Source: a virus. From it: a stretch of 64,000 bases of DNA. The notes under the pieces are model-generated. The model saw only the letters and a program-made list of their open reading frames with translations, was not told the origin of the DNA and searched no databases. The DNA lies in IMG/VR virus record IMGVR_UViG_3300012665_001507. The stretch is one strand, 5' to 3'. Both the position numbers and the translations under genes were made by a program. Shown piece after piece: positions 1 to 64,000 of the stretch (positions are counted from its first letter, which is position 1; each line of letters starts with the position of its first letter).

Positions 1-309
1 ATAACTGAAGTGGTAAAAAGACTTATGGTAAATGCTCACGCTAAAAAATCAGTGAAACAAATCATAGTCGTTTATAACAAACTGATAATCTATAATGAGG
101 AACAGTTTGATATGGTACTATGTAAGAACTTAGAAGACGCACAAAGATTACACCACACACTAGCCAAGATTGCAAAGAAACAAAAGATTAAAAGTCTTAT
201 GTTTATGGGTACCGCATCTCCAGCAACCATAAGTAGAATGTATGATATGATACACGAAGAAACTGGTTGGCCTTATATTAAAATAAGAAGGACCAGTACA
301 CGTCCGTAG
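1..309 (+). CDS. Hypothetical protein, probably 5'-truncated by the window edge
   Basis: The frame is open from base 1 (ATA ACT GAA GTG...) to TAG at 307-309; convergent with the minus-strand block. Confidence 0.6.
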   Translation: MTEVVKRLMVNAHAKKSVKQIIVVYNKLIIYNEEQFDMVLCKNLEDAQRLHHTLAKIAKKQKIKSLMFMGTASPATISRMYDMIHEETGWPYIKIRRTSTRP

Positions 310-324
310 TACCAGTCCTTATTT

Positions 325-516
325 TTATTTGAAAAGTCCTTCTAGTTTCCCAACCAAAACAGCAATCCTTGCATTGTTTCGATTAATAACCTCTTGAAGG
401 TGTTGTGGAATATTAGTTACATATTCTGATTTAATTTTAGAGTTCTCTCTCTGTAGCATATCGCTTTCTCTAACACATTCGTCATAGATAATAGCTTTTT
501 GGTTATTGTCCATCAT
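325..516 (-). CDS. Small hypothetical protein (coiled-coil-like)
   Basis: 63 aa ORF overlapping the end of the upstream minus-strand gene. Confidence 0.6.
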   Translation of the reverse strand: MMDNNQKAIIYDECVRESDMLQRENSKIKSEYVTNIPQHLQEVINRNNARIAVLVGKLEGLFK

Positions 517-880
517 TTAAAAAATTTTCTATTTTTATTAAACCATCAAACCCAGATTGATTTTTGCTGGATAAAACAATTTCATTATTGTTTAGGTTTT
601 CATCAAATACTATTTTGTAATGTGCTAGATATTTGTTTTTGCCTTTTGTTCTATAAAATAACATGTGTTGAAGCATTGAATCGTGAACTAGCGGATGAGC
701 CGTAATTGTGTCAAATTCAATAACTGTTTCTTGAAACGCTGTAGCTATTTTATTTCTCAACATATTGACCATAGTCAATAATGTAGAATTCCAATCAAAT
801 TGTGCGGTATATGAGTCTAATGTTGGCCATGATTCTTTCCAACCTAGATAATCCCATGTCAATGCAATTTTTGTATTCAT
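503..880 (-). CDS. Hypothetical protein
   Basis: 125 aa ORF; TAATG coupling with the upstream gene at 880. Confidence 0.65.
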   Translation of the reverse strand: MNTKIALTWDYLGWKESWPTLDSYTAQFDWNSTLLTMVNMLRNKIATAFQETVIEFDTITAHPLVHDSMLQHMLFYRTKGKNKYLAHYKIVFDENLNNNEIVLSSKNQSGFDGLIKIENFLNDGQ

Positions 881-1233
881 TAGTCACAGTTGCATTTACC
901 ATCTGGGTTTTCACCGCAATCACATGGTTTTACTTCTTCACCTATCTCGATATCTTCATCTGCGACATCGATGTCTAGTCCTACTGCAAAACTTTCTTTG
1001 ATTTCTTCAACCATCTTATTGATTTTTTCCATGTCAGCTTCTGCTACGACAAGTGGATTGATGCACTCAATTCTTTCCTCACCTTTGGTTGGTAAGAAGA
1101 ATGCTAAAGCGTTAGCGTTTTTATGAGCTAACAAATTGTTTACCGATTCAGCGAATGGCTGAATAATTTCTGGCATTTTCATCATATCTGCATCCAAGTA
1201 GAATACGATGATTAGTGGATAACTTTCTTTCAT
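880..1233 (-). CDS. Hypothetical protein with a C-terminal Cys cluster (CDCG...CNC)
   Basis: 117 aa ORF with an A-rich leader, an acidic linker and a 4-Cys tail. Confidence 0.7.
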   Translation of the reverse strand: MKESYPLIIVFYLDADMMKMPEIIQPFAESVNNLLAHKNANALAFFLPTKGEERIECINPLVVAEADMEKINKMVEEIKESFAVGLDIDVADEDIEIGEEVKPCDCGENPDGKCNCD

Positions 1234-1238
1234 TTGTT

Positions 1239-1478
1239 TTATTTATTATATGTTGTTATTTCTTCAATGATTTCATTTAATACGGAGTTGTTCAATGGTG
1301 TAGCTATTTCTAAAAGAAGCATATTTACTCTTTCTTTTTTAGCTTGATTACCAATTTCATTAAAACATTGGGTATTGATTCCATCAACTGTTACATATAT
1401 TAAATACTCACTAATGTAGTTTTTTCCCCTTTTTCGACTATAAAATCGGTCAATTTCTTTTACTATGATTTTTTGCAT
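1239..1478 (-). CDS. Hypothetical protein (start re-called to MQKII at 1478)
   Basis: The track start at 1547 lies inside the terminator hairpin; ATG at 1478 follows a promoter-like motif at 1493-1523. Confidence 0.6.
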   Translation of the reverse strand: MQKIIVKEIDRFYSRKRGKNYISEYLIYVTVDGINTQCFNEIGNQAKKERVNMLLLEIATPLNNSVLNEIIEEITTYNK

Positions 1479-1533
1479 TGTTTGAATTTTCACAACAATA
1501 CCCAAAAATTTTAAACATGTAAAGTCTATAAAC

Positions 1534-1560
1534 AAAAAAAACCTCATAAAGAGGTTTTTT
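1534..1560 (-). terminator. Intrinsic terminator after the DUF2828 gene and RNA candidate
   Basis: AAAAAAAACCTC-ATAAA-GAGGTTTTTT hairpin with a U-tract on the minus strand (also U6 on plus). Confidence 0.8.
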
Positions 1561-1758
1561 ATACTAATTCACAAGATGCGGGGGCATTTACTTCAAACCC
1601 TGTTAGAAGGTTTGCACATTAAAAAAAAATTGTTAGAGGTCGTGCACACCTACGTTGTCTATGTAGCTAATTGAATTTTTGTAGTTTGCTTGCTGCATAC
1701 ACCTTTTAGCCGAATTAGTATTAGATAAGTTGCGGGGCAGTTTCCCACCCCACCCTTA
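1561..1758 (-). ncRNA. Candidate structured ncRNA (Y-RNA-like partner of the adjacent Ro60/TROVE-related protein)
   Basis: Perfect 10-bp end-to-end stem (1561-1570 with 1712-1721), inner helix AAGGUGU/GCAUCUU, hairpin at 1594-1614 and GAAA-tetraloop hairpin at 1732-1753; several G-U pairs work only on the minus strand; no ORF; ends at a terminator. Confidence 0.55.
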
Positions 1759-3210
1759 TTAAACCGTTACTACAGAGTAACGTTCAGAGTCGATAACTGA
1801 CATCATCATTGAGATTGGTGTCATGTCTTTACCACCTAACAAGTTAGTAAGTAAAGCTGGGCTGAACCCAGATACCAAAGCAGTACCATTCGTATCGAAG
1901 TGAACTGGTTTGTTGTTATCGCCCCTAGATTGGATGTTCCAATATACGATGTTAGGCATTTTGTACCCAGCATCTTCGTACATTGTACGAATCATCTCTT
2001 GAGCAGTTGGATTCCAAGCACTAGTGCTACGGTAACCGTTAGTTGCCGAATTGAATTCCATATCTGACAAGATAAGAATCATCGTTGGCATCTCATCCTC
2101 AGAAACATTCGAAGCTTTTGCTTTTGACAACACAAGCTTGAATACTGCCTCTAAGTTTGTAGACATCGCCCAATCAGCTCTCGCTAATTGATTGTATCTC
2201 TCGTTCAACGAACCCTTAAGGATTTGAAGAGTTGGAGATTCAGAGAACGTTACGAAAGCGTCTTGGAATGGACCAACGTTTCTTTCAGAGATGTATAACC
2301 CCAAAGAGATTGCTACATCCATACAAGTTACGTTAGCGTTTCCACCCGCAGCGGTTTCCATTGACCCCGAAACGTCAACAACTGGAAGTACTCTTTCCGC
2401 ACTACCTTCCATAAAGTTAGGTAAAGCATCCCATTGTACATTAGCACCTTTGGTATTACCTTGTTTAAGGTTTTTCACGATGTCGTATGGGTACACCGCA
2501 CCAGCGTTAATTTTAGCTTCCCCTTTCTCAACCGAAGTTAAGTAAGATTGGAAACGTTCCAAGTCATTCTTTGAGAACGCTTTCATCAAGTCACTCATTG
2601 CTTTTGAAGGCAATTTAGAGTACTCAATTTTAGACCACTCTTTAGCACACATCAATTGCTCAACGGTGTTAGAGTTTTCAGCTAACAATTTACGGTACTC
2701 TTTTGGAGTTAACCCTAAATGTTTTCTCAAAGCAGTTGCCCATCTTTTCTTTTCACGGTTTTCTACGTTTGGACGTGGCATCCATTTAGCACAAAGACCA
2801 TCTTTGTTATTCAAAGCTGTAGCGATTAACGCCAAAGCATCAGACTCCAAAGCTGTCCCAACAAGCACTAACAAGTCATCCCAACGACCAAACTCATTAA
2901 TCAAGTGCAAGTTTTTACGTAACGTTTCCGTTCTGTTTTCAGCTAAGTATTCGATGATATCACGGAAAACTTTACGTTCCCCAGCACCACCTCTTACGTC
3001 ACGTGCCCAGAATAAAAGACGCATCGCAGTCAACGTATCTTCACTAAATGCTTTGGTGAAAACGTTGATTAAACGTTGTTTGTCTTGACCTCTCATAGCC
3101 CCAATCTGGAAGAATAAATCAACACAGTGGTTCAATGAAGAAGAATTAGTAGACATTCCGTTTTCAGTTAACGAATTTTTTGTTTGCATAGCATTTAATA
3201 ATGTACTCAT
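1759..3210 (-). CDS. DUF2828-family protein: Ro60/TROVE-related helical domain plus C-terminal vWA domain
   Basis: Motifs TENG, RDVRGGAGER, GRWDDL, AKWMPR, vWA MIDAS DVSGSM, SDMEF, YWN and LVSGFSP. Confidence 0.85.
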   Translation of the reverse strand: MSTLLNAMQTKNSLTENGMSTNSSSLNHCVDLFFQIGAMRGQDKQRLINVFTKAFSEDTLTAMRLLFWARDVRGGAGERKVFRDIIEYLAENRTETLRKNLHLINEFGRWDDLLVLVGTALESDALALIATALNNKDGLCAKWMPRPNVENREKKRWATALRKHLGLTPKEYRKLLAENSNTVEQLMCAKEWSKIEYSKLPSKAMSDLMKAFSKNDLERFQSYLTSVEKGEAKINAGAVYPYDIVKNLKQGNTKGANVQWDALPNFMEGSAERVLPVVDVSGSMETAAGGNANVTCMDVAISLGLYISERNVGPFQDAFVTFSESPTLQILKGSLNERYNQLARADWAMSTNLEAVFKLVLSKAKASNVSEDEMPTMILILSDMEFNSATNGYRSTSAWNPTAQEMIRTMYEDAGYKMPNIVYWNIQSRGDNNKPVHFDTNGTALVSGFSPALLTNLLGGKDMTPISMMMSVIDSERYSVVTV

Positions 3211-3251
3211 GATTAATGATTTTAGAATTTTAGTTATTTATTTAAGTGGTA

Positions 3252-3282
3252 CAAAGGTACGAACTTAATTCTCGTTTTGCAA
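3252..3282 (-). promoter_or_regulatory. Bacteroidetes-type housekeeping (early) promoter for DUF2828
   Basis: TTGC-N19-TACCTTTG on the minus strand. Confidence 0.8.
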
Positions 3283-3312
3283 GTTTTTTTTAAACTTTTT
3301 TTAAAATATTTT

Positions 3313-3837
3313 TTAAATCTTTGTCAACCAAGCAATTACAGTGTTTGTCGTGTTTTGAATATTGTGAAACTCAGCTTGAGATATCGCAGCATCTGAAACA
3401 AAATAAAAACCAACCTGTGCACTATAATGACTACCACCAAATGGTTGGAAGTAATACAAAGAAAGTGTTTTGTTTGTTGAAGCAACACCAGCTGTTAATT
3501 GATACGGTCTGACCGCCCCATTGTTTAATGTGTAGTTGTTATTTGACACAAAACGAATAGTATCGTTAGGGTATGATGTAGAAAAAGCGGTAACCACTTT
3601 TGTCAGAACCCATGTTGTACCAACCAATTCGTTGCTAGTAGGTGTTGTACCCCAGTTAGGTAATGTACCACCATTTCCGTATTGGTCTTGCCAATTTGTT
3701 GTATCAGTAACTGGTGGTGTCCCAGGACCGTAATTACCAGGTGTTATCTCATCTTTACTACAACTAGTAATTAACATTGCTAATAACACAAATAGTATGG
3801 CAACAATAGCCCATCTTTTAAAATTAGAATTTTCCAT
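3313..3837 (-). CDS. Predicted lipoprotein with a lipocalin-like beta domain
   Basis: Basic/hydrophobic signal, lipobox LITS-C then CSKDE; LVGTTWVLTK motif typical of lipocalin-like Bacteroidetes lipoproteins. Confidence 0.7.
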   Translation of the reverse strand: MENSNFKRWAIVAILFVLLAMLITSCSKDEITPGNYGPGTPPVTDTTNWQDQYGNGGTLPNWGTTPTSNELVGTTWVLTKVVTAFSTSYPNDTIRFVSNNNYTLNNGAVRPYQLTAGVASTNKTLSLYYFQPFGGSHYSAQVGFYFVSDAAISQAEFHNIQNTTNTVIAWLTKI

Positions 3838-3855
3838 TTTTATTAATTTAGATTA

Positions 3856-3886
3856 CAAAGGTAGTAAATGTTTTTGTAACTACCAA
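3856..3886 (-). promoter_or_regulatory. Bacteroidetes-type promoter
   Basis: TTGG-N19-TACCTTTG. Confidence 0.75.
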
Positions 3887-3887
3887 A

Positions 3888-4502
3888 TTATTTTACAAAA
3901 TTTCTAATATATTTTGTTCTATGGTATCTATTGGCCCCGATTTCTTTAAGTGCAGCAATATGGTCTGGTGTCAAATAACCTTTGTTGCCTTCCCAATTAT
4001 ACTTCGGAAATTTTTCACCCAACTTGGTCATATACTCATCACGTCTAACCTTAGCAACAATAGCAGCTGCTGCTATACATGTATACGTATCATCACCTTT
4101 AGGTACTAGCGTCATCATGTGGTCATACTTTTCTTCATCAGAGTATGTTTCCCATGCAACACCATCAACAAGGATGTGTTGTGGTTTAACATTTAATTCT
4201 GCCAAACATTTATACATTGTTTTGTATGTTGCTTTATCGATACCCATTTCATTGATATCACCGACAGACCCAGCATTGCATGAAACACTAATAGCGTTAT
4301 CCATTATTAGTTTGTACGCTTCATCTCTTTGTTTTGGTGAAAGTTTTTTTGAATCTCTGATAAGTGGTGACTTAAAACCTTTCGGCATAATAACAGCAGC
4401 CGTTACTACAGGACCAGCACCACAGCCTCGTCCAACCTCATCTAACCCAGCAACAAATTCAAAGTCACCGTAATCTTCTAATATTTTTTTCTCTTTTGCC
4501 AT
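3888..4502 (-). CDS. rnhB: Ribonuclease HII
   Basis: GLDEVGRG, GPVV, DSKKL, VDG, KGD, AAAIVAKVRRD and KGY motifs. Confidence 0.95.
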   Translation of the reverse strand: MAKEKKILEDYGDFEFVAGLDEVGRGCGAGPVVTAAVIMPKGFKSPLIRDSKKLSPKQRDEAYKLIMDNAISVSCNAGSVGDINEMGIDKATYKTMYKCLAELNVKPQHILVDGVAWETYSDEEKYDHMMTLVPKGDDTYTCIAAAAIVAKVRRDEYMTKLGEKFPKYNWEGNKGYLTPDHIAALKEIGANRYHRTKYIRNFVK

Positions 4503-4506
4503 ATCA

Positions 4507-4537
4507 CAAAGGTACTAAAAATATTTTAATTATACAA
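4507..4537 (-). promoter_or_regulatory. Bacteroidetes-type promoter, probably giving a leaderless rnhB mRNA
   Basis: TTGT-N19-TACCTTTG ending 4 nt before the ATG. Confidence 0.75.
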
Positions 4538-4757
4538 CTGCTTTGATTAGTTTAACGATAATACCACCAATTGCGATTTCAAATTCATCGTTAGGTATAA
4601 ACTCCACAGTCATTGGGTTGAACATGTGAAAGATTTCTTCGTTTAAATTGATATGGTCAGCTTCTAAAAGCTCATAAGTTAAGGTTAACCCAGTTTTATA
4701 TATTGTTTCATCATTTACTATTGATGTAACGGTTGTGATTAAGTCTTCGTATTTCAT
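4530..4757 (-). CDS. Hypothetical protein
   Basis: 75 aa ORF, TAATG-coupled to the upstream gene. Confidence 0.7.
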   Translation of the reverse strand: MKYEDLITTVTSIVNDETIYKTGLTLTYELLEADHINLNEEIFHMFNPMTVEFIPNDEFEIAIGGIIVKLIKAVV

Positions 4758-4975
4758 TAGAATTTAGTAAATATTTTTTTTAAACCTAACATGAAGCGTT
4801 CACCCCATGTTTTTTTAATTATTTTTGCTTTACCTGGATTCTTTTTAATTTCTTGACCCAAACCACTTTTTAATTCATTAATGAATTGGTTTTTCTTAAG
4901 TGCTGTTTTGTATTTTTCAACAAGCATATCTTTTTCTGCTTGAGTTGATTCTCTACTAATCATTTTTTCATTCAT
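4757..4975 (-). CDS. Small basic hypothetical protein
   Basis: 72 aa Lys-rich ORF. Confidence 0.7.
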   Translation of the reverse strand: MNEKMISRESTQAEKDMLVEKYKTALKKNQFINELKSGLGQEIKKNPGKAKIIKKTWGERFMLGLKKIFTKF

Positions 4976-5048
4976 AATAAAACTTTTTTTAAATATAGTT
5001 GTTTTTAATCAATATGTAAACACTTTTGTCTTTGTATCTATAGGTAAA

Positions 5049-5240
5049 TTATTTAATAATGTTCTTCTTGTTAGAATTTTTAACAAAATCAAGTTCGTCA
5101 GTAAATGACCAAAGTTTATCACCCTTTTTTCTTTTGTAATAAACGTCAGAACCACCAATATCTCGTAATTGATATTGATACTCTGTTGTTTTACCCTCAG
5201 ACAATAAATAAACCAACCTTTCTCTTATAAATTCTTTCAT
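5049..5240 (-). CDS. Small late protein with a CTS-like N-terminus (MKEFIRERLVYLLSE)
   Basis: ATG at 5240, 15 nt after the TATTTATA motif. Confidence 0.65.
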   Translation of the reverse strand: MKEFIRERLVYLLSEGKTTEYQYQLRDIGGSDVYYKRKKGDKLWSFTDELDFVKNSNKKNIIK

Positions 5241-5255
5241 CAACAATTATTTCTA

Positions 5256-5263
5256 TATAAATA
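5256..5263 (-). promoter_or_regulatory. Putative phage late promoter TATTTATA
   Basis: Recurrent motif mostly 13-16 nt upstream of late/structural genes, always on the coding strand. Confidence 0.65.
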
Positions 5264-5294
5264 TTGACTAATACTATTAGAATCACTATATTTG
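5264..5294 (+). promoter_or_regulatory. Bacteroidetes-type promoter, back-to-back with a late promoter
   Basis: TTGA-N19-TATATTTG. Confidence 0.75.
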
Positions 5295-5306
5295 AAACAA
5301 AAACAT

Positions 5307-5648
5307 ATGACAACACTTATTTTTATCTTAATTTGCTATGGTGCCTGTAATAATTTGATTTACGGGTCCATTTTTGAAGGCTGGCGAAATCGTCTAGCAA
5401 AATTTGGAACTGGAGGTTACAGTTTCCATAAATTATTTACATGTTTCATGTGCTTAGGCACTTGGATGGGATTTGCTGTCTCGGCAATCATGTCCTATTT
5501 CGGATATGCACATTTAACACCAATTGGTTCAATCGGTGTTGAAAACGTATATTTGATAGTTTTCTTAAACGGGTTATTAGCAACTGGAGGTGTATGGTTA
5601 ATCCATACTGTACAGGAAGCGTTTGAACGAGCTTTTACTGAAAAGTAA
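5307..5648 (+). CDS. Small multi-pass membrane protein with CxxC (DUF1360-like)
   Basis: Hydrophobic helices and a FTCFMCLGTW motif; start re-called to ATG 5307, downstream of the promoter. Confidence 0.65.
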   Translation: MTTLIFILICYGACNNLIYGSIFEGWRNRLAKFGTGGYSFHKLFTCFMCLGTWMGFAVSAIMSYFGYAHLTPIGSIGVENVYLIVFLNGLLATGGVWLIHTVQEAFERAFTEK

Positions 5649-5665
5649 TACAAACACCCACAAAA

Positions 5666-5699
5666 AATAAAAGAGCTCCTATATGGGGCTCTTTTTATT
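5666..5699. terminator. Bidirectional intrinsic terminator
   Basis: AATAAAAGAGCTCC-TATAT-GGGGCTCTTTTTATT between convergent genes. Confidence 0.8.
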
Positions 5700-6457
5700 T
5701 AAAATCCTTTTGAATCTATGCATTTATCGCACGCTTCATCTGGGCCGCAATCACAATCGGTATCGTATGATTCACTTAACACCATCTCTGGTTTCCTTTT
5801 TGGTGGTAACTCAACCTTGTTCTGCACTTTGGCTGGAACTGTAGGTTTTCGTCCATTGCGAATCGCTTTCATGTTTCGTTCAGCTCTAGCTTCTTCTTCT
5901 AGAATTTCACGTTCTTCTTCTGTAAGTTCAATTGGGTTACCATTCTCATCTAAGTATTGGGATGGATTGGTTAAATTCCCTTGTTGGCTAGGAACGGTTT
6001 CTTCGATTATTTCTTCCTCGAATGTTTCCGTTACTGGTATTGGCGATATTTCATCAATTTCCATATCAATATCAAAATCGTTTATGTTACCAACCAATTC
6101 TTCTTCAGCAAACGTAAATTTAAGTCGAGTTAATTTAGCTAAAGTATTTTTTTTAAACACTTCTTTTAATTCATTTACTTTTACACGTAAAAGTTCATGT
6201 TTTTTCTCTCGTTCTAAATTCAATTTGATTACTTTATCAACATAGGTTAATAAGTCATCTAAACCAATGTTTGGTGATTCACTGAATAACATATAGTAAT
6301 TCATAGTTTCATCACCTTTGGCCATTTTTACGTTATTATCAGCTGGAACTGACCAACCTTCTTTAAATACAGCATCAACTACTGGCGTACCCTCTACGTA
6401 TCGAATTCCAATTACGTATGGTTGAAGTGAGTCTAATGTTTTTTGTATGTTTGACAT
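5699..6457 (-). CDS. Hypothetical protein: coiled coil, acidic linker and C-terminal CDCG...CDKC
   Basis: 252 aa ORF. Confidence 0.75.
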   Translation of the reverse strand: MSNIQKTLDSLQPYVIGIRYVEGTPVVDAVFKEGWSVPADNNVKMAKGDETMNYYMLFSESPNIGLDDLLTYVDKVIKLNLEREKKHELLRVKVNELKEVFKKNTLAKLTRLKFTFAEEELVGNINDFDIDMEIDEISPIPVTETFEEEIIEETVPSQQGNLTNPSQYLDENGNPIELTEEEREILEEEARAERNMKAIRNGRKPTVPAKVQNKVELPPKRKPEMVLSESYDTDCDCGPDEACDKCIDSKGF

Positions 6458-6462
6458 AGGTT

Positions 6463-6675
6463 TTATAGTTTAATACCAGTGAAGATTACTGTTAAAATAT
6501 ACGCCACAGATATACCCAATAAAACCAATGATGTATTTCGTAATCTATATTTAGTTGGTTCCTCTTCTACCGATGGGAACAACGATTGAATAAAATAATA
6601 TGTATGTCTAATTGTGTTAAGACACGCCATAAATAAAAACATTATTAATATTTTATTAAGTATAACTGTTAGCAT
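6463..6675 (-). CDS. Small two-TM membrane protein
   Basis: 70 aa with two hydrophobic segments. Confidence 0.65.
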   Translation of the reverse strand: MLTVILNKILIMFLFMACLNTIRHTYYFIQSLFPSVEEEPTKYRLRNTSLVLLGISVAYILTVIFTGIKL

Positions 6676-6686
6676 ATTTTTAGTTA

Positions 6687-6863
6687 TTAAGCTTCTTTAT
6701 TTTTAGCAGAAACTTCTAATCTCATAGCTTGAGCTAAAGTTCTAACTTCTTGTAACGTTTTTCTAACTCTTACGCCAGCAGCTTTGTTACCTTTTTCGTA
6801 AAATTTTGTTACATCCTCTTCCATTGAAGCGATAAGTGTTTTTAAATCATTAAAATTTTCCAT
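6687..6863 (-). CDS. Histone H1-like (Hc1 family) DNA-binding protein, missed by the ORF track
   Basis: Manual translation: MENFNDLKTLIASMEEDVTKFYEKGNKAAGVRVRKTLQEVRTLAQAMRLEVSAKNKEA*; GNKAAGxRxRK is the Hc1 signature; fills the gap between its neighbours exactly. Confidence 0.85.
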   Translation of the reverse strand: MENFNDLKTLIASMEEDVTKFYEKGNKAAGVRVRKTLQEVRTLAQAMRLEVSAKNKEA

Positions 6864-6864
6864 T

Positions 6865-7098
6865 TTAGTTTTCTTTTTTGTTTTCGTTATTTTCGTTATT
6901 GTTTACTGAAACCATTGAATTGAATTTTTCAATGTTGGTTTCTATAGCGGATAATTGACCCACTAATTGTCTAATTCTGTATGATTTACTTTCGATATCA
7001 TCATCAGAAGCAATTACTCTTTCTAAGTCATCCTCGATTTTTAATTTCTCGGTTGACCAATCTAAAAGTACTACGTTAAAAAGTCTTTGTGTATTCAT
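6865..7098 (-). CDS. Small coiled-coil hypothetical protein
   Basis: 77 aa ORF directly upstream of Hc1. Confidence 0.7.
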   Translation of the reverse strand: MNTQRLFNVVLLDWSTEKLKIEDDLERVIASDDDIESKSYRIRQLVGQLSAIETNIEKFNSMVSVNNNENNENKKEN

Positions 7099-7149
7099 AA
7101 GGCAATATTACACAATTATTTCTGAAAATAAATAGTTAAACCTAAAATT

Positions 7150-7623
7150 TTATGCAAATTTCAAGGATTTTTCAAAAATAGTGTAAATTTCGATAAGGGT
7201 ATCAACGTCTGAGTTCGTTTTTGTTTTGGTGAAGTCGAATATGTCTGACCATATTCTAAGTATCCCTTTATCTGTGTAATCGAATGGTTTTTTTTCTTTA
7301 TATGAATAGAAAACCTCAAGTGTAAACTCTAAAAAGTAGTTGTACAACTTGGGGTTTTCAATATTGATACCTTCTTTGGCAAAATTATCAACGGTTTTTC
7401 CCCAACACCACTGAAAGTGGTTGAATTGAGCATCGTAGTCCGTAACCTCATCCCCTAAGTATGTGTCAAAGACACGCATTAGAAGTGATTGCACAAAATC
7501 ACTATAAAGCTCACATTTTTCGAACTTTATATTATTTGCTGCAAACAATACTGACACACTCTCTTTACTCATAGGGCTGTTGATATATGCTAAGAAACTT
7601 GTTCTATCATATTTGTTATTCAT
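7150..7623 (-). CDS. Hypothetical protein
   Basis: 157 aa ORF with an A-rich leader. Confidence 0.75.
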   Translation of the reverse strand: MNNKYDRTSFLAYINSPMSKESVSVLFAANNIKFEKCELYSDFVQSLLMRVFDTYLGDEVTDYDAQFNHFQWCWGKTVDNFAKEGINIENPKLYNYFLEFTLEVFYSYKEKKPFDYTDKGILRIWSDIFDFTKTKTNSDVDTLIEIYTIFEKSLKFA

Positions 7624-7670
7624 ATTGTTTATTTTAATTTAATATAAGTCTTAAATTAAAAAAATAAATG

Positions 7671-8258
7671 TTAAACTAAGTCAGATGACTCAATTAATGT
7701 ATAAGTAAAAGATTTACCGTGTATTGCAGCCGCTTTACGACAGATACTCATAAATTCTTCAAAGTCAGCAGATTTTTTAAACACTTGACATCCTTCTGAC
7801 CAGTTTTCAACATATGTTGAATCAGCACCAGCTTTGTGAATGTTAATACCAAAGATACCTTCTTGGATTTTAGACTCATCATAAGTCATGTCTTTGTTAG
7901 CGTCTCTATAAACTTTAACATTTTTAGCTTGTTTAAGTGCCTCATATTTTCCTTGGTGCAAACCTAAAGTGTGTGAACCTCTATATTGTCCTTCTACTAA
8001 TCTAGCAACACCAGCTGCATTATGGTATTCTTTAACACCTTTTGTTCCTGGGTCTGTTGTACATGCCCATGTTTTGAATTTCCATTCACCGTTCTCTTTG
8101 TACGATACTGTCATGTGGTCGTCAAAAACATTTGTTACTTTATTTCCAGTTGATGAGTTTCTAACACCTACGATGTTCACATCAAAATCTTTAGCTCCTT
8201 CGAACCAAGCATATCCTTTAGCTTTTACAGCTTTTTCTATTTGTTCTCTTGTATACAT
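7671..8258 (-). CDS. YkuD/L,D-transpeptidase-like peptidoglycan enzyme
   Basis: INIHKAG...NWSEGCQV resembles the His...SxGC catalytic motif; start re-called to MYTREQ at 8258, 2 nt after the GH19 stop. Confidence 0.6.
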   Translation of the reverse strand: MYTREQIEKAVKAKGYAWFEGAKDFDVNIVGVRNSSTGNKVTNVFDDHMTVSYKENGEWKFKTWACTTDPGTKGVKEYHNAAGVARLVEGQYRGSHTLGLHQGKYEALKQAKNVKVYRDANKDMTYDESKIQEGIFGINIHKAGADSTYVENWSEGCQVFKKSADFEEFMSICRKAAAIHGKSFTYTLIESSDLV

Positions 8259-8260
8259 AA

Positions 8261-8875
8261 TTAAGCAGTTAACCATCCGTAATATTTTTTTGTTTTAGCC
8301 ATTCTATCGTCTAAACCATGTGTTCCACCATTGATTCTTTTTGTAAGAGCCAAGATAGATGCATCGTTTACACCTTTGTCACAGATATCCCAAAGTTTAT
8401 TTTTATCGAAGAAGAACACAGCCGATTCAAAAGCTAATTCATTAGCAACCAAATCTGGGTTTGTCATAACTTCTGGTTTTTTTAAGTATTCAGAAAAAGC
8501 TTTATAATTTGCTTTACCTGTTAATTGAAGAGCACCTCTTCCACGGAAAACCCATCCTTCTTTTGAAGCCTCGTTACCGTTACCCATTCTGTCTGCATAA
8601 ACTCTAGATGCAATTTTCTCTGGGTTTCTAGCATAAGACTCCTCCAAGTTACCAGGAAAATATTTTCCAAAGATACCTTGCAATCCTTGTGCTGAATAAT
8701 TTAAGTTTTCTGAAAATGCTTTAAAGTCACCAGTTTCGTGTGCTGTTTGAGCAAAGAAGTGTGCTGCTCTTTCTGGTGTCATTTTGTAGAATTCCATCGC
8801 TTTTTTAAGCGTTCCTGGTCCAAAGGCTCCATCTGCCGTTGCACCAATTTTTTCTTGTAGTTTTTTTAAGCTCAT
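8261..8875 (-). CDS. GH19 (chitinase-like) endolysin with a short N-terminal peptidoglycan-binding motif
   Basis: ADGAFGPGT; FFAQTAHET, ENLNYS, RGRGALQLTGKANY, INGGTHGLDDR. Confidence 0.9.
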   Translation of the reverse strand: MSLKKLQEKIGATADGAFGPGTLKKAMEFYKMTPERAAHFFAQTAHETGDFKAFSENLNYSAQGLQGIFGKYFPGNLEESYARNPEKIASRVYADRMGNGNEASKEGWVFRGRGALQLTGKANYKAFSEYLKKPEVMTNPDLVANELAFESAVFFFDKNKLWDICDKGVNDASILALTKRINGGTHGLDDRMAKTKKYYGWLTA

Positions 8876-8890
8876 AATTTCATGTTTATT

Positions 8891-8898
8891 AATAAATA
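8891..8898 (-). promoter_or_regulatory. Putative late promoter (TATTTATT) for the lysin pair
   Basis: 15 nt upstream of the ATG at 8875. Confidence 0.6.
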
Positions 8899-8929
8899 TC
8901 TTTATACCGATAAAAATGTTAAAAAAAGT

Positions 8930-8960
8930 TTGGATGTTTGGAATAAATTACCTACCTTTG
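8930..8960 (+). promoter_or_regulatory. Bacteroidetes-type promoter
   Basis: TTGG-N19-TACCTTTG. Confidence 0.8.
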
Positions 8961-8976
8961 TTAAAAAATAATATAC

Positions 8977-9408
8977 ATGGTTGCATTACTTAAAATTGAA
9001 AATCTAGCATGTGCTAGTTTATATTTTGATGTCTTAGAAGACTTTAGAGATTTACATGAGATTGATATGAGTGATTTTATGCTTGTGAAAGAAAGTCCAT
9101 GTACCAAGTATGAGTACTTGTATGTCTTCTTACCCAATCACCAAATAAATGATTTTGTAAAACTAATCAAAGAGTATGATATTGAGCTATACATGGATGT
9201 TGATTTTACCGAAGATTTGTTAAACATTATCTTAACAAATAAAGTAGAGGTTTTTAAAAAACAATTTGTGTTGGATTACAATATTGAGTTTGATGAGCTA
9301 CTAGATATTTTCTACGAGGAAAATGTAACTGTTGATATGGTTCTGGATAAAGCTAACGATTTAGGTTTTGAGTCTTTGACCAAAAGAGACTATGATGTAT
9401 TAAAATAA
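8977..9408 (+). CDS. Early hypothetical protein with a C-terminal LDK..G..SLT (DUF6576-like) motif
   Basis: Ends VDMVLDKANDLGFESLTKRDYDVLK; has its own host-type promoter. Confidence 0.7.
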   Translation: MVALLKIENLACASLYFDVLEDFRDLHEIDMSDFMLVKESPCTKYEYLYVFLPNHQINDFVKLIKEYDIELYMDVDFTEDLLNIILTNKVEVFKKQFVLDYNIEFDELLDIFYEENVTVDMVLDKANDLGFESLTKRDYDVLK

Positions 9409-9435
9409 AAAAACCCCATATTGCTATGAGGTTTT
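9407..9435 (-). terminator. Intrinsic terminator
   Basis: Minus strand AAAACCUCAUA-GCAA-UAUGGGGUUUUUUU (G-U pair, GNRA loop). Confidence 0.75.
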
Positions 9436-9454
9436 AGTATTTGTTTAGTTTTTA

Positions 9455-9772
9455 TTAAGATTGAGTTATGTTAGATTTAACATTGTAACCCATTGCTCTT
9501 TTTACTTCGTTTTTTAAACTATTTGCAGAACCTACTTCGATTCCTTTTGCTTTGATGAACTCATTTGCCTTTGCGATAACTTCATTTCCCTTTGCTGTTT
9601 TTTCTTCGCTTTGTGGCATTGCTTTAACTGCATCAATCATTTCTTTGTTATCTCTCATAAAGATTGCATCATAGCTTCTAAATACGTCACCGAATCCTTC
9701 TTCTACTTCTTCAGAATATACTGGCTGAGTTTTTAACTTCTCTTCTCTATCTTCTGGAGCAACTTGCTTCAT
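9455..9772 (-). CDS. Hypothetical protein; possibly a frameshifted C-terminal extension of 9796..12114
   Basis: Its frame is open upstream to 9826, across an A10 run. Confidence 0.65.
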   Translation of the reverse strand: MKQVAPEDREEKLKTQPVYSEEVEEGFGDVFRSYDAIFMRDNKEMIDAVKAMPQSEEKTAKGNEVIAKANEFIKAKGIEVGSANSLKNEVKRAMGYNVKSNITQS

Positions 9773-9795
9773 TACATTATCGTCACCGTAGCCTT

Positions 9796-12114
9796 CTAGT
9801 TTACTTTTTTTTTTGACGGCATTGAATTAACAGCCGCACTAGTTGAAACACCGTGTTCGTCACCGTATTCATCCAAGTTACCATCATCGTCCATTCTATC
9901 CATAAGAGTTTCCAAATATTTAGCTGGATTCATTTTTGCCATTTCTTTATCTTCCAACGGAACTGGAACTGGTTTTGGTCCACCACCAACGATAAAGTAT
10001 TCACCTGTTGATTGACTAACCATAAGTCTAGGACCCGCTTTAGCTACTGGTGCAGATGGAACAACAATATCGTCTTCATCATCTTCGTCATCAACGCTAG
10101 GGATATCTGAAGTTATTTCGTCATCAGCTGGTTCAGCGTCAACATCTTCATCTTCATCGTCAGATTTGTTATAATCATCTTCATAATCTTCTTCGTCTTC
10201 TTCTTCCTTAACCATTTCTTCTTTTTCTTCCATGTAGTTTTCATTGATTGGTGCGAAGAAAACACCGTTTAAAGTAACACCTTCAGCAACCACTTCTTTG
10301 TCATCTTCTGCTTCTTCTTCTTTAGCTTCAGTTTTAACTTTAGCTTTAGATTCAGTACCCATATGTACATGTTTTTTAGCTTCAGCAGCATGAGGAACAT
10401 TTACATCTTCCCAGTGACCGTTTGCAGCTTTGGTTCCTTCGATATTTCCAGATTTAGAAACTTCTTTAACCATTCCTTCTTCTTCAGTTTCTTCTTCGTA
10501 CATACCTTCTTTAACTGTTTCCTCTTCCTCTTCTTCTTTATACATACCTTCTTCGTACATACTCTCTTTCATTGTTACATGTTTAGTAGCTTCTGGAGCT
10601 TTTTTCTTAACCTCTTCAAAGTTTCCAGTTTTTGGTGCTGGAGCTTTTGTTCCTTTTTCAGTCGATACCGAACCTTCAATATCTTTTTTAGCTTCAGCAG
10701 CATATGATACAGCGTCATCTAAATCACCTTCTTTAGCAGCTGGTGCTTGTGCTTTATCTTTAGATACAGAACCTTGTACATGTTTAGTAGCTTCTGGAGC
10801 TTTTTTAGTTACATCTTCAAAGTTTCCAGTTTTAGCCTTAGCACTTTCAATGTCTTCACCTTCTAAAAGGGTTTTAGTTTTATTCCAGATATCTCCAAAT
10901 GCAACATTCTCATCAAGTCTCGCAAGTCCTTTTACAGTACCTAAAGTATCTTGTGATTTGTAACCCATAAGGTGTTTCATTTTTTGCATATCTTCGTTAA
11001 GCATAGTTTTATCAGAAGCCAAAAGAACTACAGCTTTACCTTCGTTCAAATTACCTTCCCAACGAACTTTACATGAAACTGAACCATCAGTCATTTCAAA
11101 TTCTTTATTGTCTACTTTATAACTTTCTGGGATTAACGTTAAAGCATGACCCAATTTTTGTGTTAGATTAACACCTTCAAATGGTTTATCGCCATTTTTG
11201 TTAAACTTTAATCTTTTCATCGTTTCTTTTATTTGTGGTTTATTATTGTCATTGTTTTCAAACATACCCATATCTTTCATGGCTTGTTTTTCTAATTTAT
11301 TAGCTAATGATTTAGCAGATTTAATTGCCATTTCAAAGTTACCTTTTTCTAACAACGAAGCAACTTTATTGATACCGTTACCATATTCCATACTATCTGG
11401 AAAATCAGATACCATACCTGTTTCACTTACTTTATTAACTAATTTAACAGCTGTTTCATTTGCACCTATCTTGGCAACCAAATTTGTTAAGTTATCTCTT
11501 AATTTATCAGAAATACCTTCATTAACAGGTTTTGCGTTTACACTTTCATTGGTTGAATATGCTGAATGAACTCTGGCTGGTTTGAAGCCTTTAGGTAAGA
11601 TTTCAATATCTCCACCAAAACTTAATATTTTATCAGTTTGGTCTTTTCTTTTCTTTGCAGAAGCTTCAGCATTTTTAAGTCTTTCTTTTCCAAAATCATC
11701 AGAAGAAACACCTTCCATCGCTTCAGCGTTACCCATATCTTTACCGCCTTTGTTACCCATTCTAGTGCTACCTTCTAAAGATTCTTTTGCTCTATCACTG
11801 AATTGTTTACCAACTGGTCTATCGTATTCAATCGATTCTTGACCATTCATGATTTCCATTTGGTTGTGGTACTCTAGTTCTCCGTCTTCGTAGTTGAATT
11901 TGTTTTGAGCCATCTTAGACATATCTTTGTCTTTTTTGACATCTTTGTCGTATGCTGTCAAATCTTTTTCAATAGCTTTAACACCAGCTTTGTTTTGCTC
12001 ACCAGATTTCTTATTCACAGCGTTAGTAACAGTGATACCAGGAGTATTAGCTGTTTCTTTTGCTTCAGATAAGAATCTTTCAGATAAGTGTTGTTTAATT
12101 ATATTTTTGTCCAT
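9796..12114 (-). CDS. Large acidic low-complexity protein with internal repeats; putative capsid-internal/core protein
   Basis: CTS-like start (MDKNIIKQHLSERFLSE), many [LIVM]xE sites, KTGNFE..KKAPEATKHV repeats, late motif at 12130-12137. Confidence 0.6.
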   Translation of the reverse strand: MDKNIIKQHLSERFLSEAKETANTPGITVTNAVNKKSGEQNKAGVKAIEKDLTAYDKDVKKDKDMSKMAQNKFNYEDGELEYHNQMEIMNGQESIEYDRPVGKQFSDRAKESLEGSTRMGNKGGKDMGNAEAMEGVSSDDFGKERLKNAEASAKKRKDQTDKILSFGGDIEILPKGFKPARVHSAYSTNESVNAKPVNEGISDKLRDNLTNLVAKIGANETAVKLVNKVSETGMVSDFPDSMEYGNGINKVASLLEKGNFEMAIKSAKSLANKLEKQAMKDMGMFENNDNNKPQIKETMKRLKFNKNGDKPFEGVNLTQKLGHALTLIPESYKVDNKEFEMTDGSVSCKVRWEGNLNEGKAVVLLASDKTMLNEDMQKMKHLMGYKSQDTLGTVKGLARLDENVAFGDIWNKTKTLLEGEDIESAKAKTGNFEDVTKKAPEATKHVQGSVSKDKAQAPAAKEGDLDDAVSYAAEAKKDIEGSVSTEKGTKAPAPKTGNFEEVKKKAPEATKHVTMKESMYEEGMYKEEEEEETVKEGMYEEETEEEGMVKEVSKSGNIEGTKAANGHWEDVNVPHAAEAKKHVHMGTESKAKVKTEAKEEEAEDDKEVVAEGVTLNGVFFAPINENYMEEKEEMVKEEEDEEDYEDDYNKSDDEDEDVDAEPADDEITSDIPSVDDEDDEDDIVVPSAPVAKAGPRLMVSQSTGEYFIVGGGPKPVPVPLEDKEMAKMNPAKYLETLMDRMDDDGNLDEYGDEHGVSTSAAVNSMPSKKKVN
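10576..10832 (-). repeat. Intragenic direct repeat encoding KTGNFE(D/E)V(T/K)KKAPEATKHV
   Basis: TACATGTTTAGTAGCTTCTGGAGCTTTTT occurs near 10576 and 10778; diverged copies encode AEAKKHV and AEAKKDI. Confidence 0.8.
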
Positions 12115-12129
12115 CTTTTATGATTTTAT

Positions 12130-12137
12130 TATAAATA
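12130..12137 (-). promoter_or_regulatory. Putative late promoter TATTTATA
   Basis: 15 nt upstream of the ATG at 12114. Confidence 0.65.
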
Positions 12138-12158
12138 TCTTAGTTTTTGGTAAAGTTG

Positions 12159-14198
12159 TTAACCTTTAGCGTTTTTTGCTGTAATTATAGCTTTTACTTC
12201 ATCAATTGTTTTACCAGTTTTTTTAGCAACAGCTTCGTATATTTTGTTTTCACCTAATGATGGGGCATTTACGTTACCTTTTGTTTTTTTAAGCTTAACA
12301 ACATTGTCAACCGCACCAGCACTACAACCAGTACCAGCTGGTTTGTTATTCATTTTAACACAATCGTTAAAATCAACAAATGCACCACCAGCCCATTGTG
12401 TTTTTGTTTGAGCTTTTGTTTTTGGGTTATTTTTACCTAAGTCCATTGTTAAACCACCAGGAGTATCGTATTGGAAATTACCAGCACTGGCAACATCCAT
12501 AGTTTCATTTAAACTAGGAACATACCAATTGTTACTATCAGATGAGTTAATACCATTTTTATCTAAAAATCTTTTAGTTACTATTTTAAAGTCAGAAGTT
12601 TTATTTTCTGGAAAGTTGTCATTCAAATCCATTTTAACATAGTATTTGATACTTTCGTTATCAACGCCTGTATAGTCCCAACCGTCAACTATCTTACCAT
12701 TATTTTTCATAATAGCAAAATGAGTGTAACCAGCACCCAAATCAGAGTCTTCTTTTACCACTGGAACATTAGGCATAGTTTTTTTAACTATTGCTGAGTC
12801 AGCACCATTTGCACTTAATGATGGTGTGTATTGACCACCAACCGATGCGGTATTAGTACCACCCATTCCACCAGCAGACATTTCATCAACACCACCAAAC
12901 ATATTGAACTGTCCAACTGGTTTTTTTGGTTCTGGTGCTGAAACTGGTTCTGGCATATTTTTAAGTTTCATTTGTTTTTCAGCATTTTTAGAATTCAATC
13001 TATTTTGTGCGTCTCTTCTTTTGAAATATTCATCTTCGTATTTTTGTGAATCAGCTCTTCTTTGTGCAATAACGGCTTTAATTCTAGACATCTTTTCGTC
13101 TTCAGTTTCGTTTTCATTAAGACCACCTAACGTTTTAGTAACCATAGGGTCTTTGTCGTACATTTCCAAAAAGTCTTGTCTTAATTCGTTGTCAATTTTA
13201 ACCAAGTCAAAATCACCGCTTTCCCAAGCATCTAATCCTTCACCCACTTTAAGACCAGAAATATTGTCATTGATGTAGTCAGTTAATACTTCATCATCAA
13301 TATCCCAATCATCACTATAATCTACATCATAACCACCTTCACCGTCTGGATAGGTATCGATTACTTCTCTGTCAACATAGTCTAAAAATTCATTTCTATC
13401 AATACCATCATAATAAAAAGCATACATAGTACCGTCTTCACCTTTAATGAAAGCAAATTCACCATTATAACCCATCACTTGTAATTTAGGGTTTTTGATA
13501 TGTGTACCTTTACTATATTGTGGGTCTGCTTGATTAGCTGGGTGGTCTGGATGGTTATCAAACCAGTCACCTTCTTCAAGTCCATTTTTAGGTGTTTTAT
13601 CATTTCCAAGCATAGCTCTTAATTCTTCTTCAACAGCATTGATTGCTTTCTCTGCCGAACCCAAAGATTTACATAATTCATAACCACCATCTTTTTTAAC
13701 TACTAATTTACTAGCACATAAAGCATCACAGATATCATCATACGTCAAATCATTTTCAGCCCAGAATGGAGAAAACTCATCTGATTTACGATAAAGGTAT
13801 TTAATTAAATCAATGGTTTCTTTTTTTAATTGGTCTTCACCCTCTTTTAAAGAATATTTTTTAAATTCTGTATCAACTCTTTTTAAACCACCTTTTACTT
13901 TAGGTTCTTGTTCTTCGTTGATATTGTGCATTTTTCTAAACACTTCGTAGTCGTAAACTAAATCTTGACCGAAAGCATACACACCAATGTCTTTTTTACC
14001 ACTAGGGTAAATAGCCCAAACATATTGGTATTTATTATTACCTAACATGAATGGTTCTTCACCAGACATATCTTTGTAGTATTCAACATAGGGTGCGTTA
14101 TTTTCACCCACATTTTCTTTGATTAAACCAGAAGCAAAAATTCTATTATATTGTTCTTTGGTTATTTTCAACTTGCCTTTATTTGAATTATTATTCAT
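12159..14198 (-). CDS. Large modular protein, putative capsid-internal polyprotein
   Basis: Starts KLKITKEQYNRI..LIKE; segments punctuated by INE, LKE, LEE, LNE, VDE, VKE and LNE. Confidence 0.6.
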   Translation of the reverse strand: MNNNSNKGKLKITKEQYNRIFASGLIKENVGENNAPYVEYYKDMSGEEPFMLGNNKYQYVWAIYPSGKKDIGVYAFGQDLVYDYEVFRKMHNINEEQEPKVKGGLKRVDTEFKKYSLKEGEDQLKKETIDLIKYLYRKSDEFSPFWAENDLTYDDICDALCASKLVVKKDGGYELCKSLGSAEKAINAVEEELRAMLGNDKTPKNGLEEGDWFDNHPDHPANQADPQYSKGTHIKNPKLQVMGYNGEFAFIKGEDGTMYAFYYDGIDRNEFLDYVDREVIDTYPDGEGGYDVDYSDDWDIDDEVLTDYINDNISGLKVGEGLDAWESGDFDLVKIDNELRQDFLEMYDKDPMVTKTLGGLNENETEDEKMSRIKAVIAQRRADSQKYEDEYFKRRDAQNRLNSKNAEKQMKLKNMPEPVSAPEPKKPVGQFNMFGGVDEMSAGGMGGTNTASVGGQYTPSLSANGADSAIVKKTMPNVPVVKEDSDLGAGYTHFAIMKNNGKIVDGWDYTGVDNESIKYYVKMDLNDNFPENKTSDFKIVTKRFLDKNGINSSDSNNWYVPSLNETMDVASAGNFQYDTPGGLTMDLGKNNPKTKAQTKTQWAGGAFVDFNDCVKMNNKPAGTGCSAGAVDNVVKLKKTKGNVNAPSLGENKIYEAVAKKTGKTIDEVKAIITAKNAKG

Positions 14199-14201
14199 AG
14201 T

Positions 14202-14453
14202 TTAGTTTGTTTTGTTACTTAAATTATCTCTCCAAAAACTCTTTTTGGTCCAAAGAGCTTTAAATAATTGAGTCAACACATTTTTAGTGATTTCAACTAC
14301 CTTATCTTCAAGTTCTTTTTCGTTTTTAAGCCTATCTTTAACTATCTTCTCAACCTTTGTTTTAAAGGCATCACTATCCATATAGACTTTAATTTCTTTG
14401 GATACCTCAACCTTACTAAGGTTTTCGTTAATTTTTTTGTTGCTTTCGGCCAT
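14202..14453 (-). CDS. Small late protein
   Basis: 83 aa starting MAESNKKINE; TATTTATA at 14468-14475. Confidence 0.7.
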   Translation of the reverse strand: MAESNKKINENLSKVEVSKEIKVYMDSDAFKTKVEKIVKDRLKNEKELEDKVVEITKNVLTQLFKALWTKKSFWRDNLSNKTN

Positions 14454-14467
14454 TATGATGTTTTTAT

Positions 14468-14475
14468 TATAAATA
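14468..14475 (-). promoter_or_regulatory. Putative late promoter TATTTATA
   Basis: 14 nt upstream of the ATG at 14453. Confidence 0.65.
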
Positions 14476-14486
14476 TTAAGAATAAC

Positions 14487-14511
14487 AAAAAAAGCCCTAT
14501 TACAGGCTTTT
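14487..14511 (-). terminator. Intrinsic terminator
   Basis: AAAAAAAGCC-N8-GGCTTTT hairpin with a U-tract on the minus strand. Confidence 0.65.
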
Positions 14512-14531
14512 ATTTATTGTGTTATAAATAC

Positions 14532-15170
14532 TTATTTGATGTCAATGTCATATGGGGTAATTATAACCCTATAATTATACATCTCGTTATCTGGATTACC
14601 ATAACTCATAGTTTCACAGTCAATTCTTGTAATACAACAACTTTTTAACACAAAACGTTTACACGAAATGTTTTTTGCATCTAATTGTTCAACTACCATG
14701 TCAAATTTACCATATTCTTTGAACATTGAATGAATCAAAGGTAATTTAGGGTTCTTCACAGAATCAACCATTTTTAGTTCTAAGTCACTAGTGTGGAATT
14801 CAATTCTACCCCATTTTTTTGTGACCGACATAATTGGTAATTTAATATCAGTAACTAGATATGGTTCAATTTTAAGTTCTTCTGGAAAAATAACCAAAAA
14901 TCTATGTTTTAATATTGGTTCAAAGTTTTGAGGAACGTTATAAAAATCTTCTTTTTTCCATATACCCAATAATGGGTTTGGTTCACCCGTCAATTCTTCG
15001 TATAATGGATTTGGTTCACCCGTATTAGGGTCAAACAACGGAACATCTTTTTTAATTGCTGGGCGTGGTGGTGGTGGTGCTTGTCTACCTTTACCATCAC
15101 TTTTCTTTACGTTGCTTTTTGTTTTACCTTCTTTTATTGGTGAAGGTTTAATAGGAAACTCTTTTTTCAT
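14532..15170 (-). CDS. Divergent T4 gp19-like tail-tube-fold protein with a Pro-rich N-terminal extension
   Basis: FEPILKHRFLVIFPEEL, EQLD....RFVLKSC.IT.ID...SY and IITPYD resemble gp19-family tube proteins; N-terminal TGEPNPL duplication. Confidence 0.55.
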   Translation of the reverse strand: MKKEFPIKPSPIKEGKTKSNVKKSDGKGRQAPPPPRPAIKKDVPLFDPNTGEPNPLYEELTGEPNPLLGIWKKEDFYNVPQNFEPILKHRFLVIFPEELKIEPYLVTDIKLPIMSVTKKWGRIEFHTSDLELKMVDSVKNPKLPLIHSMFKEYGKFDMVVEQLDAKNISCKRFVLKSCCITRIDCETMSYGNPDNEMYNYRVIITPYDIDIK

Positions 15171-15172
15171 AA

Positions 15173-15631
15173 TTATAATAATAAAACTAATATTGGAAGA
15201 ACAATAGCACCAACAAAACCTAATGTTTTAAGTCTTTTTTGTTTTCTAATTTCTTTCTTTTGGTCTTCAATTGTGTTATTTAAGATAGCAACTTCTTCAT
15301 CTTTATTCGCTATCATTTTTTCTAAATTAATAACCTGTTGTGCTTGGTTATCGCTTTTTTGTTGCATCGCTTTAATTTGTGATACTTGTAAGTCGATTGT
15401 ATTTTGTTGTAATCCATCTCTTAACATGTAAACATTGACAAGGCTGTCAACAATTTTTTTATCCAATACATCAGCCAATAATTTTTTAGCGTCTTTGATT
15501 TGGAATTGTACTAGTGTATCACCTTGTGCGGTAACCACTGTTGTAACTCTAGGTTTACTCTTCGAGATAGTCTGCGAAAGCGTTGGCAACACCGTTAGCA
15601 GACAAACCATTAACGTAAGTAGGTACTTCAT
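15173..15631 (-). CDS. Exported coiled-coil protein with a C-terminal membrane anchor (spanin-like candidate)
   Basis: Signal peptide ending TLS-Q, coiled coil and C-terminal TM; overlaps the upstream gene by 77 nt. Confidence 0.55.
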   Translation of the reverse strand: MKYLLTLMVCLLTVLPTLSQTISKSKPRVTTVVTAQGDTLVQFQIKDAKKLLADVLDKKIVDSLVNVYMLRDGLQQNTIDLQVSQIKAMQQKSDNQAQQVINLEKMIANKDEEVAILNNTIEDQKKEIRKQKRLKTLGFVGAIVLPILVLLL

Positions 15632-15914
15632 TTCTTTTCTTTTTTAAGTCGTTTAATTGTGATTGTGTTTGAGAAAGTTTTCTATTATTCTCAGTAATTT
15701 GTTTTTCTATACCGACAATAAAAGCATCTAATTTAATGTTTTCAGATTTTAAGCTGTCGTTCTTAGAAGCTAAAGCTTCGTTCTCTTTGTGTAACTCATC
15801 AATTTGTTTTTGATAGTCACTAGGGTCATTTTTTTGATATGCAAAAACAGCAATCACTAAAAGTATCCCTAAAATAATAATAAAAATTGACTTGATGTCT
15901 AATACTTTTTTCAT
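15555..15914 (-). CDS. N-anchored membrane coiled-coil protein (i-spanin-like candidate)
   Basis: Single N-terminal TM followed by a long heptad coiled coil. Confidence 0.55.
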   Translation of the reverse strand: MKKVLDIKSIFIIILGILLVIAVFAYQKNDPSDYQKQIDELHKENEALASKNDSLKSENIKLDAFIVGIEKQITENNRKLSQTQSQLNDLKKKRNEVPTYVNGLSANGVANAFADYLEE

Positions 15915-16402
15915 TAGTTTTCTTTTGGTCTATATTCGTTAGGTAATTTTTTTGACCACTCAAGTCTAAAGTTTTCATAGTATCCTTTTAACTTTTGTAG
16001 CAAAACACTGATATTGTCATTCAGTTCAATATCGTTCATACTAGTTTCAACATCACCAGCAGCTAAAGACATTTTAAAGGTAATACCAGTACCTTCTGAT
16101 TCTTTATACTCCATTACACCATCAATGATTACATTTTCATCTGTTGGGAAAATCTTAAAGCTAGTTATTTTAATTCTAGGGCTAACGGTGTCTCTTAATT
16201 TTTGTAATTCATCATTGAATACCGCATCACCAGCAACTGGTGTAATAACGTCATTAGCCTCATTTGGGTCAACCATATCATCAGTAATTGGTTCTTTGGC
16301 TACTTCTTCTTCTTCATTTTCTTTTAAAAGTGGTTTAAAACCACCTCTCATGATGTCCATCATTCTTTTGGTCATATCATGTTCGTTGATACTTTCTTTC
16401 AT
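15914..16402 (-). CDS. Hypothetical protein with a CTS-like start (MKESINE...LLKE)
   Basis: 162 aa, coupled to both neighbours. Confidence 0.7.
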   Translation of the reverse strand: MKESINEHDMTKRMMDIMRGGFKPLLKENEEEEVAKEPITDDMVDPNEANDVITPVAGDAVFNDELQKLRDTVSPRIKITSFKIFPTDENVIIDGVMEYKESEGTGITFKMSLAAGDVETSMNDIELNDNISVLLQKLKGYYENFRLEWSKKLPNEYRPKEN

Positions 16403-17007
16403 ATTTCTTCTAGTTTATTTTTAAATTCACCACAGTCCCATGATGGGTTTAAATCTGTATAATGTTTTTCAATGTTACTCTTATAAATCACACCTTGAAA
16501 ATTTGATAACGATTCGACTTTTGTATTGTGACCGATAGCTTCAAGCGGTATGTAAAATTCATCACATAAATTTTTAACTAGCTCTAAGGCTGAATTAAAT
16601 TGTGCTTGCGTATGCGGTGCCCAATAACGATAGTTTCTCCATCTTTTATCAAAAACTTCATTTGGTTTATTATAAATATCGCCAATCCATGTAATGAACT
16701 GATTTTTTTCCTCATCTTTTATTAACCACCCATCATTCTCTAAAAGTATAACAATTGATTTGGTATCTTGCTCCAATCTACCGAAAAATTTAGAATGATG
16801 TTTAGGTTCAAAATGCTTATAAATAACACCAGCCGCATCTATAGTAAATGCAGCTGTTTTTTTATAATTGCCATTGTGCCTGTTTTGCCAACCAATGAAA
16901 TGTTGCATGTCATGATTGAAGGTACTTGCTAAAACTATTTGAGTTTTGATACACTCTATTGGCACATAATTGTTTTCATTTAAAACATAGTCTTCATTAA
17001 TATTCAT
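16399..17007 (-). CDS. N-acetylmuramoyl-L-alanine amidase (Amidase_2)-like protein, possibly catalytically degenerate
   Basis: QIVL.., FTIDAAGVIY, SIVILLENDG, AQFNSALELVKNLC, IGHN and TDLNP follow the Amidase_2 layout. Confidence 0.65.
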   Translation of the reverse strand: MNINEDYVLNENNYVPIECIKTQIVLASTFNHDMQHFIGWQNRHNGNYKKTAAFTIDAAGVIYKHFEPKHHSKFFGRLEQDTKSIVILLENDGWLIKDEEKNQFITWIGDIYNKPNEVFDKRWRNYRYWAPHTQAQFNSALELVKNLCDEFYIPLEAIGHNTKVESLSNFQGVIYKSNIEKHYTDLNPSWDCGEFKNKLEEI

Positions 17008-18272
17008 TAATCACGTCTAAAAATAACTTTGTTATTGTCACCGTCTTTAACAATTTTGTTTGAACCAATTCGTTCCACCATATTGTTAGATTTTGGTTCT
17101 GGCACTTTAACAGAAAAACCTCTGTTACCTTCTTTGATTTCTTTGATATCTTCTAACTCAATTTTACCCTTGGCGATAACTGGTTCTTTTTTAGGAGTGA
17201 TTTTTTCTTGTTTTACTCCCTCATTTACTCCCTCATTTACTCCCTCATTTGCACCCTCATTTGCAGCATCACTTACAGCATCACTTACAACATCACTTAC
17301 AGCATCATCTTTTAATTCTTCGACAATATTTTTTAATAGTTCTTTTGTCGTATCTTTTTTAGAAGATAATTTAGATGCCGTTTCAGTTACCTTGTTTTTA
17401 AGATGACTCAACCATTTTTTATCTCTAACTCTTTTAGTTTTTGGTGTTTCAACAATATGTACTTCTTCTTCCACGCTATTACCAGTTTCTAACATAAAAA
17501 CCTTATTTGTTATAAGAATCAACGCAACAGCTAATGGGTCAAAGACAAAGATTAATAACAATATCATATAATTAACCACATTGGCCATAGGAACACCTGT
17601 AAGCTCAGATATATACTTCAACGGACCAACTTCACCAGCAACATCACTACTAGCTTTCATTTCTAACCCTTTTACATTATATGCACTAATTGAATCGGAC
17701 AACACAGAATTTTTAGCGTTTAATTCATCAATATCTAAAGTTAATTTTTGAATCTCTGAGTTAGCACTAGCAATATCACCTCTCACGCTATTTCTAGCTC
17801 TATTAGATGTTGAGCCATCTAAACGTGATTCTTGATTTGTTCTAAGGTTAGATAATTGGTCTAAACGTTTTGTTTTAGTATCTATGATTTTTTGATTATC
17901 AGCAACACTTTTTTCAAACACAGCTTTTTTACCATCCAAAACACCTAATTCTCCTTCGTGTATTTCTAACTTATTCGCTGTTTTTTGATATGCATTTGAA
18001 AGGAATCCGTAAATACCAGCTGATGTAATCAACATAAGGACACCAACACTAACCGTTAAGTATATTCTAAGACCTTTGGCTAATTTATGCCAATATGTGT
18101 GTAACGCTGTTGTTGTAACAATCTTACCTAGTTCTAGAATAGATGCCATTATGATAACAGCAGTACTAGCACCCGCAAATAACTGACTAAGACCCCACAC
18201 TGAAAAGTATGCAGCACATCCAGCAACTGATAGGGCCAAAATTAACATTATGTATCTAAGCTTAAATTTCAT
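17007..18272 (-). CDS. Multi-pass membrane protein with a long coiled coil and a low-complexity tail
   Basis: Three N-terminal TMs (SVWGLSQLFAG, LELGK), a coiled coil and a further TM (IFVFDPLA). Confidence 0.75.
   Translation of the reverse strand: MKFKLRYIMLILALSVAGCAAYFSVWGLSQLFAGASTAVIIMASILELGKIVTTTALHTYWHKLAKGLRIYLTVSVGVLMLITSAGIYGFLSNAYQKTANKLEIHEGELGVLDGKKAVFEKSVADNQKIIDTKTKRLDQLSNLRTNQESRLDGSTSNRARNSVRGDIASANSEIQKLTLDIDELNAKNSVLSDSISAYNVKGLEMKASSDVAGEVGPLKYISELTGVPMANVVNYMILLLIFVFDPLAVALILITNKVFMLETGNSVEEEVHIVETPKTKRVRDKKWLSHLKNKVTETASKLSSKKDTTKELLKNIVEELKDDAVSDVVSDAVSDAANEGANEGVNEGVNEGVKQEKITPKKEPVIAKGKIELEDIKEIKEGNRGFSVKVPEPKSNNMVERIGSNKIVKDGDNNKVIFRRD
17213..17308 (-). repeat. 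12-bp in-frame tandem repeats (DAVS/DVVS then EGAN/EGVN)
   Basis: (TTTACTCCCTCA)n grading into (CTTACAGCATCA)n. Confidence 0.85.
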
Positions 18273-18288
18273 ATTTCTTTGTTTTTAC

Positions 18289-18296
18289 TATAAATA
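18289..18296 (-). promoter_or_regulatory. Putative late promoter TATTTATA
   Basis: 16 nt upstream of the ATG at 18272. Confidence 0.65.
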
Positions 18297-18306
18297 TCCT
18301 TATGAC

Positions 18307-18331
18307 AAAAAAAGGGTCCTAAAACCCTTTT
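18307..18331 (-). terminator. Intrinsic terminator after the sigma gene
   Basis: AAAAAAAGGGT-CCTAAA-ACCCTTTT. Confidence 0.75.
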
Positions 18332-18333
18332 CT

Positions 18334-19164
18334 TTATTCATTCATTAACATTTGTAAACCTTGTGCGTTATGTCTTAACTTACGGATAGCCTTTTCTTTG
18401 ATTTGACGGATTCTTTCTTTTGTTAACCCATACTTCTCACCAATTGCCTCCAACGTCATTGACTCACATTCTGTATCAATCCCGAAATAACTTTCAATTA
18501 TCATTCGCTCCCTATTATCCAAGATTGCTAATGTTTTAGTTAATTCGTCTTTTATTTTTTCCGTTATTTCTAGTTCATCAACATCGATTGTTTCTCCTGG
18601 AATTAATTCGATTAATTCATCACCATCTTCATTGATTAACTGATTTAAAGAAATTGCTTTAGGAAAACTTAAAGTTGCAGCGATTTGAGTTTCACCTCTT
18701 AAAATCTCACCAAAAACTGGCTCTCTTTCATTATCGTTTTCGAATCTAGAAATCTCTTTATTCATTTTTGTTATCTTGTTGATAACGTTGGCTGGTAATC
18801 TAACAACCCTAGCGTTATCATTTAGACCTTGTATAATGGATTGTTTAATCCACCAAACAGCATATGAGATAAACCTAAAACCTCTGTTGTGGTCAAATCT
18901 ACTCGCTGCTTTAATTAAACCATAATTACCCTCACTAATCAAGTCGCATAACGGTAAACCTTGGTTTTGATATTCTTTTGCAATTGAAACGACAAACTTT
19001 AAATTTGCGTTTACTAATTCTTCGGTGGCTTTAGAGTCACCCTCTTTGATTCTTTTTGCTAAATTAACTTCCTCTTCTGGAGTTAATAATACTGATTTTC
19101 TTACTTCCTTAAAATATTTTGCGATGCTATCATCTGTTTCAAAATTTGTAAATTTTTTGTTCAT
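18334..19164 (-). CDS. RNA polymerase sigma-70 factor, Bacteroidetes RpoD-like (no region 1.1)
   Basis: ANLKFVVSIAKEY, DLISEGNYGLIKAA.RFD..RGFRFISYAVWWIKQSI, region 4.2 TLEAIG...LTKERIRQIKEKAIRKLR. Confidence 0.92.
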   Translation of the reverse strand: MNKKFTNFETDDSIAKYFKEVRKSVLLTPEEEVNLAKRIKEGDSKATEELVNANLKFVVSIAKEYQNQGLPLCDLISEGNYGLIKAASRFDHNRGFRFISYAVWWIKQSIIQGLNDNARVVRLPANVINKITKMNKEISRFENDNEREPVFGEILRGETQIAATLSFPKAISLNQLINEDGDELIELIPGETIDVDELEITEKIKDELTKTLAILDNRERMIIESYFGIDTECESMTLEAIGEKYGLTKERIRQIKEKAIRKLRHNAQGLQMLMNE

Positions 19165-19208
19165 TAAACTGTTTCATTTTACTCTTCTTTTGTTATGTTT
19201 CAACAATA

Positions 19209-19239
19209 CAAATATACGACAAAAAGCCAATAAAGTCAA
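19209..19239 (-). promoter_or_regulatory. Bacteroidetes-type promoter for the sigma gene
   Basis: TTGA-N19-TATATTTG. Confidence 0.8.
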
Positions 19240-19252
19240 GACTTTTCGGCAT

Positions 19253-19786
19253 TTATTTTGCCAATAAAGGCAATATTTTTTTGTCGTAATCAGTCATATT
19301 TTCTAAACCATTATCCATAATTTGGTTTATCAAATCTTCCTTTTCTTTTTTAGTCATTGTCTCAATTTCAGACTCGCTGATTACCACTTCCTCTTTTTTA
19401 ATTTCATTTTCAATAACAGCGTCTTCAATTTCTGCTGTGTTATGAGGATGTGGTTGAGAAACCAATGCTTTTAAAAACTCAATTGTTTTTGTGTCAAGTT
19501 CATTATCGGTAGTTTGTTTAACAAACCCGAACAAACCTTCATGAACCTCTTTTTTGGTAATTAAATAACCAGAGCTCTTTGGGTCCAAATCGAACACCAT
19601 GAAGCTTCTATTGTTTAATGTAAACCATGCTGATATTTCTTTAATATCAACAAAAGAAGTAAACGTACCAATGATTATCCCTTTAGCATCCAATATGTTA
19701 GGTTTAGAATCGCTAATTTTTTCGATTTCTTTAACCGCACCATTGGTGTCTCCCATAATAATCACACAATAATTCTTAAATTTCAT
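19253..19786 (-). CDS. Early hypothetical protein with a C-terminal DUF6576-like motif
   Basis: Ends DLINQIMDNGLENMTDYDKKIL; promoter TTGC-N19-TATCTTTG at 19803-19833. Confidence 0.7.
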   Translation of the reverse strand: MKFKNYCVIIMGDTNGAVKEIEKISDSKPNILDAKGIIIGTFTSFVDIKEISAWFTLNNRSFMVFDLDPKSSGYLITKKEVHEGLFGFVKQTTDNELDTKTIEFLKALVSQPHPHNTAEIEDAVIENEIKKEEVVISESEIETMTKKEKEDLINQIMDNGLENMTDYDKKILPLLAK

Positions 19787-19802
19787 ATATTGTTATTTTA
19801 CA

Positions 19803-19833
19803 CAAAGATACGAATTTTATCTTGTAGTTGCAA
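19803..19833 (-). promoter_or_regulatory. Bacteroidetes-type promoter
   Basis: TTGC-N19-TATCTTTG. Confidence 0.8.
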
Positions 19834-22203
19834 CTATTTGATAGTTATTTTAGACATATTGTCTTTTTTCACAACAGTAATCATGTTATCACCCCAATCT
19901 TTTACCAAGTCGTTATGGGTAATAAAGAAAACAATTTCGTACATATCTTTTATCTTATCAAAGAGTGTTTTCAGTTTTTCTAAGTTTTCTGGTGCTACTT
20001 TACCTAGAACTTCGTCAAATGTGATAAAGTTTGGCATCGGTAACGTAGATAATTTACCTAACACCGCTCTAAGTGCAAGACTGGCAGCTGTCTTTTCAAA
20101 ACCAGACCCAGACTTTAACAATTTAGAAACCTCATCTTTTACAATCAAAAACTGAACATCATTCTTATCATTCATAAATATCTCGATATCGAAATCTACA
20201 ACGTCTTCTAACAATCTTTGTGCTTCAGAATTGATAATTGGTAGCACTGAACGCAAAACAAGTTTACTAATACCTTTCTTCCCAACCAATTCAATATAGA
20301 TTTTAAAGATTTTATCAATCTCTTCTTCTTTCTTGATGGTCTCAATTAATTTAGTCTTAGTAACAATACTTGTTCTATGTGATTGAATATCTGTCTGTAC
20401 TCTTTGTGTATGTGTAAGAGTTTGTTCTTTTGTATGCTCACAAACAGCCAATTTTGTTTTTATGTTGATGACTTCAATCTCAACTTTTTTGTTAAATTCG
20501 ATGGCATCCAGATTAAGCTGGTATTTTTTAAGGTCGTTTTTCTTAGCTATTACGTCATTTCGTAATGAACCCATTTCAACATCCATTCTATCAACACTTA
20601 ACTCTAATTTGTTTTTGTTATCTACTTGTGTTTTGTTTTCGTTTAAAACTGTCAATTCAGCAGACAACGATTTCAACACCTTATCAATACCCAATACTTC
20701 TTGTCTTAATTTTTCAATATCCAACTCATGTTTAGCAATATGTGCTGAGTTATCAACATCGTCTAATTTTCTATTACACGATTGACAAATACCACCAGCA
20801 ATCAAACCAGAGACAACTTTTTCAAGTCTAGTAACTTCTGCTTCTTTTAACGCTTTGTTTGTTGTGTTTGTATTAAACTCTTTGGTCAAGGCCAAGTGTT
20901 TATCTTCATCAAAATCGGTTTCACCGATTGCAACTATTTTAACTTTTAACCCAGCAACATTCTCTTTAAGTTCAACACCTTTCTCAATTAGTTTAGCAAC
21001 CTCACCTTCCAATTTTTCTGGGTTTAACTCAGAAATAGTCACATCAATCTTTTCCTTGCTGTTGATATAAGCATCTTTGCTATCAGTAAGTGTTTGGATT
21101 TCAGTCTTAGTATCTTCTAACTTTTGTTTTAATTCAACCTCCAACTCTTCACTTAAAATAATTTTATCGTTGTGGTCGTCAATTTCTTCACTTAAAGTAA
21201 TAACATCGTACTCATTAGATTTTTTCTTTCTAGCGAATTCATTATACATTTCCCTAGCAGCTTTTTCTTTAAGTTCTAGAATTTCTAGACCAATAAGTCT
21301 TGTAAGTACTTTTCCAGATTCAGTAGTTGTCAAACCGATAAGGTCATCCAAGTTTTTCTCTGTTGCAAGCACCAACATCTCAAAATCCTTCTCACTGCCT
21401 ATGGTTTCTTTAAGTTTTTTTGTTGTTTGGGTAGCGTCTTCTTCGTTTAGTTCTTCTTCTTCACCATCTGGAAGTATTCGATAATAATTAACCTTGTTGG
21501 TAACTGTCCAACCACCATCTTTTTTTGCCGAACGTCTCATTTTACGCTCAATAATAGTTTCTTCACCTTCAATATCAATCATACCACGTACTACCAACTC
21601 GTTTTTATCACTATATGTGTTAAAAATTTGTTCATTGGTATCTGTTTTGGTTGTATTACCATGTAGTAAAAACTTAATAGCATCAATTGTAAGTGTAGTT
21701 TTACCACCTTGATTAGCTGGAATAGAGTTTACAACTGTTAAACCTTTCATTTTACTGAAAGGAACATAATTACTCTCCCCAAATGATAAGAAATTATCAA
21801 TCATAATCCATTTGATGGACCAACTTCTATGAGCAGCTTGTGTTAAATCAACATTTAATTCACCGTTTACCTTATCATCTAACGCAACGATACGATTAAA
21901 GTCAACATTCTTACTCTCTCTAGTAATTAGTTCCTTCATAAGGGCTCTTTGATAGTTAACATCCATGATGTTTTCTATACCAGCACCTGTAATCTCAATT
22001 GCATCACCACTAGCATTAAATCTAACAGGTCTATAAACAATGGTGATGTTATTTTTTTGAACACCATACTTGCTAGCAATTTGATTCCTAATCTTATTCT
22101 TAGCTTCTTTGCTGTAGTTATGTGGTTGGTCATCCCAATATACCTTAACTTTAGAGTATGGGGATATTAATGTACTATTTGCGGTATCTGTATTATTCGC
22201 CAT
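19834..22203 (-). CDS. sbcC: SbcC/Rad50/T4 gp46-like SMC ATPase recombination nuclease subunit
   Basis: NFLSFG, Walker A NQGGKTT, zinc hook CQSC, signature KSGSGFEK, Walker B ITFDE, H-loop ITH. Confidence 0.9.
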   Translation of the reverse strand: MANNTDTANSTLISPYSKVKVYWDDQPHNYSKEAKNKIRNQIASKYGVQKNNITIVYRPVRFNASGDAIEITGAGIENIMDVNYQRALMKELITRESKNVDFNRIVALDDKVNGELNVDLTQAAHRSWSIKWIMIDNFLSFGESNYVPFSKMKGLTVVNSIPANQGGKTTLTIDAIKFLLHGNTTKTDTNEQIFNTYSDKNELVVRGMIDIEGEETIIERKMRRSAKKDGGWTVTNKVNYYRILPDGEEEELNEEDATQTTKKLKETIGSEKDFEMLVLATEKNLDDLIGLTTTESGKVLTRLIGLEILELKEKAAREMYNEFARKKKSNEYDVITLSEEIDDHNDKIILSEELEVELKQKLEDTKTEIQTLTDSKDAYINSKEKIDVTISELNPEKLEGEVAKLIEKGVELKENVAGLKVKIVAIGETDFDEDKHLALTKEFNTNTTNKALKEAEVTRLEKVVSGLIAGGICQSCNRKLDDVDNSAHIAKHELDIEKLRQEVLGIDKVLKSLSAELTVLNENKTQVDNKNKLELSVDRMDVEMGSLRNDVIAKKNDLKKYQLNLDAIEFNKKVEIEVINIKTKLAVCEHTKEQTLTHTQRVQTDIQSHRTSIVTKTKLIETIKKEEEIDKIFKIYIELVGKKGISKLVLRSVLPIINSEAQRLLEDVVDFDIEIFMNDKNDVQFLIVKDEVSKLLKSGSGFEKTAASLALRAVLGKLSTLPMPNFITFDEVLGKVAPENLEKLKTLFDKIKDMYEIVFFITHNDLVKDWGDNMITVVKKDNMSKITIK

Positions 22204-22630
22204 AAATGTCGGTTTTCTTTTTCTTTTTTTCTTCTTCTAATTCTTTTTGGACAGCTTTTAACTGGTCACCAAATTTTGCTAATTCTTTTGATGAAGTTAT
22301 ATGACGTTCTTCGTGAGTTTTATTTAACCCTTCCAATCTTTCAATCTCATCAGTTAATTTCTTCGTGTGTGAATCGTCAGTGATATAAACTTCTTTTTCA
22401 ATTGTTACCTCAACAATTTTTTCAACAACCTTTTCCACCTCAACTGGTACTTCGACTACTTTTTCAACAATCTTTTCCACAATCTTCTCAGCAATAGCTG
22501 GTGTTGACCCAAATTTTTCAACGGTAAAACCTTGCTTAACTAGTTTTACTGTAAACTCATCAATATTAGTTATATTGTTAAGCCTACAGTAATCCCAGAT
22601 TTCGTTTTTAAGTTGTTGGGGTAGCTCCAT
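22193..22630 (-). CDS. Hypothetical protein with KIVE/VEV low-complexity repeats
   Basis: EKIVEKIVEKVVEVPVEVEKVVEKIVEV. Confidence 0.7.
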   Translation of the reverse strand: MELPQQLKNEIWDYCRLNNITNIDEFTVKLVKQGFTVEKFGSTPAIAEKIVEKIVEKVVEVPVEVEKVVEKIVEVTIEKEVYITDDSHTKKLTDEIERLEGLNKTHEERHITSSKELAKFGDQLKAVQKELEEEKKKKKTDIYGE

Positions 22631-22847
22631 CTAATTTGTCGTTTACGTCTTCTTGTGTTTGGTGGAAGAAACATACTTCTCTACCGTGTTCGTCCACATA
22701 CAATGCTATTATTGGTTTATCTAAGCGATAAACTAAACTGTTCTCATCTTCTGGGTCCAAAAGACCCACTTCACCGTTTACAATGCTATATCCATCCATA
22801 GAATCTGGGATATTAGCAATAAATTCTTTTAATTCTCCTAATGTCAT
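22608..22847 (-). CDS. Small hypothetical protein
   Basis: 79 aa, ATGA overlap with the sbcD-like gene. Confidence 0.7.
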   Translation of the reverse strand: MTLGELKEFIANIPDSMDGYSIVNGEVGLLDPEDENSLVYRLDKPIIALYVDEHGREVCFFHQTQEDVNDKLDGATPTT

Positions 22848-23656
22848 AAGTTTGTTATTTGTTCTGTTCCGTTTTCAATATCTTCAATCGATTTGATTTT
22901 GAATTGATAATACGGAAACTTATTGTCAACATCGTGTTCAGTATATGTTTTGGTTGGTATATCCCATAATAAGAACCCATGTTTTGTTATGTTTTCACCA
23001 AAGTTTTGTTGAATCAATGATGATGGATAGGCAATCAAAATACCCTTGTGGTTGAATACTTGTCTTTTGTGGATATCACCTAACATCACAATATCACATC
23101 CTTCGAATATCTCTAATCCAGCACCGTGGTCAATCTCATAACCAATATCTGTTTTAGCGTTAACTACTGGAGCGTGGAATAAACCAATATAAGTTTTATC
23201 ATCACCGAATTGTAATCTAGCCGATTCAATATCTGGTCTCTCGTTTTCTTCAAAAATTGAATAAACACACCAGACAACATCACCATCCAAGTAACATTTA
23301 GATTCTTTGAAGTAATTGATTTCTTGGTCTGGCAAGAACTGAACCATCGGACTAATACTATCCATACGGTCTTTATTGTTTTCTAACAAATCGTGATTAC
23401 CAGCAATCATGATGACTGGTGCGATTTTTTCTAGTTCTCTTAAGAACCAAGTACCAAGCATCAACTGCTCGTTAGAGATAACAATCTTTTGATGAACAAG
23501 GTCACCAGCAATCACTATTCTAATTTCTTCTCGTTTGTATTCAGTTAACAATTCAGTCAAATCACTTATTAGCGTTTTGAACACATCTCTGTATTCATCA
23601 TGCATCCTAAACGTTCTAATGTGAATGTCAGCTAAATGGACTATTTTCTTTACCAT
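22844..23656 (-). CDS. sbcD: SbcD/Mre11/T4 gp47-like metallophosphoesterase nuclease
   Basis: HLADIH, AGDL, GNHD, LFH and GDIHKRQ motifs. Confidence 0.9.
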   Translation of the reverse strand: MVKKIVHLADIHIRTFRMHDEYRDVFKTLISDLTELLTEYKREEIRIVIAGDLVHQKIVISNEQLMLGTWFLRELEKIAPVIMIAGNHDLLENNKDRMDSISPMVQFLPDQEINYFKESKCYLDGDVVWCVYSIFEENERPDIESARLQFGDDKTYIGLFHAPVVNAKTDIGYEIDHGAGLEIFEGCDIVMLGDIHKRQVFNHKGILIAYPSSLIQQNFGENITKHGFLLWDIPTKTYTEHDVDNKFPYYQFKIKSIEDIENGTEQITNL

Positions 23657-23659
23657 TGA

Positions 23660-24442
23660 TTATGCGTTTTTCATTAAGTTATAGTGGTGCATCTCAATAA
23701 GCTTTTTAGCTTCATGTTTAAGATACATTATTTGAATCTTTTCAAAAGTCTTTTTCTCTTTATCCCAATATCCAATACAGATTTGTCTACACTTGCGACC
23801 AGGAAACTCCAACTCGTACATATACGCATACACACTTAACTGAAGAGTATAGATTGACCATTGACATGATTGTAGATGGTCAAATGGTTTAAATAACGTT
23901 TCATAACCATATGGGTTAAAAAAATTAAACTCTCTATTTGTTTTCCAATCCCATACATCAAAATAAACATCGTCTATATCAATGATAAGGTCGGACATAC
24001 CAGCCAATTCGTATTGCTCAGCGAACAATATACGTTCTGGCCACATTGCCATACCCTCATCAATTTTTAGTGCGTTAAATCCATCGATTACGCATTGTTC
24101 AAATTCACCTTCTTCATTGTCTTCTGGGTAATACCATTTGTTTGCCAATAAATAACGTTCAACAATATCGTGTACCTTGGTACCGTAGATATTTGCTTCA
24201 TCATTTAGCATTTGCCAAAAATCAAGTATTTGTTGCTGTGTTAAACCGATATAACGTTCTTGTTTAACATTGTCCAGTTGTTTTGTTATCGCCAAAGAAA
24301 CAGCTTCAGAATCAAAGTGGGGTTCAATAGAACTAAGGGTCGTAGTAACCGACTTGTATGTTTTACCAGTAACCCTATGATGATACTTATGTTCAATGGG
24401 TTCTAAGAAAACTGGGCCTTCCCATAATTTTGCTTTGCTCAT
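23660..24442 (-). CDS. PD-(D/E)XK exonuclease-like protein
   Basis: SVTT, GTKVH, E..L, AGMSDL, DWKT, QLSVYAY; start re-called to MSKAK at 24442, downstream of the promoter. Confidence 0.85.
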   Translation of the reverse strand: MSKAKLWEGPVFLEPIEHKYHHRVTGKTYKSVTTTLSSIEPHFDSEAVSLAITKQLDNVKQERYIGLTQQQILDFWQMLNDEANIYGTKVHDIVERYLLANKWYYPEDNEEGEFEQCVIDGFNALKIDEGMAMWPERILFAEQYELAGMSDLIIDIDDVYFDVWDWKTNREFNFFNPYGYETLFKPFDHLQSCQWSIYTLQLSVYAYMYELEFPGRKCRQICIGYWDKEKKTFEKIQIMYLKHEAKKLIEMHHYNLMKNA

Positions 24443-24456
24443 ATTTCTTTTTCTTA

Positions 24457-24487
24457 CAAAGATACGAAATTTTATTCTATGTTGCAA
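24457..24487 (-). promoter_or_regulatory. Bacteroidetes-type promoter for the nuclease/SbcCD operon
   Basis: TTGC-N19-TATCTTTG. Confidence 0.8.
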
Positions 24488-24488
24488 G

Positions 24489-24496
24489 TATTTATA
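24489..24496 (+). promoter_or_regulatory. Putative late promoter TATTTATA for the GNAT gene
   Basis: On the plus strand, 13 nt before a plus-strand ATG, which fixes the motif orientation. Confidence 0.65.
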
Positions 24497-24509
24497 TTAA
24501 AAGAATATA

Positions 24510-24896
24510 ATGAAAGAGTTTATCCAAAAACAGTTTAGAAAATTAATACTGGAATCCGAAAACGAAAAGATTGATACCTCTAAAATCAAAATTAAAAAAC
24601 AAGTGGTAAATAACTTGTTAGTTTTTACACCTTTTTATGATGGTGAAAGAATGGGTGCGTTTAGACTTAGACCATTTGGTAACGACTATAAAATTTTTGG
24701 TGTTGTTCTTAATGATAGATTCAAAGGACAAGGTATTGGTAAAGGAATGTATCGATACATTATCAAAACAATAGGTAAAGAAGGTAAAAAATTATATTCT
24801 GATGATAAACAATCACAAGACGCACAAAATGTGTGGAATAGTTTAGTTAGAAACGGCTTCGCAACACCTACTGATACTGGATACGTATCAATTTAG
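24510..24896 (+). CDS. GNAT-family acetyltransferase with a CTS-like N-terminus
   Basis: Acetyl-CoA motif RFKGQGIGKGMY; SDDKQSQDAQNVW; N-terminus MKEFIQKQFRKLILESE. Confidence 0.75.
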   Translation: MKEFIQKQFRKLILESENEKIDTSKIKIKKQVVNNLLVFTPFYDGERMGAFRLRPFGNDYKIFGVVLNDRFKGQGIGKGMYRYIIKTIGKEGKKLYSDDKQSQDAQNVWNSLVRNGFATPTDTGYVSI

Positions 24897-25849
24897 TAGA
24901 TATCCTTATCTTCTGGTTTAAAAGCACCCATAAGAAGCTTTGTAATACCTTTGTTACCTAATTTTTCATATATTTTAGACGGGTCATACCCCTCTGGTGG
25001 TCTCACTAATTTGATTCTACCTCTCAGATTACCAAAATTCAATTGTTTGTAAAGACTTTTAGCATCTTCCCACGCATCATCATCCAAAACAATCACAATA
25101 AAGCCAGCAGCTTTGTCATGTAATAATTCTAAAAGGTTATTTGAAAGGATTTTACCTAACAATGGGATAGAATTTGGTGTTACTATATGGTCAGTTGCAC
25201 CTTCCACTAAATAAACCGTTGCATCTAAGTTTAACCTACCCTCATTAAATATAATTTCTTGTTTCTCAGCATCTGGGTTTAGATATTTTAGCTTCGTGTA
25301 TTCTTTATCGAACCACCTAGCAATAAAATAATTCAATTCACCTTCCGAATCATAGGATGGGATAATTATTCTATTAAAAAATTTACCTTTATATGTGTAA
25401 CCAATATCAAATTCATCTATAATACCATCAGTGATACCTCTAGTTTTTAAATAATTTAACGCTAAATTTGCTTTGTAGTCTTTTTCAGTGCAATCTGAAA
25501 GTCTTTTATACCCTTCTGGTAAAGTTAATATTACTCGCTCACGTTCTCTATCAGTAATAAACTCAGCATCTGGTTTTACCAATAAGTAATCTCGTATATT
25601 TTTAGGGGTTGCGTATTTTTTAAGGAGTTTCATGACTGGCCCATGCATGCGATTTGTTTCATGGCATGACCAACATTTATACTTATTCATTTGGTAGTTA
25701 ATCTCTAAGTTACCCTTACCATCACCATCTACCAAACCTTTTTCAGCAGAGCATGCTGGACAATCAAATGCGATTTGCCCAGTATCCTCATTATGTTTTC
25801 TAGCATCACCCAAAAAACTTTCCAATATGTTAACTAATAACATTGCCAT
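24893..25849 (-). CDS. DNA primase (Zn finger plus TOPRIM)
   Basis: CPAC...CWSC, YLKTRGI, RIIIP, KYLNP, VEGATD and LDDDA. Confidence 0.88.
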   Translation of the reverse strand: MAMLLVNILESFLGDARKHNEDTGQIAFDCPACSAEKGLVDGDGKGNLEINYQMNKYKCWSCHETNRMHGPVMKLLKKYATPKNIRDYLLVKPDAEFITDRERERVILTLPEGYKRLSDCTEKDYKANLALNYLKTRGITDGIIDEFDIGYTYKGKFFNRIIIPSYDSEGELNYFIARWFDKEYTKLKYLNPDAEKQEIIFNEGRLNLDATVYLVEGATDHIVTPNSIPLLGKILSNNLLELLHDKAAGFIVIVLDDDAWEDAKSLYKQLNFGNLRGRIKLVRPPEGYDPSKIYEKLGNKGITKLLMGAFKPEDKDIY

Positions 25850-25853
25850 TCGA

Positions 25854-25884
25854 CAAAGGTACGAAATTAATTCTGATTTTCCAA
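25854..25884 (-). promoter_or_regulatory. Bacteroidetes-type promoter, probably giving a leaderless primase mRNA
   Basis: TTGG-N19-TACCTTTG ending 4 nt before the ATG. Confidence 0.75.
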
Positions 25885-26130
25885 ATAAATTTTAGAAATA
25901 TAGTTTTCAATGATTAATTTGGTAATCCTTTCTTTTTTGAGATGGAATTTGGTGTCGTTGAGATATTTCTTACGAATGGTCTTATAAGTATGAAGAATAG
26001 CTGTATCACGTAGATTGTAAGTCATATCAACACCATACTCTAAATTGTATTCTGACAATTTAATTTCTACGTAGTATTTGATGTAGTTTAATAACTCATC
26101 ATTGGTGTTGTCGATATCTATGCTTTCCAT
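25867..26130 (-). CDS. Small hypothetical protein
   Basis: 87 aa ORF overlapping the resolvase stop. Confidence 0.6.
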   Translation of the reverse strand: MESIDIDNTNDELLNYIKYYVEIKLSEYNLEYGVDMTYNLRDTAILHTYKTIRKKYLNDTKFHLKKERITKLIIENYISKIYLENQN

Positions 26131-26765
26131 GCTTCAATCTTGTTCATATAACCACGTGCAGCGGTATAAGCATCAGATGTGTCAAAAGTTTCTTTCTTTA
26201 ATTTGTTGTTTTTGTCATAGAACCAACTAACTTGTGGTTCTAACTCAGCAACTTTTTCCCAAAGAACATATTTCTTATCAACATCAAAAGGAAAATCACC
26301 AAACAACACAGGAACGTTCTTAGCGATTTGTTTTTCTAATAGAGGTGTTCCATCCTTTTTTGTTTTTCTAATAGCCATAAGCTCTGGAAATGCATATTTA
26401 CGTGCATCGTAAGATGAGATGAATTCTGGTACAATCCCCAAAGTATCATAAACAGATTTTGAAATCATTCCATTGAATCTTAATAACGTTGCGATTGTAT
26501 AAACGTTGTTTGATTGAAGAAGTGGTTCTTCAATTACAACTCTGGTAATACCAAAATCACTATAGTGTGAAAGGAATTCGTTTTCAAAGATTTCAACTTT
26601 TTTAAACAATTCTTCCATTTTATTATCTGGTTTTGGTTTTACTTTAGGTGATACGTGGTGCAACAATTTAAGCTCACCTTTATGTCCTAAGTCTTCAAAT
26701 AATGCAATACCTATAGTAGATGTTGATACATCTAACGCCAATAAAAATTCTGGTTCTTTTGTCAT
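26118..26765 (-). CDS. RuvC-like Holliday junction resolvase (RNase H fold)
   Basis: LALDVSTSTIG, VIEEP and D.SDAY acidic motifs. Confidence 0.8.
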   Translation of the reverse strand: MTKEPEFLLALDVSTSTIGIALFEDLGHKGELKLLHHVSPKVKPKPDNKMEELFKKVEIFENEFLSHYSDFGITRVVIEEPLLQSNNVYTIATLLRFNGMISKSVYDTLGIVPEFISSYDARKYAFPELMAIRKTKKDGTPLLEKQIAKNVPVLFGDFPFDVDKKYVLWEKVAELEPQVSWFYDKNNKLKKETFDTSDAYTAARGYMNKIEAWKA

Positions 26766-26813
26766 AATACTTTTTTTATTATTAATTTAAGTTATTACTT
26801 AAAAAAATAAAGC

Positions 26814-28016
26814 TTAAAGTGTGATTTTTATTCCTAACGCCAAAAATTCATTAACATTTTTAGTAATGTGTCTATCAGTTTTAGCAACAGCAATAAGGTT
26901 ACCACTATCATCAAATAACCCAACTTCACTGATTCTAGGTATATCACCAATATCAAATGTTGGGTTTGTTGTTGAACCGAATTCACCTCTATCAGCAATA
27001 CATGTAACGCTTTGGTAAACGTTTGTTGAAACACTGTTAAACATTACAGTTGTAGCTGTTGATGCTGATTGAACAAAATTATTAACGATTGTTGGGTCGG
27101 TAATTACGGCAAACCCTTTATCTAAATAAACCATACCAACTAGTGTATCAGCAGTAACAGCTAAGTTAGAATTTGTTTGAAAATTATATGTTTGTTTATG
27201 ATTTAACGAGAATGGTTTTTCAGTATTATAACCAGTAGCCCAACTCAAAGATGCGTCACCACCATTTGGTCTCATAATATCATCAGAAACCAAAGCAGCA
27301 ATATTCTCACCAAATTGATTTGTTTGAAGTGCATTATCAGCAATCAAAGTATCTAATGTCATTAATGTATTATTACCACCCAAATATGTTGAATACATAG
27401 TGTACGTACCAGCAGATGTAGGTAATTCAAGTTTAAATGTTTTACCATCAATACACTCACCATAGTTAGCGTTATTGATTGCAATCACAAGAATTTTTGT
27501 TGCACTAAGTGCACTCAAAGCAGTGTCAGAGTAACCACCGTTTGTGTATGTAACACCAGTATATCTTGTGTCGTCATTTGTGTTTAAAGGTAAACCAAAA
27601 GAATAATACAAATTAACCAAATTGTCAGTTGTTACGTCATTTCTATTAATCAATGATTTTGTCAAACTAGCTCCACTAACTGTAACCATACCATTAGGGA
27701 TAATTTCAGATAAAATATTAATTGATTGTGAAGAAACAGGTTTTGTCAACACACCGCTAGAATTTACAATAAGCATAGTTTTCATACCAACAGATTGTGT
27801 TGTACTGTTACTAATTGTAGAATTAGGACCAATATCACCACCAACCCCAGGAATCTCTCCCGTAGCTAGTGTTAGGTTGGTATAGTAATTAGCATCAGAA
27901 TCACCAAGACTAAAAGTTTTGATTAATGCGTTATTGGTAGACACCATTTTTTGTCTACCTAGTGGAGTTAACTTAGCCGTTAACGTAAGTGTCGTTGCAG
28001 TGTTATTGTATCCCAT
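26814..28016 (-). CDS. Virion baseplate/tail structural protein
   Basis: N-terminal LTPLGRQK..FSLGDSDANY and C-terminal ISEVGLFDDSGNLIAVAK, a tail-collar/fibre-attachment-like motif. Confidence 0.7.
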   Translation of the reverse strand: MGYNNTATTLTLTAKLTPLGRQKMVSTNNALIKTFSLGDSDANYYTNLTLATGEIPGVGGDIGPNSTISNSTTQSVGMKTMLIVNSSGVLTKPVSSQSINILSEIIPNGMVTVSGASLTKSLINRNDVTTDNLVNLYYSFGLPLNTNDDTRYTGVTYTNGGYSDTALSALSATKILVIAINNANYGECIDGKTFKLELPTSAGTYTMYSTYLGGNNTLMTLDTLIADNALQTNQFGENIAALVSDDIMRPNGGDASLSWATGYNTEKPFSLNHKQTYNFQTNSNLAVTADTLVGMVYLDKGFAVITDPTIVNNFVQSASTATTVMFNSVSTNVYQSVTCIADRGEFGSTTNPTFDIGDIPRISEVGLFDDSGNLIAVAKTDRHITKNVNEFLALGIKITL

Positions 28017-30151
28017 TAGAAGTCCATTGATAATTCAAGCATTATTGTGTTTCCACCAGCTAAAGGAACTGGGTTAGATAATTTACCAATACATACTAGG
28101 TTTCTATCTGTATCGTAAATACCTACCTCAGTAATTTTGATATTTGGTGGGTTTGTTGACATATCTTTGCTTCTAGTCGGGTTAGTAGTTGCATTGAACT
28201 GACTAGCGTTAACTCTAATATCAAAGATTGTTTTGTATATTGTCGCACCGATGAATGTTGTTAAATTCCCGTAGAAGAATCTTTCATCACCGAATTGTAA
28301 TTGTTCTGGTTGTGTGTTGGCTGGTAAATTCAACGCTGCAATAATACTAAATGTAGTTGCTGAATTATCTTTTAATTTATCAATGATAAAACCAGTCGTT
28401 GTTGGTGTTTGACCTTCTAATAATTTAGGGTCAATTGTTTCACCAGCACCACCAGTAATCGCTGTGGTTGTAAAGTCAAAAGCTTTCCATGCTCCTGGGT
28501 CTGGGCGGTCAGTTGGGTCTTGCACCATTTGATAAACCAATTTGAATTTATCGGCATAGAAACCATAACCATCATAACCAGATTCTAATTTACGCATGTA
28601 AGGTAATAAATCTGTTTCGTTGATTCTAAACGCAACATCTTTTGCAGCCGATGTATTGTTTGTTATTTTGATATATTCTTGACAAGACATAGATGTCGTT
28701 AAACCAGTACCTGTTGTGTTTTCTAAAATGTATGTTAAATACATTGTATCATTAATAGCCAACACCCCAGTAGACGTACCACCAGTTGGTGCTTGTAATG
28801 TTGCACCCAATTCTGGAAGTGTCCAGTTTCTATTTGATTTGTAAGACGTTGCCGCAACAATTTCGTCATCATGAATAACACACGTTTTTAATTGTGGGTA
28901 AATTCTACCAACAACTTTAGGTGTTGATGCCGCAGCAATCAAAGTTGGGTCCTCAATTAAATCAATATATTCAATATCACTGTTGGTTATTACTTGTGTT
29001 GCACCTGTAGCTATGAATGTCATACCCATAGATGTTCCACTACCCGTAGTACCAGAGTATCTATGGTACATTAAATCTGGCATATATAAACTTAAATATT
29101 TACCAGATGCTGAATCAGTGTAGAAAAACTCACCATATAAGTTAGAAATAGTATTATTTGTGTAGTGAATAATAGAAATAGATTTAACTACTTCGTCTGG
29201 ATAGCTCATACCTGGCCCGTTACAATTAAATGTAAGTGTTTCACCAGTTGATTGACAAAGATATTCTAAGTAAGGATTTTTAGTACCTAAGTATCTATAA
29301 GAACCAAACTTGGTATAATTTTCATATAAGTTAGTAGTTGATAACCCAGTGATACCAGCAATGTCTTCACACCACACATTGTTCATGTTCCAAACTGGAA
29401 CATCATGACATGTAATGTTTACATTCGAGTCAAAAGATAAAGTACCAGAATCCCAATAAGCAGTGGTTGTTCCAGTAGAGATTGTTTCATAAACCTCACC
29501 ACCTCTGTAAACAATAACTTGGGTTGATGCAGTTTGAGAATGCAAGTTAGGTAAATTTCTATCAACCGTTACGTAACCAGCACCAGTTGCTTGAACCTTA
29601 AACCAAAGATTTGGAAGTGCTCTACTGTTTTCATTATTTACAATATTACCAACAGTGTCGTTTGCTAATTTAATTAACATAACATCACCAACATGAATAT
29701 CGGTAGTTGTAATAGCAAAGCTAGTCCCACCAGTAAATACTGAATTTGATACGTTAGTAAAATATGGTGTATACGTTGACCCCGTAAGTGTTGTGAACGT
29801 TGAACCAGAACGTTGAAAGAAACCTCTTTCGTCAGCTTCATTATTTACAATAGCTTTAACAACGTTTAACACTGAACCATTTACCGCTTGAAATGGGTCA
29901 CTAGCACCGTTAGGTGTTATGAATGTTTTGATGTTTGGTTGTCTATCGAATGGTCTAAACACAGCACTAGTTGCTGATAATGTTACGTCAGTAGGGTTTG
30001 CGTCCACAATAGCTTCTCTATTGTAGTTAATTTCAGAATCACCAATCGCCCAATAGTTAAAATTTAATTTACCTTGTGCTAATTGTTCTCTACCTTTTTG
30101 TGTTAACTTTATGCTAACAAACGGACTTGTGCTTTTAATTATGTAACTCAT
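28016..30151 (-). CDS. Virion baseplate/tail structural protein, paralogue of the downstream gene
   Basis: LTQKGREQLA...WAIGDSEINY and C-terminal ITEVGIYDTDRNLVCIGK. Confidence 0.7.
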   Translation of the reverse strand: MSYIIKSTSPFVSIKLTQKGREQLAQGKLNFNYWAIGDSEINYNREAIVDANPTDVTLSATSAVFRPFDRQPNIKTFITPNGASDPFQAVNGSVLNVVKAIVNNEADERGFFQRSGSTFTTLTGSTYTPYFTNVSNSVFTGGTSFAITTTDIHVGDVMLIKLANDTVGNIVNNENSRALPNLWFKVQATGAGYVTVDRNLPNLHSQTASTQVIVYRGGEVYETISTGTTTAYWDSGTLSFDSNVNITCHDVPVWNMNNVWCEDIAGITGLSTTNLYENYTKFGSYRYLGTKNPYLEYLCQSTGETLTFNCNGPGMSYPDEVVKSISIIHYTNNTISNLYGEFFYTDSASGKYLSLYMPDLMYHRYSGTTGSGTSMGMTFIATGATQVITNSDIEYIDLIEDPTLIAAASTPKVVGRIYPQLKTCVIHDDEIVAATSYKSNRNWTLPELGATLQAPTGGTSTGVLAINDTMYLTYILENTTGTGLTTSMSCQEYIKITNNTSAAKDVAFRINETDLLPYMRKLESGYDGYGFYADKFKLVYQMVQDPTDRPDPGAWKAFDFTTTAITGGAGETIDPKLLEGQTPTTTGFIIDKLKDNSATTFSIIAALNLPANTQPEQLQFGDERFFYGNLTTFIGATIYKTIFDIRVNASQFNATTNPTRSKDMSTNPPNIKITEVGIYDTDRNLVCIGKLSNPVPLAGGNTIMLELSMDF

Positions 30152-30155
30152 ATTT

Positions 30156-30190
30156 TATAAATATCTTTTTCTTTATTTTAGTTATAAATA
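30156..30190 (-). promoter_or_regulatory. Tandem putative late promoters
   Basis: GATATTTATA twice (cores at 30156-30163 and 30183-30190). Confidence 0.6.
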
Positions 30191-30207
30191 TCTAATAGTA
30201 AATAATA

Positions 30208-31638
30208 TTAATACGAATTTATCGAATTACTTTGGATTACTACTGGAATAATTTCACTATATGATGTGCTGTTAAGGTTATCACCACAAATAGTTGTATA
30301 ATTTTTTTCATTTCTCACTCTATAGTATAGTGTCGTACCAACTGTTCCGCTGGCAACAAAACCTAAATTATAAAAACTAACACCAACTTCATAATCAGTG
30401 GTACCACTAAAATATAATGAACTAAAGGTGTCACCAGTTGAAACTTCTAACGCAAAATAACCATTTTTAGCGGTTGGTGTTTCAGCTATACTCCACGTCA
30501 CTATTGGTGTGCTTGTGTTTAACCCCATTGCAGAACCAGTTCTAGGGAAATAAACTATTGTAATAATATCACCAACCATCAACATACCTTCAAGAATAAG
30601 TCTTTTAGGGTTAGATATTGATTGGAAAAAATCGATATTATTTGCCAAAGTAGCACCATTCAACATTACAATAACACTAGCACCATCTTGTGGTGTAACT
30701 GAAGCATAAATCTCATACTTGTCAGTTGTTGTGTTATAATAAACTTCATTAGAGCCTTGGCCATCTGTAGCACCACTAACTATTGGCGAATTAACATTTA
30801 AGTTATCACTAACCATATTATAACCACCACCAGTTGAGTAGATAACAGTGATAATATCATCTGAGAACGTTTCACCACTCAAGAATACTACGTTACCAAC
30901 AAATGAATAATCTTGATTCAAAGCCAAAACCAAACCATTTAACGTAACAACAAAATCACCAATAACACCATTTTGGATGTTGAAGGTGGTTTGACCATTT
31001 GTAGGTATTATTACTTGTTGTCTTAATTGACCTATTTGAGCTAAGTTGCTATTATTTTGTGTTAACACAGGAATCTCAGCTTGTTTCATTGCAATGAAAT
31101 AATAATCAAATTCTTTGTCGTAAATACCATATTCTGTACCAGAAATAAATGTTGATGTATCAACAGTTTTGTTTAATTTACCCAAGAAATCAGTACACAC
31201 ACCAAAAGAATAGTATGGTTTAATTATGTATTCACCATCAAGAGTTAATCCACTAGATGGGACATATTGTGTTGTTATGTTGGTGGCACTAAATGTTGAA
31301 TAATCCAACGTTTCTGATTTATATACAGGCGTTGAGCTAAAACCACTAAATATATCTGAATATTTATAAACCTCAAATTTAAACAGTGCACTGGTATCTA
31401 TAAAAGACCTAGTGTTTGCTGTGAAATCAAAAGTTAACGGAATATTTTGTGTATTGGCAGAAATAATATAAGACGTACCGCTAGTTGAACCAGTGCAATC
31501 TATTTTAGACGCACCACTAAGTGAATATTGTGGACTTTCAAAAATACAAATATCTGAACTCATATTGACGTTCAGAATATCTTTGTTTCTTACAGCACCA
31601 TTTTCATTTTGAATATATATTGGTTCTTGATATCTCAT
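30208..31638 (-). CDS. Virion structural protein (beta-rich, repeated VxLNG..L...DY/F units, Fn3-like C-terminus)
   Basis: Repeated motifs and position in the tail block. Confidence 0.6.
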   Translation of the reverse strand: MRYQEPIYIQNENGAVRNKDILNVNMSSDICIFESPQYSLSGASKIDCTGSTSGTSYIISANTQNIPLTFDFTANTRSFIDTSALFKFEVYKYSDIFSGFSSTPVYKSETLDYSTFSATNITTQYVPSSGLTLDGEYIIKPYYSFGVCTDFLGKLNKTVDTSTFISGTEYGIYDKEFDYYFIAMKQAEIPVLTQNNSNLAQIGQLRQQVIIPTNGQTTFNIQNGVIGDFVVTLNGLVLALNQDYSFVGNVVFLSGETFSDDIITVIYSTGGGYNMVSDNLNVNSPIVSGATDGQGSNEVYYNTTTDKYEIYASVTPQDGASVIVMLNGATLANNIDFFQSISNPKRLILEGMLMVGDIITIVYFPRTGSAMGLNTSTPIVTWSIAETPTAKNGYFALEVSTGDTFSSLYFSGTTDYEVGVSFYNLGFVASGTVGTTLYYRVRNEKNYTTICGDNLNSTSYSEIIPVVIQSNSINSY

Positions 31639-31880
31639 TAGTAATTTATTTCTAGTGTAACCATTGTTTTATTATAACTATCCTTTAACCCAAAAGATTG
31701 TGGAATAATCAAAGCAGCGGTTTCTTCTGCTCTTGTTAAGTTTTGTAAATACCCAACAAAACCATTCAAGTTAATGTAGTCTTCTCGTTGTATTTCACCC
31801 GTAATATTAGAAATGTAACGAATATCGTCTATGACATTCGTTAACACCTCACCTTGTATATTTTTTATAAATTGTGTCAT
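31638..31880 (-). CDS. Small protein in the tail block
   Basis: 80 aa, TAATG coupling. Confidence 0.65.
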   Translation of the reverse strand: MTQFIKNIQGEVLTNVIDDIRYISNITGEIQREDYINLNGFVGYLQNLTRAEETAALIIPQSFGLKDSYNKTMVTLEINY

Positions 31881-31884
31881 AACA

Positions 31885-34809
31885 TTATGGTTTTCTAAAG
31901 ACTGCTCTACCAGCTTTTAATAAATAAAGACCACCAGATGGCATAGATGTATCAGCATCAGCTTGAGCATCATTATCATATGGACCGTATGTTTTAATAC
32001 TTAATCTGTCAACATATGTTGCGTTAGCTACAGTACTATTGATTGCAGCACCCAACACTATTGAGTTTAAATGACCAGCTGTGGAACCAGAACCATGTAC
32101 AAAACTTGCTTCCGCACCAGCTGTTGAACCAATACCACCAGCGTGTGAATATCTACCTTCAGTTACTGTTTGTCTTCCCTCAGCATGTGATGCTGTACCA
32201 CCAGCTAACGTACTTTGACCTTCAGCATGTGATGCTTCACCAGCAGCTTGTGTACCATAACCTTCAGCATGTGAATTATTACCAGATGCTAGCGTTTCAG
32301 AACCTTCAGCATGAGAGTATTGTCCACTAGCTATTGTAAGTTTACCTTCAGCGTGTGACATTATACCACTTGCTAATGTGTTTTGACCCTCAGAGTGACT
32401 ATATGTTGTTGTTGCTGATGTAGCCCAACCTTCAGCGTGTGAATATTGTCCACTAGCTACTGTACGATAACCTTCAGCATGACTACCAATACCAGAAGCA
32501 GTTGTACCAGAACCTTCAGCATGTGACATTATACCACTAGCGATTGTTTGATAACCTTCAGCGTGACTAGCAATAGCACTAGCAGTTGTTCCAGAACCTT
32601 CAGCATGTGAAGCTTCGCCAGAAGCTATTGTTAAGATACCTTCAGCATGAGAACCGTCACCCGTTGCAGTACCACCAGATACCCAAATATCTGGTTCAAA
32701 TGGGTTTAAAACGTCTATAAATTTACCACCTTCAGCGTGTGAACCATTACCTATTGCACGTGTATTTATACCTTCAGAGTGACTCGCATAAGCTCTAGAT
32801 TGTGTTCCATATCCTTCGGCATGCGATGTTAAACCACTTGATATTGTTCCAGACCCTTCGGCATGAGACGAATGTCCAACGGCTATTGTGTTATTACCTT
32901 CAGCATGTGAATTAAACCCACTAGCTAATGTAAATGAACCTTCAGCGTGAGCATTTAATGTTGTTGCTGATGTTGAAAGACCTTCAGCGTGAGAGGCTTC
33001 ACCAGTTGCATATGTTAATTTACCTTCAGCGTGTGATGCTAGTCCATTAGCTATTGAACCTTCACCTTCAGCATGTGAATAAGAAGAATTGGCCTGTGTT
33101 TGGAAACCTTCTGCGTGACTAGCAACATCAAATGCTATTGTTTCAACACCTTCTGCATGACTTCCTTGCCCTAAAGCTGTACCACCAGAAAAGTATGTAC
33201 TTATTTTTGCATTATACATACCACCTTCAGCATGTGAGTAAGAACCAGACGCTAGTGTTTGCCAACCTTCAGCATGTGAACCACTTCCGCTGGCTATTGT
33301 TCCTTCACCTTCAGTGTGAGAAAATTCTCCACTAGCTAGTGTGTTATGACCTTCAGAGTGAGCCCCATTACCAGAAGCAATTGTAACATCACCTTCAGCA
33401 TGAGATACATCACCAGATGCTAAGGTATCTTTTCCTTCAGCATGACTGACATAACCACTGGCTCTTGAATAATAACCTTCAGCATGACTTGCCAATCCAG
33501 ATGCCAGTGTTTTTTGACCTTCAGCATGACTTGCGTCAGTTGTTGCTGATGTAGCCATTGGTGAACCATATATATCGTCACCACCACCTTCAGCGTGTGA
33601 ATACGCACCTAAAGCATAGTTATATTTTCCTTCAGCATGACTTGCTTGACCTTCAGCTATTGTTTCATGCCCTTCAGCGTGACTTACTTCACCACTAGCT
33701 AGTGTTTGATAACCTTCAGCATGACTAGCAATAGCACTAGCAGTTGTTCCAGAACCTTCAGCATGAGTTGCCTCACCACTAGATTGTGTCCCATTACCTT
33801 CAGAGTGAGAAAAATCACCAATCGCTGATGTTCCAATACCTTCAGCGTGAGCTGCTTGACCACTTGCTAGTGTGCTTGAACCTTCAGAGTGAGCTGCCTC
33901 ACCAATTGCTTGTGTTGTGTTACCTTCAGCATGAGAATAATCACCACTAGCTATTGTATTAGGACCTTCAGCGTGAGCCACTATACCGCTAGCTACTGAA
34001 TAAAACCCTTCAGCGTGTGAATATTCACCACCAGCTATTGTGTTAAAACCTTCAGCGTGTGATGTTACACCTGTTGCTATTGTTTCTTGACCTTCAGCGT
34101 GTGAGTAAGCACCACTAGCAAGTGTTTGGTATCCTTCAGAGTGAGATATCACACCAGATGCAATGTTTTGTCTACCTTCAGCGTGACTATAATTACCACT
34201 AGCTACGTTAGATGTACCCTCAGCATGGCTTGAATCACCGTTCGCAATATTAAACGACCCTTCAGCATGGGCATACTGTGTTGTTGCTGATGTTCTATAA
34301 CCTTGGGCATGACTAGCAGCACCAGAGGCCAATGTATTGTTACCATAAGCGACAGCATAGTTACCTGTTGCATTTAATCCAGTGCTATTTATTGCCTTTA
34401 TTGAACTAGTCCCAGTTGTACCAGAAACCCAATATTGTGTTGGAGTTGTTGAGCCCGTGTTAAATCCACTAACCGTAAATGTACCACCTGTGTTATTGGT
34501 AAAAGTTGCTATACCAGAGTTATAAGTACCACCTGTTACTCTAATATCAGTTGGTGCTGTATATCCTGTATAGTATCCATTTACAGTAAATGTACCACCA
34601 GTGTTGTTGGTAAAAGTTGTGACACCGTTTGAATAGGTACCACCAGTAACTGTTACATCAGTAGGAAAACTTATATTGTTCAAAACTTGTTGAATCGTAG
34701 TTTTATAAGAACTACCATTGGGGTCTTGTGATTGGTCGTTTACTAATACAATGTGTATTAAATCATTCAACCCAACTGATGGGGCTATAGTTCTACTAGT
34801 TAATTTCAT
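31885..34809 (-). CDS. Tail fibre/adhesin with roughly 50 14-aa SHAEG repeats (YadA/Hep_Hag-like beta-roll)
   Basis: (xxxASGxxSHAEG)n; N-terminal VTGGTY duplications; late motif at 34826-34833. Confidence 0.8.
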   Translation of the reverse strand: MKLTSRTIAPSVGLNDLIHIVLVNDQSQDPNGSSYKTTIQQVLNNISFPTDVTVTGGTYSNGVTTFTNNTGGTFTVNGYYTGYTAPTDIRVTGGTYNSGIATFTNNTGGTFTVSGFNTGSTTPTQYWVSGTTGTSSIKAINSTGLNATGNYAVAYGNNTLASGAASHAQGYRTSATTQYAHAEGSFNIANGDSSHAEGTSNVASGNYSHAEGRQNIASGVISHSEGYQTLASGAYSHAEGQETIATGVTSHAEGFNTIAGGEYSHAEGFYSVASGIVAHAEGPNTIASGDYSHAEGNTTQAIGEAAHSEGSSTLASGQAAHAEGIGTSAIGDFSHSEGNGTQSSGEATHAEGSGTTASAIASHAEGYQTLASGEVSHAEGHETIAEGQASHAEGKYNYALGAYSHAEGGGDDIYGSPMATSATTDASHAEGQKTLASGLASHAEGYYSRASGYVSHAEGKDTLASGDVSHAEGDVTIASGNGAHSEGHNTLASGEFSHTEGEGTIASGSGSHAEGWQTLASGSYSHAEGGMYNAKISTYFSGGTALGQGSHAEGVETIAFDVASHAEGFQTQANSSYSHAEGEGSIANGLASHAEGKLTYATGEASHAEGLSTSATTLNAHAEGSFTLASGFNSHAEGNNTIAVGHSSHAEGSGTISSGLTSHAEGYGTQSRAYASHSEGINTRAIGNGSHAEGGKFIDVLNPFEPDIWVSGGTATGDGSHAEGILTIASGEASHAEGSGTTASAIASHAEGYQTIASGIMSHAEGSGTTASGIGSHAEGYRTVASGQYSHAEGWATSATTTYSHSEGQNTLASGIMSHAEGKLTIASGQYSHAEGSETLASGNNSHAEGYGTQAAGEASHAEGQSTLAGGTASHAEGRQTVTEGRYSHAGGIGSTAGAEASFVHGSGSTAGHLNSIVLGAAINSTVANATYVDRLSIKTYGPYDNDAQADADTSMPSGGLYLLKAGRAVFRKP
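32100..34320 (-). repeat. 42-bp-period degenerate coding tandem repeat (CCTTCAGC(A/G)TG core)
   Basis: The core recurs about every 42 nt and encodes HAEG. Confidence 0.9.
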
Positions 34810-34825
34810 TTCTTTTTCTTTTATC

Positions 34826-34833
34826 TATAAATA
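34826..34833 (-). promoter_or_regulatory. Putative late promoter TATTTATA
   Basis: 16 nt upstream of the fibre ATG. Confidence 0.65.
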
Positions 34834-34835
34834 TA

Positions 34836-35150
34836 TTATGCTATTAAAATAAGACCCGTTTCTTCGTTTAAATAAAACACATTTGTCTTTAAATTTGTTC
34901 TTTCACCAATCATCGATTCAATATTAGGTTTTTCATTACTTAAAACAATAACATCATAATCTGAAAATTCATCCCAAAACCCATGATAGTGACTACCAAA
35001 AACAAAAACGGGTACATCACCCAATACCTCAAAAACCACTTGTTTTATCAGTCTAAAATTTTCTTGTCTTTCCAACGGTAAATCCTCAAAGTTTTTTAAT
35101 TGACCTCTGAATTCTCTTTCACGCCCTTTATGATGAACTATTCTTATCAT
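34836..35150 (-). CDS. Minimal nucleotidyltransferase (pol-beta/MNT fold)
   Basis: VFVFGS.....SDYDVIV (hGS...DhD); ATGA overlap with the upstream gene. Confidence 0.75.
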   Translation of the reverse strand: MIRIVHHKGREREFRGQLKNFEDLPLERQENFRLIKQVVFEVLGDVPVFVFGSHYHGFWDEFSDYDVIVLSNEKPNIESMIGERTNLKTNVFYLNEETGLILIA

Positions 35151-36226
35151 TCTATAACGATGTTATTTAAACAATCGTAATCAAAACCACTAGGTGTCAT
35201 ACCGTAATACAGGAGACCAGCTGAATTATTAACAACATTAGTTCTGGTATATGTTATGTCAGCACCACTACTAATACTACTTGTAACATTAATTTCATAA
35301 TCATCAGAAATTGGTGCTATTAGATAAAAACCACATTTACTCTCGCCAGTAACAAATGTGTTGGTGTTTAACGCTATTTGTGCGGTGTATTCAATTAACC
35401 CTAATGTTGTAAACATATCATTCATCATATCAACCATGTTGGTGTACGTAATACCAGTCACTGAACCAGATGTGCACCCAGAAACAATGTTGTTGTTTGC
35501 TGGTATCCAATTCACAGTATTAGGGTCTATTGTTGTTGTAAAAGGTGTAGTCAATTGTTCAACACCATTTATCAAAAAACTATTTACCGATATTGTCGTT
35601 GCGTTTACAGATGGATAAAAACCACATTCTGTCAAAGTATTTATAAACTCTGGACTTTCTACCATATTGTAAAAACCACATGTCTTATTAAGAAAAGGAA
35701 ACGTAATTGTATCTAAAGTCCCACAAATAACTTGACCATCTTTACAGATTACTGCCATACCAATATCCAAAATAGTACTTAAATAACTTGCAGCAGTTGT
35801 TCGGCTATATTGTGATAAAACATCAGCTACAATACAAAGACTACCTTCACCATCAAATGTTGAGTATTCAAAAACATCAATTTCATCACACCCAATCACC
35901 GAATTTAAACTATCAGTAACACACGAATTAAAATTGGTACAACATGTACCAGTTGTTGGTACATCATTTGTTATCATATCAAAATATGTTTGTAGTGATG
36001 ATTTATAGTTAAAGCAACAAGACTTATCAAACCCACACATAGATGCGTAGTATCTAAAAAATTGTCCAGGTGTTGTCAAAATATAAACACCATCACAATC
36101 TGGGCAACAATATACTGATGTACTACCAGTAAATCCACTAACCATAGCGTCATTAAATAACGCACCGTTATTAACAGCATTGGTTATTTTTATCATGTAA
36201 GCTTCTATTGGGTTAATACACGCCAT
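35147..36226 (-). CDS. Cys-rich putative virion protein
   Basis: CCPDC...CCFNY...CKDG domain shared with the C-terminus of the upstream gene. Confidence 0.65.
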   Translation of the reverse strand: MACINPIEAYMIKITNAVNNGALFNDAMVSGFTGSTSVYCCPDCDGVYILTTPGQFFRYYASMCGFDKSCCFNYKSSLQTYFDMITNDVPTTGTCCTNFNSCVTDSLNSVIGCDEIDVFEYSTFDGEGSLCIVADVLSQYSRTTAASYLSTILDIGMAVICKDGQVICGTLDTITFPFLNKTCGFYNMVESPEFINTLTECGFYPSVNATTISVNSFLINGVEQLTTPFTTTIDPNTVNWIPANNNIVSGCTSGSVTGITYTNMVDMMNDMFTTLGLIEYTAQIALNTNTFVTGESKCGFYLIAPISDDYEINVTSSISSGADITYTRTNVVNNSAGLLYYGMTPSGFDYDCLNNIVIE

Positions 36227-36237
36227 TTTTTTAATTA

Positions 36238-39200
36238 TTATAAACCACCATTTAATATGATGTAATTTGTTATACTCATAAATCTAATAGTACCATCTTT
36301 ACATGTTATTACTAAACCATTATCTAATAAAGTTGACATAAAATCGTAGACTTGATTAGAATCTAAACCAGATAATTCGTTAACGATTGTTGATAAACCG
36401 CTAGAACCATTTATTGTTGATTGTTCCATGATACCTAGATTTAATATTTCAGAATAATCACTAGTTTTTGTTTCTAATAAGTCTAAACCAGTAACAAACG
36501 TTGTTCCAGTACAACCAGTACCAACATTGTAACCATTATGAATTTCATTTGTTGGTAATATTGAAGGGACATATAATTCTAAATCTTCTAATCTATTATC
36601 ATCTACGCCATAATTAAAACAACATGGGTTATCACCTCCAAAAATGCCCAAATATTCTAGATATTTATCTGTTGAACCGATAACATAATCATTACAGTCT
36701 GGACAACAATAGTCGCAATTTGGTAAGAATAATCCTTCATTTAATAAATCAAATAAATTATCACATTCTACAACTCTTTCAATAAAATATTTTAATGGGT
36801 CAATACCACACTCAACTGGTGGTGGTGGCACTGTAGGGTCACATAAATTCGCATATGGTTGTTGAATACCCGTACCATCATCTATACTAACTGTACCAAT
36901 AAATTCAGAACCCCAGTTCATTTGTGCAATACAAATTTTATCTGAATGGTTATAAATTGGTTTTAGTTTTAATTCACCTTCTTTCGGTACTGAAATAACG
37001 GTTGTCATCACATCAACTGTTTGACATTGACCAGAAATACCATTTATTGGGCTTAATACATTTAAGCATTGGAATGGATTACCACCAAATAACGAAGAAT
37101 ATTCTTTGTATTTGAACTTTTGTTGGTCAAATATCGTGTTAGTATAAATCTTAACACTACCCCAAATTGTTGTAGCTGGAATTACTTGTTCAATAATATC
37201 CACCCAATAATCACCAATAAGATTAGCAAACTCATCCATTGTATAGTAATTAAACGCAGAACTTTTTGTTCCACAATAATTTAAACTATTTAGATATCTT
37301 TCATACAACGCTTTAAGTGTTGGATATCCAGATATTGTTTTTCTGTTTTTAACATTGATAAGTTCTGAAACCAACAAGTTTTTAAAATTATCAATCGTTT
37401 TAATAGTTGATAAATCAGTCGTAAACAAACTATTAAAATCTATTTTGTTATCACCACAACAATATGACTGAGAAAATAACTGTACATTATTTGAAGCGTT
37501 ATCCATGAAATCATAAACGTTTAAATCTTGAAAAACAAAACATTCATCATCTTGATAGTTTTTATCACCACATGCAATGCATGGGTCACAATATGTTACT
37601 CCAGTTAATAAACATGGGTTATCTAATAAATAACACCAAACGTCATATTCCACCGCAGAAGCGATATTGATATCTAAATCAATTTCTTTGGTATTGATTA
37701 CCAATCTTTCATCAAATACATCGTAATCAGTTTGTCTAATAGCATTAAAACCGTTAACGTGTTTAATATCAAATTCTCTATTTACTAATGAGGTGTTGTT
37801 CAACCATGATTTTTTATTATCGACAATTCTTGTTAGATTAAATCCTGGTGATTGGCTTACAAATAAACTAGTACTATCAACATCAACACATTGTTTTGTT
37901 AATGCAATACTATCAATCAATACACAAAAATCACCACAACTATTTTTAATATTAAGACTTAATTTAATCTTTTTATTAGCAATCATATTGATAACATCAA
38001 CATCATCAATCAATGTTGTATAATGTGACCACGCAGACGACAATATTGTTGGTGCTAGTGAGTTATTAAAAGTTGTTTGACCATTGGTTTGACTTGCCAA
38101 ATCTGATTGGTTAAATAATGTTTGTAAAATATAATCTCTAATCTTTAAACACGCAGAAACATTCATTTCATCAACATTATTGGTTTCTGTTTGTGTTTGA
38201 GGAGATAACTCTGGATAACTTAATGGTGTACAACCACTTGCCCAAGATTCATTTGCACTAGGTTCACCACAAACAAAGAATCCACTGTTAGTTGGGTGAG
38301 AGACTAAATAATTATATAAATTGCCAGTACCGATAGATGGGAAAAAATTATATTCATAAGCCGTTGTTAAATCACCATTAGCTTCAACAACATCAATACT
38401 CATAGATACACTTAAATTTTCTAACACAGCAATTGGTGAATCACAGCCACTAAGTAAAGCTTGTTGTTGTGATAATAGACTATCCAATTCTGATTTTAAA
38501 CCTGTTAATATTTTTTCACAATTAGCTTGTTCGATGATAACTGTATCTATTTCGTTTTTAATTCCTGTTTTGGTACCAAATGGTGTTTTACAATCCACAA
38601 TAAGTGGTTCAACTTTCTTAGCAATAGATAACAGTTCTTGGTTTTGGTTATAAATGTTAATAACCTCAGCACACGTATATGATAACGGGTCACCATTCAA
38701 AAATGCTTGGTATCTATTAGTGCCTAAAATATTTTGCCAAACGGTAATACCATCAGTTGTTAAACAAAAATTAACACTAATATATTTTATTTTAGGAAAC
38801 GAAAATGGGGCTAAACCTCCATTAAAACCAGTTCTGGTGAAAGGTTCTTTTTGTGTTTGTGTTGGTTTTATTGTATCAGTTGGTAATGGTTCACGTGGTT
38901 CAACAGCTGCATCTTGACCGATAACTACTACTGGTGGTGTTGCTGGAAAATTATCACATGTTATCGAATAACTAGTCTTGTTGTATTGGTCTAATAAATA
39001 GTTCAAGTGTGTTGTTATTTCTTCACACTTTACCGTTTGTTCAGCAATCTGTTCTTCTAACTTAATAATTTGACTATGCAACGCTGGGTCAGCAAAACTA
39101 GTTTGTGACAAAGTTTCACTAAGTTTTTCACAATCTAATTTGAACAAATAGTCGAAGTCAACAACCAAAGAACATTTTTCGTTGTCTTGAAAATAAAAAA

Positions 39201-39507
39201 TAGTTCCATCATTACCTTTAGGGTTCAACACAATTTTAAATGGTTGATTATCTGCACAATCTATGCTAGATTTGTCAGACCATCTACATTTTTGAGCGTC
39301 TAAATCATAATAGTATGGTTCGCCTGTGATTTCAGCCAAAACATTACAACATTGTTGTGAAACTTGTGCTGGTGATGAAATACCGTTACTATTAGAGATG
39401 TACACAGATATTGTACCGTCTGGATTTTTAACCAAACCGTTTTGTGCTGTTACTTCACTCCAAAATTTCCTACACCCTTTGATTATGTCTGCTAGGTTTA
39501 TTCCCAT
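36238..39507 (-). CDS. Large Cys-rich putative virion/baseplate protein
   Basis: 1089 aa in the structural block; late-like motif TACTTATA 13 nt upstream. Confidence 0.65.
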   Translation of the reverse strand: MGINLADIIKGCRKFWSEVTAQNGLVKNPDGTISVYISNSNGISSPAQVSQQCCNVLAEITGEPYYYDLDAQKCRWSDKSSIDCADNQPFKIVLNPKGNDGTIFYFQDNEKCSLVVDFDYLFKLDCEKLSETLSQTSFADPALHSQIIKLEEQIAEQTVKCEEITTHLNYLLDQYNKTSYSITCDNFPATPPVVVIGQDAAVEPREPLPTDTIKPTQTQKEPFTRTGFNGGLAPFSFPKIKYISVNFCLTTDGITVWQNILGTNRYQAFLNGDPLSYTCAEVINIYNQNQELLSIAKKVEPLIVDCKTPFGTKTGIKNEIDTVIIEQANCEKILTGLKSELDSLLSQQQALLSGCDSPIAVLENLSVSMSIDVVEANGDLTTAYEYNFFPSIGTGNLYNYLVSHPTNSGFFVCGEPSANESWASGCTPLSYPELSPQTQTETNNVDEMNVSACLKIRDYILQTLFNQSDLASQTNGQTTFNNSLAPTILSSAWSHYTTLIDDVDVINMIANKKIKLSLNIKNSCGDFCVLIDSIALTKQCVDVDSTSLFVSQSPGFNLTRIVDNKKSWLNNTSLVNREFDIKHVNGFNAIRQTDYDVFDERLVINTKEIDLDINIASAVEYDVWCYLLDNPCLLTGVTYCDPCIACGDKNYQDDECFVFQDLNVYDFMDNASNNVQLFSQSYCCGDNKIDFNSLFTTDLSTIKTIDNFKNLLVSELINVKNRKTISGYPTLKALYERYLNSLNYCGTKSSAFNYYTMDEFANLIGDYWVDIIEQVIPATTIWGSVKIYTNTIFDQQKFKYKEYSSLFGGNPFQCLNVLSPINGISGQCQTVDVMTTVISVPKEGELKLKPIYNHSDKICIAQMNWGSEFIGTVSIDDGTGIQQPYANLCDPTVPPPPVECGIDPLKYFIERVVECDNLFDLLNEGLFLPNCDYCCPDCNDYVIGSTDKYLEYLGIFGGDNPCCFNYGVDDNRLEDLELYVPSILPTNEIHNGYNVGTGCTGTTFVTGLDLLETKTSDYSEILNLGIMEQSTINGSSGLSTIVNELSGLDSNQVYDFMSTLLDNGLVITCKDGTIRFMSITNYIILNGGL

Positions 39508-39544
39508 TTTTATATTTTATTATAAGTATCCTTTTAATTGTTTA

Positions 39545-42500
39545 TTAACACTCTGGTAGTGTATTAAAATTAATAATATTTGTAACCACACCGTTATTAA
39601 CTTGGATTACATATTTTTGGTTTAATTGTAAACCAGTATTTGTTGTGCTATTAACGATAGTTACATCAATTGAATAATTACCGTTAAGTGTATCATATGG
39701 TGCAGCACCTAAAACATTTGACGTATATAATTGAGTACCCACGACTATCGGTGTGAAACTCCACGGCAATGGTGTAGGCGAACCTAAACTTACTGGTAAG
39801 TTATACAACGGAGATGTAGGGAAAAGTGTTTTACATTTCACAGCTGATGGTGATTCCAAATTAAATGGAAAATCATATGTGTCAGTACCTTTAGTTGCAA
39901 CAACTTTACTTAAAATTCTATATTGAATCGTTGGACTAGTTTTTGTTGGCCAATTAAAATTACAACAATCACCTTTATTAGCTCTGTTTTCAAACAAAGT
40001 TACTAACGTTTGATAGTTTTGTAAACCATATGTCGTTAATTTACAACCAACACCAACTTCGTTGGTAAATGGGTCCACAATATTTGTTACAGGTGTTGTC
40101 CAACCAATTGGACATACTGACGCATCTGGTAAAGCTACTTTTTTAATTCCGACACCATAAAGAGTGGTAAACGATAAAAATGTACCGTTATCTAAATAAG
40201 CTGGTTCTTTATTCAAAAACCAATTACATGATGCACTACAACCACAATCATTTCTAAAACAACAAGCATAACCACTTTCAACATTACCTGTTACTGGGTC
40301 AACAACATCGGTGTAAACTGATGTTCCGTTTAACGCTTTACAACACTCTCTATCAGTAAAAATAGATTGTCTAATAACATTTTGACCATTTAAAACATAA
40401 TTACTACCATCTTTATTATATTGATAATACTCGAACACATAATAACAGTATCTAAATCTTGTTTTGGTGCAAATCCTAAGGTTACTACAAGGTTTTGCTT
40501 GTGGTTTTTCTATTTTTTCAACACAAATACTTAAAGCATCATCACCAAAACCACACGGACAACCACATGCGTTTAAAACTTCTTGGGGTAATGGGTCGTT
40601 TACTATTTCAGCTGTATAAACAATACAATCACTTAAGTTTGTACCATCAGAATTAACAACATCAACATATGTATCACCAGTATAATCAGTGATTTGACCT
40701 AAGTCATAGTTTATAAATAAATTTGTTGACCCACTAGCCACTGTTTCACCTGTAATTGTTACAGCTGAGAAACTAGGGATAAGTGTTCTTAATTGGTTAA
40801 TGTATTTATTACCACCATCATATGGTCCAACATGCGGGTTGTTACCTGTTAAAATATCTATTGTTGCACCACTACCACCAGTTTCTCTGTACCAAAGACC
40901 ATCAGCTTGAAAATACATATCTGGATTGTCTTCAAAGAATCTAGGGTAACCATCACTATCGATTGGATATAAATTCAAGTTAGTGTCTAAATCGTTTAAA
41001 CTTAACAATGTTTGAAATAATTCAAGGTCAATAGGTCCATCAGCCAAATAAATATACTCATTAAATTCGATAAGACCTTTTGGTGTACCAATAAAATTAA
41101 GTAAAAATTCAATTGATTTTCTAGCACCTTTAGATTTCCATATCCATGGTGAGTTTAAAATTATTCTTCGCCACATTTCAACATCTGCCTCGACAGGTGT
41201 TAAGCCAACTTCTTGACCAGCATATGTTGATTTTGAAGTATTAACGTAGTTTTTTAAAAGGTTATTTTCTAAAATAGATGAGACCAAATCCCAACCCAAA
41301 ACACCAGCTAAATCTTTTAAGAATTTATCTGGCATGTTATCTTGTTTGTTATATGTAACAACGTTTGCAAATGAAATACTAGTAATAAATGTGTTTATTT
41401 CATCGTAAGAAATACCATAAATATTTAATACTTTGTTAACTTTTTGACCAGAAGTGTCCATGTGTTCTTCAGCCAAATGAACAGGTGTCGTATCAAAATC
41501 AGAAATTGATTCTGAGACTAAAAATCTGTTCATTAAATTACTGTTGGTTAAATCACTGTTATTGGCTATGTTTAGTAATCCAGTAGCATAAGTAATATAC
41601 TCACCGCTATCAAAATCAATATTATAACCGTCAGAAACTGGCCATGTTATATTTTTGTCAACGTATAAAATAATACCATCATCTGAAATTATTGGTGAAT
41701 TAAAAGTAGCTCTATATTTTGGAAAAGTTTGTCTATTTAATAAATAACTTTCAAAATTATTTAACCCATTGAAAAATAAATTTTCATTTATTTTATTAGG
41801 TTTAATATGGTAATTAATTGTTGTTGGTTGACCAGAAAATACTGGACCTTTAACTTCAAAATAGATATAATCATTTGTTAAATCAGTTGAACCAGTAAAA
41901 CCTATAACACTATATTCTGTGTTGTCTCTTAAAATGACATATGATTTATAATTAACCGTTAAGTTTCTCATATCATTTCCTTCATTAAAAGTGTCAGCAA
42001 TTGTACCGTTTTTTAAATAATTTATATTAAATTTGTTATCTATTAACGTTGTGTTAACACTAAATGTTGAAGTGTCAGAAATTATATCATAACTATAATT
42101 AGTGTAAGTATCCTCAATAATAGATACACCTATGTTGTTAGTGGTAAATGGAGATAAAAATAATGACGCTGGCCATTTAGTGATTATGTCTTCTAAATTA
42201 ACACGAACAAATTCGGTTAAAGAACCAAACATAGCGTAATACTTTAATTTACTTTTGTCTAAATTAAGTATCACACCAGCATTATCTTTTAAAAGAGCTT
42301 GTGTTTCTTCAACAGTTAAAACTAAAGTATCAAGTGAATAATATTCAGAAAATTTACCAGAATTGTAAGACTTATCTTTTTTGGGGTCCATGTTGGTGGT
42401 GATGGAAAAATTACCCATAGTAAATAAAGGCGTACCACCTTCACTTGTCAGTTGGACACCAACTAAATCTGGGCTAAAATTTCTATACTCTATGTTACCA

Positions 42501-42550
42501 TTGTAGATTTCTTTTTTTACATAGCCAGCTACTTTAATGTTATCACTCAT
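39545..42550 (-). CDS. Large putative baseplate protein with a Cys-rich C-terminus
   Basis: 1001 aa; LAGVLGW and WRRIILNSPWIWKSKGARKSIE resemble baseplate wedge/P2 gpI-like segments. Confidence 0.6.
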   Translation of the reverse strand: MSDNIKVAGYVKKEIYNGNIEYRNFSPDLVGVQLTSEGGTPLFTMGNFSITTNMDPKKDKSYNSGKFSEYYSLDTLVLTVEETQALLKDNAGVILNLDKSKLKYYAMFGSLTEFVRVNLEDIITKWPASLFLSPFTTNNIGVSIIEDTYTNYSYDIISDTSTFSVNTTLIDNKFNINYLKNGTIADTFNEGNDMRNLTVNYKSYVILRDNTEYSVIGFTGSTDLTNDYIYFEVKGPVFSGQPTTINYHIKPNKINENLFFNGLNNFESYLLNRQTFPKYRATFNSPIISDDGIILYVDKNITWPVSDGYNIDFDSGEYITYATGLLNIANNSDLTNSNLMNRFLVSESISDFDTTPVHLAEEHMDTSGQKVNKVLNIYGISYDEINTFITSISFANVVTYNKQDNMPDKFLKDLAGVLGWDLVSSILENNLLKNYVNTSKSTYAGQEVGLTPVEADVEMWRRIILNSPWIWKSKGARKSIEFLLNFIGTPKGLIEFNEYIYLADGPIDLELFQTLLSLNDLDTNLNLYPIDSDGYPRFFEDNPDMYFQADGLWYRETGGSGATIDILTGNNPHVGPYDGGNKYINQLRTLIPSFSAVTITGETVASGSTNLFINYDLGQITDYTGDTYVDVVNSDGTNLSDCIVYTAEIVNDPLPQEVLNACGCPCGFGDDALSICVEKIEKPQAKPCSNLRICTKTRFRYCYYVFEYYQYNKDGSNYVLNGQNVIRQSIFTDRECCKALNGTSVYTDVVDPVTGNVESGYACCFRNDCGCSASCNWFLNKEPAYLDNGTFLSFTTLYGVGIKKVALPDASVCPIGWTTPVTNIVDPFTNEVGVGCKLTTYGLQNYQTLVTLFENRANKGDCCNFNWPTKTSPTIQYRILSKVVATKGTDTYDFPFNLESPSAVKCKTLFPTSPLYNLPVSLGSPTPLPWSFTPIVVGTQLYTSNVLGAAPYDTLNGNYSIDVTIVNSTTNTGLQLNQKYVIQVNNGVVTNIINFNTLPEC

Positions 42551-42558
42551 TTTTTATC

Positions 42559-43482
42559 TTAGATTGTTGTTATATTATTGAATGTTTTGTTGAAATCGAT
42601 ACTAGCTCTTTCTTCTCTAACCTCGAACAATGGTTTACCTGTAAATTTATCTTTAATTTCATACAAGTTGTATTGTTTGTAAATGTCATTGTTAAAGTTG
42701 TAGATAGTGTAAATACCGTCTTCAAGACTTTTTGTTTGATTACCAAACAACGCAAATGCAAGTGTTTCAACATCATGTTGAACCATTTCAACCTCAATCA
42801 TGATTGGATTGAAGTACGTGTTTGTGATTATCACCTGTTGGTTTGGTTGACCAATAAATGGCAACGCATTAGGTTTAACATTTGATGCAGAAGCTGGTGA
42901 CACAGTACAAAATGTAAGTGTTGAGTTATCGTTAAACCTGTAACGAATAGCTTTTTGATTTGAGTTAGTAAGGTTTTGATTTACTGGTTCAGCTCTATTA
43001 TTAGATGTAATAACTCTAAAAAAATTATTTAACTTTGCATCAGCGGCTGTTGTGTTAGTGTTTAAGTATTCAACTCTGTAACCAACTAAACCATCATTTT
43101 CAAATCTATTTAAAAATTGTGCTGGGATGTTTGACATATCAAAAACTAACCCTTTAATATCTGGGTATGCTGATAAAACACCAACATCAACAATACTTGT
43201 TCTAATTTCAATCGGTTTGATTATTATAGTGTAAAAACCTTTCGCACCAAATGTTGCCACTGGTAATTTAAGAGTGTACATACCACCAAAAACTTCAAAA
43301 CCAGTCACGTTTGATTGGCTTTTATTTGGGTTATCTATTTTAATTAAAACCTGTGTTGGGTCTAATTTAGTTAATGTTGTATCACCAATAGTATCTCTAG
43401 ATGGGGTAAAATGATAAAAAATCTCTACATCATCTGGTGAAATATCTGCTGGTCTTACTATTCCGTATGTTCCTGTTGCCAT
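42559..43482 (-). CDS. Putative virion structural protein
   Basis: 307 aa beta-rich ORF in the tail block. Confidence 0.6.
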   Translation of the reverse strand: MATGTYGIVRPADISPDDVEIFYHFTPSRDTIGDTTLTKLDPTQVLIKIDNPNKSQSNVTGFEVFGGMYTLKLPVATFGAKGFYTIIIKPIEIRTSIVDVGVLSAYPDIKGLVFDMSNIPAQFLNRFENDGLVGYRVEYLNTNTTAADAKLNNFFRVITSNNRAEPVNQNLTNSNQKAIRYRFNDNSTLTFCTVSPASASNVKPNALPFIGQPNQQVIITNTYFNPIMIEVEMVQHDVETLAFALFGNQTKSLEDGIYTIYNFNNDIYKQYNLYEIKDKFTGKPLFEVREERASIDFNKTFNNITTI

Positions 43483-43531
43483 TCTTTTTGTTTTTATTTA
43501 ATATAATCTTTTTTTTAAAAAAGTATAATTT

Positions 43532-44404
43532 TTATTGTTTATTTATTTTATAAAATCCGTTTCCATATCTTGTTAATTCAGAAATATTACCAATTTCTGA
43601 AAGTCTTAGATGCATATCTAGCACACTAGTAGCACCTCTATCTATAAATACATCGCTTTGTACTTCTGGTGGAGAAATTATACCAAATAAATATTCTTCT
43701 TTGGTTAAAGCCGATAACGATACATTTGTTTCGTTCCAACCCTCACCAATAAATCTAAATGAAGTTATTGGTATTATCGTGTCAACACCGTTAATCATTA
43801 AGGTTGTTGTGCCACTGTAATCTTTATATTGGATACCAGTTGTTTGTGTGTTTGTACCTAAATTAACGTTATTTTCCGTATCAAAAACATAAATCTTAGG
43901 TTCACCCATTGATTTAATTCTATCAACACCCATTACGGTTAAATTATTATAATTCACATACGTTTCTGTTGCCGTATTAAAGTTTATTCTAAATTGGTCG
44001 GTTGATTTATATGATTTAACATCTTCAATCTTACTATCAGTGTTACCAGTAATTGGTAAATTACCAAAAACATAATAATCAGATTCTGTTGAATTTGGTA
44101 ATCTAAGTGTTATCTTATCCGTACCACCAACATTCGTTAATGTTTGAGGCATTGCACCAGTCATAAACGGGAAAGTATAACCTAACGTATTTAGTTTAGA
44201 AACCAAAACACCATAATCAACAACGCTATGTGCTTTGTCATTTTTGATAAATTCCGAATCGATAAATAACCCCATATCATCAACATTTTGGGTTAATAAA
44301 ACATTCAAATAAAAAGTAGAAGCAGTAATAGTTCCCCATTTGGCACTACCATTACTTCTATCTATACTATCTTCTAGTAATATTTTTCTTTTAATTATCT
44401 CCAT
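43532..44404 (-). CDS. Putative virion structural protein
   Basis: Start re-called to MEIIKRK at 44404 (TAATG coupling). Confidence 0.6.
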   Translation of the reverse strand: MEIIKRKILLEDSIDRSNGSAKWGTITASTFYLNVLLTQNVDDMGLFIDSEFIKNDKAHSVVDYGVLVSKLNTLGYTFPFMTGAMPQTLTNVGGTDKITLRLPNSTESDYYVFGNLPITGNTDSKIEDVKSYKSTDQFRINFNTATETYVNYNNLTVMGVDRIKSMGEPKIYVFDTENNVNLGTNTQTTGIQYKDYSGTTTLMINGVDTIIPITSFRFIGEGWNETNVSLSALTKEEYLFGIISPPEVQSDVFIDRGATSVLDMHLRLSEIGNISELTRYGNGFYKINKQ

Positions 44405-45258
44405 TAGGTTGCTTTTATTTGATACAATGTAACCTTGCATGTGTTACTATTGTAAATAACGTTATTAGGGCCACTAATACCTGTGTTACCATGGTATGTG
44501 TTATCTATTTCATAATAATACCCTGTAAGTGTTCTAGTCATCTTATATCTTGTATATAGTTCGTGAACCAACTTATCGATTGGTTGAGCAATATTTTTAA
44601 CCATAAGATTTACCGATTTACCAGTTTTAGCGTTTTTAAAAGTAGCCCTCATGTAGATATATTTTGATTCACCAATATCTAAACTATCTTTGTAATCATA
44701 TAAATGGAAACCTTCAGCAAAACCTCTAGGGTTAAGCAAAGGATTTTCCACAACAAAATTTACTGGAATTTGAGAAACATCTACTGGTTGGCCAGGTATT
44801 CCATTTGTTGCTGAAATTGGTAAATAATCGGTTGAGTTTAAATTAGCGTAAAGCGTTAAAAACGTAACTAGTTTTTGTGTCAAAGGATTATCACTATCGT
44901 AAAAAGATAGGTTCAAAAATGTTTGCTTAAAACTATTTTTTCTAAATTTTATATCATCGTTATCAAACCCAATAAGACCATAATAATCAACATAATTATT
45001 TGACGCATTAAATAATTTAATATCATAAATTATCTTATCAACATGATTATTTTGTAAATCCAAAGGTAAAAACCTAACCCTATCATAATCCAATATTGGG
45101 TTAATTGCGTTTTCTATTTCAGTTTGAACAAAAACTCGTTCAATAAGTTCAGCATTGTCTACAGTTTGAAAATCCATGTCAATAGGAAAACTAATAGTAG
45201 TAGCAGTTGCACCACTAGGTAGTGTTGATAGGTTTATTTGGAATTTATTAACAAACAT
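44404..45258 (-). CDS. Putative virion structural protein
   Basis: 284 aa coupled ORF. Confidence 0.6.
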   Translation of the reverse strand: MFVNKFQINLSTLPSGATATTISFPIDMDFQTVDNAELIERVFVQTEIENAINPILDYDRVRFLPLDLQNNHVDKIIYDIKLFNASNNYVDYYGLIGFDNDDIKFRKNSFKQTFLNLSFYDSDNPLTQKLVTFLTLYANLNSTDYLPISATNGIPGQPVDVSQIPVNFVVENPLLNPRGFAEGFHLYDYKDSLDIGESKYIYMRATFKNAKTGKSVNLMVKNIAQPIDKLVHELYTRYKMTRTLTGYYYEIDNTYHGNTGISGPNNVIYNSNTCKVTLYQIKAT

Positions 45259-47059
45259 CTGGATTGGCTGTATTAACTGTAAATTTATCTGTTATTCTTT
45301 CACCAACTGGGTCAGCTGGAAATTTACCATAGTAAAGATTCCATAACGCAAATTGGTCTTGTCTTCTCAAATGAAAACAATGGTTTTGATACATATAGTG
45401 GCTACCATTCAAGAATGGATAATCCAAAGGTTTTTCATCCGTTTGATTAAAGCCGATATCTAATAAGTCTCTCCATAAATATCTACCATCACCCATATTT
45501 ACAGCATAATCTGGTATACCTTCAGTAAATTCATCACCTTCTTCAATGTAATTAGAAAACTCCCTAATTTTAATTTGATGATGTGCTTGGTAGTGGTAAC
45601 CTTCTTGTCTAGGACCCAAATTTGTTTGAGCATATGTTGGTTGTCCATTAACATCTGTTGGTGTGGTTAAAACATAATTTATACTAGCTGGTGTTTCTCT
45701 ACTTACAGTATTAAATCTGTGAGAAACCGTAGCTAAAATTACTTCGTTTAATGTTGTTATATTATATTCAACCAAATCACCATAATAATCTATGTTATTT
45801 GGTAAATTGTTGTTATTGGTTATATTAACATTATCTTCTAAAGCTTTATGTGTTGGAAAAGGCAAAGCACCCCCATTGTGAATTTTATTAATCGCTGGAA
45901 TATCTTGTAAATAAGTGTTTATATTGCTGCTATTTAAACGATTCATAAAAGGTGTTTCAATACCAGAACTTACTTTAGTAAATAATTGATTGCTGTCGGT
46001 TTTAATCATCGTCAAATAAATTTCACTAAGAGGTCTACCCAAATTATCCGTTAAATCACTAACATCAATATCTTCGTTAAAAACATATTGAATGATTTGG
46101 TCGTTAAAGAAATTTTCACTAAAACCAACTTGGTAAGTTTCATAATCATCTGTTTCAATAACAGCTGTAGCTCTTGTTTTAATCTTTCTGAATTTTCTAA
46201 AATAATATTCTGATTCAACACCATTTACTATTTTTTTTATTCTAGAAAGGTTATTTATTGTTCCAGTATTTGGAACATCAATAACAAAATAATAATCTTT
46301 GTAATCACCGTTGCTTAAACCTAATGTCACAACTTCATGGTCACCATTGTAACCATTGGTACCTGTAATTCTAACCGTATCTCCAATAGATAAATTATGG
46401 TGACATGGCATACCAATAGCCGTCATGTTTTTGGTTGAAACTTCCGTTGTTTGAGTTTCTACTATTAACAAACCACCATTAACCATTTTGTGTGTTTTAT
46501 CACTAAGTTTTGGGTATGTCACCACCAACTCCCAATTTTTAACTGGTTGTATTGTAGGTGCATGATATGGTGATACATCTGGTAAAAAAGAAAAACGTTC
46601 TCTTTTTGGTTCCATATCATAATAAATACATAAAGCAGCTTTTGTAACATCTGGGTCAAAATGACCAAACCAACCGTCTCTTTCTTTTAAATAATATTTA
46701 ATTGCTTTGGCATAAGTGAAATCACCATCATCGTTTACGTCACCATCGTGTGGGTATGACCAATCCAAAAAATCTAATTTGTTGTACCCAGCCCATGTAT
46801 ATTTATCCAATAACAATGGGTCAGTTAAATTAAATAATGGGTTACTAATTAAAGGGTTTATAGTACCGATTAAACGATAATATTTGCTTCTTTGTCTTTC
46901 AGTATTAAACCTATCCGCAACGTTAACAATTCTATCAATTTCATTGGTTGGTAATAATCGTTCACTGCCCTCAATATTTATCTTTAAAAAAGTGTCTGTA
47001 TTGGTAGCTAATTGGGATTTTTCACTATTAAGTCTTTGTTTTGTTCTATCTGTATTCAT
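45248..47059 (-). CDS. Putative virion structural protein
   Basis: ~603 aa; likely start MNTDRTK just after the upstream stop. Confidence 0.6.
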   Translation of the reverse strand: MNTDRTKQRLNSEKSQLATNTDTFLKINIEGSERLLPTNEIDRIVNVADRFNTERQRSKYYRLIGTINPLISNPLFNLTDPLLLDKYTWAGYNKLDFLDWSYPHDGDVNDDGDFTYAKAIKYYLKERDGWFGHFDPDVTKAALCIYYDMEPKRERFSFLPDVSPYHAPTIQPVKNWELVVTYPKLSDKTHKMVNGGLLIVETQTTEVSTKNMTAIGMPCHHNLSIGDTVRITGTNGYNGDHEVVTLGLSNGDYKDYYFVIDVPNTGTINNLSRIKKIVNGVESEYYFRKFRKIKTRATAVIETDDYETYQVGFSENFFNDQIIQYVFNEDIDVSDLTDNLGRPLSEIYLTMIKTDSNQLFTKVSSGIETPFMNRLNSSNINTYLQDIPAINKIHNGGALPFPTHKALEDNVNITNNNNLPNNIDYYGDLVEYNITTLNEVILATVSHRFNTVSRETPASINYVLTTPTDVNGQPTYAQTNLGPRQEGYHYQAHHQIKIREFSNYIEEGDEFTEGIPDYAVNMGDGRYLWRDLLDIGFNQTDEKPLDYPFLNGSHYMYQNHCFHLRRQDQFALWNLYYGKFPADPVGERITDKFTVNTANPDVC

Positions 47060-47061
47060 TC

Positions 47062-50000
47062 TTATCCGTTTACTACTATTGTACAACCAACACTATCGGT
47101 TATTGTCGATGACAATATTACTGATTGTGGGAAGTTATAAACATTATTAGGGTTACCATTGTAAATTTGGTAAGGTGCTGCTGTATATGATGTACCAACA
47201 CCGCCAGACGCATTTAGTATCTTTTTAATATATGTTTGTCCATTGAATTGATAAGGCACACCTTGAATAGCCCACGCACCTTGTAATTGAGCTGTTGGAA
47301 GTGCAATATTAATATTGAGTGTATTTGATGTACATAAAACATTATCACTAACTGTTACAGTAACAATACATGAGGATGCTGGTAAACCACCTGGTTGAGG
47401 GACGTTACCAATTATTTCTTGTTGGTTACCGTTTATTACCGTGTATTGTGGATTACTAGTCACTTGACCCAACGCATTTATACCTTTAACAGTATAAGTT
47501 ACAGCATAAGGTGCTCTAGCAGTAGACCCCACCACCAAATGACTAATATTAAATTTAAACTTAACTTGGTTTGGTACACATTGTTTAGTATTATCAACAC
47601 CTGTTGCATTTATAGCCAATGCGGTTATTGGTAACCTAATTTCATCAGCACTTATATAAACTTCTTCACTAAAACATGTTTTAGCTGCGTTAGTCATTCT
47701 GAAAATTATTTCTTCTACGAATGCTGTTGCTGGGAATGTCATAGCCAATGGTGTTGTTGCATTTACATAACCATTTGCTGTTGTTGGTTGCCATAATGGT
47801 GAACCATCAGCCGCTTGTTGTTGGTCGACAGCATAATCTAAATAAACCGTTGAACCAGCTGTATAAGGGCTAGTAACAAATAAATTAATATGATAATTGT
47901 TAGGGTCACATTGTTTTAATAATACTTGTGGTTGGTCTTTATCAATTTCCATAAATGGACTCATATAAGACAATACACTAGTTGAGAAAACGTGCGTACC
48001 CATAGCATCAACTACTTCTGTTGTATACGTACCAGCTGATAAACCATTCATATTTAAAGCACTACCAACATAACCATTAGGTGATGTAGTATTGGCTGAA
48101 TATGGTTGTGTTCCACCAGAAACTGCGATATTAATAACGCCAGTAGTTTGACCGTAACATAAAATTTGTGTAACTGTAGGTGTTAGAGTAATTGGTGATG
48201 CACCATTTACCACTAAATTAAGTAAATAAACTGTTTCAATACCGTCAGTTACTTTCATGGTATAACCATGTCCAGTAAATAATGGAGCGAAGGTTGTATT
48301 CACACCAGTATCAACAGCTAAACCTTGAATCACGTAAGGCACTGAAGTTATTTGGGTTGGGCCACTAGCGACAGCACCATTACTGTTGTAAAGTGTAGCT
48401 GTATAAGTTGAGCCAGCCCCACTAAGAATATATGAAATAGTTATCTCACCATTTGCTGCTGCTGCTGTTGTACAATCTTGACTAACATAAGCATCAGCTG
48501 ATAATGGTGGTGGACCAGTTATAGTAAAAGTTTGTGTTATTGGTGAACCAAAAACATCATTACCAGTTATTGTATAAACACCAACAGCTAAGTTAGTTAA
48601 TGTTCCAGTTGGTTGTGTATTGTTTTGACCAACACTAGTTACGTTTGTATAACCATTAGGACCGCTAGTTGTGGCTGTAAATGGTGCATCACCTCCAATA
48701 AATGTAAATGTTGCACTACCATTTGTCGAACCAGTAGTTGTAGTTGGTGTAGTAAATACTTGAAGAATAAATTCTAAATCAGTTTTTGGGAAACATGGTG
48801 TAAAGAACCTTTGATTCATAACCTCTAACCCAGTTTTACCAGGAAGTATTCCAAAATAAAAATAATATGAGTGTTTTGGTTGACCGAAACTATTCTGTCC
48901 AACCGCACCGTTACCCATAGAATAATCTCTAAATTTAATATAATCTTGTCCGTTTTGAGTAGGACTGGTAAAATCATAATTACCTAAATTATTTAAGTTA
49001 AAATTACTAGTATATGGTAAAGTTAAGTTCCACGAGTTTGTTGTTGAATTAAGACCTAAGAAAACATCCCTAAATAATTTTGGTCTATCCGCATCGTCTG
49101 TATCTAAATCCTTTAAACCAATCGCACCATCAGTTTCTTCACCAACACCACGATACTCATCGATTTCAACACCAAATTCACATAAATGTCTAAGGTTCAT
49201 ACATTGTCTTGAATTTACATGTAAACCTAAACAATTTATACTAAAGAATAAACCAACAGTATTACCGTCAACATCACATTGACCAGTTGTTAATACTGTT
49301 GCGTTATCTGGTGCAACTTCTTGATTTGCTGGCGGTATTTTATATGTTGTAGGTATCAAGTATTCTTGCACTTTTGGCACACCTTGCCAATCACAACTAA
49401 ATACAGCACCTAGGTTTATTATATCAGTCGCAAATATTTTAAAACCAGCGTTGTGTGTTGATGCAGCATAAAAGAATTCATTGTTTTTCTTTTTAATAAG
49501 ACCTTCTCTAAGTGAAACGCTTTCGTTTGAATATTGTTGGTCTTTACCACTCCCTTGGAAACATGTATCTAACAAATGACTAGTTCTACAATCATTATCT
49601 GGTATACCATTTTTGTTACCATCAACAGTCGTACTATCGGTTGCATCTTGGAAACTGTTACAATCATATTCACAAAATCTTTCTGATTTTTTACGCTTAA
49701 CTTTATATTTTAACAAGAAAGCATATAATGAACCATTTATCCAATCGTTGTAAAAATCAAATTCAAACAAATTCATTCTTTGTGCCATCTGGAAAGCAAT
49801 ACAGTCATCCAGTCCACATAAGTCACCAAAACCACCATGCCCAAAATTATCACCATCATAATATGTTGGTTCATTACCTTGGTCAACCAAAGAGTCAAAA
49901 GATGCACCACCATCTAAACCACCTCGTTTACAACCAGGAGCATAAACTGCTGGGTTTTCATCAGCTGGACATTTAACAAAAACACATGGTATATATTTTA

Positions 50001-51612
50001 TCTCGTCTAGAATTAGGGCACATGTAAAACCTAAGAAGCCAAAAATCCTAACACCTAATATTCTTCTACCACTAGCCCTACATAAAGGTCTCATTAACGA
50101 GTTCCATGCTCTAATTAAAATATTCACAATCCTTAAAACTAAGTTAATTAAAGGAATCAACATTACATTCATTATGTAAATTAAAAAACCAATAATTTTA
50201 ATAATTAAACAAATAATAAAGAAAATAGGTGATGTTTGCGTTGCTACCCTATTAAATGGGAACGGTGTTTTATCACCAGCACATGCGTCAACATCTTTAA
50301 CACCCATCATATTTCTAGTGTGTGAACCACCACCGTTTAATGGCGTAATTTGTTGAAATCTGGAAATGAAATTACTTACAGAATATATCTTATTCCAATA
50401 AAGATTCCTAAAACTAGTTTTTTTGGTTTTTTCACCAAACTCATAATCAATTTCATTTTGGTTATTTGGGTTATGTGGAACTAAATATTTAGCTCTAGTT
50501 CTAAGCCTACCTTCATTACCTGTTTGGTCCATTCCAATTTTGAAACGAACACTTGCTCTAGTAGGAACCCCTTTATTTGGGTCATCAGAAAGCACTAGGT
50601 TACCAAATTCATCGGTAACCATATAATCTAAGTTCATAGGTATTTGATAAGCCCATGCACCGTTTTCGTCAATAACTCTACCACCTTCAACGTCAAATTT
50701 TTCGATAGTACCATCTAGTGTTTCTCTAATCATTTCAATAGTGCCTTCGTTAGCTACTTGGTCGCAAAGATTACCCATATCTCTTCTAGGCATACATCTT
50801 TTATTGACACTGTTCTTGTCTTGGTCACCGAATATACTACCCATAAAGATAGCTGCTGGTCTAATTACATAATTCAAATCAACATCAACTCTAGTAATAC
50901 CAATCTCACAGGTATCAACATCACCCCAAAATGGTTGGACATTAACACCAGCGTTTGATGACTTTACTTGAATTAATTTATCTAAATTGGTATCACCCTT
51001 GAATTTTGTTGGTGATTCAAAGAATTTCAATGGTGTTCCTTGACTGATACTATCATAAGGTCTTTGAGAAGCAATACCGATATCTGAAATATCTGCATCA
51101 ACGTGCAAAGTATATGTACCAACTGGTACACCAAAAATCATAAAGTCACCAGCATAATTGGTTGTAGTTGTAAATTTATAATATTTACAATATATTTCCA
51201 ACATTTCTGGGTTATCCAATATTTCTCTTTTATTTGGGAAAGTACCAACTGGTGTAAAACAAGTATTATCGGTTTCAGAAGTTTTAGGCAGTAAATTGTA
51301 TCTGATACCATCACTATCTTTATCTGTAATAATTTCATAAGGGTATAACCCCTTAATTTGTGGGTCGTTTATGTCTACATCGTCAATAGGTATGAAAATA
51401 CTAACTCTAGCATTTGGTACACCAAAGCCACTGTTAATTATTACTCTACCAGTAACCACACCATAATCAGAACAAAAATTTCTGTACGCATCTTCTTGAG
51501 AAATCTTTAAGGAAAGAACCTCAATAAAATCAAAATCTTGTTCTAGTTTTACTTTTAAATATTTGTCGGTACCATTAGGTGTAGTCCTAATTCTAACAGT
51601 GTTGTTAGGCAT
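47062..51612 (-). CDS. Very large virion protein: N-terminal beta-sandwich, internal hydrophobic segment and C-terminal SprB-like repeats
   Basis: GVPNARVSIF/GDFMIFGVPVG; hydrophobic PIFFIICLIIKIIGFLIYIMNVMLIPLINLVL; TQILCYGQTTGVINIAVSGGTQPY...GLSAGTY..VVD SprB-type repeat. Confidence 0.7.
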   Translation of the reverse strand: MPNNTVRIRTTPNGTDKYLKVKLEQDFDFIEVLSLKISQEDAYRNFCSDYGVVTGRVIINSGFGVPNARVSIFIPIDDVDINDPQIKGLYPYEIITDKDSDGIRYNLLPKTSETDNTCFTPVGTFPNKREILDNPEMLEIYCKYYKFTTTTNYAGDFMIFGVPVGTYTLHVDADISDIGIASQRPYDSISQGTPLKFFESPTKFKGDTNLDKLIQVKSSNAGVNVQPFWGDVDTCEIGITRVDVDLNYVIRPAAIFMGSIFGDQDKNSVNKRCMPRRDMGNLCDQVANEGTIEMIRETLDGTIEKFDVEGGRVIDENGAWAYQIPMNLDYMVTDEFGNLVLSDDPNKGVPTRASVRFKIGMDQTGNEGRLRTRAKYLVPHNPNNQNEIDYEFGEKTKKTSFRNLYWNKIYSVSNFISRFQQITPLNGGGSHTRNMMGVKDVDACAGDKTPFPFNRVATQTSPIFFIICLIIKIIGFLIYIMNVMLIPLINLVLRIVNILIRAWNSLMRPLCRASGRRILGVRIFGFLGFTCALILDEIKYIPCVFVKCPADENPAVYAPGCKRGGLDGGASFDSLVDQGNEPTYYDGDNFGHGGFGDLCGLDDCIAFQMAQRMNLFEFDFYNDWINGSLYAFLLKYKVKRKKSERFCEYDCNSFQDATDSTTVDGNKNGIPDNDCRTSHLLDTCFQGSGKDQQYSNESVSLREGLIKKKNNEFFYAASTHNAGFKIFATDIINLGAVFSCDWQGVPKVQEYLIPTTYKIPPANQEVAPDNATVLTTGQCDVDGNTVGLFFSINCLGLHVNSRQCMNLRHLCEFGVEIDEYRGVGEETDGAIGLKDLDTDDADRPKLFRDVFLGLNSTTNSWNLTLPYTSNFNLNNLGNYDFTSPTQNGQDYIKFRDYSMGNGAVGQNSFGQPKHSYYFYFGILPGKTGLEVMNQRFFTPCFPKTDLEFILQVFTTPTTTTGSTNGSATFTFIGGDAPFTATTSGPNGYTNVTSVGQNNTQPTGTLTNLAVGVYTITGNDVFGSPITQTFTITGPPPLSADAYVSQDCTTAAAANGEITISYILSGAGSTYTATLYNSNGAVASGPTQITSVPYVIQGLAVDTGVNTTFAPLFTGHGYTMKVTDGIETVYLLNLVVNGASPITLTPTVTQILCYGQTTGVINIAVSGGTQPYSANTTSPNGYVGSALNMNGLSAGTYTTEVVDAMGTHVFSTSVLSYMSPFMEIDKDQPQVLLKQCDPNNYHINLFVTSPYTAGSTVYLDYAVDQQQAADGSPLWQPTTANGYVNATTPLAMTFPATAFVEEIIFRMTNAAKTCFSEEVYISADEIRLPITALAINATGVDNTKQCVPNQVKFKFNISHLVVGSTARAPYAVTYTVKGINALGQVTSNPQYTVINGNQQEIIGNVPQPGGLPASSCIVTVTVSDNVLCTSNTLNINIALPTAQLQGAWAIQGVPYQFNGQTYIKKILNASGGVGTSYTAAPYQIYNGNPNNVYNFPQSVILSSTITDSVGCTIVVNG

Positions 51613-51619
51613 ATTTTAA

Positions 51620-51970
51620 TTATTTGCTTTTATTCGTTATATCTTCTACGTTAAGCATGATTACATCATCTTCAGTTAACTCATCATCGTCATCATCGTC
51701 ATCATCTTCTTCTTCATCGTCTTTTGTAAAAAATTTATTTGCTTTTACAAACTTATTAATTACAAGTCTTAAATCAATATCTTTATTTAATACTATAGTA
51801 TCAAACATAAACCATACTATCACCAACATAATAATCGGTAACAATAGCATTCCAACCAAAAAACCTAGGGTTTTTGCTAGATATTTAATTATTGTGGCGG
51901 TTAGTCCTTCATTTTGTGTTAAAACGTTATACTGTTGAGGTCCATCAGTATTCTTACAATTACATCCCAT
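51620..51970 (-). CDS. Small membrane protein (MGCNCK start, one TM, acidic tail)
   Basis: 116 aa; TATATTTG motif at 51998-52005. Confidence 0.7.
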   Translation of the reverse strand: MGCNCKNTDGPQQYNVLTQNEGLTATIIKYLAKTLGFLVGMLLLPIIMLVIVWFMFDTIVLNKDIDLRLVINKFVKANKFFTKDDEEEDDDDDDDDELTEDDVIMLNVEDITNKSK

Positions 51971-52033
51971 TTTTATATTTTTTTATTTTGTTATCATCAA
52001 ATATAGTGATTCCATAGATATAAGGAAACCCTA

Positions 52034-53851
52034 TTATTTAACTCTGACAACAATATCTGTTGTTGGGAACTTAACCTCAAACATACTATTTGAATCACCA
52101 AATAATGTATAATCATCAGTCAAAAATATCTGTCTGGTTGTATTATCAAAATATTCTTGCGAAATTTCGTTAATACTATATTTACCGTTAACTTTATTGA
52201 AAACCCTAACATCCAAAACATTCATAACACCACCTACTTGGTTGATTACTTCTACCAATGGTGACATATATATGTTGTCGCCCATTTGATATTTACTAAT
52301 ATCCATATAGTTTTTAACTTCGGTAATTACTTGGCTAATGATTTGTGATTGCGGTTGTTTTTTATCGATATACAAATCAATTTCAAAAGATAAATTAATT
52401 ATACGACCATTTGTAACTTGCACATAGTCATTCATCATTCGATAATCAGCCAAATAAGTAGAAATATTATCCCTTAACGCACTAGTCGAGTTATTTGTTA
52501 ATTTACCAGCTGAATCTAAACCTAAAACATATATTTTAACTTTATTTTGTTCTTCCATAACACCACATCTAAATGGGATACCAAATTTTCCAGGCATCTG
52601 TGCTATTCTAGTTTGGTAATCTTTTATCGTTACAGCTCTATTTTGTGACGCAAAATTGTACCTAACCATGTTTCTTATTTCATCAACACTAGGTACGTCT
52701 TTACCGCCCAATGCTGGGAATAAATTATTTACTTTTAATGAGTTTTTAACAGATTGATTGATATTTGAATTAGGTCCATTAACGGTCATGTTTAAAAGAC
52801 CTAAAGAAGTTAAAACATTTGGCCCTATGTTGCTGTCAGCACCACCACCTAACCTATATTTTACAAACATAGTTGTATTAGCTGTTGGAACAGTACCTAA
52901 TGACATGTTATTAATAAAATCACCAATTTGGTTAACCAACTCTTTATTTGTATCAAAATCACAAAGACTAGTAGTATCTTGACTACCAGCACCAAAAATC
53001 ATTTTTGTAAAACCTAAATCTGTGTATTCACTAATAAACTTTTTATTGGTTGAGACAAACTTTCCTGGTCTAACACCAGCATTATCAGTTACTTTAGAAT
53101 TATCTTCTATAAAAACTTTATCCTCAGCCAACGCATCCATCTCAAACCATCTATTGTTTAAATTTGTAAAATCCGAAATACTCGGAGTACCAATGAAGTT
53201 TGTGCCTGGTAAAGTTATCACAGAATCAATAGATAAAACATTATCTTCTGGTAATATTACTTCTAAAAAAGGTCTTACATCAGCTTGTGTTATGATTCTT
53301 TTATGGATTTTAGTATAACCATTCATAACTATTTCTCTTTTTATAATAGAATAATTAAGTAATGTTCCATTTGAATTAAAATTTGGAATGATTAATCTAT
53401 TTGGTACACCCCCAATAGTGAATGGACTTGAGAAATCAATATCGTTTGTCGTTTCAAAAATCTTACCACCACCAGATACTTGAGACCCAGCAAAAATTAC
53501 TGGTGCATACGATATATCAAATGTGTCACCCAATACAGGTAACGTAACGTTAAAATCGACAATAGTAACACTAGGGCGTTTTCCTGGTATTTTTAAACCA
53601 AATGTTCTAGCCATAGATAAAACTGATTTTCTTTCTTTTGCGTAGTCTATTTGTGTTTCTTGAAACATTCTATCAGTGTTAACTGAAAGCATGTCACCCA
53701 CGGCTGCATTTAATTCTAAAAGCATCATACCAACACTCGCATCGTTAAAATCATTAAAGATGTCTGGATAGTATTGTTTTACCATGTCAACTAATTCTGC
53801 ACGTATATCAGCGAAGTTCCTTGCTGTATAGTTTATACCTTGATTTGCCAT
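52034..53851 (-). CDS. Baseplate wedge protein, T4 gp6/baseplate-J-like
   Basis: NYTARNFADIRAEL, DFNDASVGMML, FGAG, GGADSN and QNRAVTIKDY. Confidence 0.85.
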   Translation of the reverse strand: MANQGINYTARNFADIRAELVDMVKQYYPDIFNDFNDASVGMMLLELNAAVGDMLSVNTDRMFQETQIDYAKERKSVLSMARTFGLKIPGKRPSVTIVDFNVTLPVLGDTFDISYAPVIFAGSQVSGGGKIFETTNDIDFSSPFTIGGVPNRLIIPNFNSNGTLLNYSIIKREIVMNGYTKIHKRIITQADVRPFLEVILPEDNVLSIDSVITLPGTNFIGTPSISDFTNLNNRWFEMDALAEDKVFIEDNSKVTDNAGVRPGKFVSTNKKFISEYTDLGFTKMIFGAGSQDTTSLCDFDTNKELVNQIGDFINNMSLGTVPTANTTMFVKYRLGGGADSNIGPNVLTSLGLLNMTVNGPNSNINQSVKNSLKVNNLFPALGGKDVPSVDEIRNMVRYNFASQNRAVTIKDYQTRIAQMPGKFGIPFRCGVMEEQNKVKIYVLGLDSAGKLTNNSTSALRDNISTYLADYRMMNDYVQVTNGRIINLSFEIDLYIDKKQPQSQIISQVITEVKNYMDISKYQMGDNIYMSPLVEVINQVGGVMNVLDVRVFNKVNGKYSINEISQEYFDNTTRQIFLTDDYTLFGDSNSMFEVKFPTTDIVVRVK

Positions 53852-53858
53852 ATTTTAA

Positions 53859-54245
53859 TTATAGTTTTACCACTATTATGTCTGATGTTGTAAAAACAGC
53901 ATCGGTTATTGTATATTTTAATGTAAATACAGCAGCGTATTCACTTTCTAATGATTCTTCAACTAAAATCTCGTCTAATTGTAAGTTTGGGATATAAAGT
54001 TTAACAACAGATTTTATTTCTTCTTTAATACCGTTTAAAGTCATACCATCTTCTGGTTCAAAGATAAACTTTAGTAAATCAGTACCAAAATCTGGTTTGT
54101 AAAGTCTTTGTCCTTTTCTAGTTAAGATAATATGAAGAAGGTCAGCTTTTACTGCTTGACTATCTTCATCGTTCAAATCTAAGAAAAAACCTTTATCACT
54201 ATTCTTAAATGGATAGTTAATATTTATGTATTTACCGTTTGCCAT
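53859..54245 (-). CDS. Baseplate wedge protein, gp25/gpW-like
   Basis: LLHIILTRKGQRLYKPDFGTDLLKFIFEP. Confidence 0.9.
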   Translation of the reverse strand: MANGKYININYPFKNSDKGFFLDLNDEDSQAVKADLLHIILTRKGQRLYKPDFGTDLLKFIFEPEDGMTLNGIKEEIKSVVKLYIPNLQLDEILVEESLESEYAAVFTLKYTITDAVFTTSDIIVVKL

Positions 54246-54259
54246 AATTGCCTTTATTT

Positions 54260-54267
54260 CATAAATA
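54260..54267 (-). promoter_or_regulatory. Putative late promoter (TATTTATG) at the head of the baseplate operon
   Basis: 14 nt upstream of the gp25-like ATG, just after the nrdA terminator. Confidence 0.6.
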
Positions 54268-54304
54268 TAATACTAAACAATTTTTGTAAGTAAATATGGG
54301 AAAT

Positions 54305-54330
54305 AAAAAAAGGGTCCAATTGGACCCTTT
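54305..54330 (-). terminator. Intrinsic terminator after nrdA
   Basis: AAAAAAAGGGTCC-AATT-GGACCCTTT. Confidence 0.85.
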
Positions 54331-54347
54331 AATTTGTTTATGTTTTA

Positions 54348-56702
54348 TTAGCTTGAGCAACCTACACACTCAAATTGACTCTCAGTTGGTTTTTCAACCT
54401 GTTTCTGTTTTGTCATATCGATTGCCAAGTGTTTTGCTTTGTTGTCAACAGATTCACTTCTTAAGTAGTATTGCCCAGTTTTCAACCCTAATTTCCATGC
54501 AAGTGTATGTGATGTTGTTAGTTTACCAACTGTAGGTGTACTAAAGAAAATATTAAGACTTTGTGACTGGTCAATAAATGGTGCTCTATCAGCAGACATT
54601 TCAATAAGTGCTTTTTGAGATATTTCCCAAACAGTTTTATATCGGTCTTTCATTTCTTGACTAATAATTGGAATATTTTGTACACTTCCATTATTTTTTA
54701 TCAGTTCACTAAGTGTTTCTCTATTCCATAACCCTTCAGATTCTAAATCCCTAACCAAGTGTTTGTTTACCATGGCAAATTCACCACCTGTTACTCTACG
54801 AACATATAAGTTTGATGTAAATGGTTCAAATGCTTCGTTTGAACCGATAACACGAGCCGAACTAGCTGTTGGTGGACATGTTGTCACCAAAGAGTTTCTA
54901 ACCCCGTATCTTTTAATATCTTTTCTTAATTGTTTCCAATCGTGCATACCAGATAAATCTTCTTCTTTTCTTTTTCTAGTTATAACGTTACCTAGTTCGT
55001 CACTTTCAGTGATATCCCACATTTCCCATTGAAACACACCTTGTGAGATTGGAGAACCTTCATAACCATCGTAAGTTAAACCAGTTTCTTTAGCTAAATC
55101 ACAGGATTCCCTTAACGCATTAAAATAAATTGTTTCAAAGATATCTTTATTTAATTTTCTAGCTTCTTCAGATGTAAAAACTAATTTCATCATTGCAAAC
55201 ACATCAGCCAATCCTTGAATACCGATACCTAAAGCTCTTTGCTCTAAACCACCCTTTCTACCTTCTTTGGTTGAGTAATCGTTAACTTCAAGTGCAATAT
55301 TTAATGATTTAGTTATTGAGCGTGTAACTCTTCCTAAACCTTCAAAATCATATTCATTACCATTTACAAATTTTTGAATTGGAATAGATGTCAAAGTACA
55401 AATTGCTGTGGTTTCAGAGTCTGTAACTTCCATAATCTCAGAACACAAATTGCTAGAGTGAATAACACCCATATTTTTTTGGTTTGACTTGTTATTTGCA
55501 TGGTCTTTAAAACACATGTAAGGCATTCCAGTTTCAATTTGCGATTCTAAAATCTTAAGCCATAAATCATGTGCTTTTATTTTAACCCCTATACCCATCT
55601 CTACGGCTTTATTATACTCATCTTCGTATTCTTTACCATAAATCTCATAAAAAGGCTTTAAACCAGCTTTCTCGATGTCGTGAGGGCAAAATAGATGCCA
55701 ATAACCATTTGATTCTACAGCTTTCATAAAATTATCTGGAATCCAAAGGGCAGAAAATAAATCACGAGCCCTTAATTCTTCAGCACCAACTTTTTTTCTA
55801 ATATCTAATACATCAAAAATATCTTTATGCCATGGTTCAATATAAACAGCACATGAACCAGGTCTCTTACCTCTTTGGTTCCAAAATCTAAGTGTTTCAT
55901 TAACAACTTTAAGGTATTTTAATATACCACCAGCTTTACCATTAGAATTACCAACGTTGCTTTCTTTAGAACGAATATTGGATATTGCTAATCCAATACC
56001 TTCAGCTTTTGAAGATGAAATCGCTATCCTACCCAATATATTCAACAATCCTTCTGTTGAATCATCTGGAACAATTGATAGGTTGCATGACGCTATTTGA
56101 CCTATAGTTGTTCCAATGTTCATTTTTAATGGCGTAGCTGGACTTTCTTTTTGAAAACTTAAATCGTTATATTTTTCAATAAAGTCTTCTGGTGTATTGG
56201 TTGTCATAAGGGCAACTCTAACATACATTTGTTGTGGTCTTTCTAAAATCACACCTTCTGAAGATTTCAAAAGATAAATATCTTTAAGTGAACACCAACC
56301 AAAATAATCAAAATGAAAATCTCTTTTATAATCAACAGTCGATTCGATTAATTCTATATTTTCTTTTATTTTTTGATAGTAAGCGTCATTTAATAACCCA
56401 GCGTTATACATTTTCTTAGCACCTTTCATAAACGAATCTTCAGTTTCTTTATGAAGCTTTGTTATTGAAATATTTGCCGCTAATTTTGAATAGTCTGGGT
56501 GATTCATCGCTAACGATTCAGCTACAACCGAAATCAAATCATCTAATTCGTTTGTAGTCATATTATCAGCGATACCTTGTGTTACTTTAATGAAAACCTC
56601 ATCAGCATTAATTTTTAATGTTTCTGATTGTTTTTTAATTCTCATTAAAATTTTATTTGGATTGAAGTCAATTTTACTTCCGTTTCTTTTTATTACTTGC
56701 AT
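54348..56702 (-). CDS. nrdA: Ribonucleoside-diphosphate reductase class Ia alpha subunit with ATP cone
   Basis: VIKRNG ATP cone, ERPQ, ASC, SNLCSE, PPTASS, DQSQSLN, GLKTGQYYLR and C-terminal CVGC. Confidence 0.96.
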   Translation of the reverse strand: MQVIKRNGSKIDFNPNKILMRIKKQSETLKINADEVFIKVTQGIADNMTTNELDDLISVVAESLAMNHPDYSKLAANISITKLHKETEDSFMKGAKKMYNAGLLNDAYYQKIKENIELIESTVDYKRDFHFDYFGWCSLKDIYLLKSSEGVILERPQQMYVRVALMTTNTPEDFIEKYNDLSFQKESPATPLKMNIGTTIGQIASCNLSIVPDDSTEGLLNILGRIAISSSKAEGIGLAISNIRSKESNVGNSNGKAGGILKYLKVVNETLRFWNQRGKRPGSCAVYIEPWHKDIFDVLDIRKKVGAEELRARDLFSALWIPDNFMKAVESNGYWHLFCPHDIEKAGLKPFYEIYGKEYEDEYNKAVEMGIGVKIKAHDLWLKILESQIETGMPYMCFKDHANNKSNQKNMGVIHSSNLCSEIMEVTDSETTAICTLTSIPIQKFVNGNEYDFEGLGRVTRSITKSLNIALEVNDYSTKEGRKGGLEQRALGIGIQGLADVFAMMKLVFTSEEARKLNKDIFETIYFNALRESCDLAKETGLTYDGYEGSPISQGVFQWEMWDITESDELGNVITRKRKEEDLSGMHDWKQLRKDIKRYGVRNSLVTTCPPTASSARVIGSNEAFEPFTSNLYVRRVTGGEFAMVNKHLVRDLESEGLWNRETLSELIKNNGSVQNIPIISQEMKDRYKTVWEISQKALIEMSADRAPFIDQSQSLNIFFSTPTVGKLTTSHTLAWKLGLKTGQYYLRSESVDNKAKHLAIDMTKQKQVEKPTESQFECVGCSS

Positions 56703-56712
56703 ATCTTATTTT

Positions 56713-57666
56713 TTAAATTTCCTCATCAAATGATATCGGCCCACTTAAGTCAGCTGATTTATATTCTGTTGAACGACCTTCGAAGAAGTTCTGTTTTGTT
56801 TTCAATGCAATTTGGTTCATGAACTCAAAAGGATTCTTTGCGTTAAATTCTTTTTCACAACCTAATTGAGAAAGTAGACCGTCAACAACAAACTCTAAGT
56901 ATTGTTTCATTAAATCAGCATTCATCCCAATAAGTGATACTGGTAAAGATTCAGTAATGAATTCTTTTTCAATCTCTAATGCTGATAAGAAAATTTCACG
57001 GATTCTTGATTTTGATGGTTTTTCAACTATATGATTATTTAATAAATGTATGGCAAAATCAGCATGCATAGCTTCATCTCTAGAAATAAAAGCATTTGAA
57101 TCACACAACCCAGGCATTAACCCTCTAGATTTTAAATAAAAAATACTACAGAATGAACCAGAGAAAAATATACCTTCAACAGCCACAAAAGCAATCAAAC
57201 GTTCAACAAAAGAGTCCGAATCAATCCATCTTAACGCCCATTCAGCTTTCTTTTTTACTGGTGGCATATATTCAATAGCGTTAAAACATTCTTGTCTTTC
57301 TTTGGTGTCTTTTATGTACGTATCGATAAGTAGCGAGTACATTTGACTGTGAATGTTTTCCATCATAATTTGAAAACCATAGAAAAATTTAGCTTCAGTA
57401 TATTGCACTTCATTTAAAAAGTTAATAGCTAAATTCTCATTCACAATACCATCAGAAGCGGCAAAGAATGCTAACACGTTTTTAATGAAATATCTTTCAT
57501 TATCATTTAATTTGGTTTCCCAATGAGCAATGTCTTTGGATAAATCAAGTTCTTCCACAGTCCACATAGCTGCTTTTTGGTCTAGGTAGTACTCCCAAAG
57601 GTCTTGATGTTCTATTGGAAATAAAACGAATCTGTTTGGATTACTAATTAATATTGGTTCTGTCAT
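56713..57666 (-). CDS. nrdB: Ribonucleoside-diphosphate reductase class Ia beta subunit
   Basis: [38 protein letters not shown] and NFFE. Confidence 0.96.
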
Positions 57667-57711
57667 TTTGTTTTTTTTGTTAAATTTTTATTTTATTTTT
57701 TCACACTATTG

Positions 57712-59109
57712 TTAAGTTGCACCGTTTAGCGTAGTATTTCTATTTTGAGCTGCCGCTAATACTGTGTTAACTCTTTTTTGACTCACTTCTTCTTTATCAC
57801 TTTTGTGTTCCGTTTGAGTTCTTGCACCTTTACTTTCACCCATATCAATTTGAATTCTTGAGTTATCAAATCTAATATCTTGGAAAATAAGACCATCCTT
57901 ACCAAAACGAGATTTAAGTATCGCCATTGTAGCAGTACCCGCTTCTTTTTGGTCTAAGTTTTTTGCTATCGATACGATAAAGTGACCAATTTGACCTTTT
58001 TTAATTGAACCACCCATTTGGTTGGCTTCAACTACGTCAGCAGAAATAGAACTTCTGTTACCTTGAACCGCTGTCCATCCAGCTATATCTAATTCCGATA
58101 AAAGCGTTTCAAATTGTCTCATCACACTACCCTCACCAGCGTTAACATCATCAAACTTTCTAGATGGTTCAACGCAGTCAATGTAATCTAATAATACGAT
58201 ATCTGGTCTAAACCCTTGGGCAATCAACCTTCTAATGTGTTGTCTAATTACTGGAATTGTAGTACCATCACTAGAAAACTTTTTAAGTTTAAGGTTTTCA
58301 TGTGGTAAAGTAGAAACGATTTCATATATTTCTTCTTTATGTAAACTTAAACTGTTTAATTCATAACCAGAAGAACAAGCCAAGTGTTTTCTTTGGATAA
58401 CTTTTGGGTTATCCTCGAAAAATATTTGTAAAACGTTATAACCATCTGCCATTGCAGTATTGGCTAATTTTGTCATCATGGTAGTTTTACCCACACCAAA
58501 TGGTGCTAAGATTACCCCTAACTCACCTTTGGATAAACCACCATCCATAACTTCATCTAAACCTTTAATACCAGTAGCGATTGGTTTTCTAAAATCATCA
58601 ACCAAAACATGCTCAATACCATCAAAAACGTTAATACCGTCATCTTTGCTATCACCGTGTTCTAGTGCTTTTCTAATAATCGCTTCAACTTGCTCGTAAT
58701 CCTCAAGATTACCTCTTTCGATAATCTTATTAACTTGCATCATCGATTTTTTCATCTCTTGTTGCTTGCAAAATCTCATAGCCATATCTTGAACCTTTAA
58801 GGTATCATTCAAATCAGCTTCTTGGATTTTACGAAGTTGTTGGATAACATACTTTCTTTGGTAGTCATCCTTAACATCTTCTAATAATCTGAATTCAAGA
58901 CTACCAACATCTGGAACGATGTCATCGGTAGTCTTTGCATCTTTTATTGTTGCAGCAATTACTCGCAAATACTGGTCTTCAAAGTAGTTTGGGTCAACGA
59001 TATCTAATATGGAATTTGCGAACTTTCTATCCGTTAAAAATTGTGCTATAAGTCTAATTTGGTAGTCGTGTCCTAAATAACCGAAAGTATTTTTATCTAT
59101 TTTTGCCAT
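57712..59109 (-). CDS. dnaB: Replicative DNA helicase, DnaB/T4 gp41-like
   Basis: Walker A APFGVGKT, LDYID, TAVQGNR and KSRFG. Confidence 0.9.
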   Translation of the reverse strand: MAKIDKNTFGYLGHDYQIRLIAQFLTDRKFANSILDIVDPNYFEDQYLRVIAATIKDAKTTDDIVPDVGSLEFRLLEDVKDDYQRKYVIQQLRKIQEADLNDTLKVQDMAMRFCKQQEMKKSMMQVNKIIERGNLEDYEQVEAIIRKALEHGDSKDDGINVFDGIEHVLVDDFRKPIATGIKGLDEVMDGGLSKGELGVILAPFGVGKTTMMTKLANTAMADGYNVLQIFFEDNPKVIQRKHLACSSGYELNSLSLHKEEIYEIVSTLPHENLKLKKFSSDGTTIPVIRQHIRRLIAQGFRPDIVLLDYIDCVEPSRKFDDVNAGEGSVMRQFETLLSELDIAGWTAVQGNRSSISADVVEANQMGGSIKKGQIGHFIVSIAKNLDQKEAGTATMAILKSRFGKDGLIFQDIRFDNSRIQIDMGESKGARTQTEHKSDKEEVSQKRVNTVLAAAQNRNTTLNGAT

Positions 59110-59165
59110 TCTATTTTTTCTCTTTTTTAAAAACCTGTGTTATAATAAATATTTAATGATTACCA

Positions 59166-59663
59166 TTAAAGTGCAACAATTGAATAATTTTTTCTACTCA
59201 TTGTTTGTCTAATCTCAGTCATCACTGCTGGGATAATTTCTCTAATATCAACACTAACCTTTGGGTTTAAAGTGAAGAATTCGTTTGAGAATTGTGCTGA
59301 AGCAACTACTCTTTTATCAACCTTAAACTCAAATTGAAACATATCGCCCTTTTTAGCTGGTGCTTTGTATGATTCATCTGTTTGATTGAAGTACGGGTTA
59401 TAACTATCCCAAAGGTACTGCATAGATTTTTGTTTTAGGTAGTTAGGAATAATCCCTAGAGTACCAAATTCACCGTTATTCATTCCAGCGATTTCATCCA
59501 TCATTTCTTTAATCTCTAAAGAGTTAATTGATTCTTCATTGAAATCAAAGATGTGGAAATATCTTTGACAGATGATGTTGTTGTTAATGTAAAGTACGAA
59601 TTCAAATCTTTGTTCTTCGATTTTTTTCGTAATTGGCGTTGTTGATTTTTCTTTAGTGTTCAT
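59166..59663 (-). CDS. Hypothetical protein in the replication cluster
   Basis: 165 aa ORF. Confidence 0.75.
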   Translation of the reverse strand: MNTKEKSTTPITKKIEEQRFEFVLYINNNIICQRYFHIFDFNEESINSLEIKEMMDEIAGMNNGEFGTLGIIPNYLKQKSMQYLWDSYNPYFNQTDESYKAPAKKGDMFQFEFKVDKRVVASAQFSNEFFTLNPKVSVDIREIIPAVMTEIRQTMSRKNYSIVAL

Positions 59664-59678
59664 ATTGTTTGTTTTTAT

Positions 59679-60731
59679 TTAAAATATTAGTTTTTCTCTT
59701 GCTATTAGAGTCTTAAAAGGCATTAGATATTCTGGGTATCTATGTTCACCTATTGTCTTATCAATCCCATCTCTTTTCATGTATAGTAGAACGTTTTTTA
59801 AGTCTCTCCCCGATGAGTCTAGGGTTCCATCAATTAACTGTTCTAAATCCGAAATACCATCTTCAGTCATCATAGGTTTTCTTAGGTTTACCAGTTGTTC
59901 GTTAATTTCGTAAACTCTTTCACCTTGAACACCTTCTGTTACAGCATTGACTATATTGTCCAATACCTTAAGTGGTTTTTTCTTGTCGATTAATCTTTGT
60001 TCTTGTTGTTTTTTTGCATTCTCTAAAATTTCGGTTAAACTTACTTTTCTTTCTACCAATTCTGGAAATAATGATACGAGTGTTGTTTCACCCAATCCTT
60101 TGATACCTTTGATACTATCACTTGAATCACCTGTCATTGTTTTAACCAATGCCGCATTCTCATAATGATAACAAAAATACGAAGAAAAATTGACATTATC
60201 AACATATTTCTTCAAATCTAGGAAATAAACTCTAACATTATCTTGGATAAGTTGGGCCATGTCCCTATCATTACTCACAATAGTGATTTTTTCGTTTTCT
60301 TTTTTTGTTAGACAATAGTATGCTATAAAATCATCACCTTCGATGACTTCATGTTTTAATTGTCGCACATACATTTCATTTAGATATTCCCAGACTATTT
60401 CTCTTTGCATCAATTCTGATTCATCGATGGGTTGGGTCCCGTTTTTGTAATCCTTACCTCTACCGCTTTTATACGGTTCATAAATTTCATATCTTAATTT
60501 ACCGCTAAAGTTACCGTCCCAAAATACATAGACTCTATGATATAAATCATCGTCTAATACCATTCTAAGCGTAGTAAGGAATTGATAGATACCACCCACA
60601 TGATTTCCATGTTGGTTATACTGACCTTTGGCTCCGAAAAACCCTGTCTTAAACAGGGCGTTTCCGTCTACCAATAATGTATTTTGTATCTTTAAAGTAA
60701 TTTCACCATTACGTGGTGGTCTTTTGTTCAT
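59679..60731 (-). CDS. 5'-3' exonuclease / flap endonuclease (T4 RNase H, PolI N-terminal family)
   Basis: LLVDGNAL, YKSGR, EGDDFIA, SNDRD and GDSSDSIKGIKGLG (H3TH). Confidence 0.9.
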   Translation of the reverse strand: MNKRPPRNGEITLKIQNTLLVDGNALFKTGFFGAKGQYNQHGNHVGGIYQFLTTLRMVLDDDLYHRVYVFWDGNFSGKLRYEIYEPYKSGRGKDYKNGTQPIDESELMQREIVWEYLNEMYVRQLKHEVIEGDDFIAYYCLTKKENEKITIVSNDRDMAQLIQDNVRVYFLDLKKYVDNVNFSSYFCYHYENAALVKTMTGDSSDSIKGIKGLGETTLVSLFPELVERKVSLTEILENAKKQQEQRLIDKKKPLKVLDNIVNAVTEGVQGERVYEINEQLVNLRKPMMTEDGISDLEQLIDGTLDSSGRDLKNVLLYMKRDGIDKTIGEHRYPEYLMPFKTLIAREKLIF

Positions 60732-60762
60732 GTAAGAACATTTAAAAGGTTAATAAATAGTT

Positions 60763-61875
60763 TTAGTCTTTTTCGTAAGCATCAGCATCAAAATCATGCT
60801 CTTTAACTTCAAAGTCTGAAAATGATGTACCTAACTTTGCGTTAATGAAATCTTTTTGTTCTTTAACGTAGTCATTTTTTTCTGTTGGGTTTACGAACCC
60901 GTGTGGTGTCGAGCAAATGTTACCCATTCTTTCAATACCGTTAACGTGGTTCTTAACACATTTGATATCTGTCATTACACCGAATTGGTAAGATTTACCA
61001 CCCATTACAGCATCTAATTTCTTAGCAGATGATGTCGACATACCACCCATGTGGAAAATAAGTCTAACACCGTATTTGAATCCTTCACCACCATTATGCA
61101 TAACGGTTGGTTGTCCAACTGCGTTTGGTCTTAACCAAATTTTTTGTACAGCAACAAACGTGTTAATGAATGGAGCTTTCTCTCTTCTAGAAGCTGGAAT
61201 TCTAAAGTTTAGAATTGACTCAAAAGACCTTTTTAAAGCACCAGCAGTCCATTGGTTATTGTTTGTGTTTGACACAGCACCTTCGTAACATCCGATTGAA
61301 CCAATAGAGTCCCAAACAAAAGTAACGTTTCTATCAAAATCACCTTTATCTTGTTTATCCATTATCTCATTCATAGCACGTGCTATATCTTCAACAACTG
61401 GGATAAATCTTTGTGGTGATTGAGTCATCTTACCAGATTTGTAATCAAAATTTTGGTATAATTGAACCAAGTCACTACCACCAAAGTACATAAAGTCATC
61501 ACCATCATAATCAATGATTTCACCAGTGTCTTCATCAGCAATTTCATTAAATTTGAAACCAACTAGTTTAGCGTGTTCCCAGTTAAAACTACCTTCAGTA
61601 TCAAAAATAACAACATAATCACCCAATTTTTGAGCACCAGCAATTGTTTCGTAGATACCTGTTGATTTACCAACATCGGAAAATCCACGGAACTGAGTAG
61701 TGTAACCACGTGGAACACCTGGAAGACCTACTGCATCATGGAAAGCTTTTTTAAACGGAATCCACGCTAATTCTTTTTCTTTAACTGTTTGTTCACCTAG
61801 ACCTAGGCTTGTTTTGAAACTTTTATTATCGAAAGCTTTTTTTTCGATTGGTTTCTTTTCTGGTTTTTTAGCCAT
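60763..61875 (-). CDS. recA: RecA/UvsX-like recombinase
   Basis: GVPRG, Walker A GFSDVGKS, FDTEG, WDSIG, GGEGFKY and KNH. Confidence 0.85.
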   Translation of the reverse strand: MAKKPEKKPIEKKAFDNKSFKTSLGLGEQTVKEKELAWIPFKKAFHDAVGLPGVPRGYTTQFRGFSDVGKSTGIYETIAGAQKLGDYVVIFDTEGSFNWEHAKLVGFKFNEIADEDTGEIIDYDGDDFMYFGGSDLVQLYQNFDYKSGKMTQSPQRFIPVVEDIARAMNEIMDKQDKGDFDRNVTFVWDSIGSIGCYEGAVSNTNNNQWTAGALKRSFESILNFRIPASRREKAPFINTFVAVQKIWLRPNAVGQPTVMHNGGEGFKYGVRLIFHMGGMSTSSAKKLDAVMGGKSYQFGVMTDIKCVKNHVNGIERMGNICSTPHGFVNPTEKNDYVKEQKDFINAKLGTSFSDFEVKEHDFDADAYEKD

Positions 61876-61909
61876 TTGTTATAAAATTTATTGTTTGTTA
61901 TCTTAGAAC

Positions 61910-61938
61910 AAAAAAGAGGCAATTCCTCACCTCTTTTT
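61910..61938 (-). terminator. Intrinsic terminator after the SSB gene
   Basis: AAAAAAGAGG-N9-CCTCTTTTT. Confidence 0.7.
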
Positions 61939-61956
61939 GTTTTGTTTAATCCTAAA

Positions 61957-62853
61957 TTAGAATGGTAAATCGTCTTCTTCTGCATCAGTAGAAGCAGTAG
62001 TCGTTTCAACAGTTTCAGCAACTTGTAAACTAGCTTTGATGTTTTCAACACCCATAGTTAATTCAGCCTCCAAAGTAGCATCAGCATTTTCAGAAGTTAA
62101 AGCTTCTTTATCAACGAATTTTTTCTCTTCTTTATCCCACACTGGAATTCCACCTCTAACAATGATTTCTAAGTAATCATATGTTCTTACTGAATAAACA
62201 TCTTCCCATGTTCTAGCATCAGACATCCATAAATCTTTTTGTTCTTGGTCTTCTGACAATGCAGAAGGGTCAAGTGAAGCAACAGCTGATACAACTGGAA
62301 TGTTGTTCATGTTTCTGTTAATAGTCAATAACAAGTCACGACCATTTTCTGCGTTTGTAACGTCTTTTTTGATTGCGTTAAGAACACCGATGATTTTATC
62401 ATAGATACCCTCTTTACGGTAATCGTGGTTGAATCTCCAGAATTTAACACCTTCATCTTCGTGCTCTCTGTCGATTACTTTAACAACATACATCTTACGT
62501 GCGTTGTATTTTTTTGCTAACTCTTTGTCAGATTCTTTTCCAGTTGCTAATAAAGCTTCACGAGCTTCACAGAAAGGACAAGCCTCACCTTTTTCATGTT
62601 TCAAACATGCGAATGTTTTCCATTCACCGTCCACTTGAACTTTGTGAGTGTGTACTTCTACGAATGGTGTAGAACCATCAGCTGTAGGAAGAATTCTGAT
62701 TTGTTTTGTTGCAGACTTAATACCTTCTTTAATGTAGGTATTAAAATAGTTTTTAAGGTCATAAACCTTAGCTTCAGTTTTCACTGGTCTTGGTGCATTG
62801 TTTTTTTCATACTGTGCAAGCATAGCATCCAATGCGTTTTTTTCATTACTCAT
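61957..62853 (-). CDS. Single-stranded DNA-binding protein, T4 gp32-like
   Basis: IRILP, Zn site C..CPFC, GRDL and acidic tail EEDDLPF. Confidence 0.85.
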   Translation of the reverse strand: MSNEKNALDAMLAQYEKNNAPRPVKTEAKVYDLKNYFNTYIKEGIKSATKQIRILPTADGSTPFVEVHTHKVQVDGEWKTFACLKHEKGEACPFCEAREALLATGKESDKELAKKYNARKMYVVKVIDREHEDEGVKFWRFNHDYRKEGIYDKIIGVLNAIKKDVTNAENGRDLLLTINRNMNNIPVVSAVASLDPSALSEDQEQKDLWMSDARTWEDVYSVRTYDYLEIIVRGGIPVWDKEEKKFVDKEALTSENADATLEAELTMGVENIKASLQVAETVETTTASTDAEEDDLPF

Positions 62854-62904
62854 TTTTGTTTGTTTTATATATTTACGTTATTTATTCTCTTCTAAATTGT
62901 TATA

Positions 62905-63043
62905 CAAATATACGAACTTTTAGTCCAAAAGTCAATAGGTTTTAGGTTAAAAACACACCTTATTACTAAATTATTTTCTTATCTGCAATAGGTAATTATA
63001 CCCGATTTTATACAAAGGTACGAACATTTTACTGTATATGCAA
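62905..63043 (-). promoter_or_regulatory. Two tandem Bacteroidetes-type promoters for the SSB/replication operon
   Basis: TTGA-N19-TATATTTG (62905-62935) and TTGC-N19-TACCTTTG (63013-63043). Confidence 0.8.
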
Positions 63044-63095
63044 CTAAAATTTAGTATTTGTACTAAAAAAAACTAGAATGTATTCTATAACAAAC

Positions 63096-63122
63096 AAAAA
63101 AGGCCCTAAAATAGGGCCTTTT
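63096..63122 (-). terminator. Intrinsic terminator
   Basis: AAAAAAGGCCCTA-AAA-TAGGGCCTTTT. Confidence 0.85.
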
Positions 63123-63141
63123 GATACTTTTTATATTTTTA

Positions 63142-63906
63142 TTAGATATCTTCTTCTTCGAATTCATCAGTATTAACTGTAAAGCTTTTTTTGATGTCTG
63201 GTTCACTATAATCATAGTCAACATCATCTTGTTTTAAAGTATATTCTTCTTTTTTGTCGTTACCCATAACATCATACGCTCCTTCTTTGTCGGCCCAATA
63301 ATCAGTTAATTTTTGACTGTAAGGAAAAGAACTTAATGAACGCATTTCTAATTTTTCAACTGGAGTTGGATTTCTTTTAACGATTTCTTTTTCTAAATCT
63401 TCAATTTTAGCAGAAACTGAATCCATTCTAGCGATACGTGCTTCTAAGTCGGATAACTTGCTCATTAACATTTCAGAGTTTTGACTAGCTTGTTCAGCAG
63501 CAGCTTTAGCGTCTTCCGAACCTTGTACCAATGAAGTAACATCTACTTCAACTGAATCATCGACTGGTTCTTCAATTGCTGGTTCTTCAATTGCTGGTTC
63601 CGCTTCTGGTTCTGGCATGTCACCTACAGGTGCATCATCAACTGGTTCAGCGTCAACACCTAATTCACCAGCAACAGCGTCAGCAGCATTTGCATCTACT
63701 TCACCGTTACCTTCAGCATCTGCTGGTTGTAAATCATCTGGTGCTTCGTCACCTTCAGCTTCTTCTAATTCAGTACCTAATAAAAGTGCTTCATCTTTAT
63801 ATTCTACTTCAGATTTTTCACCAGTATAAAAATCGTAATTTTCAAGCATTTTGAATCTTTTCAATTCTTCTTTAAGTAATTCTGGGTTAAATTTGTTTTT
63901 GCTCAT
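63142..63906 (-). CDS. Acidic protein with a coiled coil; possible head core/scaffold-type protein
   Basis: LLKEELKRF start, D/E/P/A-rich linker with an EPAIE repeat, then a coiled coil. Confidence 0.6.
   Translation of the reverse strand: MSKNKFNPELLKEELKRFKMLENYDFYTGEKSEVEYKDEALLLGTELEEAEGDEAPDDLQPADAEGNGEVDANAADAVAGELGVDAEPVDDAPVGDMPEPEAEPAIEEPAIEEPVDDSVEVDVTSLVQGSEDAKAAAEQASQNSEMLMSKLSDLEARIARMDSVSAKIEDLEKEIVKRNPTPVEKLEMRSLSSFPYSQKLTDYWADKEGAYDVMGNDKKEEYTLKQDDVDYDYSEPDIKKSFTVNTDEFEEEDI
63564..63600 (-). repeat. 15-bp in-frame tandem repeat (EPAIE)
   Basis: CTGGTTCTTCAATTG x2.5. Confidence 0.85.
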
Positions 63907-64000
63907 TAGAATAATAATTGTCTTCCGTCTTCTGTTATTATTTTTTTGTTGATTCTTTCTACAAGGCTTTTATCCCCTTTAATAACACAAACACCAGAAC
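63906..64000 (-). CDS. 3' end of a hypothetical gene truncated by the window edge
   Basis: Manual translation ...SGVCVIKGDKSLVERINKKIITEDGRQLLF*; TAATG coupling at 63906. Confidence 0.6.
   Translation of the reverse strand, partial: SGVCVIKGDKSLVERINKKIITEDGRQLLF

What the first reader, a model, noticed from the sequence alone, without database searches (positions are those of the whole stretch)
1534..3282. Ro60-like DUF2828 gene co-transcribed with a structured RNA: candidate phage ribonucleoprotein system
Seen: one transcription unit runs from a host-type promoter (3252-3282) through the DUF2828/vWA gene and ~200 nt of non-coding sequence to a terminator (1534-1560), in a genome whose other spacers are mostly under 100 nt. 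On the minus strand this sequence folds into a GAAA-tetraloop hairpin (GUGGGGUGG-GAAA-CUGCCCCGC, 1732-1753, no U-tract, so not a terminator). A ~160 nt domain follows, closed by a perfect 10-bp end-to-end stem (AUACUAAUUC/GAAUUAGUAU). Inside it are an internal loop, a second helix (AAGGUGU/GCAUCUU) next to unpaired AUGCAGCAA, hairpins including CAAACCUU-CUAAC-AGGGUUUG, and a U9 tract. G-U pairs in three helices work only on this strand. Established: bacterial Ro60 (TROVE plus vWA) binds Y RNAs, which are encoded beside the gene, pair their 5' and 3' ends in a bulged stem and act in RNA decay or repair. Inference: DUF2828 may have its own RNA partner, used early in infection, perhaps against host RNA-damaging defences.
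Basis: partly seen in the sequence, partly recalled or inferred. Interest (0 to 1): 0.85.

Follow-up and report, generated by a model that had tools for sequence, protein, structure and literature searches.

The report
Phage Ro60-like protein's partner RNA
Just after a phage gene for a ring-shaped Ro60-like protein lies a conserved, knotted 161-base RNA; its "handle" travels with this protein gene across very different phages, so it is most likely the protein's RNA partner, in an RNA family absent from Rfam.

Summary
A conserved host-type promoter, the DUF2828/DUF7788 gene (1759-3210, minus), a hairpin, a 161-nt RNA (1561-1721) and a terminator form one unit.

The RNA is real. 28 related phage contigs keep it, with compensatory changes in the end stem P1, in helix P2 and in two H-type pseudoknots.

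P2 plus the adjacent unpaired CWGCAA is a "handle". It recurs in one to four short RNAs beside DUF2828 genes down to 33% protein identity. It also recurs inside the tRNA arrays of Felix O1, Bas63, KVP40 and PX29. T4 and T5 have neither the gene nor the handle.

The protein model aligns with Ro60 over its full length (Z 21.8). No Rfam family matches, and the Y-RNA CGAA motif is absent.

Bas63 gp130, a published counter to the Ppl defence whose RNA partner was only guessed at, belongs to this protein family. Four handle RNAs lie between its neighbouring tRNA genes.

The handle also fits the published description of dictyostelid Class I RNAs.

RNA binding is inferred, not shown.

This scan has noted the same pairing on many other genomes. 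New here is the double-pseudoknot cargo form attached to the gene.

The parts
3252..3282 (-). Host-type (Bacteroidota-style) promoter: TTG at 3282-3280, TAcCTTTG at 3259-3252
   Evidence: Sequence. The same TTG-N17-21-TAnnTTTG motif lies 58-79 nt upstream of the start codon in 23 of 23 close relatives. Transcription itself was not measured.
1759..3210 (-). Gene for a 483-aa Ro60-like protein (DUF2828 helical ring + DUF7788 vWA domain with a MIDAS site)
   Evidence: ORF. Pfam DUF7788 1.4e-51 and DUF2828 7.1e-40. PHROG 850 'RNA-binding protein' 2.4e-155. AlphaFold2 model pLDDT 92. Ro60 matches: Foldseek E 2.6e-10 to 7.5e-6, VIA-align Z 21.8. D279, S281, S283, T351 and D383 are invariant in 73 sequences.
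1732..1753 (-). Hairpin just after the stop codon (GAAA loop here); facultative
   Evidence: Most relatives have a stable hairpin at this place with other stem and loop sequences. Eleven of the 27 listed have no fold predicted there, mostly because the spacer is very short. Role unknown.
1561..1721 (-). 161-nt structured RNA: handle plus double-pseudoknot cargo, closed by P1
   Evidence: Model R1 scores 153.7 bits here. It finds 27 further copies in the loci of close relatives, each at the place the HMM and coordinate scans put just downstream of the gene (in two loci after a 1.1-1.3 kb insertion) and on its strand. It is the only strong match in the 64-kb window. No Rfam match at E<=1.
1712..1721 (-). 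P1, 5' strand (AUACUAAUUC), pairs with 1561-1570
   Evidence: P1 differs in sequence in almost every relative but stays complementary over 5-16 bp. Own-flank pairing scores 17.4 against 10.8 for swapped flanks; permutation p about 5e-5.
1561..1570 (-). P1, 3' strand (GAAUUAGUAU)
   Evidence: As for the 5' strand.
1699..1705 (-). P2, 5' strand (AAGGUGU), preceded by A1706, which faces G1572
   Evidence: 98% of cells paired, and 5 of 7 pairs changed on both sides, in 28 sequences. RNAalifold predicted this helix independently.
1573..1579 (-). P2, 3' strand (GCAUCUU), followed by the conserved G1572
1690..1698 (-). Unpaired handle motif AUGCAGCAA (CWGCAA core at 1695-1690)
   Evidence: C, G, C, A, A are invariant in the long copies and in 44 short copies.
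1613..1651 (-). Pseudoknot 1: AGGU/ACCU (1651-1648 with 1640-1637); its loop UGCAC (1646-1642) pairs with GUGCA (1617-1613) across a U-rich linker
   Evidence: All 17 sequences of this architecture keep a 4-10 bp loop-to-downstream helix, with at least 9 different sequences. Self score 16.3 against 9.7 for swapped partners; permutation p about 5e-5.
1582..1609 (-). Pseudoknot 2: CUUC/GAAG (1609-1606 with 1594-1591) and GGGU/GCCC (1600-1597 with 1585-1582)
   Evidence: GGGU/GCCC is 99% paired, with 3 of 4 pairs changed on both sides. CUUC/GAAG shows compensatory changes, for example in L006, L012, L031 and L040 (permutation p 1.5e-4).
1534..1560 (-). Intrinsic terminator ending the unit
   Evidence: 10-bp stem plus U-run. 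Every relative has a hairpin plus U-run at the same place after the RNA.

Best explanation
The 161-nt RNA at 1561-1721 (minus strand) is a stable non-coding RNA made from the 3' end of the early transcript of the Ro60-like DUF2828 gene. It most likely binds that protein, forming a phage particle of the Ro60/Y-RNA kind.

The RNA has two modules.
- The handle is helix P2, whose base is an A facing a G, then A-U and G-C pairs, followed by unpaired U-N-C-W-G-C-A-A. This handle is shared by the whole family and is the probable protein-binding site.
- The cargo is the variable insert. Here it is two tandem H-type pseudoknots. In other phages it is short, or a permuted tRNA-like cloverleaf.

The same phage lineage carries further handle RNAs set tightly between tRNA genes, so tRNA-processing enzymes would release them.

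By analogy with Ro60/Y RNA, the RNA would gate the ring or tether it to host RNAs or nucleases early in infection. That would serve RNA quality control or counter-defence.

Shown here: conservation, covariation, genomic linkage and the protein fold. Inferred: the RNA's stability, its binding to the protein and its function.
For: Structure
- 28 copies have P2 at 98% paired and GGGU/GCCC at 99% paired. Whole-structure pairing is 91.6%, against about 50% when partners are slid.
- Permutation tests: P1 p about 5e-5, pseudoknot 1 p about 5e-5, CUUC/GAAG p 1.5e-4.

Linkage to the gene
- A strict handle scan of 138 DUF2828 loci gave 118 hits on the gene strand, 5 on the other strand and 6.7 in shuffles.
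- 74 of 130 unique loci have a copy, down to 33% protein identity.
- Starting from the RNA pattern alone gave 129 hits. 35 had the gene in the fetched locus, all on the same strand, at a median of 247 nt. 65 abutted a tRNA.
- Of 10 long contigs without the gene in the fetched piece, 6 had it elsewhere, including the only complete one.

Whole-genome searches with model R2
- All matches with E <= 0.01 in Andreotti, Felix O1, Bas63, KVP40, PX29 and D479 lie on the gene strand, next to the gene or in tRNA arrays.
- T4 and T5 have neither the gene nor a hit.

Other evidence
- Fold: Z 21.8 to Ro60.
- Own promoter for handle RNAs in a relative, with tRNAs 0-5 nt from the elements.
Against: - A stable RNA species is therefore unproven.
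- Binding is inferred from co-occurrence only.
- One 93%-identical relative (L001) has lost most of the RNA and keeps the gene, so the RNA is dispensable in at least some settings.
- Bas63 gp130 expressed alone, without phage RNAs, countered Ppl for T7.
- The strict scan found no copy in 56 of 130 loci. Some of these misses reflect its strictness or flanks of only 1.5 kb.
- The Ro-binding motif of known Y RNAs is absent.
Confidence: 0.75

Rival explanations
1. The structure is a cis-acting 3'-UTR element of the DUF2828 mRNA. It would stabilise the mRNA, or serve as an autoregulatory site bound by the protein, rather than being a separate small RNA.
For: It has no promoter of its own and lies between the stop codon and the terminator of the gene. 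In some distant loci the short copies lie upstream of the gene, like leaders.
Against: The same handle occurs in units kilobases from the gene. Those units have their own promoter and terminator and sit flush between tRNA genes. A UTR role cannot explain that. L001 keeps the gene after losing the element.
Confidence: 0.1
2. The handle RNAs act independently of the DUF2828 protein. They could be tRNA-array by-products, processing signals or decoys for host factors. They would sit near the gene only because both belong to the phage's tRNA and translation region.
For: Half of the pattern-first hits abut a tRNA. gp130 alone is enough against Ppl. In dictyostelids a different protein, the RRM protein CIBP, binds Class I RNAs directly.
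Against: T4 and T5 have tRNA arrays with other stable RNAs but no handle and no gene. This 64-kb window has no tRNA gene, yet the RNA sits directly after the gene. In 35 of 35 cases gene and RNA share a strand, at a median distance of 247 nt.
Confidence: 0.13
3. The structure is a chance fold of an unusually long spacer.
For: A single-sequence z-score of -3.2 is modest, and 2 of 200 shuffles fold as well.
Against: It is conserved in 28 contigs, with compensatory changes in five helices and strict strand bias.
Confidence: 0.01

Closest known systems
Bacterial and phage Ro60 (Rsr) with Y RNAs YrlA/YrlB/Yrn1 (Chen et al. 2014, PMC4201824); Thermus phage phiLo Ro60 with Yrl1/Yrl2 (PMC12135203)
   Same: A ring-plus-vWA protein. 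Its RNAs are encoded beside it on the same strand, often several per genome. The 5' and 3' ends close a stem next to a short conserved unpaired motif. The cargo is modular and can be a permuted tRNA mimic: the Felixounavirus element L144:324-464 folds into a variable arm, T arm, 7-bp acceptor-like hairpin and D arm.
   Different: The protein belongs to a different sequence family: no Pfam TROVE match, and only E about 0.05 to Ro60 by profile. The RNA lacks the GNCGAA(N)G or CGAA motif and carries CWGCAA instead. No Rfam family matches. The window's cargo is two pseudoknots, not a tRNA mimic. Many copies lie inside tRNA arrays.
Bas63 (Escherichia phage JohannRWettstein) gp130, a counter to the Ppl defence (preprint 10.1101/2024.10.10.617714)
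   Same: bas63_0130 is a member of this protein family (profile E 7.8e-167). The authors noted its Ro60-like fold and its position upstream of tRNA genes.
   Different: They only guessed that some annotated tRNA genes might be Y RNAs. Here four unannotated handle RNAs are placed in the gaps between those tRNA genes (82068-82910). The window's phage is unrelated, with a host-type promoter of the Bacteroidota kind, and its RNA is attached to the gene.
Class I RNAs of dictyostelid social amoebae (Kjellin et al. 2021, PMC7919456)
   Same: As that paper describes them, they have a short covarying stem joining the 5' and 3' ends, flanked by conserved AAG and CUG(U). An 11-nt motif next to the 5' strand has near-invariant C6, C9, A10 and A11, and the rest is variable. 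The phage handle reads AAG-stem-..U.C.GCAA...stem-CUG.
   Different: They are eukaryotic, 42-65 nt, with their own DUSE promoter, and were reported as unique to Dictyostelia. Their known direct binder is the RRM protein CIBP. I compared only the published description; no sequence was aligned here. Whether the uncharacterised pull-down protein DDB_G0281243 is a DUF2828 protein was not tested.
Stable RNAs of unknown function in phage tRNA clusters: T4 rnaC/rnaD; T5 RNAI, RNAIII and RNA1
   Same: Small stable RNAs encoded flush with tRNA genes and released by tRNA processing (annotations).
   Different: T4 and T5 have no DUF2828 gene and no match to handle model R2 (best E 0.37 and 0.13, outside the tRNA clusters).

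Membership tests
Ro60 / TROVE proteins | Closed helical-repeat ring followed by a vWA domain | tested here: met
   The AlphaFold2 model (pLDDT 92) aligns to Xenopus Ro60 1yvr with Z 21.8, rmsd 3.9 A and 412 residues (model 8-463). vWA-only hits reach only Z about 9.7. The top 13 Foldseek hits are all Ro60/TROVE.
Ro60 / TROVE proteins | Sequence membership (Pfam TROVE PF05731) | tested here: not met
   Only DUF7788 and DUF2828 match at E<=0.01. A 73-sequence profile reaches Ro60/TROVE chains only at E 0.05-0.27, around the MIDAS motif.
Ro60 / TROVE proteins | MIDAS motif DxSxS...T...D in the vWA domain | tested here: met
   D279, S281, S283, T351 and D383 are invariant in 73 diverse family members.
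Ro60 / TROVE proteins | Binds Y RNA on the ring's outer face and misfolded RNA ends in the hole | not testable with these tools
   Needs EMSA, RIP-seq or a structure.
Y RNAs (YrlA/YrlB type) | Encoded close to the Ro60-type gene on the same strand | tested here: met
   The RNA starts 38 nt after the stop codon. 118 hits on the gene strand against 5 on the other. 35 of 35 share the gene's strand in the pattern-first test.
Y RNAs (YrlA/YrlB type) | 5' and 3' ends pair in a stem | tested here: met
   P1 and P2 covary.
Y RNAs (YrlA/YrlB type) | Ro-binding motif GNCGAAN0-1G near the 5' end (Chen 2014; CGAA in phiLo Yrl1/2) | tested here: not met
   There is no CGAA anywhere in the 161-nt RNA. The conserved motif is CWGCAA.
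Y RNAs (YrlA/YrlB type) | tRNA-like domain (T arm, acceptor-like hairpin, D arm) | tested here: not met
   The window RNA's cargo is two pseudoknots, and ARAGORN finds nothing in the window. The feature is present in another family member, the Felixounavirus element L144:324-464.
Y RNAs (YrlA/YrlB type) | Match to an Rfam covariance model | tested here: not met
   No Rfam 15 family matches the element at E<=1 in window 1-8000 (the only two matches lie elsewhere, at 842-922 and 5513-5764), or at E<=0.1 in six loci with short copies, apart from true tRNAs and three sub-threshold matches to unrelated families away from the copies listed.
Dictyostelid Class I RNAs | Short covarying stem flanked by AAG...CUG(U), plus an 11-nt motif with C6, C9, A10, A11 next to the 5' strand | tested here: inconclusive
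   The phage handle fits the published description. In the window RNA, C6, C9, A10 and A11 fit and position 3 does not. No Class I sequence could be aligned or scored with the tools at hand.
Dictyostelid Class I RNAs | Length 42-65 nt, with the stem at the very ends of the RNA | tested here: not met
   The window RNA is 161 nt, and an extra outer stem P1 encloses the handle. Many short phage copies are 50-90 nt.

The most novel reading that the evidence does not exclude
The CWGCAA handle is the specific binding site of DUF2828 proteins. It would define an old, widespread second branch of Ro60/Y-RNA particles, shared by hundreds of phage lineages and, through the Class I RNAs, by social amoebae.

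In phages the interchangeable cargo (tRNA mimics, or the double pseudoknot here) would direct the ring to particular host RNAs or nucleases. The particle would then be a programmable counter-defence or RNA-surveillance device, expressed early and partly processed out of tRNA arrays.
Probability: 0.3. Interest if true: 0.9.

Novelty: new variant of a known kind. Interest (0 to 1): 0.8.

Why it matters
- DUF2828/DUF7788 is a very large family of unknown function, with 6738 cluster representatives at E<=1e-3. This work gives it a likely RNA partner and a concrete binding-site hypothesis.
- One member, Bas63 gp130, already has an anti-defence phenotype in a tractable coliphage, and its partner RNA had only been guessed at. 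The four handle RNAs mapped between its tRNA genes make that question directly testable.
- The result shows that "spacers" in phage tRNA arrays can hide a conserved RNA family.
- It suggests a protein context for the long-unexplained dictyostelid Class I RNAs.
- The window adds the largest, pseudoknotted cargo type, joined to the gene itself.

Tried and rejected
- **Rfam:** no family matched the element itself (two matches near E 1 lie elsewhere in the window; the loci with short copies gave only true tRNAs and three sub-threshold matches to unrelated families).
- **Sequence search of the PDB with the single protein:** nothing meaningful.
- **MAFFT alignments:** they misplace P1 and CUUC/GAAG because junction lengths vary, so pair counts on A3 and A6 understate these helices. 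I used anchor-based tests comparing each sequence's own flanks with swapped flanks instead.
- **First exact-pattern scan:** few hits, two of them chance coding matches.
- **Whole genome of the window:** not held. The further copies reported for this genome were therefore checked only in close relatives.
- **The look-up of sequencing runs:** closed, so there are no expression data.
- **Ideas not supported or not settled:**
  - The post-stop hairpin's GAAA loop docking into a receptor-like GUAGG/CCUCUAA was considered. The loop is not conserved and the hairpin is often absent.
  - A T-loop reading of GGGUUUGAAG was rejected, because the U after GGG pairs with the G of GCCC.
- **Protein Atlas:** showed only viral DUF2828 clusters, so the amoeba protein question stays open.
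Full report
**What is in the window**

On the minus strand a 483-aa ORF (1759-3210) carries Pfam DUF2828 and DUF7788 and matches PHROG 850, "RNA-binding protein". A TTG-N20-TAcCTTTG promoter motif lies at 3282-3252. After the stop codon come four features:
- a hairpin at 1732-1753;
- a 161-nt domain at 1561-1721, closed by a perfect 10-bp stem;
- an inner helix AAGGUGU/GCAUCUU next to unpaired AUGCAGCAA;
- a terminator at 1560-1536.

The window has no tRNA gene. No Rfam family matches this region at E<=1.

**The RNA is conserved and covaries**

Protein-guided searches of IMG/VR gave 16 and then 80 related loci. A covariance model built from 13 copies found 28 full-length copies. Each lies at the place the earlier scans put just after the gene, and on its strand.
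- P2 is 98% paired, with 5 of 7 pairs changed on both sides.
- GGGU/GCCC is 99% paired.
- Overall pairing is 91.6%, against about 50% when partners are slid.
- P1 has a different sequence in nearly every phage but stays complementary. Own flanks score 17.4 against 10.8 for swapped flanks, p about 5e-5.

The middle of the RNA forms two H-type pseudoknots.
- **Pseudoknot 1.** The loop of AGGN/NCCU pairs with a segment downstream of a U-rich linker. All 17 sequences of this architecture keep this helix, with at least nine different sequences (p about 5e-5).
- **Pseudoknot 2.** CUUC/GAAG encloses GGGU, which pairs with GCCC further on.

The promoter motif is present in 23 of 23 relatives, and a terminator follows the RNA in all of them. 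One 93%-identical relative (L001) has deleted most of the RNA.

**A wider family with a shared handle**

More distant DUF2828 loci carry one to four shorter elements of 50-170 nt, upstream or downstream of the gene and on its strand. They share one core: an A, a 6-8 bp stem beginning AAG or AG, two to three nucleotides, C-N-GCAA, an A-rich variable insert, the stem complement ending CU, then G (alignment A7).
- A strict scan for this core found 118 hits on the gene strand, 5 on the other strand and 6.7 in shuffles.
- 74 of 130 unique loci have at least one copy, down to 33% protein identity.

**Tests that do not start from the gene**

A model of the short core (R2) was run over whole phage genomes. 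At E <= 0.01 it found:

| Phage | DUF2828 gene | R2 hits |
|---|---|---|
| Andreotti | yes | 4, in the tRNA array right after the gene |
| Felix O1 | yes | 4, right after the gene |
| Bas63 | yes | 4, in the tRNA array right after the gene |
| KVP40 | yes | 1 |
| PX29 | yes | 2, at the head of a tRNA array |
| D479 | yes | 1, exactly between two tRNAs |
| T4 | no | none (best E 0.37) |
| T5 | no | none (best E 0.13) |

In a close relative of the window's phage, short copies sit 0-5 nt from flanking tRNAs. One unit there has its own host-type promoter and terminator.

A pure RNA-pattern scan of IMG/VR gave 129 hits.
- 35 had the gene within the fetched piece, all on the same strand, at a median of 247 nt.
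- 65 directly abutted a tRNA.
- Of ten long contigs without the gene in the fetched piece, six had it elsewhere. The four without it are 17-51% complete.

**The protein**

An AlphaFold2 model from 73 sequences (pLDDT 92) matches Ro60 structures over its full length.
- Foldseek: the top 13 hits are all Ro60/TROVE.
- VIA-align: Z 21.8, 412 residues, rmsd 3.9 A to 1yvr, well above vWA-only hits at Z about 9.7.
- The MIDAS residues are invariant.

By sequence it is a separate family, and a large one.

**Literature**

- Bacterial Y RNAs carry GNCGAA(N)G and a permuted tRNA-like domain (PMC4201824). phiLo Yrl1/2 were found by a CGAA motif (PMC12135203).
- The window RNA has no CGAA. One Felixounavirus element does fold into a permuted cloverleaf.
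- The PhageMaP preprint reports that Bas63 gp130 is Ro60-like, counters Ppl and lies upstream of tRNA genes. It only speculates that some tRNA genes are Y RNAs. gp130 alone also rescued T7 on the Ppl strain.
- bas63_0130 is a member of this family.
- The description of dictyostelid Class I RNAs (AAG start, CUGU end, 6-bp covarying stem, 11-nt motif ending C..CAA) fits the handle. One protein pulled down with them, DDB_G0281243, is uncharacterised.
- I found no paper or Rfam entry describing the phage RNA family.

**Reading**

The best-supported explanation is a Ro60/Y-RNA-like particle with a new handle and interchangeable cargo. The window's RNA is the gene-attached, double-pseudoknot form.

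Binding, RNA stability and function are inferred. Rival readings (a 3'-UTR element, or RNAs independent of the protein) fit the distribution less well.

Earlier notes of this scan report the same pairing on many other genomes. I reached the family and the tRNA-array result from my own searches. I took from the notes the lead to the other copies in this genome and the Class I comparison.

Noticed in passing
L002:2501-4102; L011, L020:5624-8047, L103; contigs G007 and G011: The Ro60-like gene is repeatedly interrupted at the same place, about residue 135-142, just before the conserved KWMPRP. In L020 and G011 (and in G007, where the pieces also contain stop codons) it is cut into two pieces with about 0.9-1 kb between them. 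L002 has only a TAA stop and a restart. In L011 and L103 only the part from residue 139 was found. In L020 the insert holds an opposite-strand 267-aa ORF with a weak GIY-YIG (SegE-like) match (E 0.007, below Pfam's cut-off). This looks like a homing-endonuclease insertion hotspot that leaves a two-piece protein.
   Followed up: partly
L005:3935-5044 and L040: An insertion of 1.1-1.3 kb lies near the 3' end of the gene. A duplicated copy of the last roughly 40 codons sits directly in front of the RNA, so the RNA stays attached to the original gene end.
   Followed up: no
L001:3949-4000: A natural deletion between two GGGT repeats removes almost the whole RNA. The gene is kept at 93% protein identity, along with the 3' end of the RNA and the terminator.
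   Followed up: no
L010:688-2124: An in-frame TAA at codon 407 of the gene replaces a conserved position before AGY. This may be a pseudogene or an assembly error.
   Followed up: no
MZ501086 82748-83022 (L277:2749-3023): The small opposite-strand CDSs bas63_0137 and bas63_0138 are annotated in the gap between tRNA-Asp and tRNA-Lys, which holds two handle RNAs. bas63_0137 overlaps both of these RNAs and bas63_0138 begins 2 nt after the second, so bas63_0137 at least is probably a spurious call.
   Followed up: no
window 3888-4502 (-): An RNase HII gene (Pfam 1.6e-37) lies two genes upstream of the Ro60-like gene on the same strand. The 174-aa ORF between them (3313-3837) has no Pfam or PHROG match.
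   Followed up: no
L153:2340-2420 (-): In a close relative, a second promoter of the same host type (TTGACA...TAtCTTTG) drives a unit made of a long handle RNA, a short handle RNA, tRNA-Gln, tRNA-Met, another short handle RNA and a terminator.
   Followed up: partly
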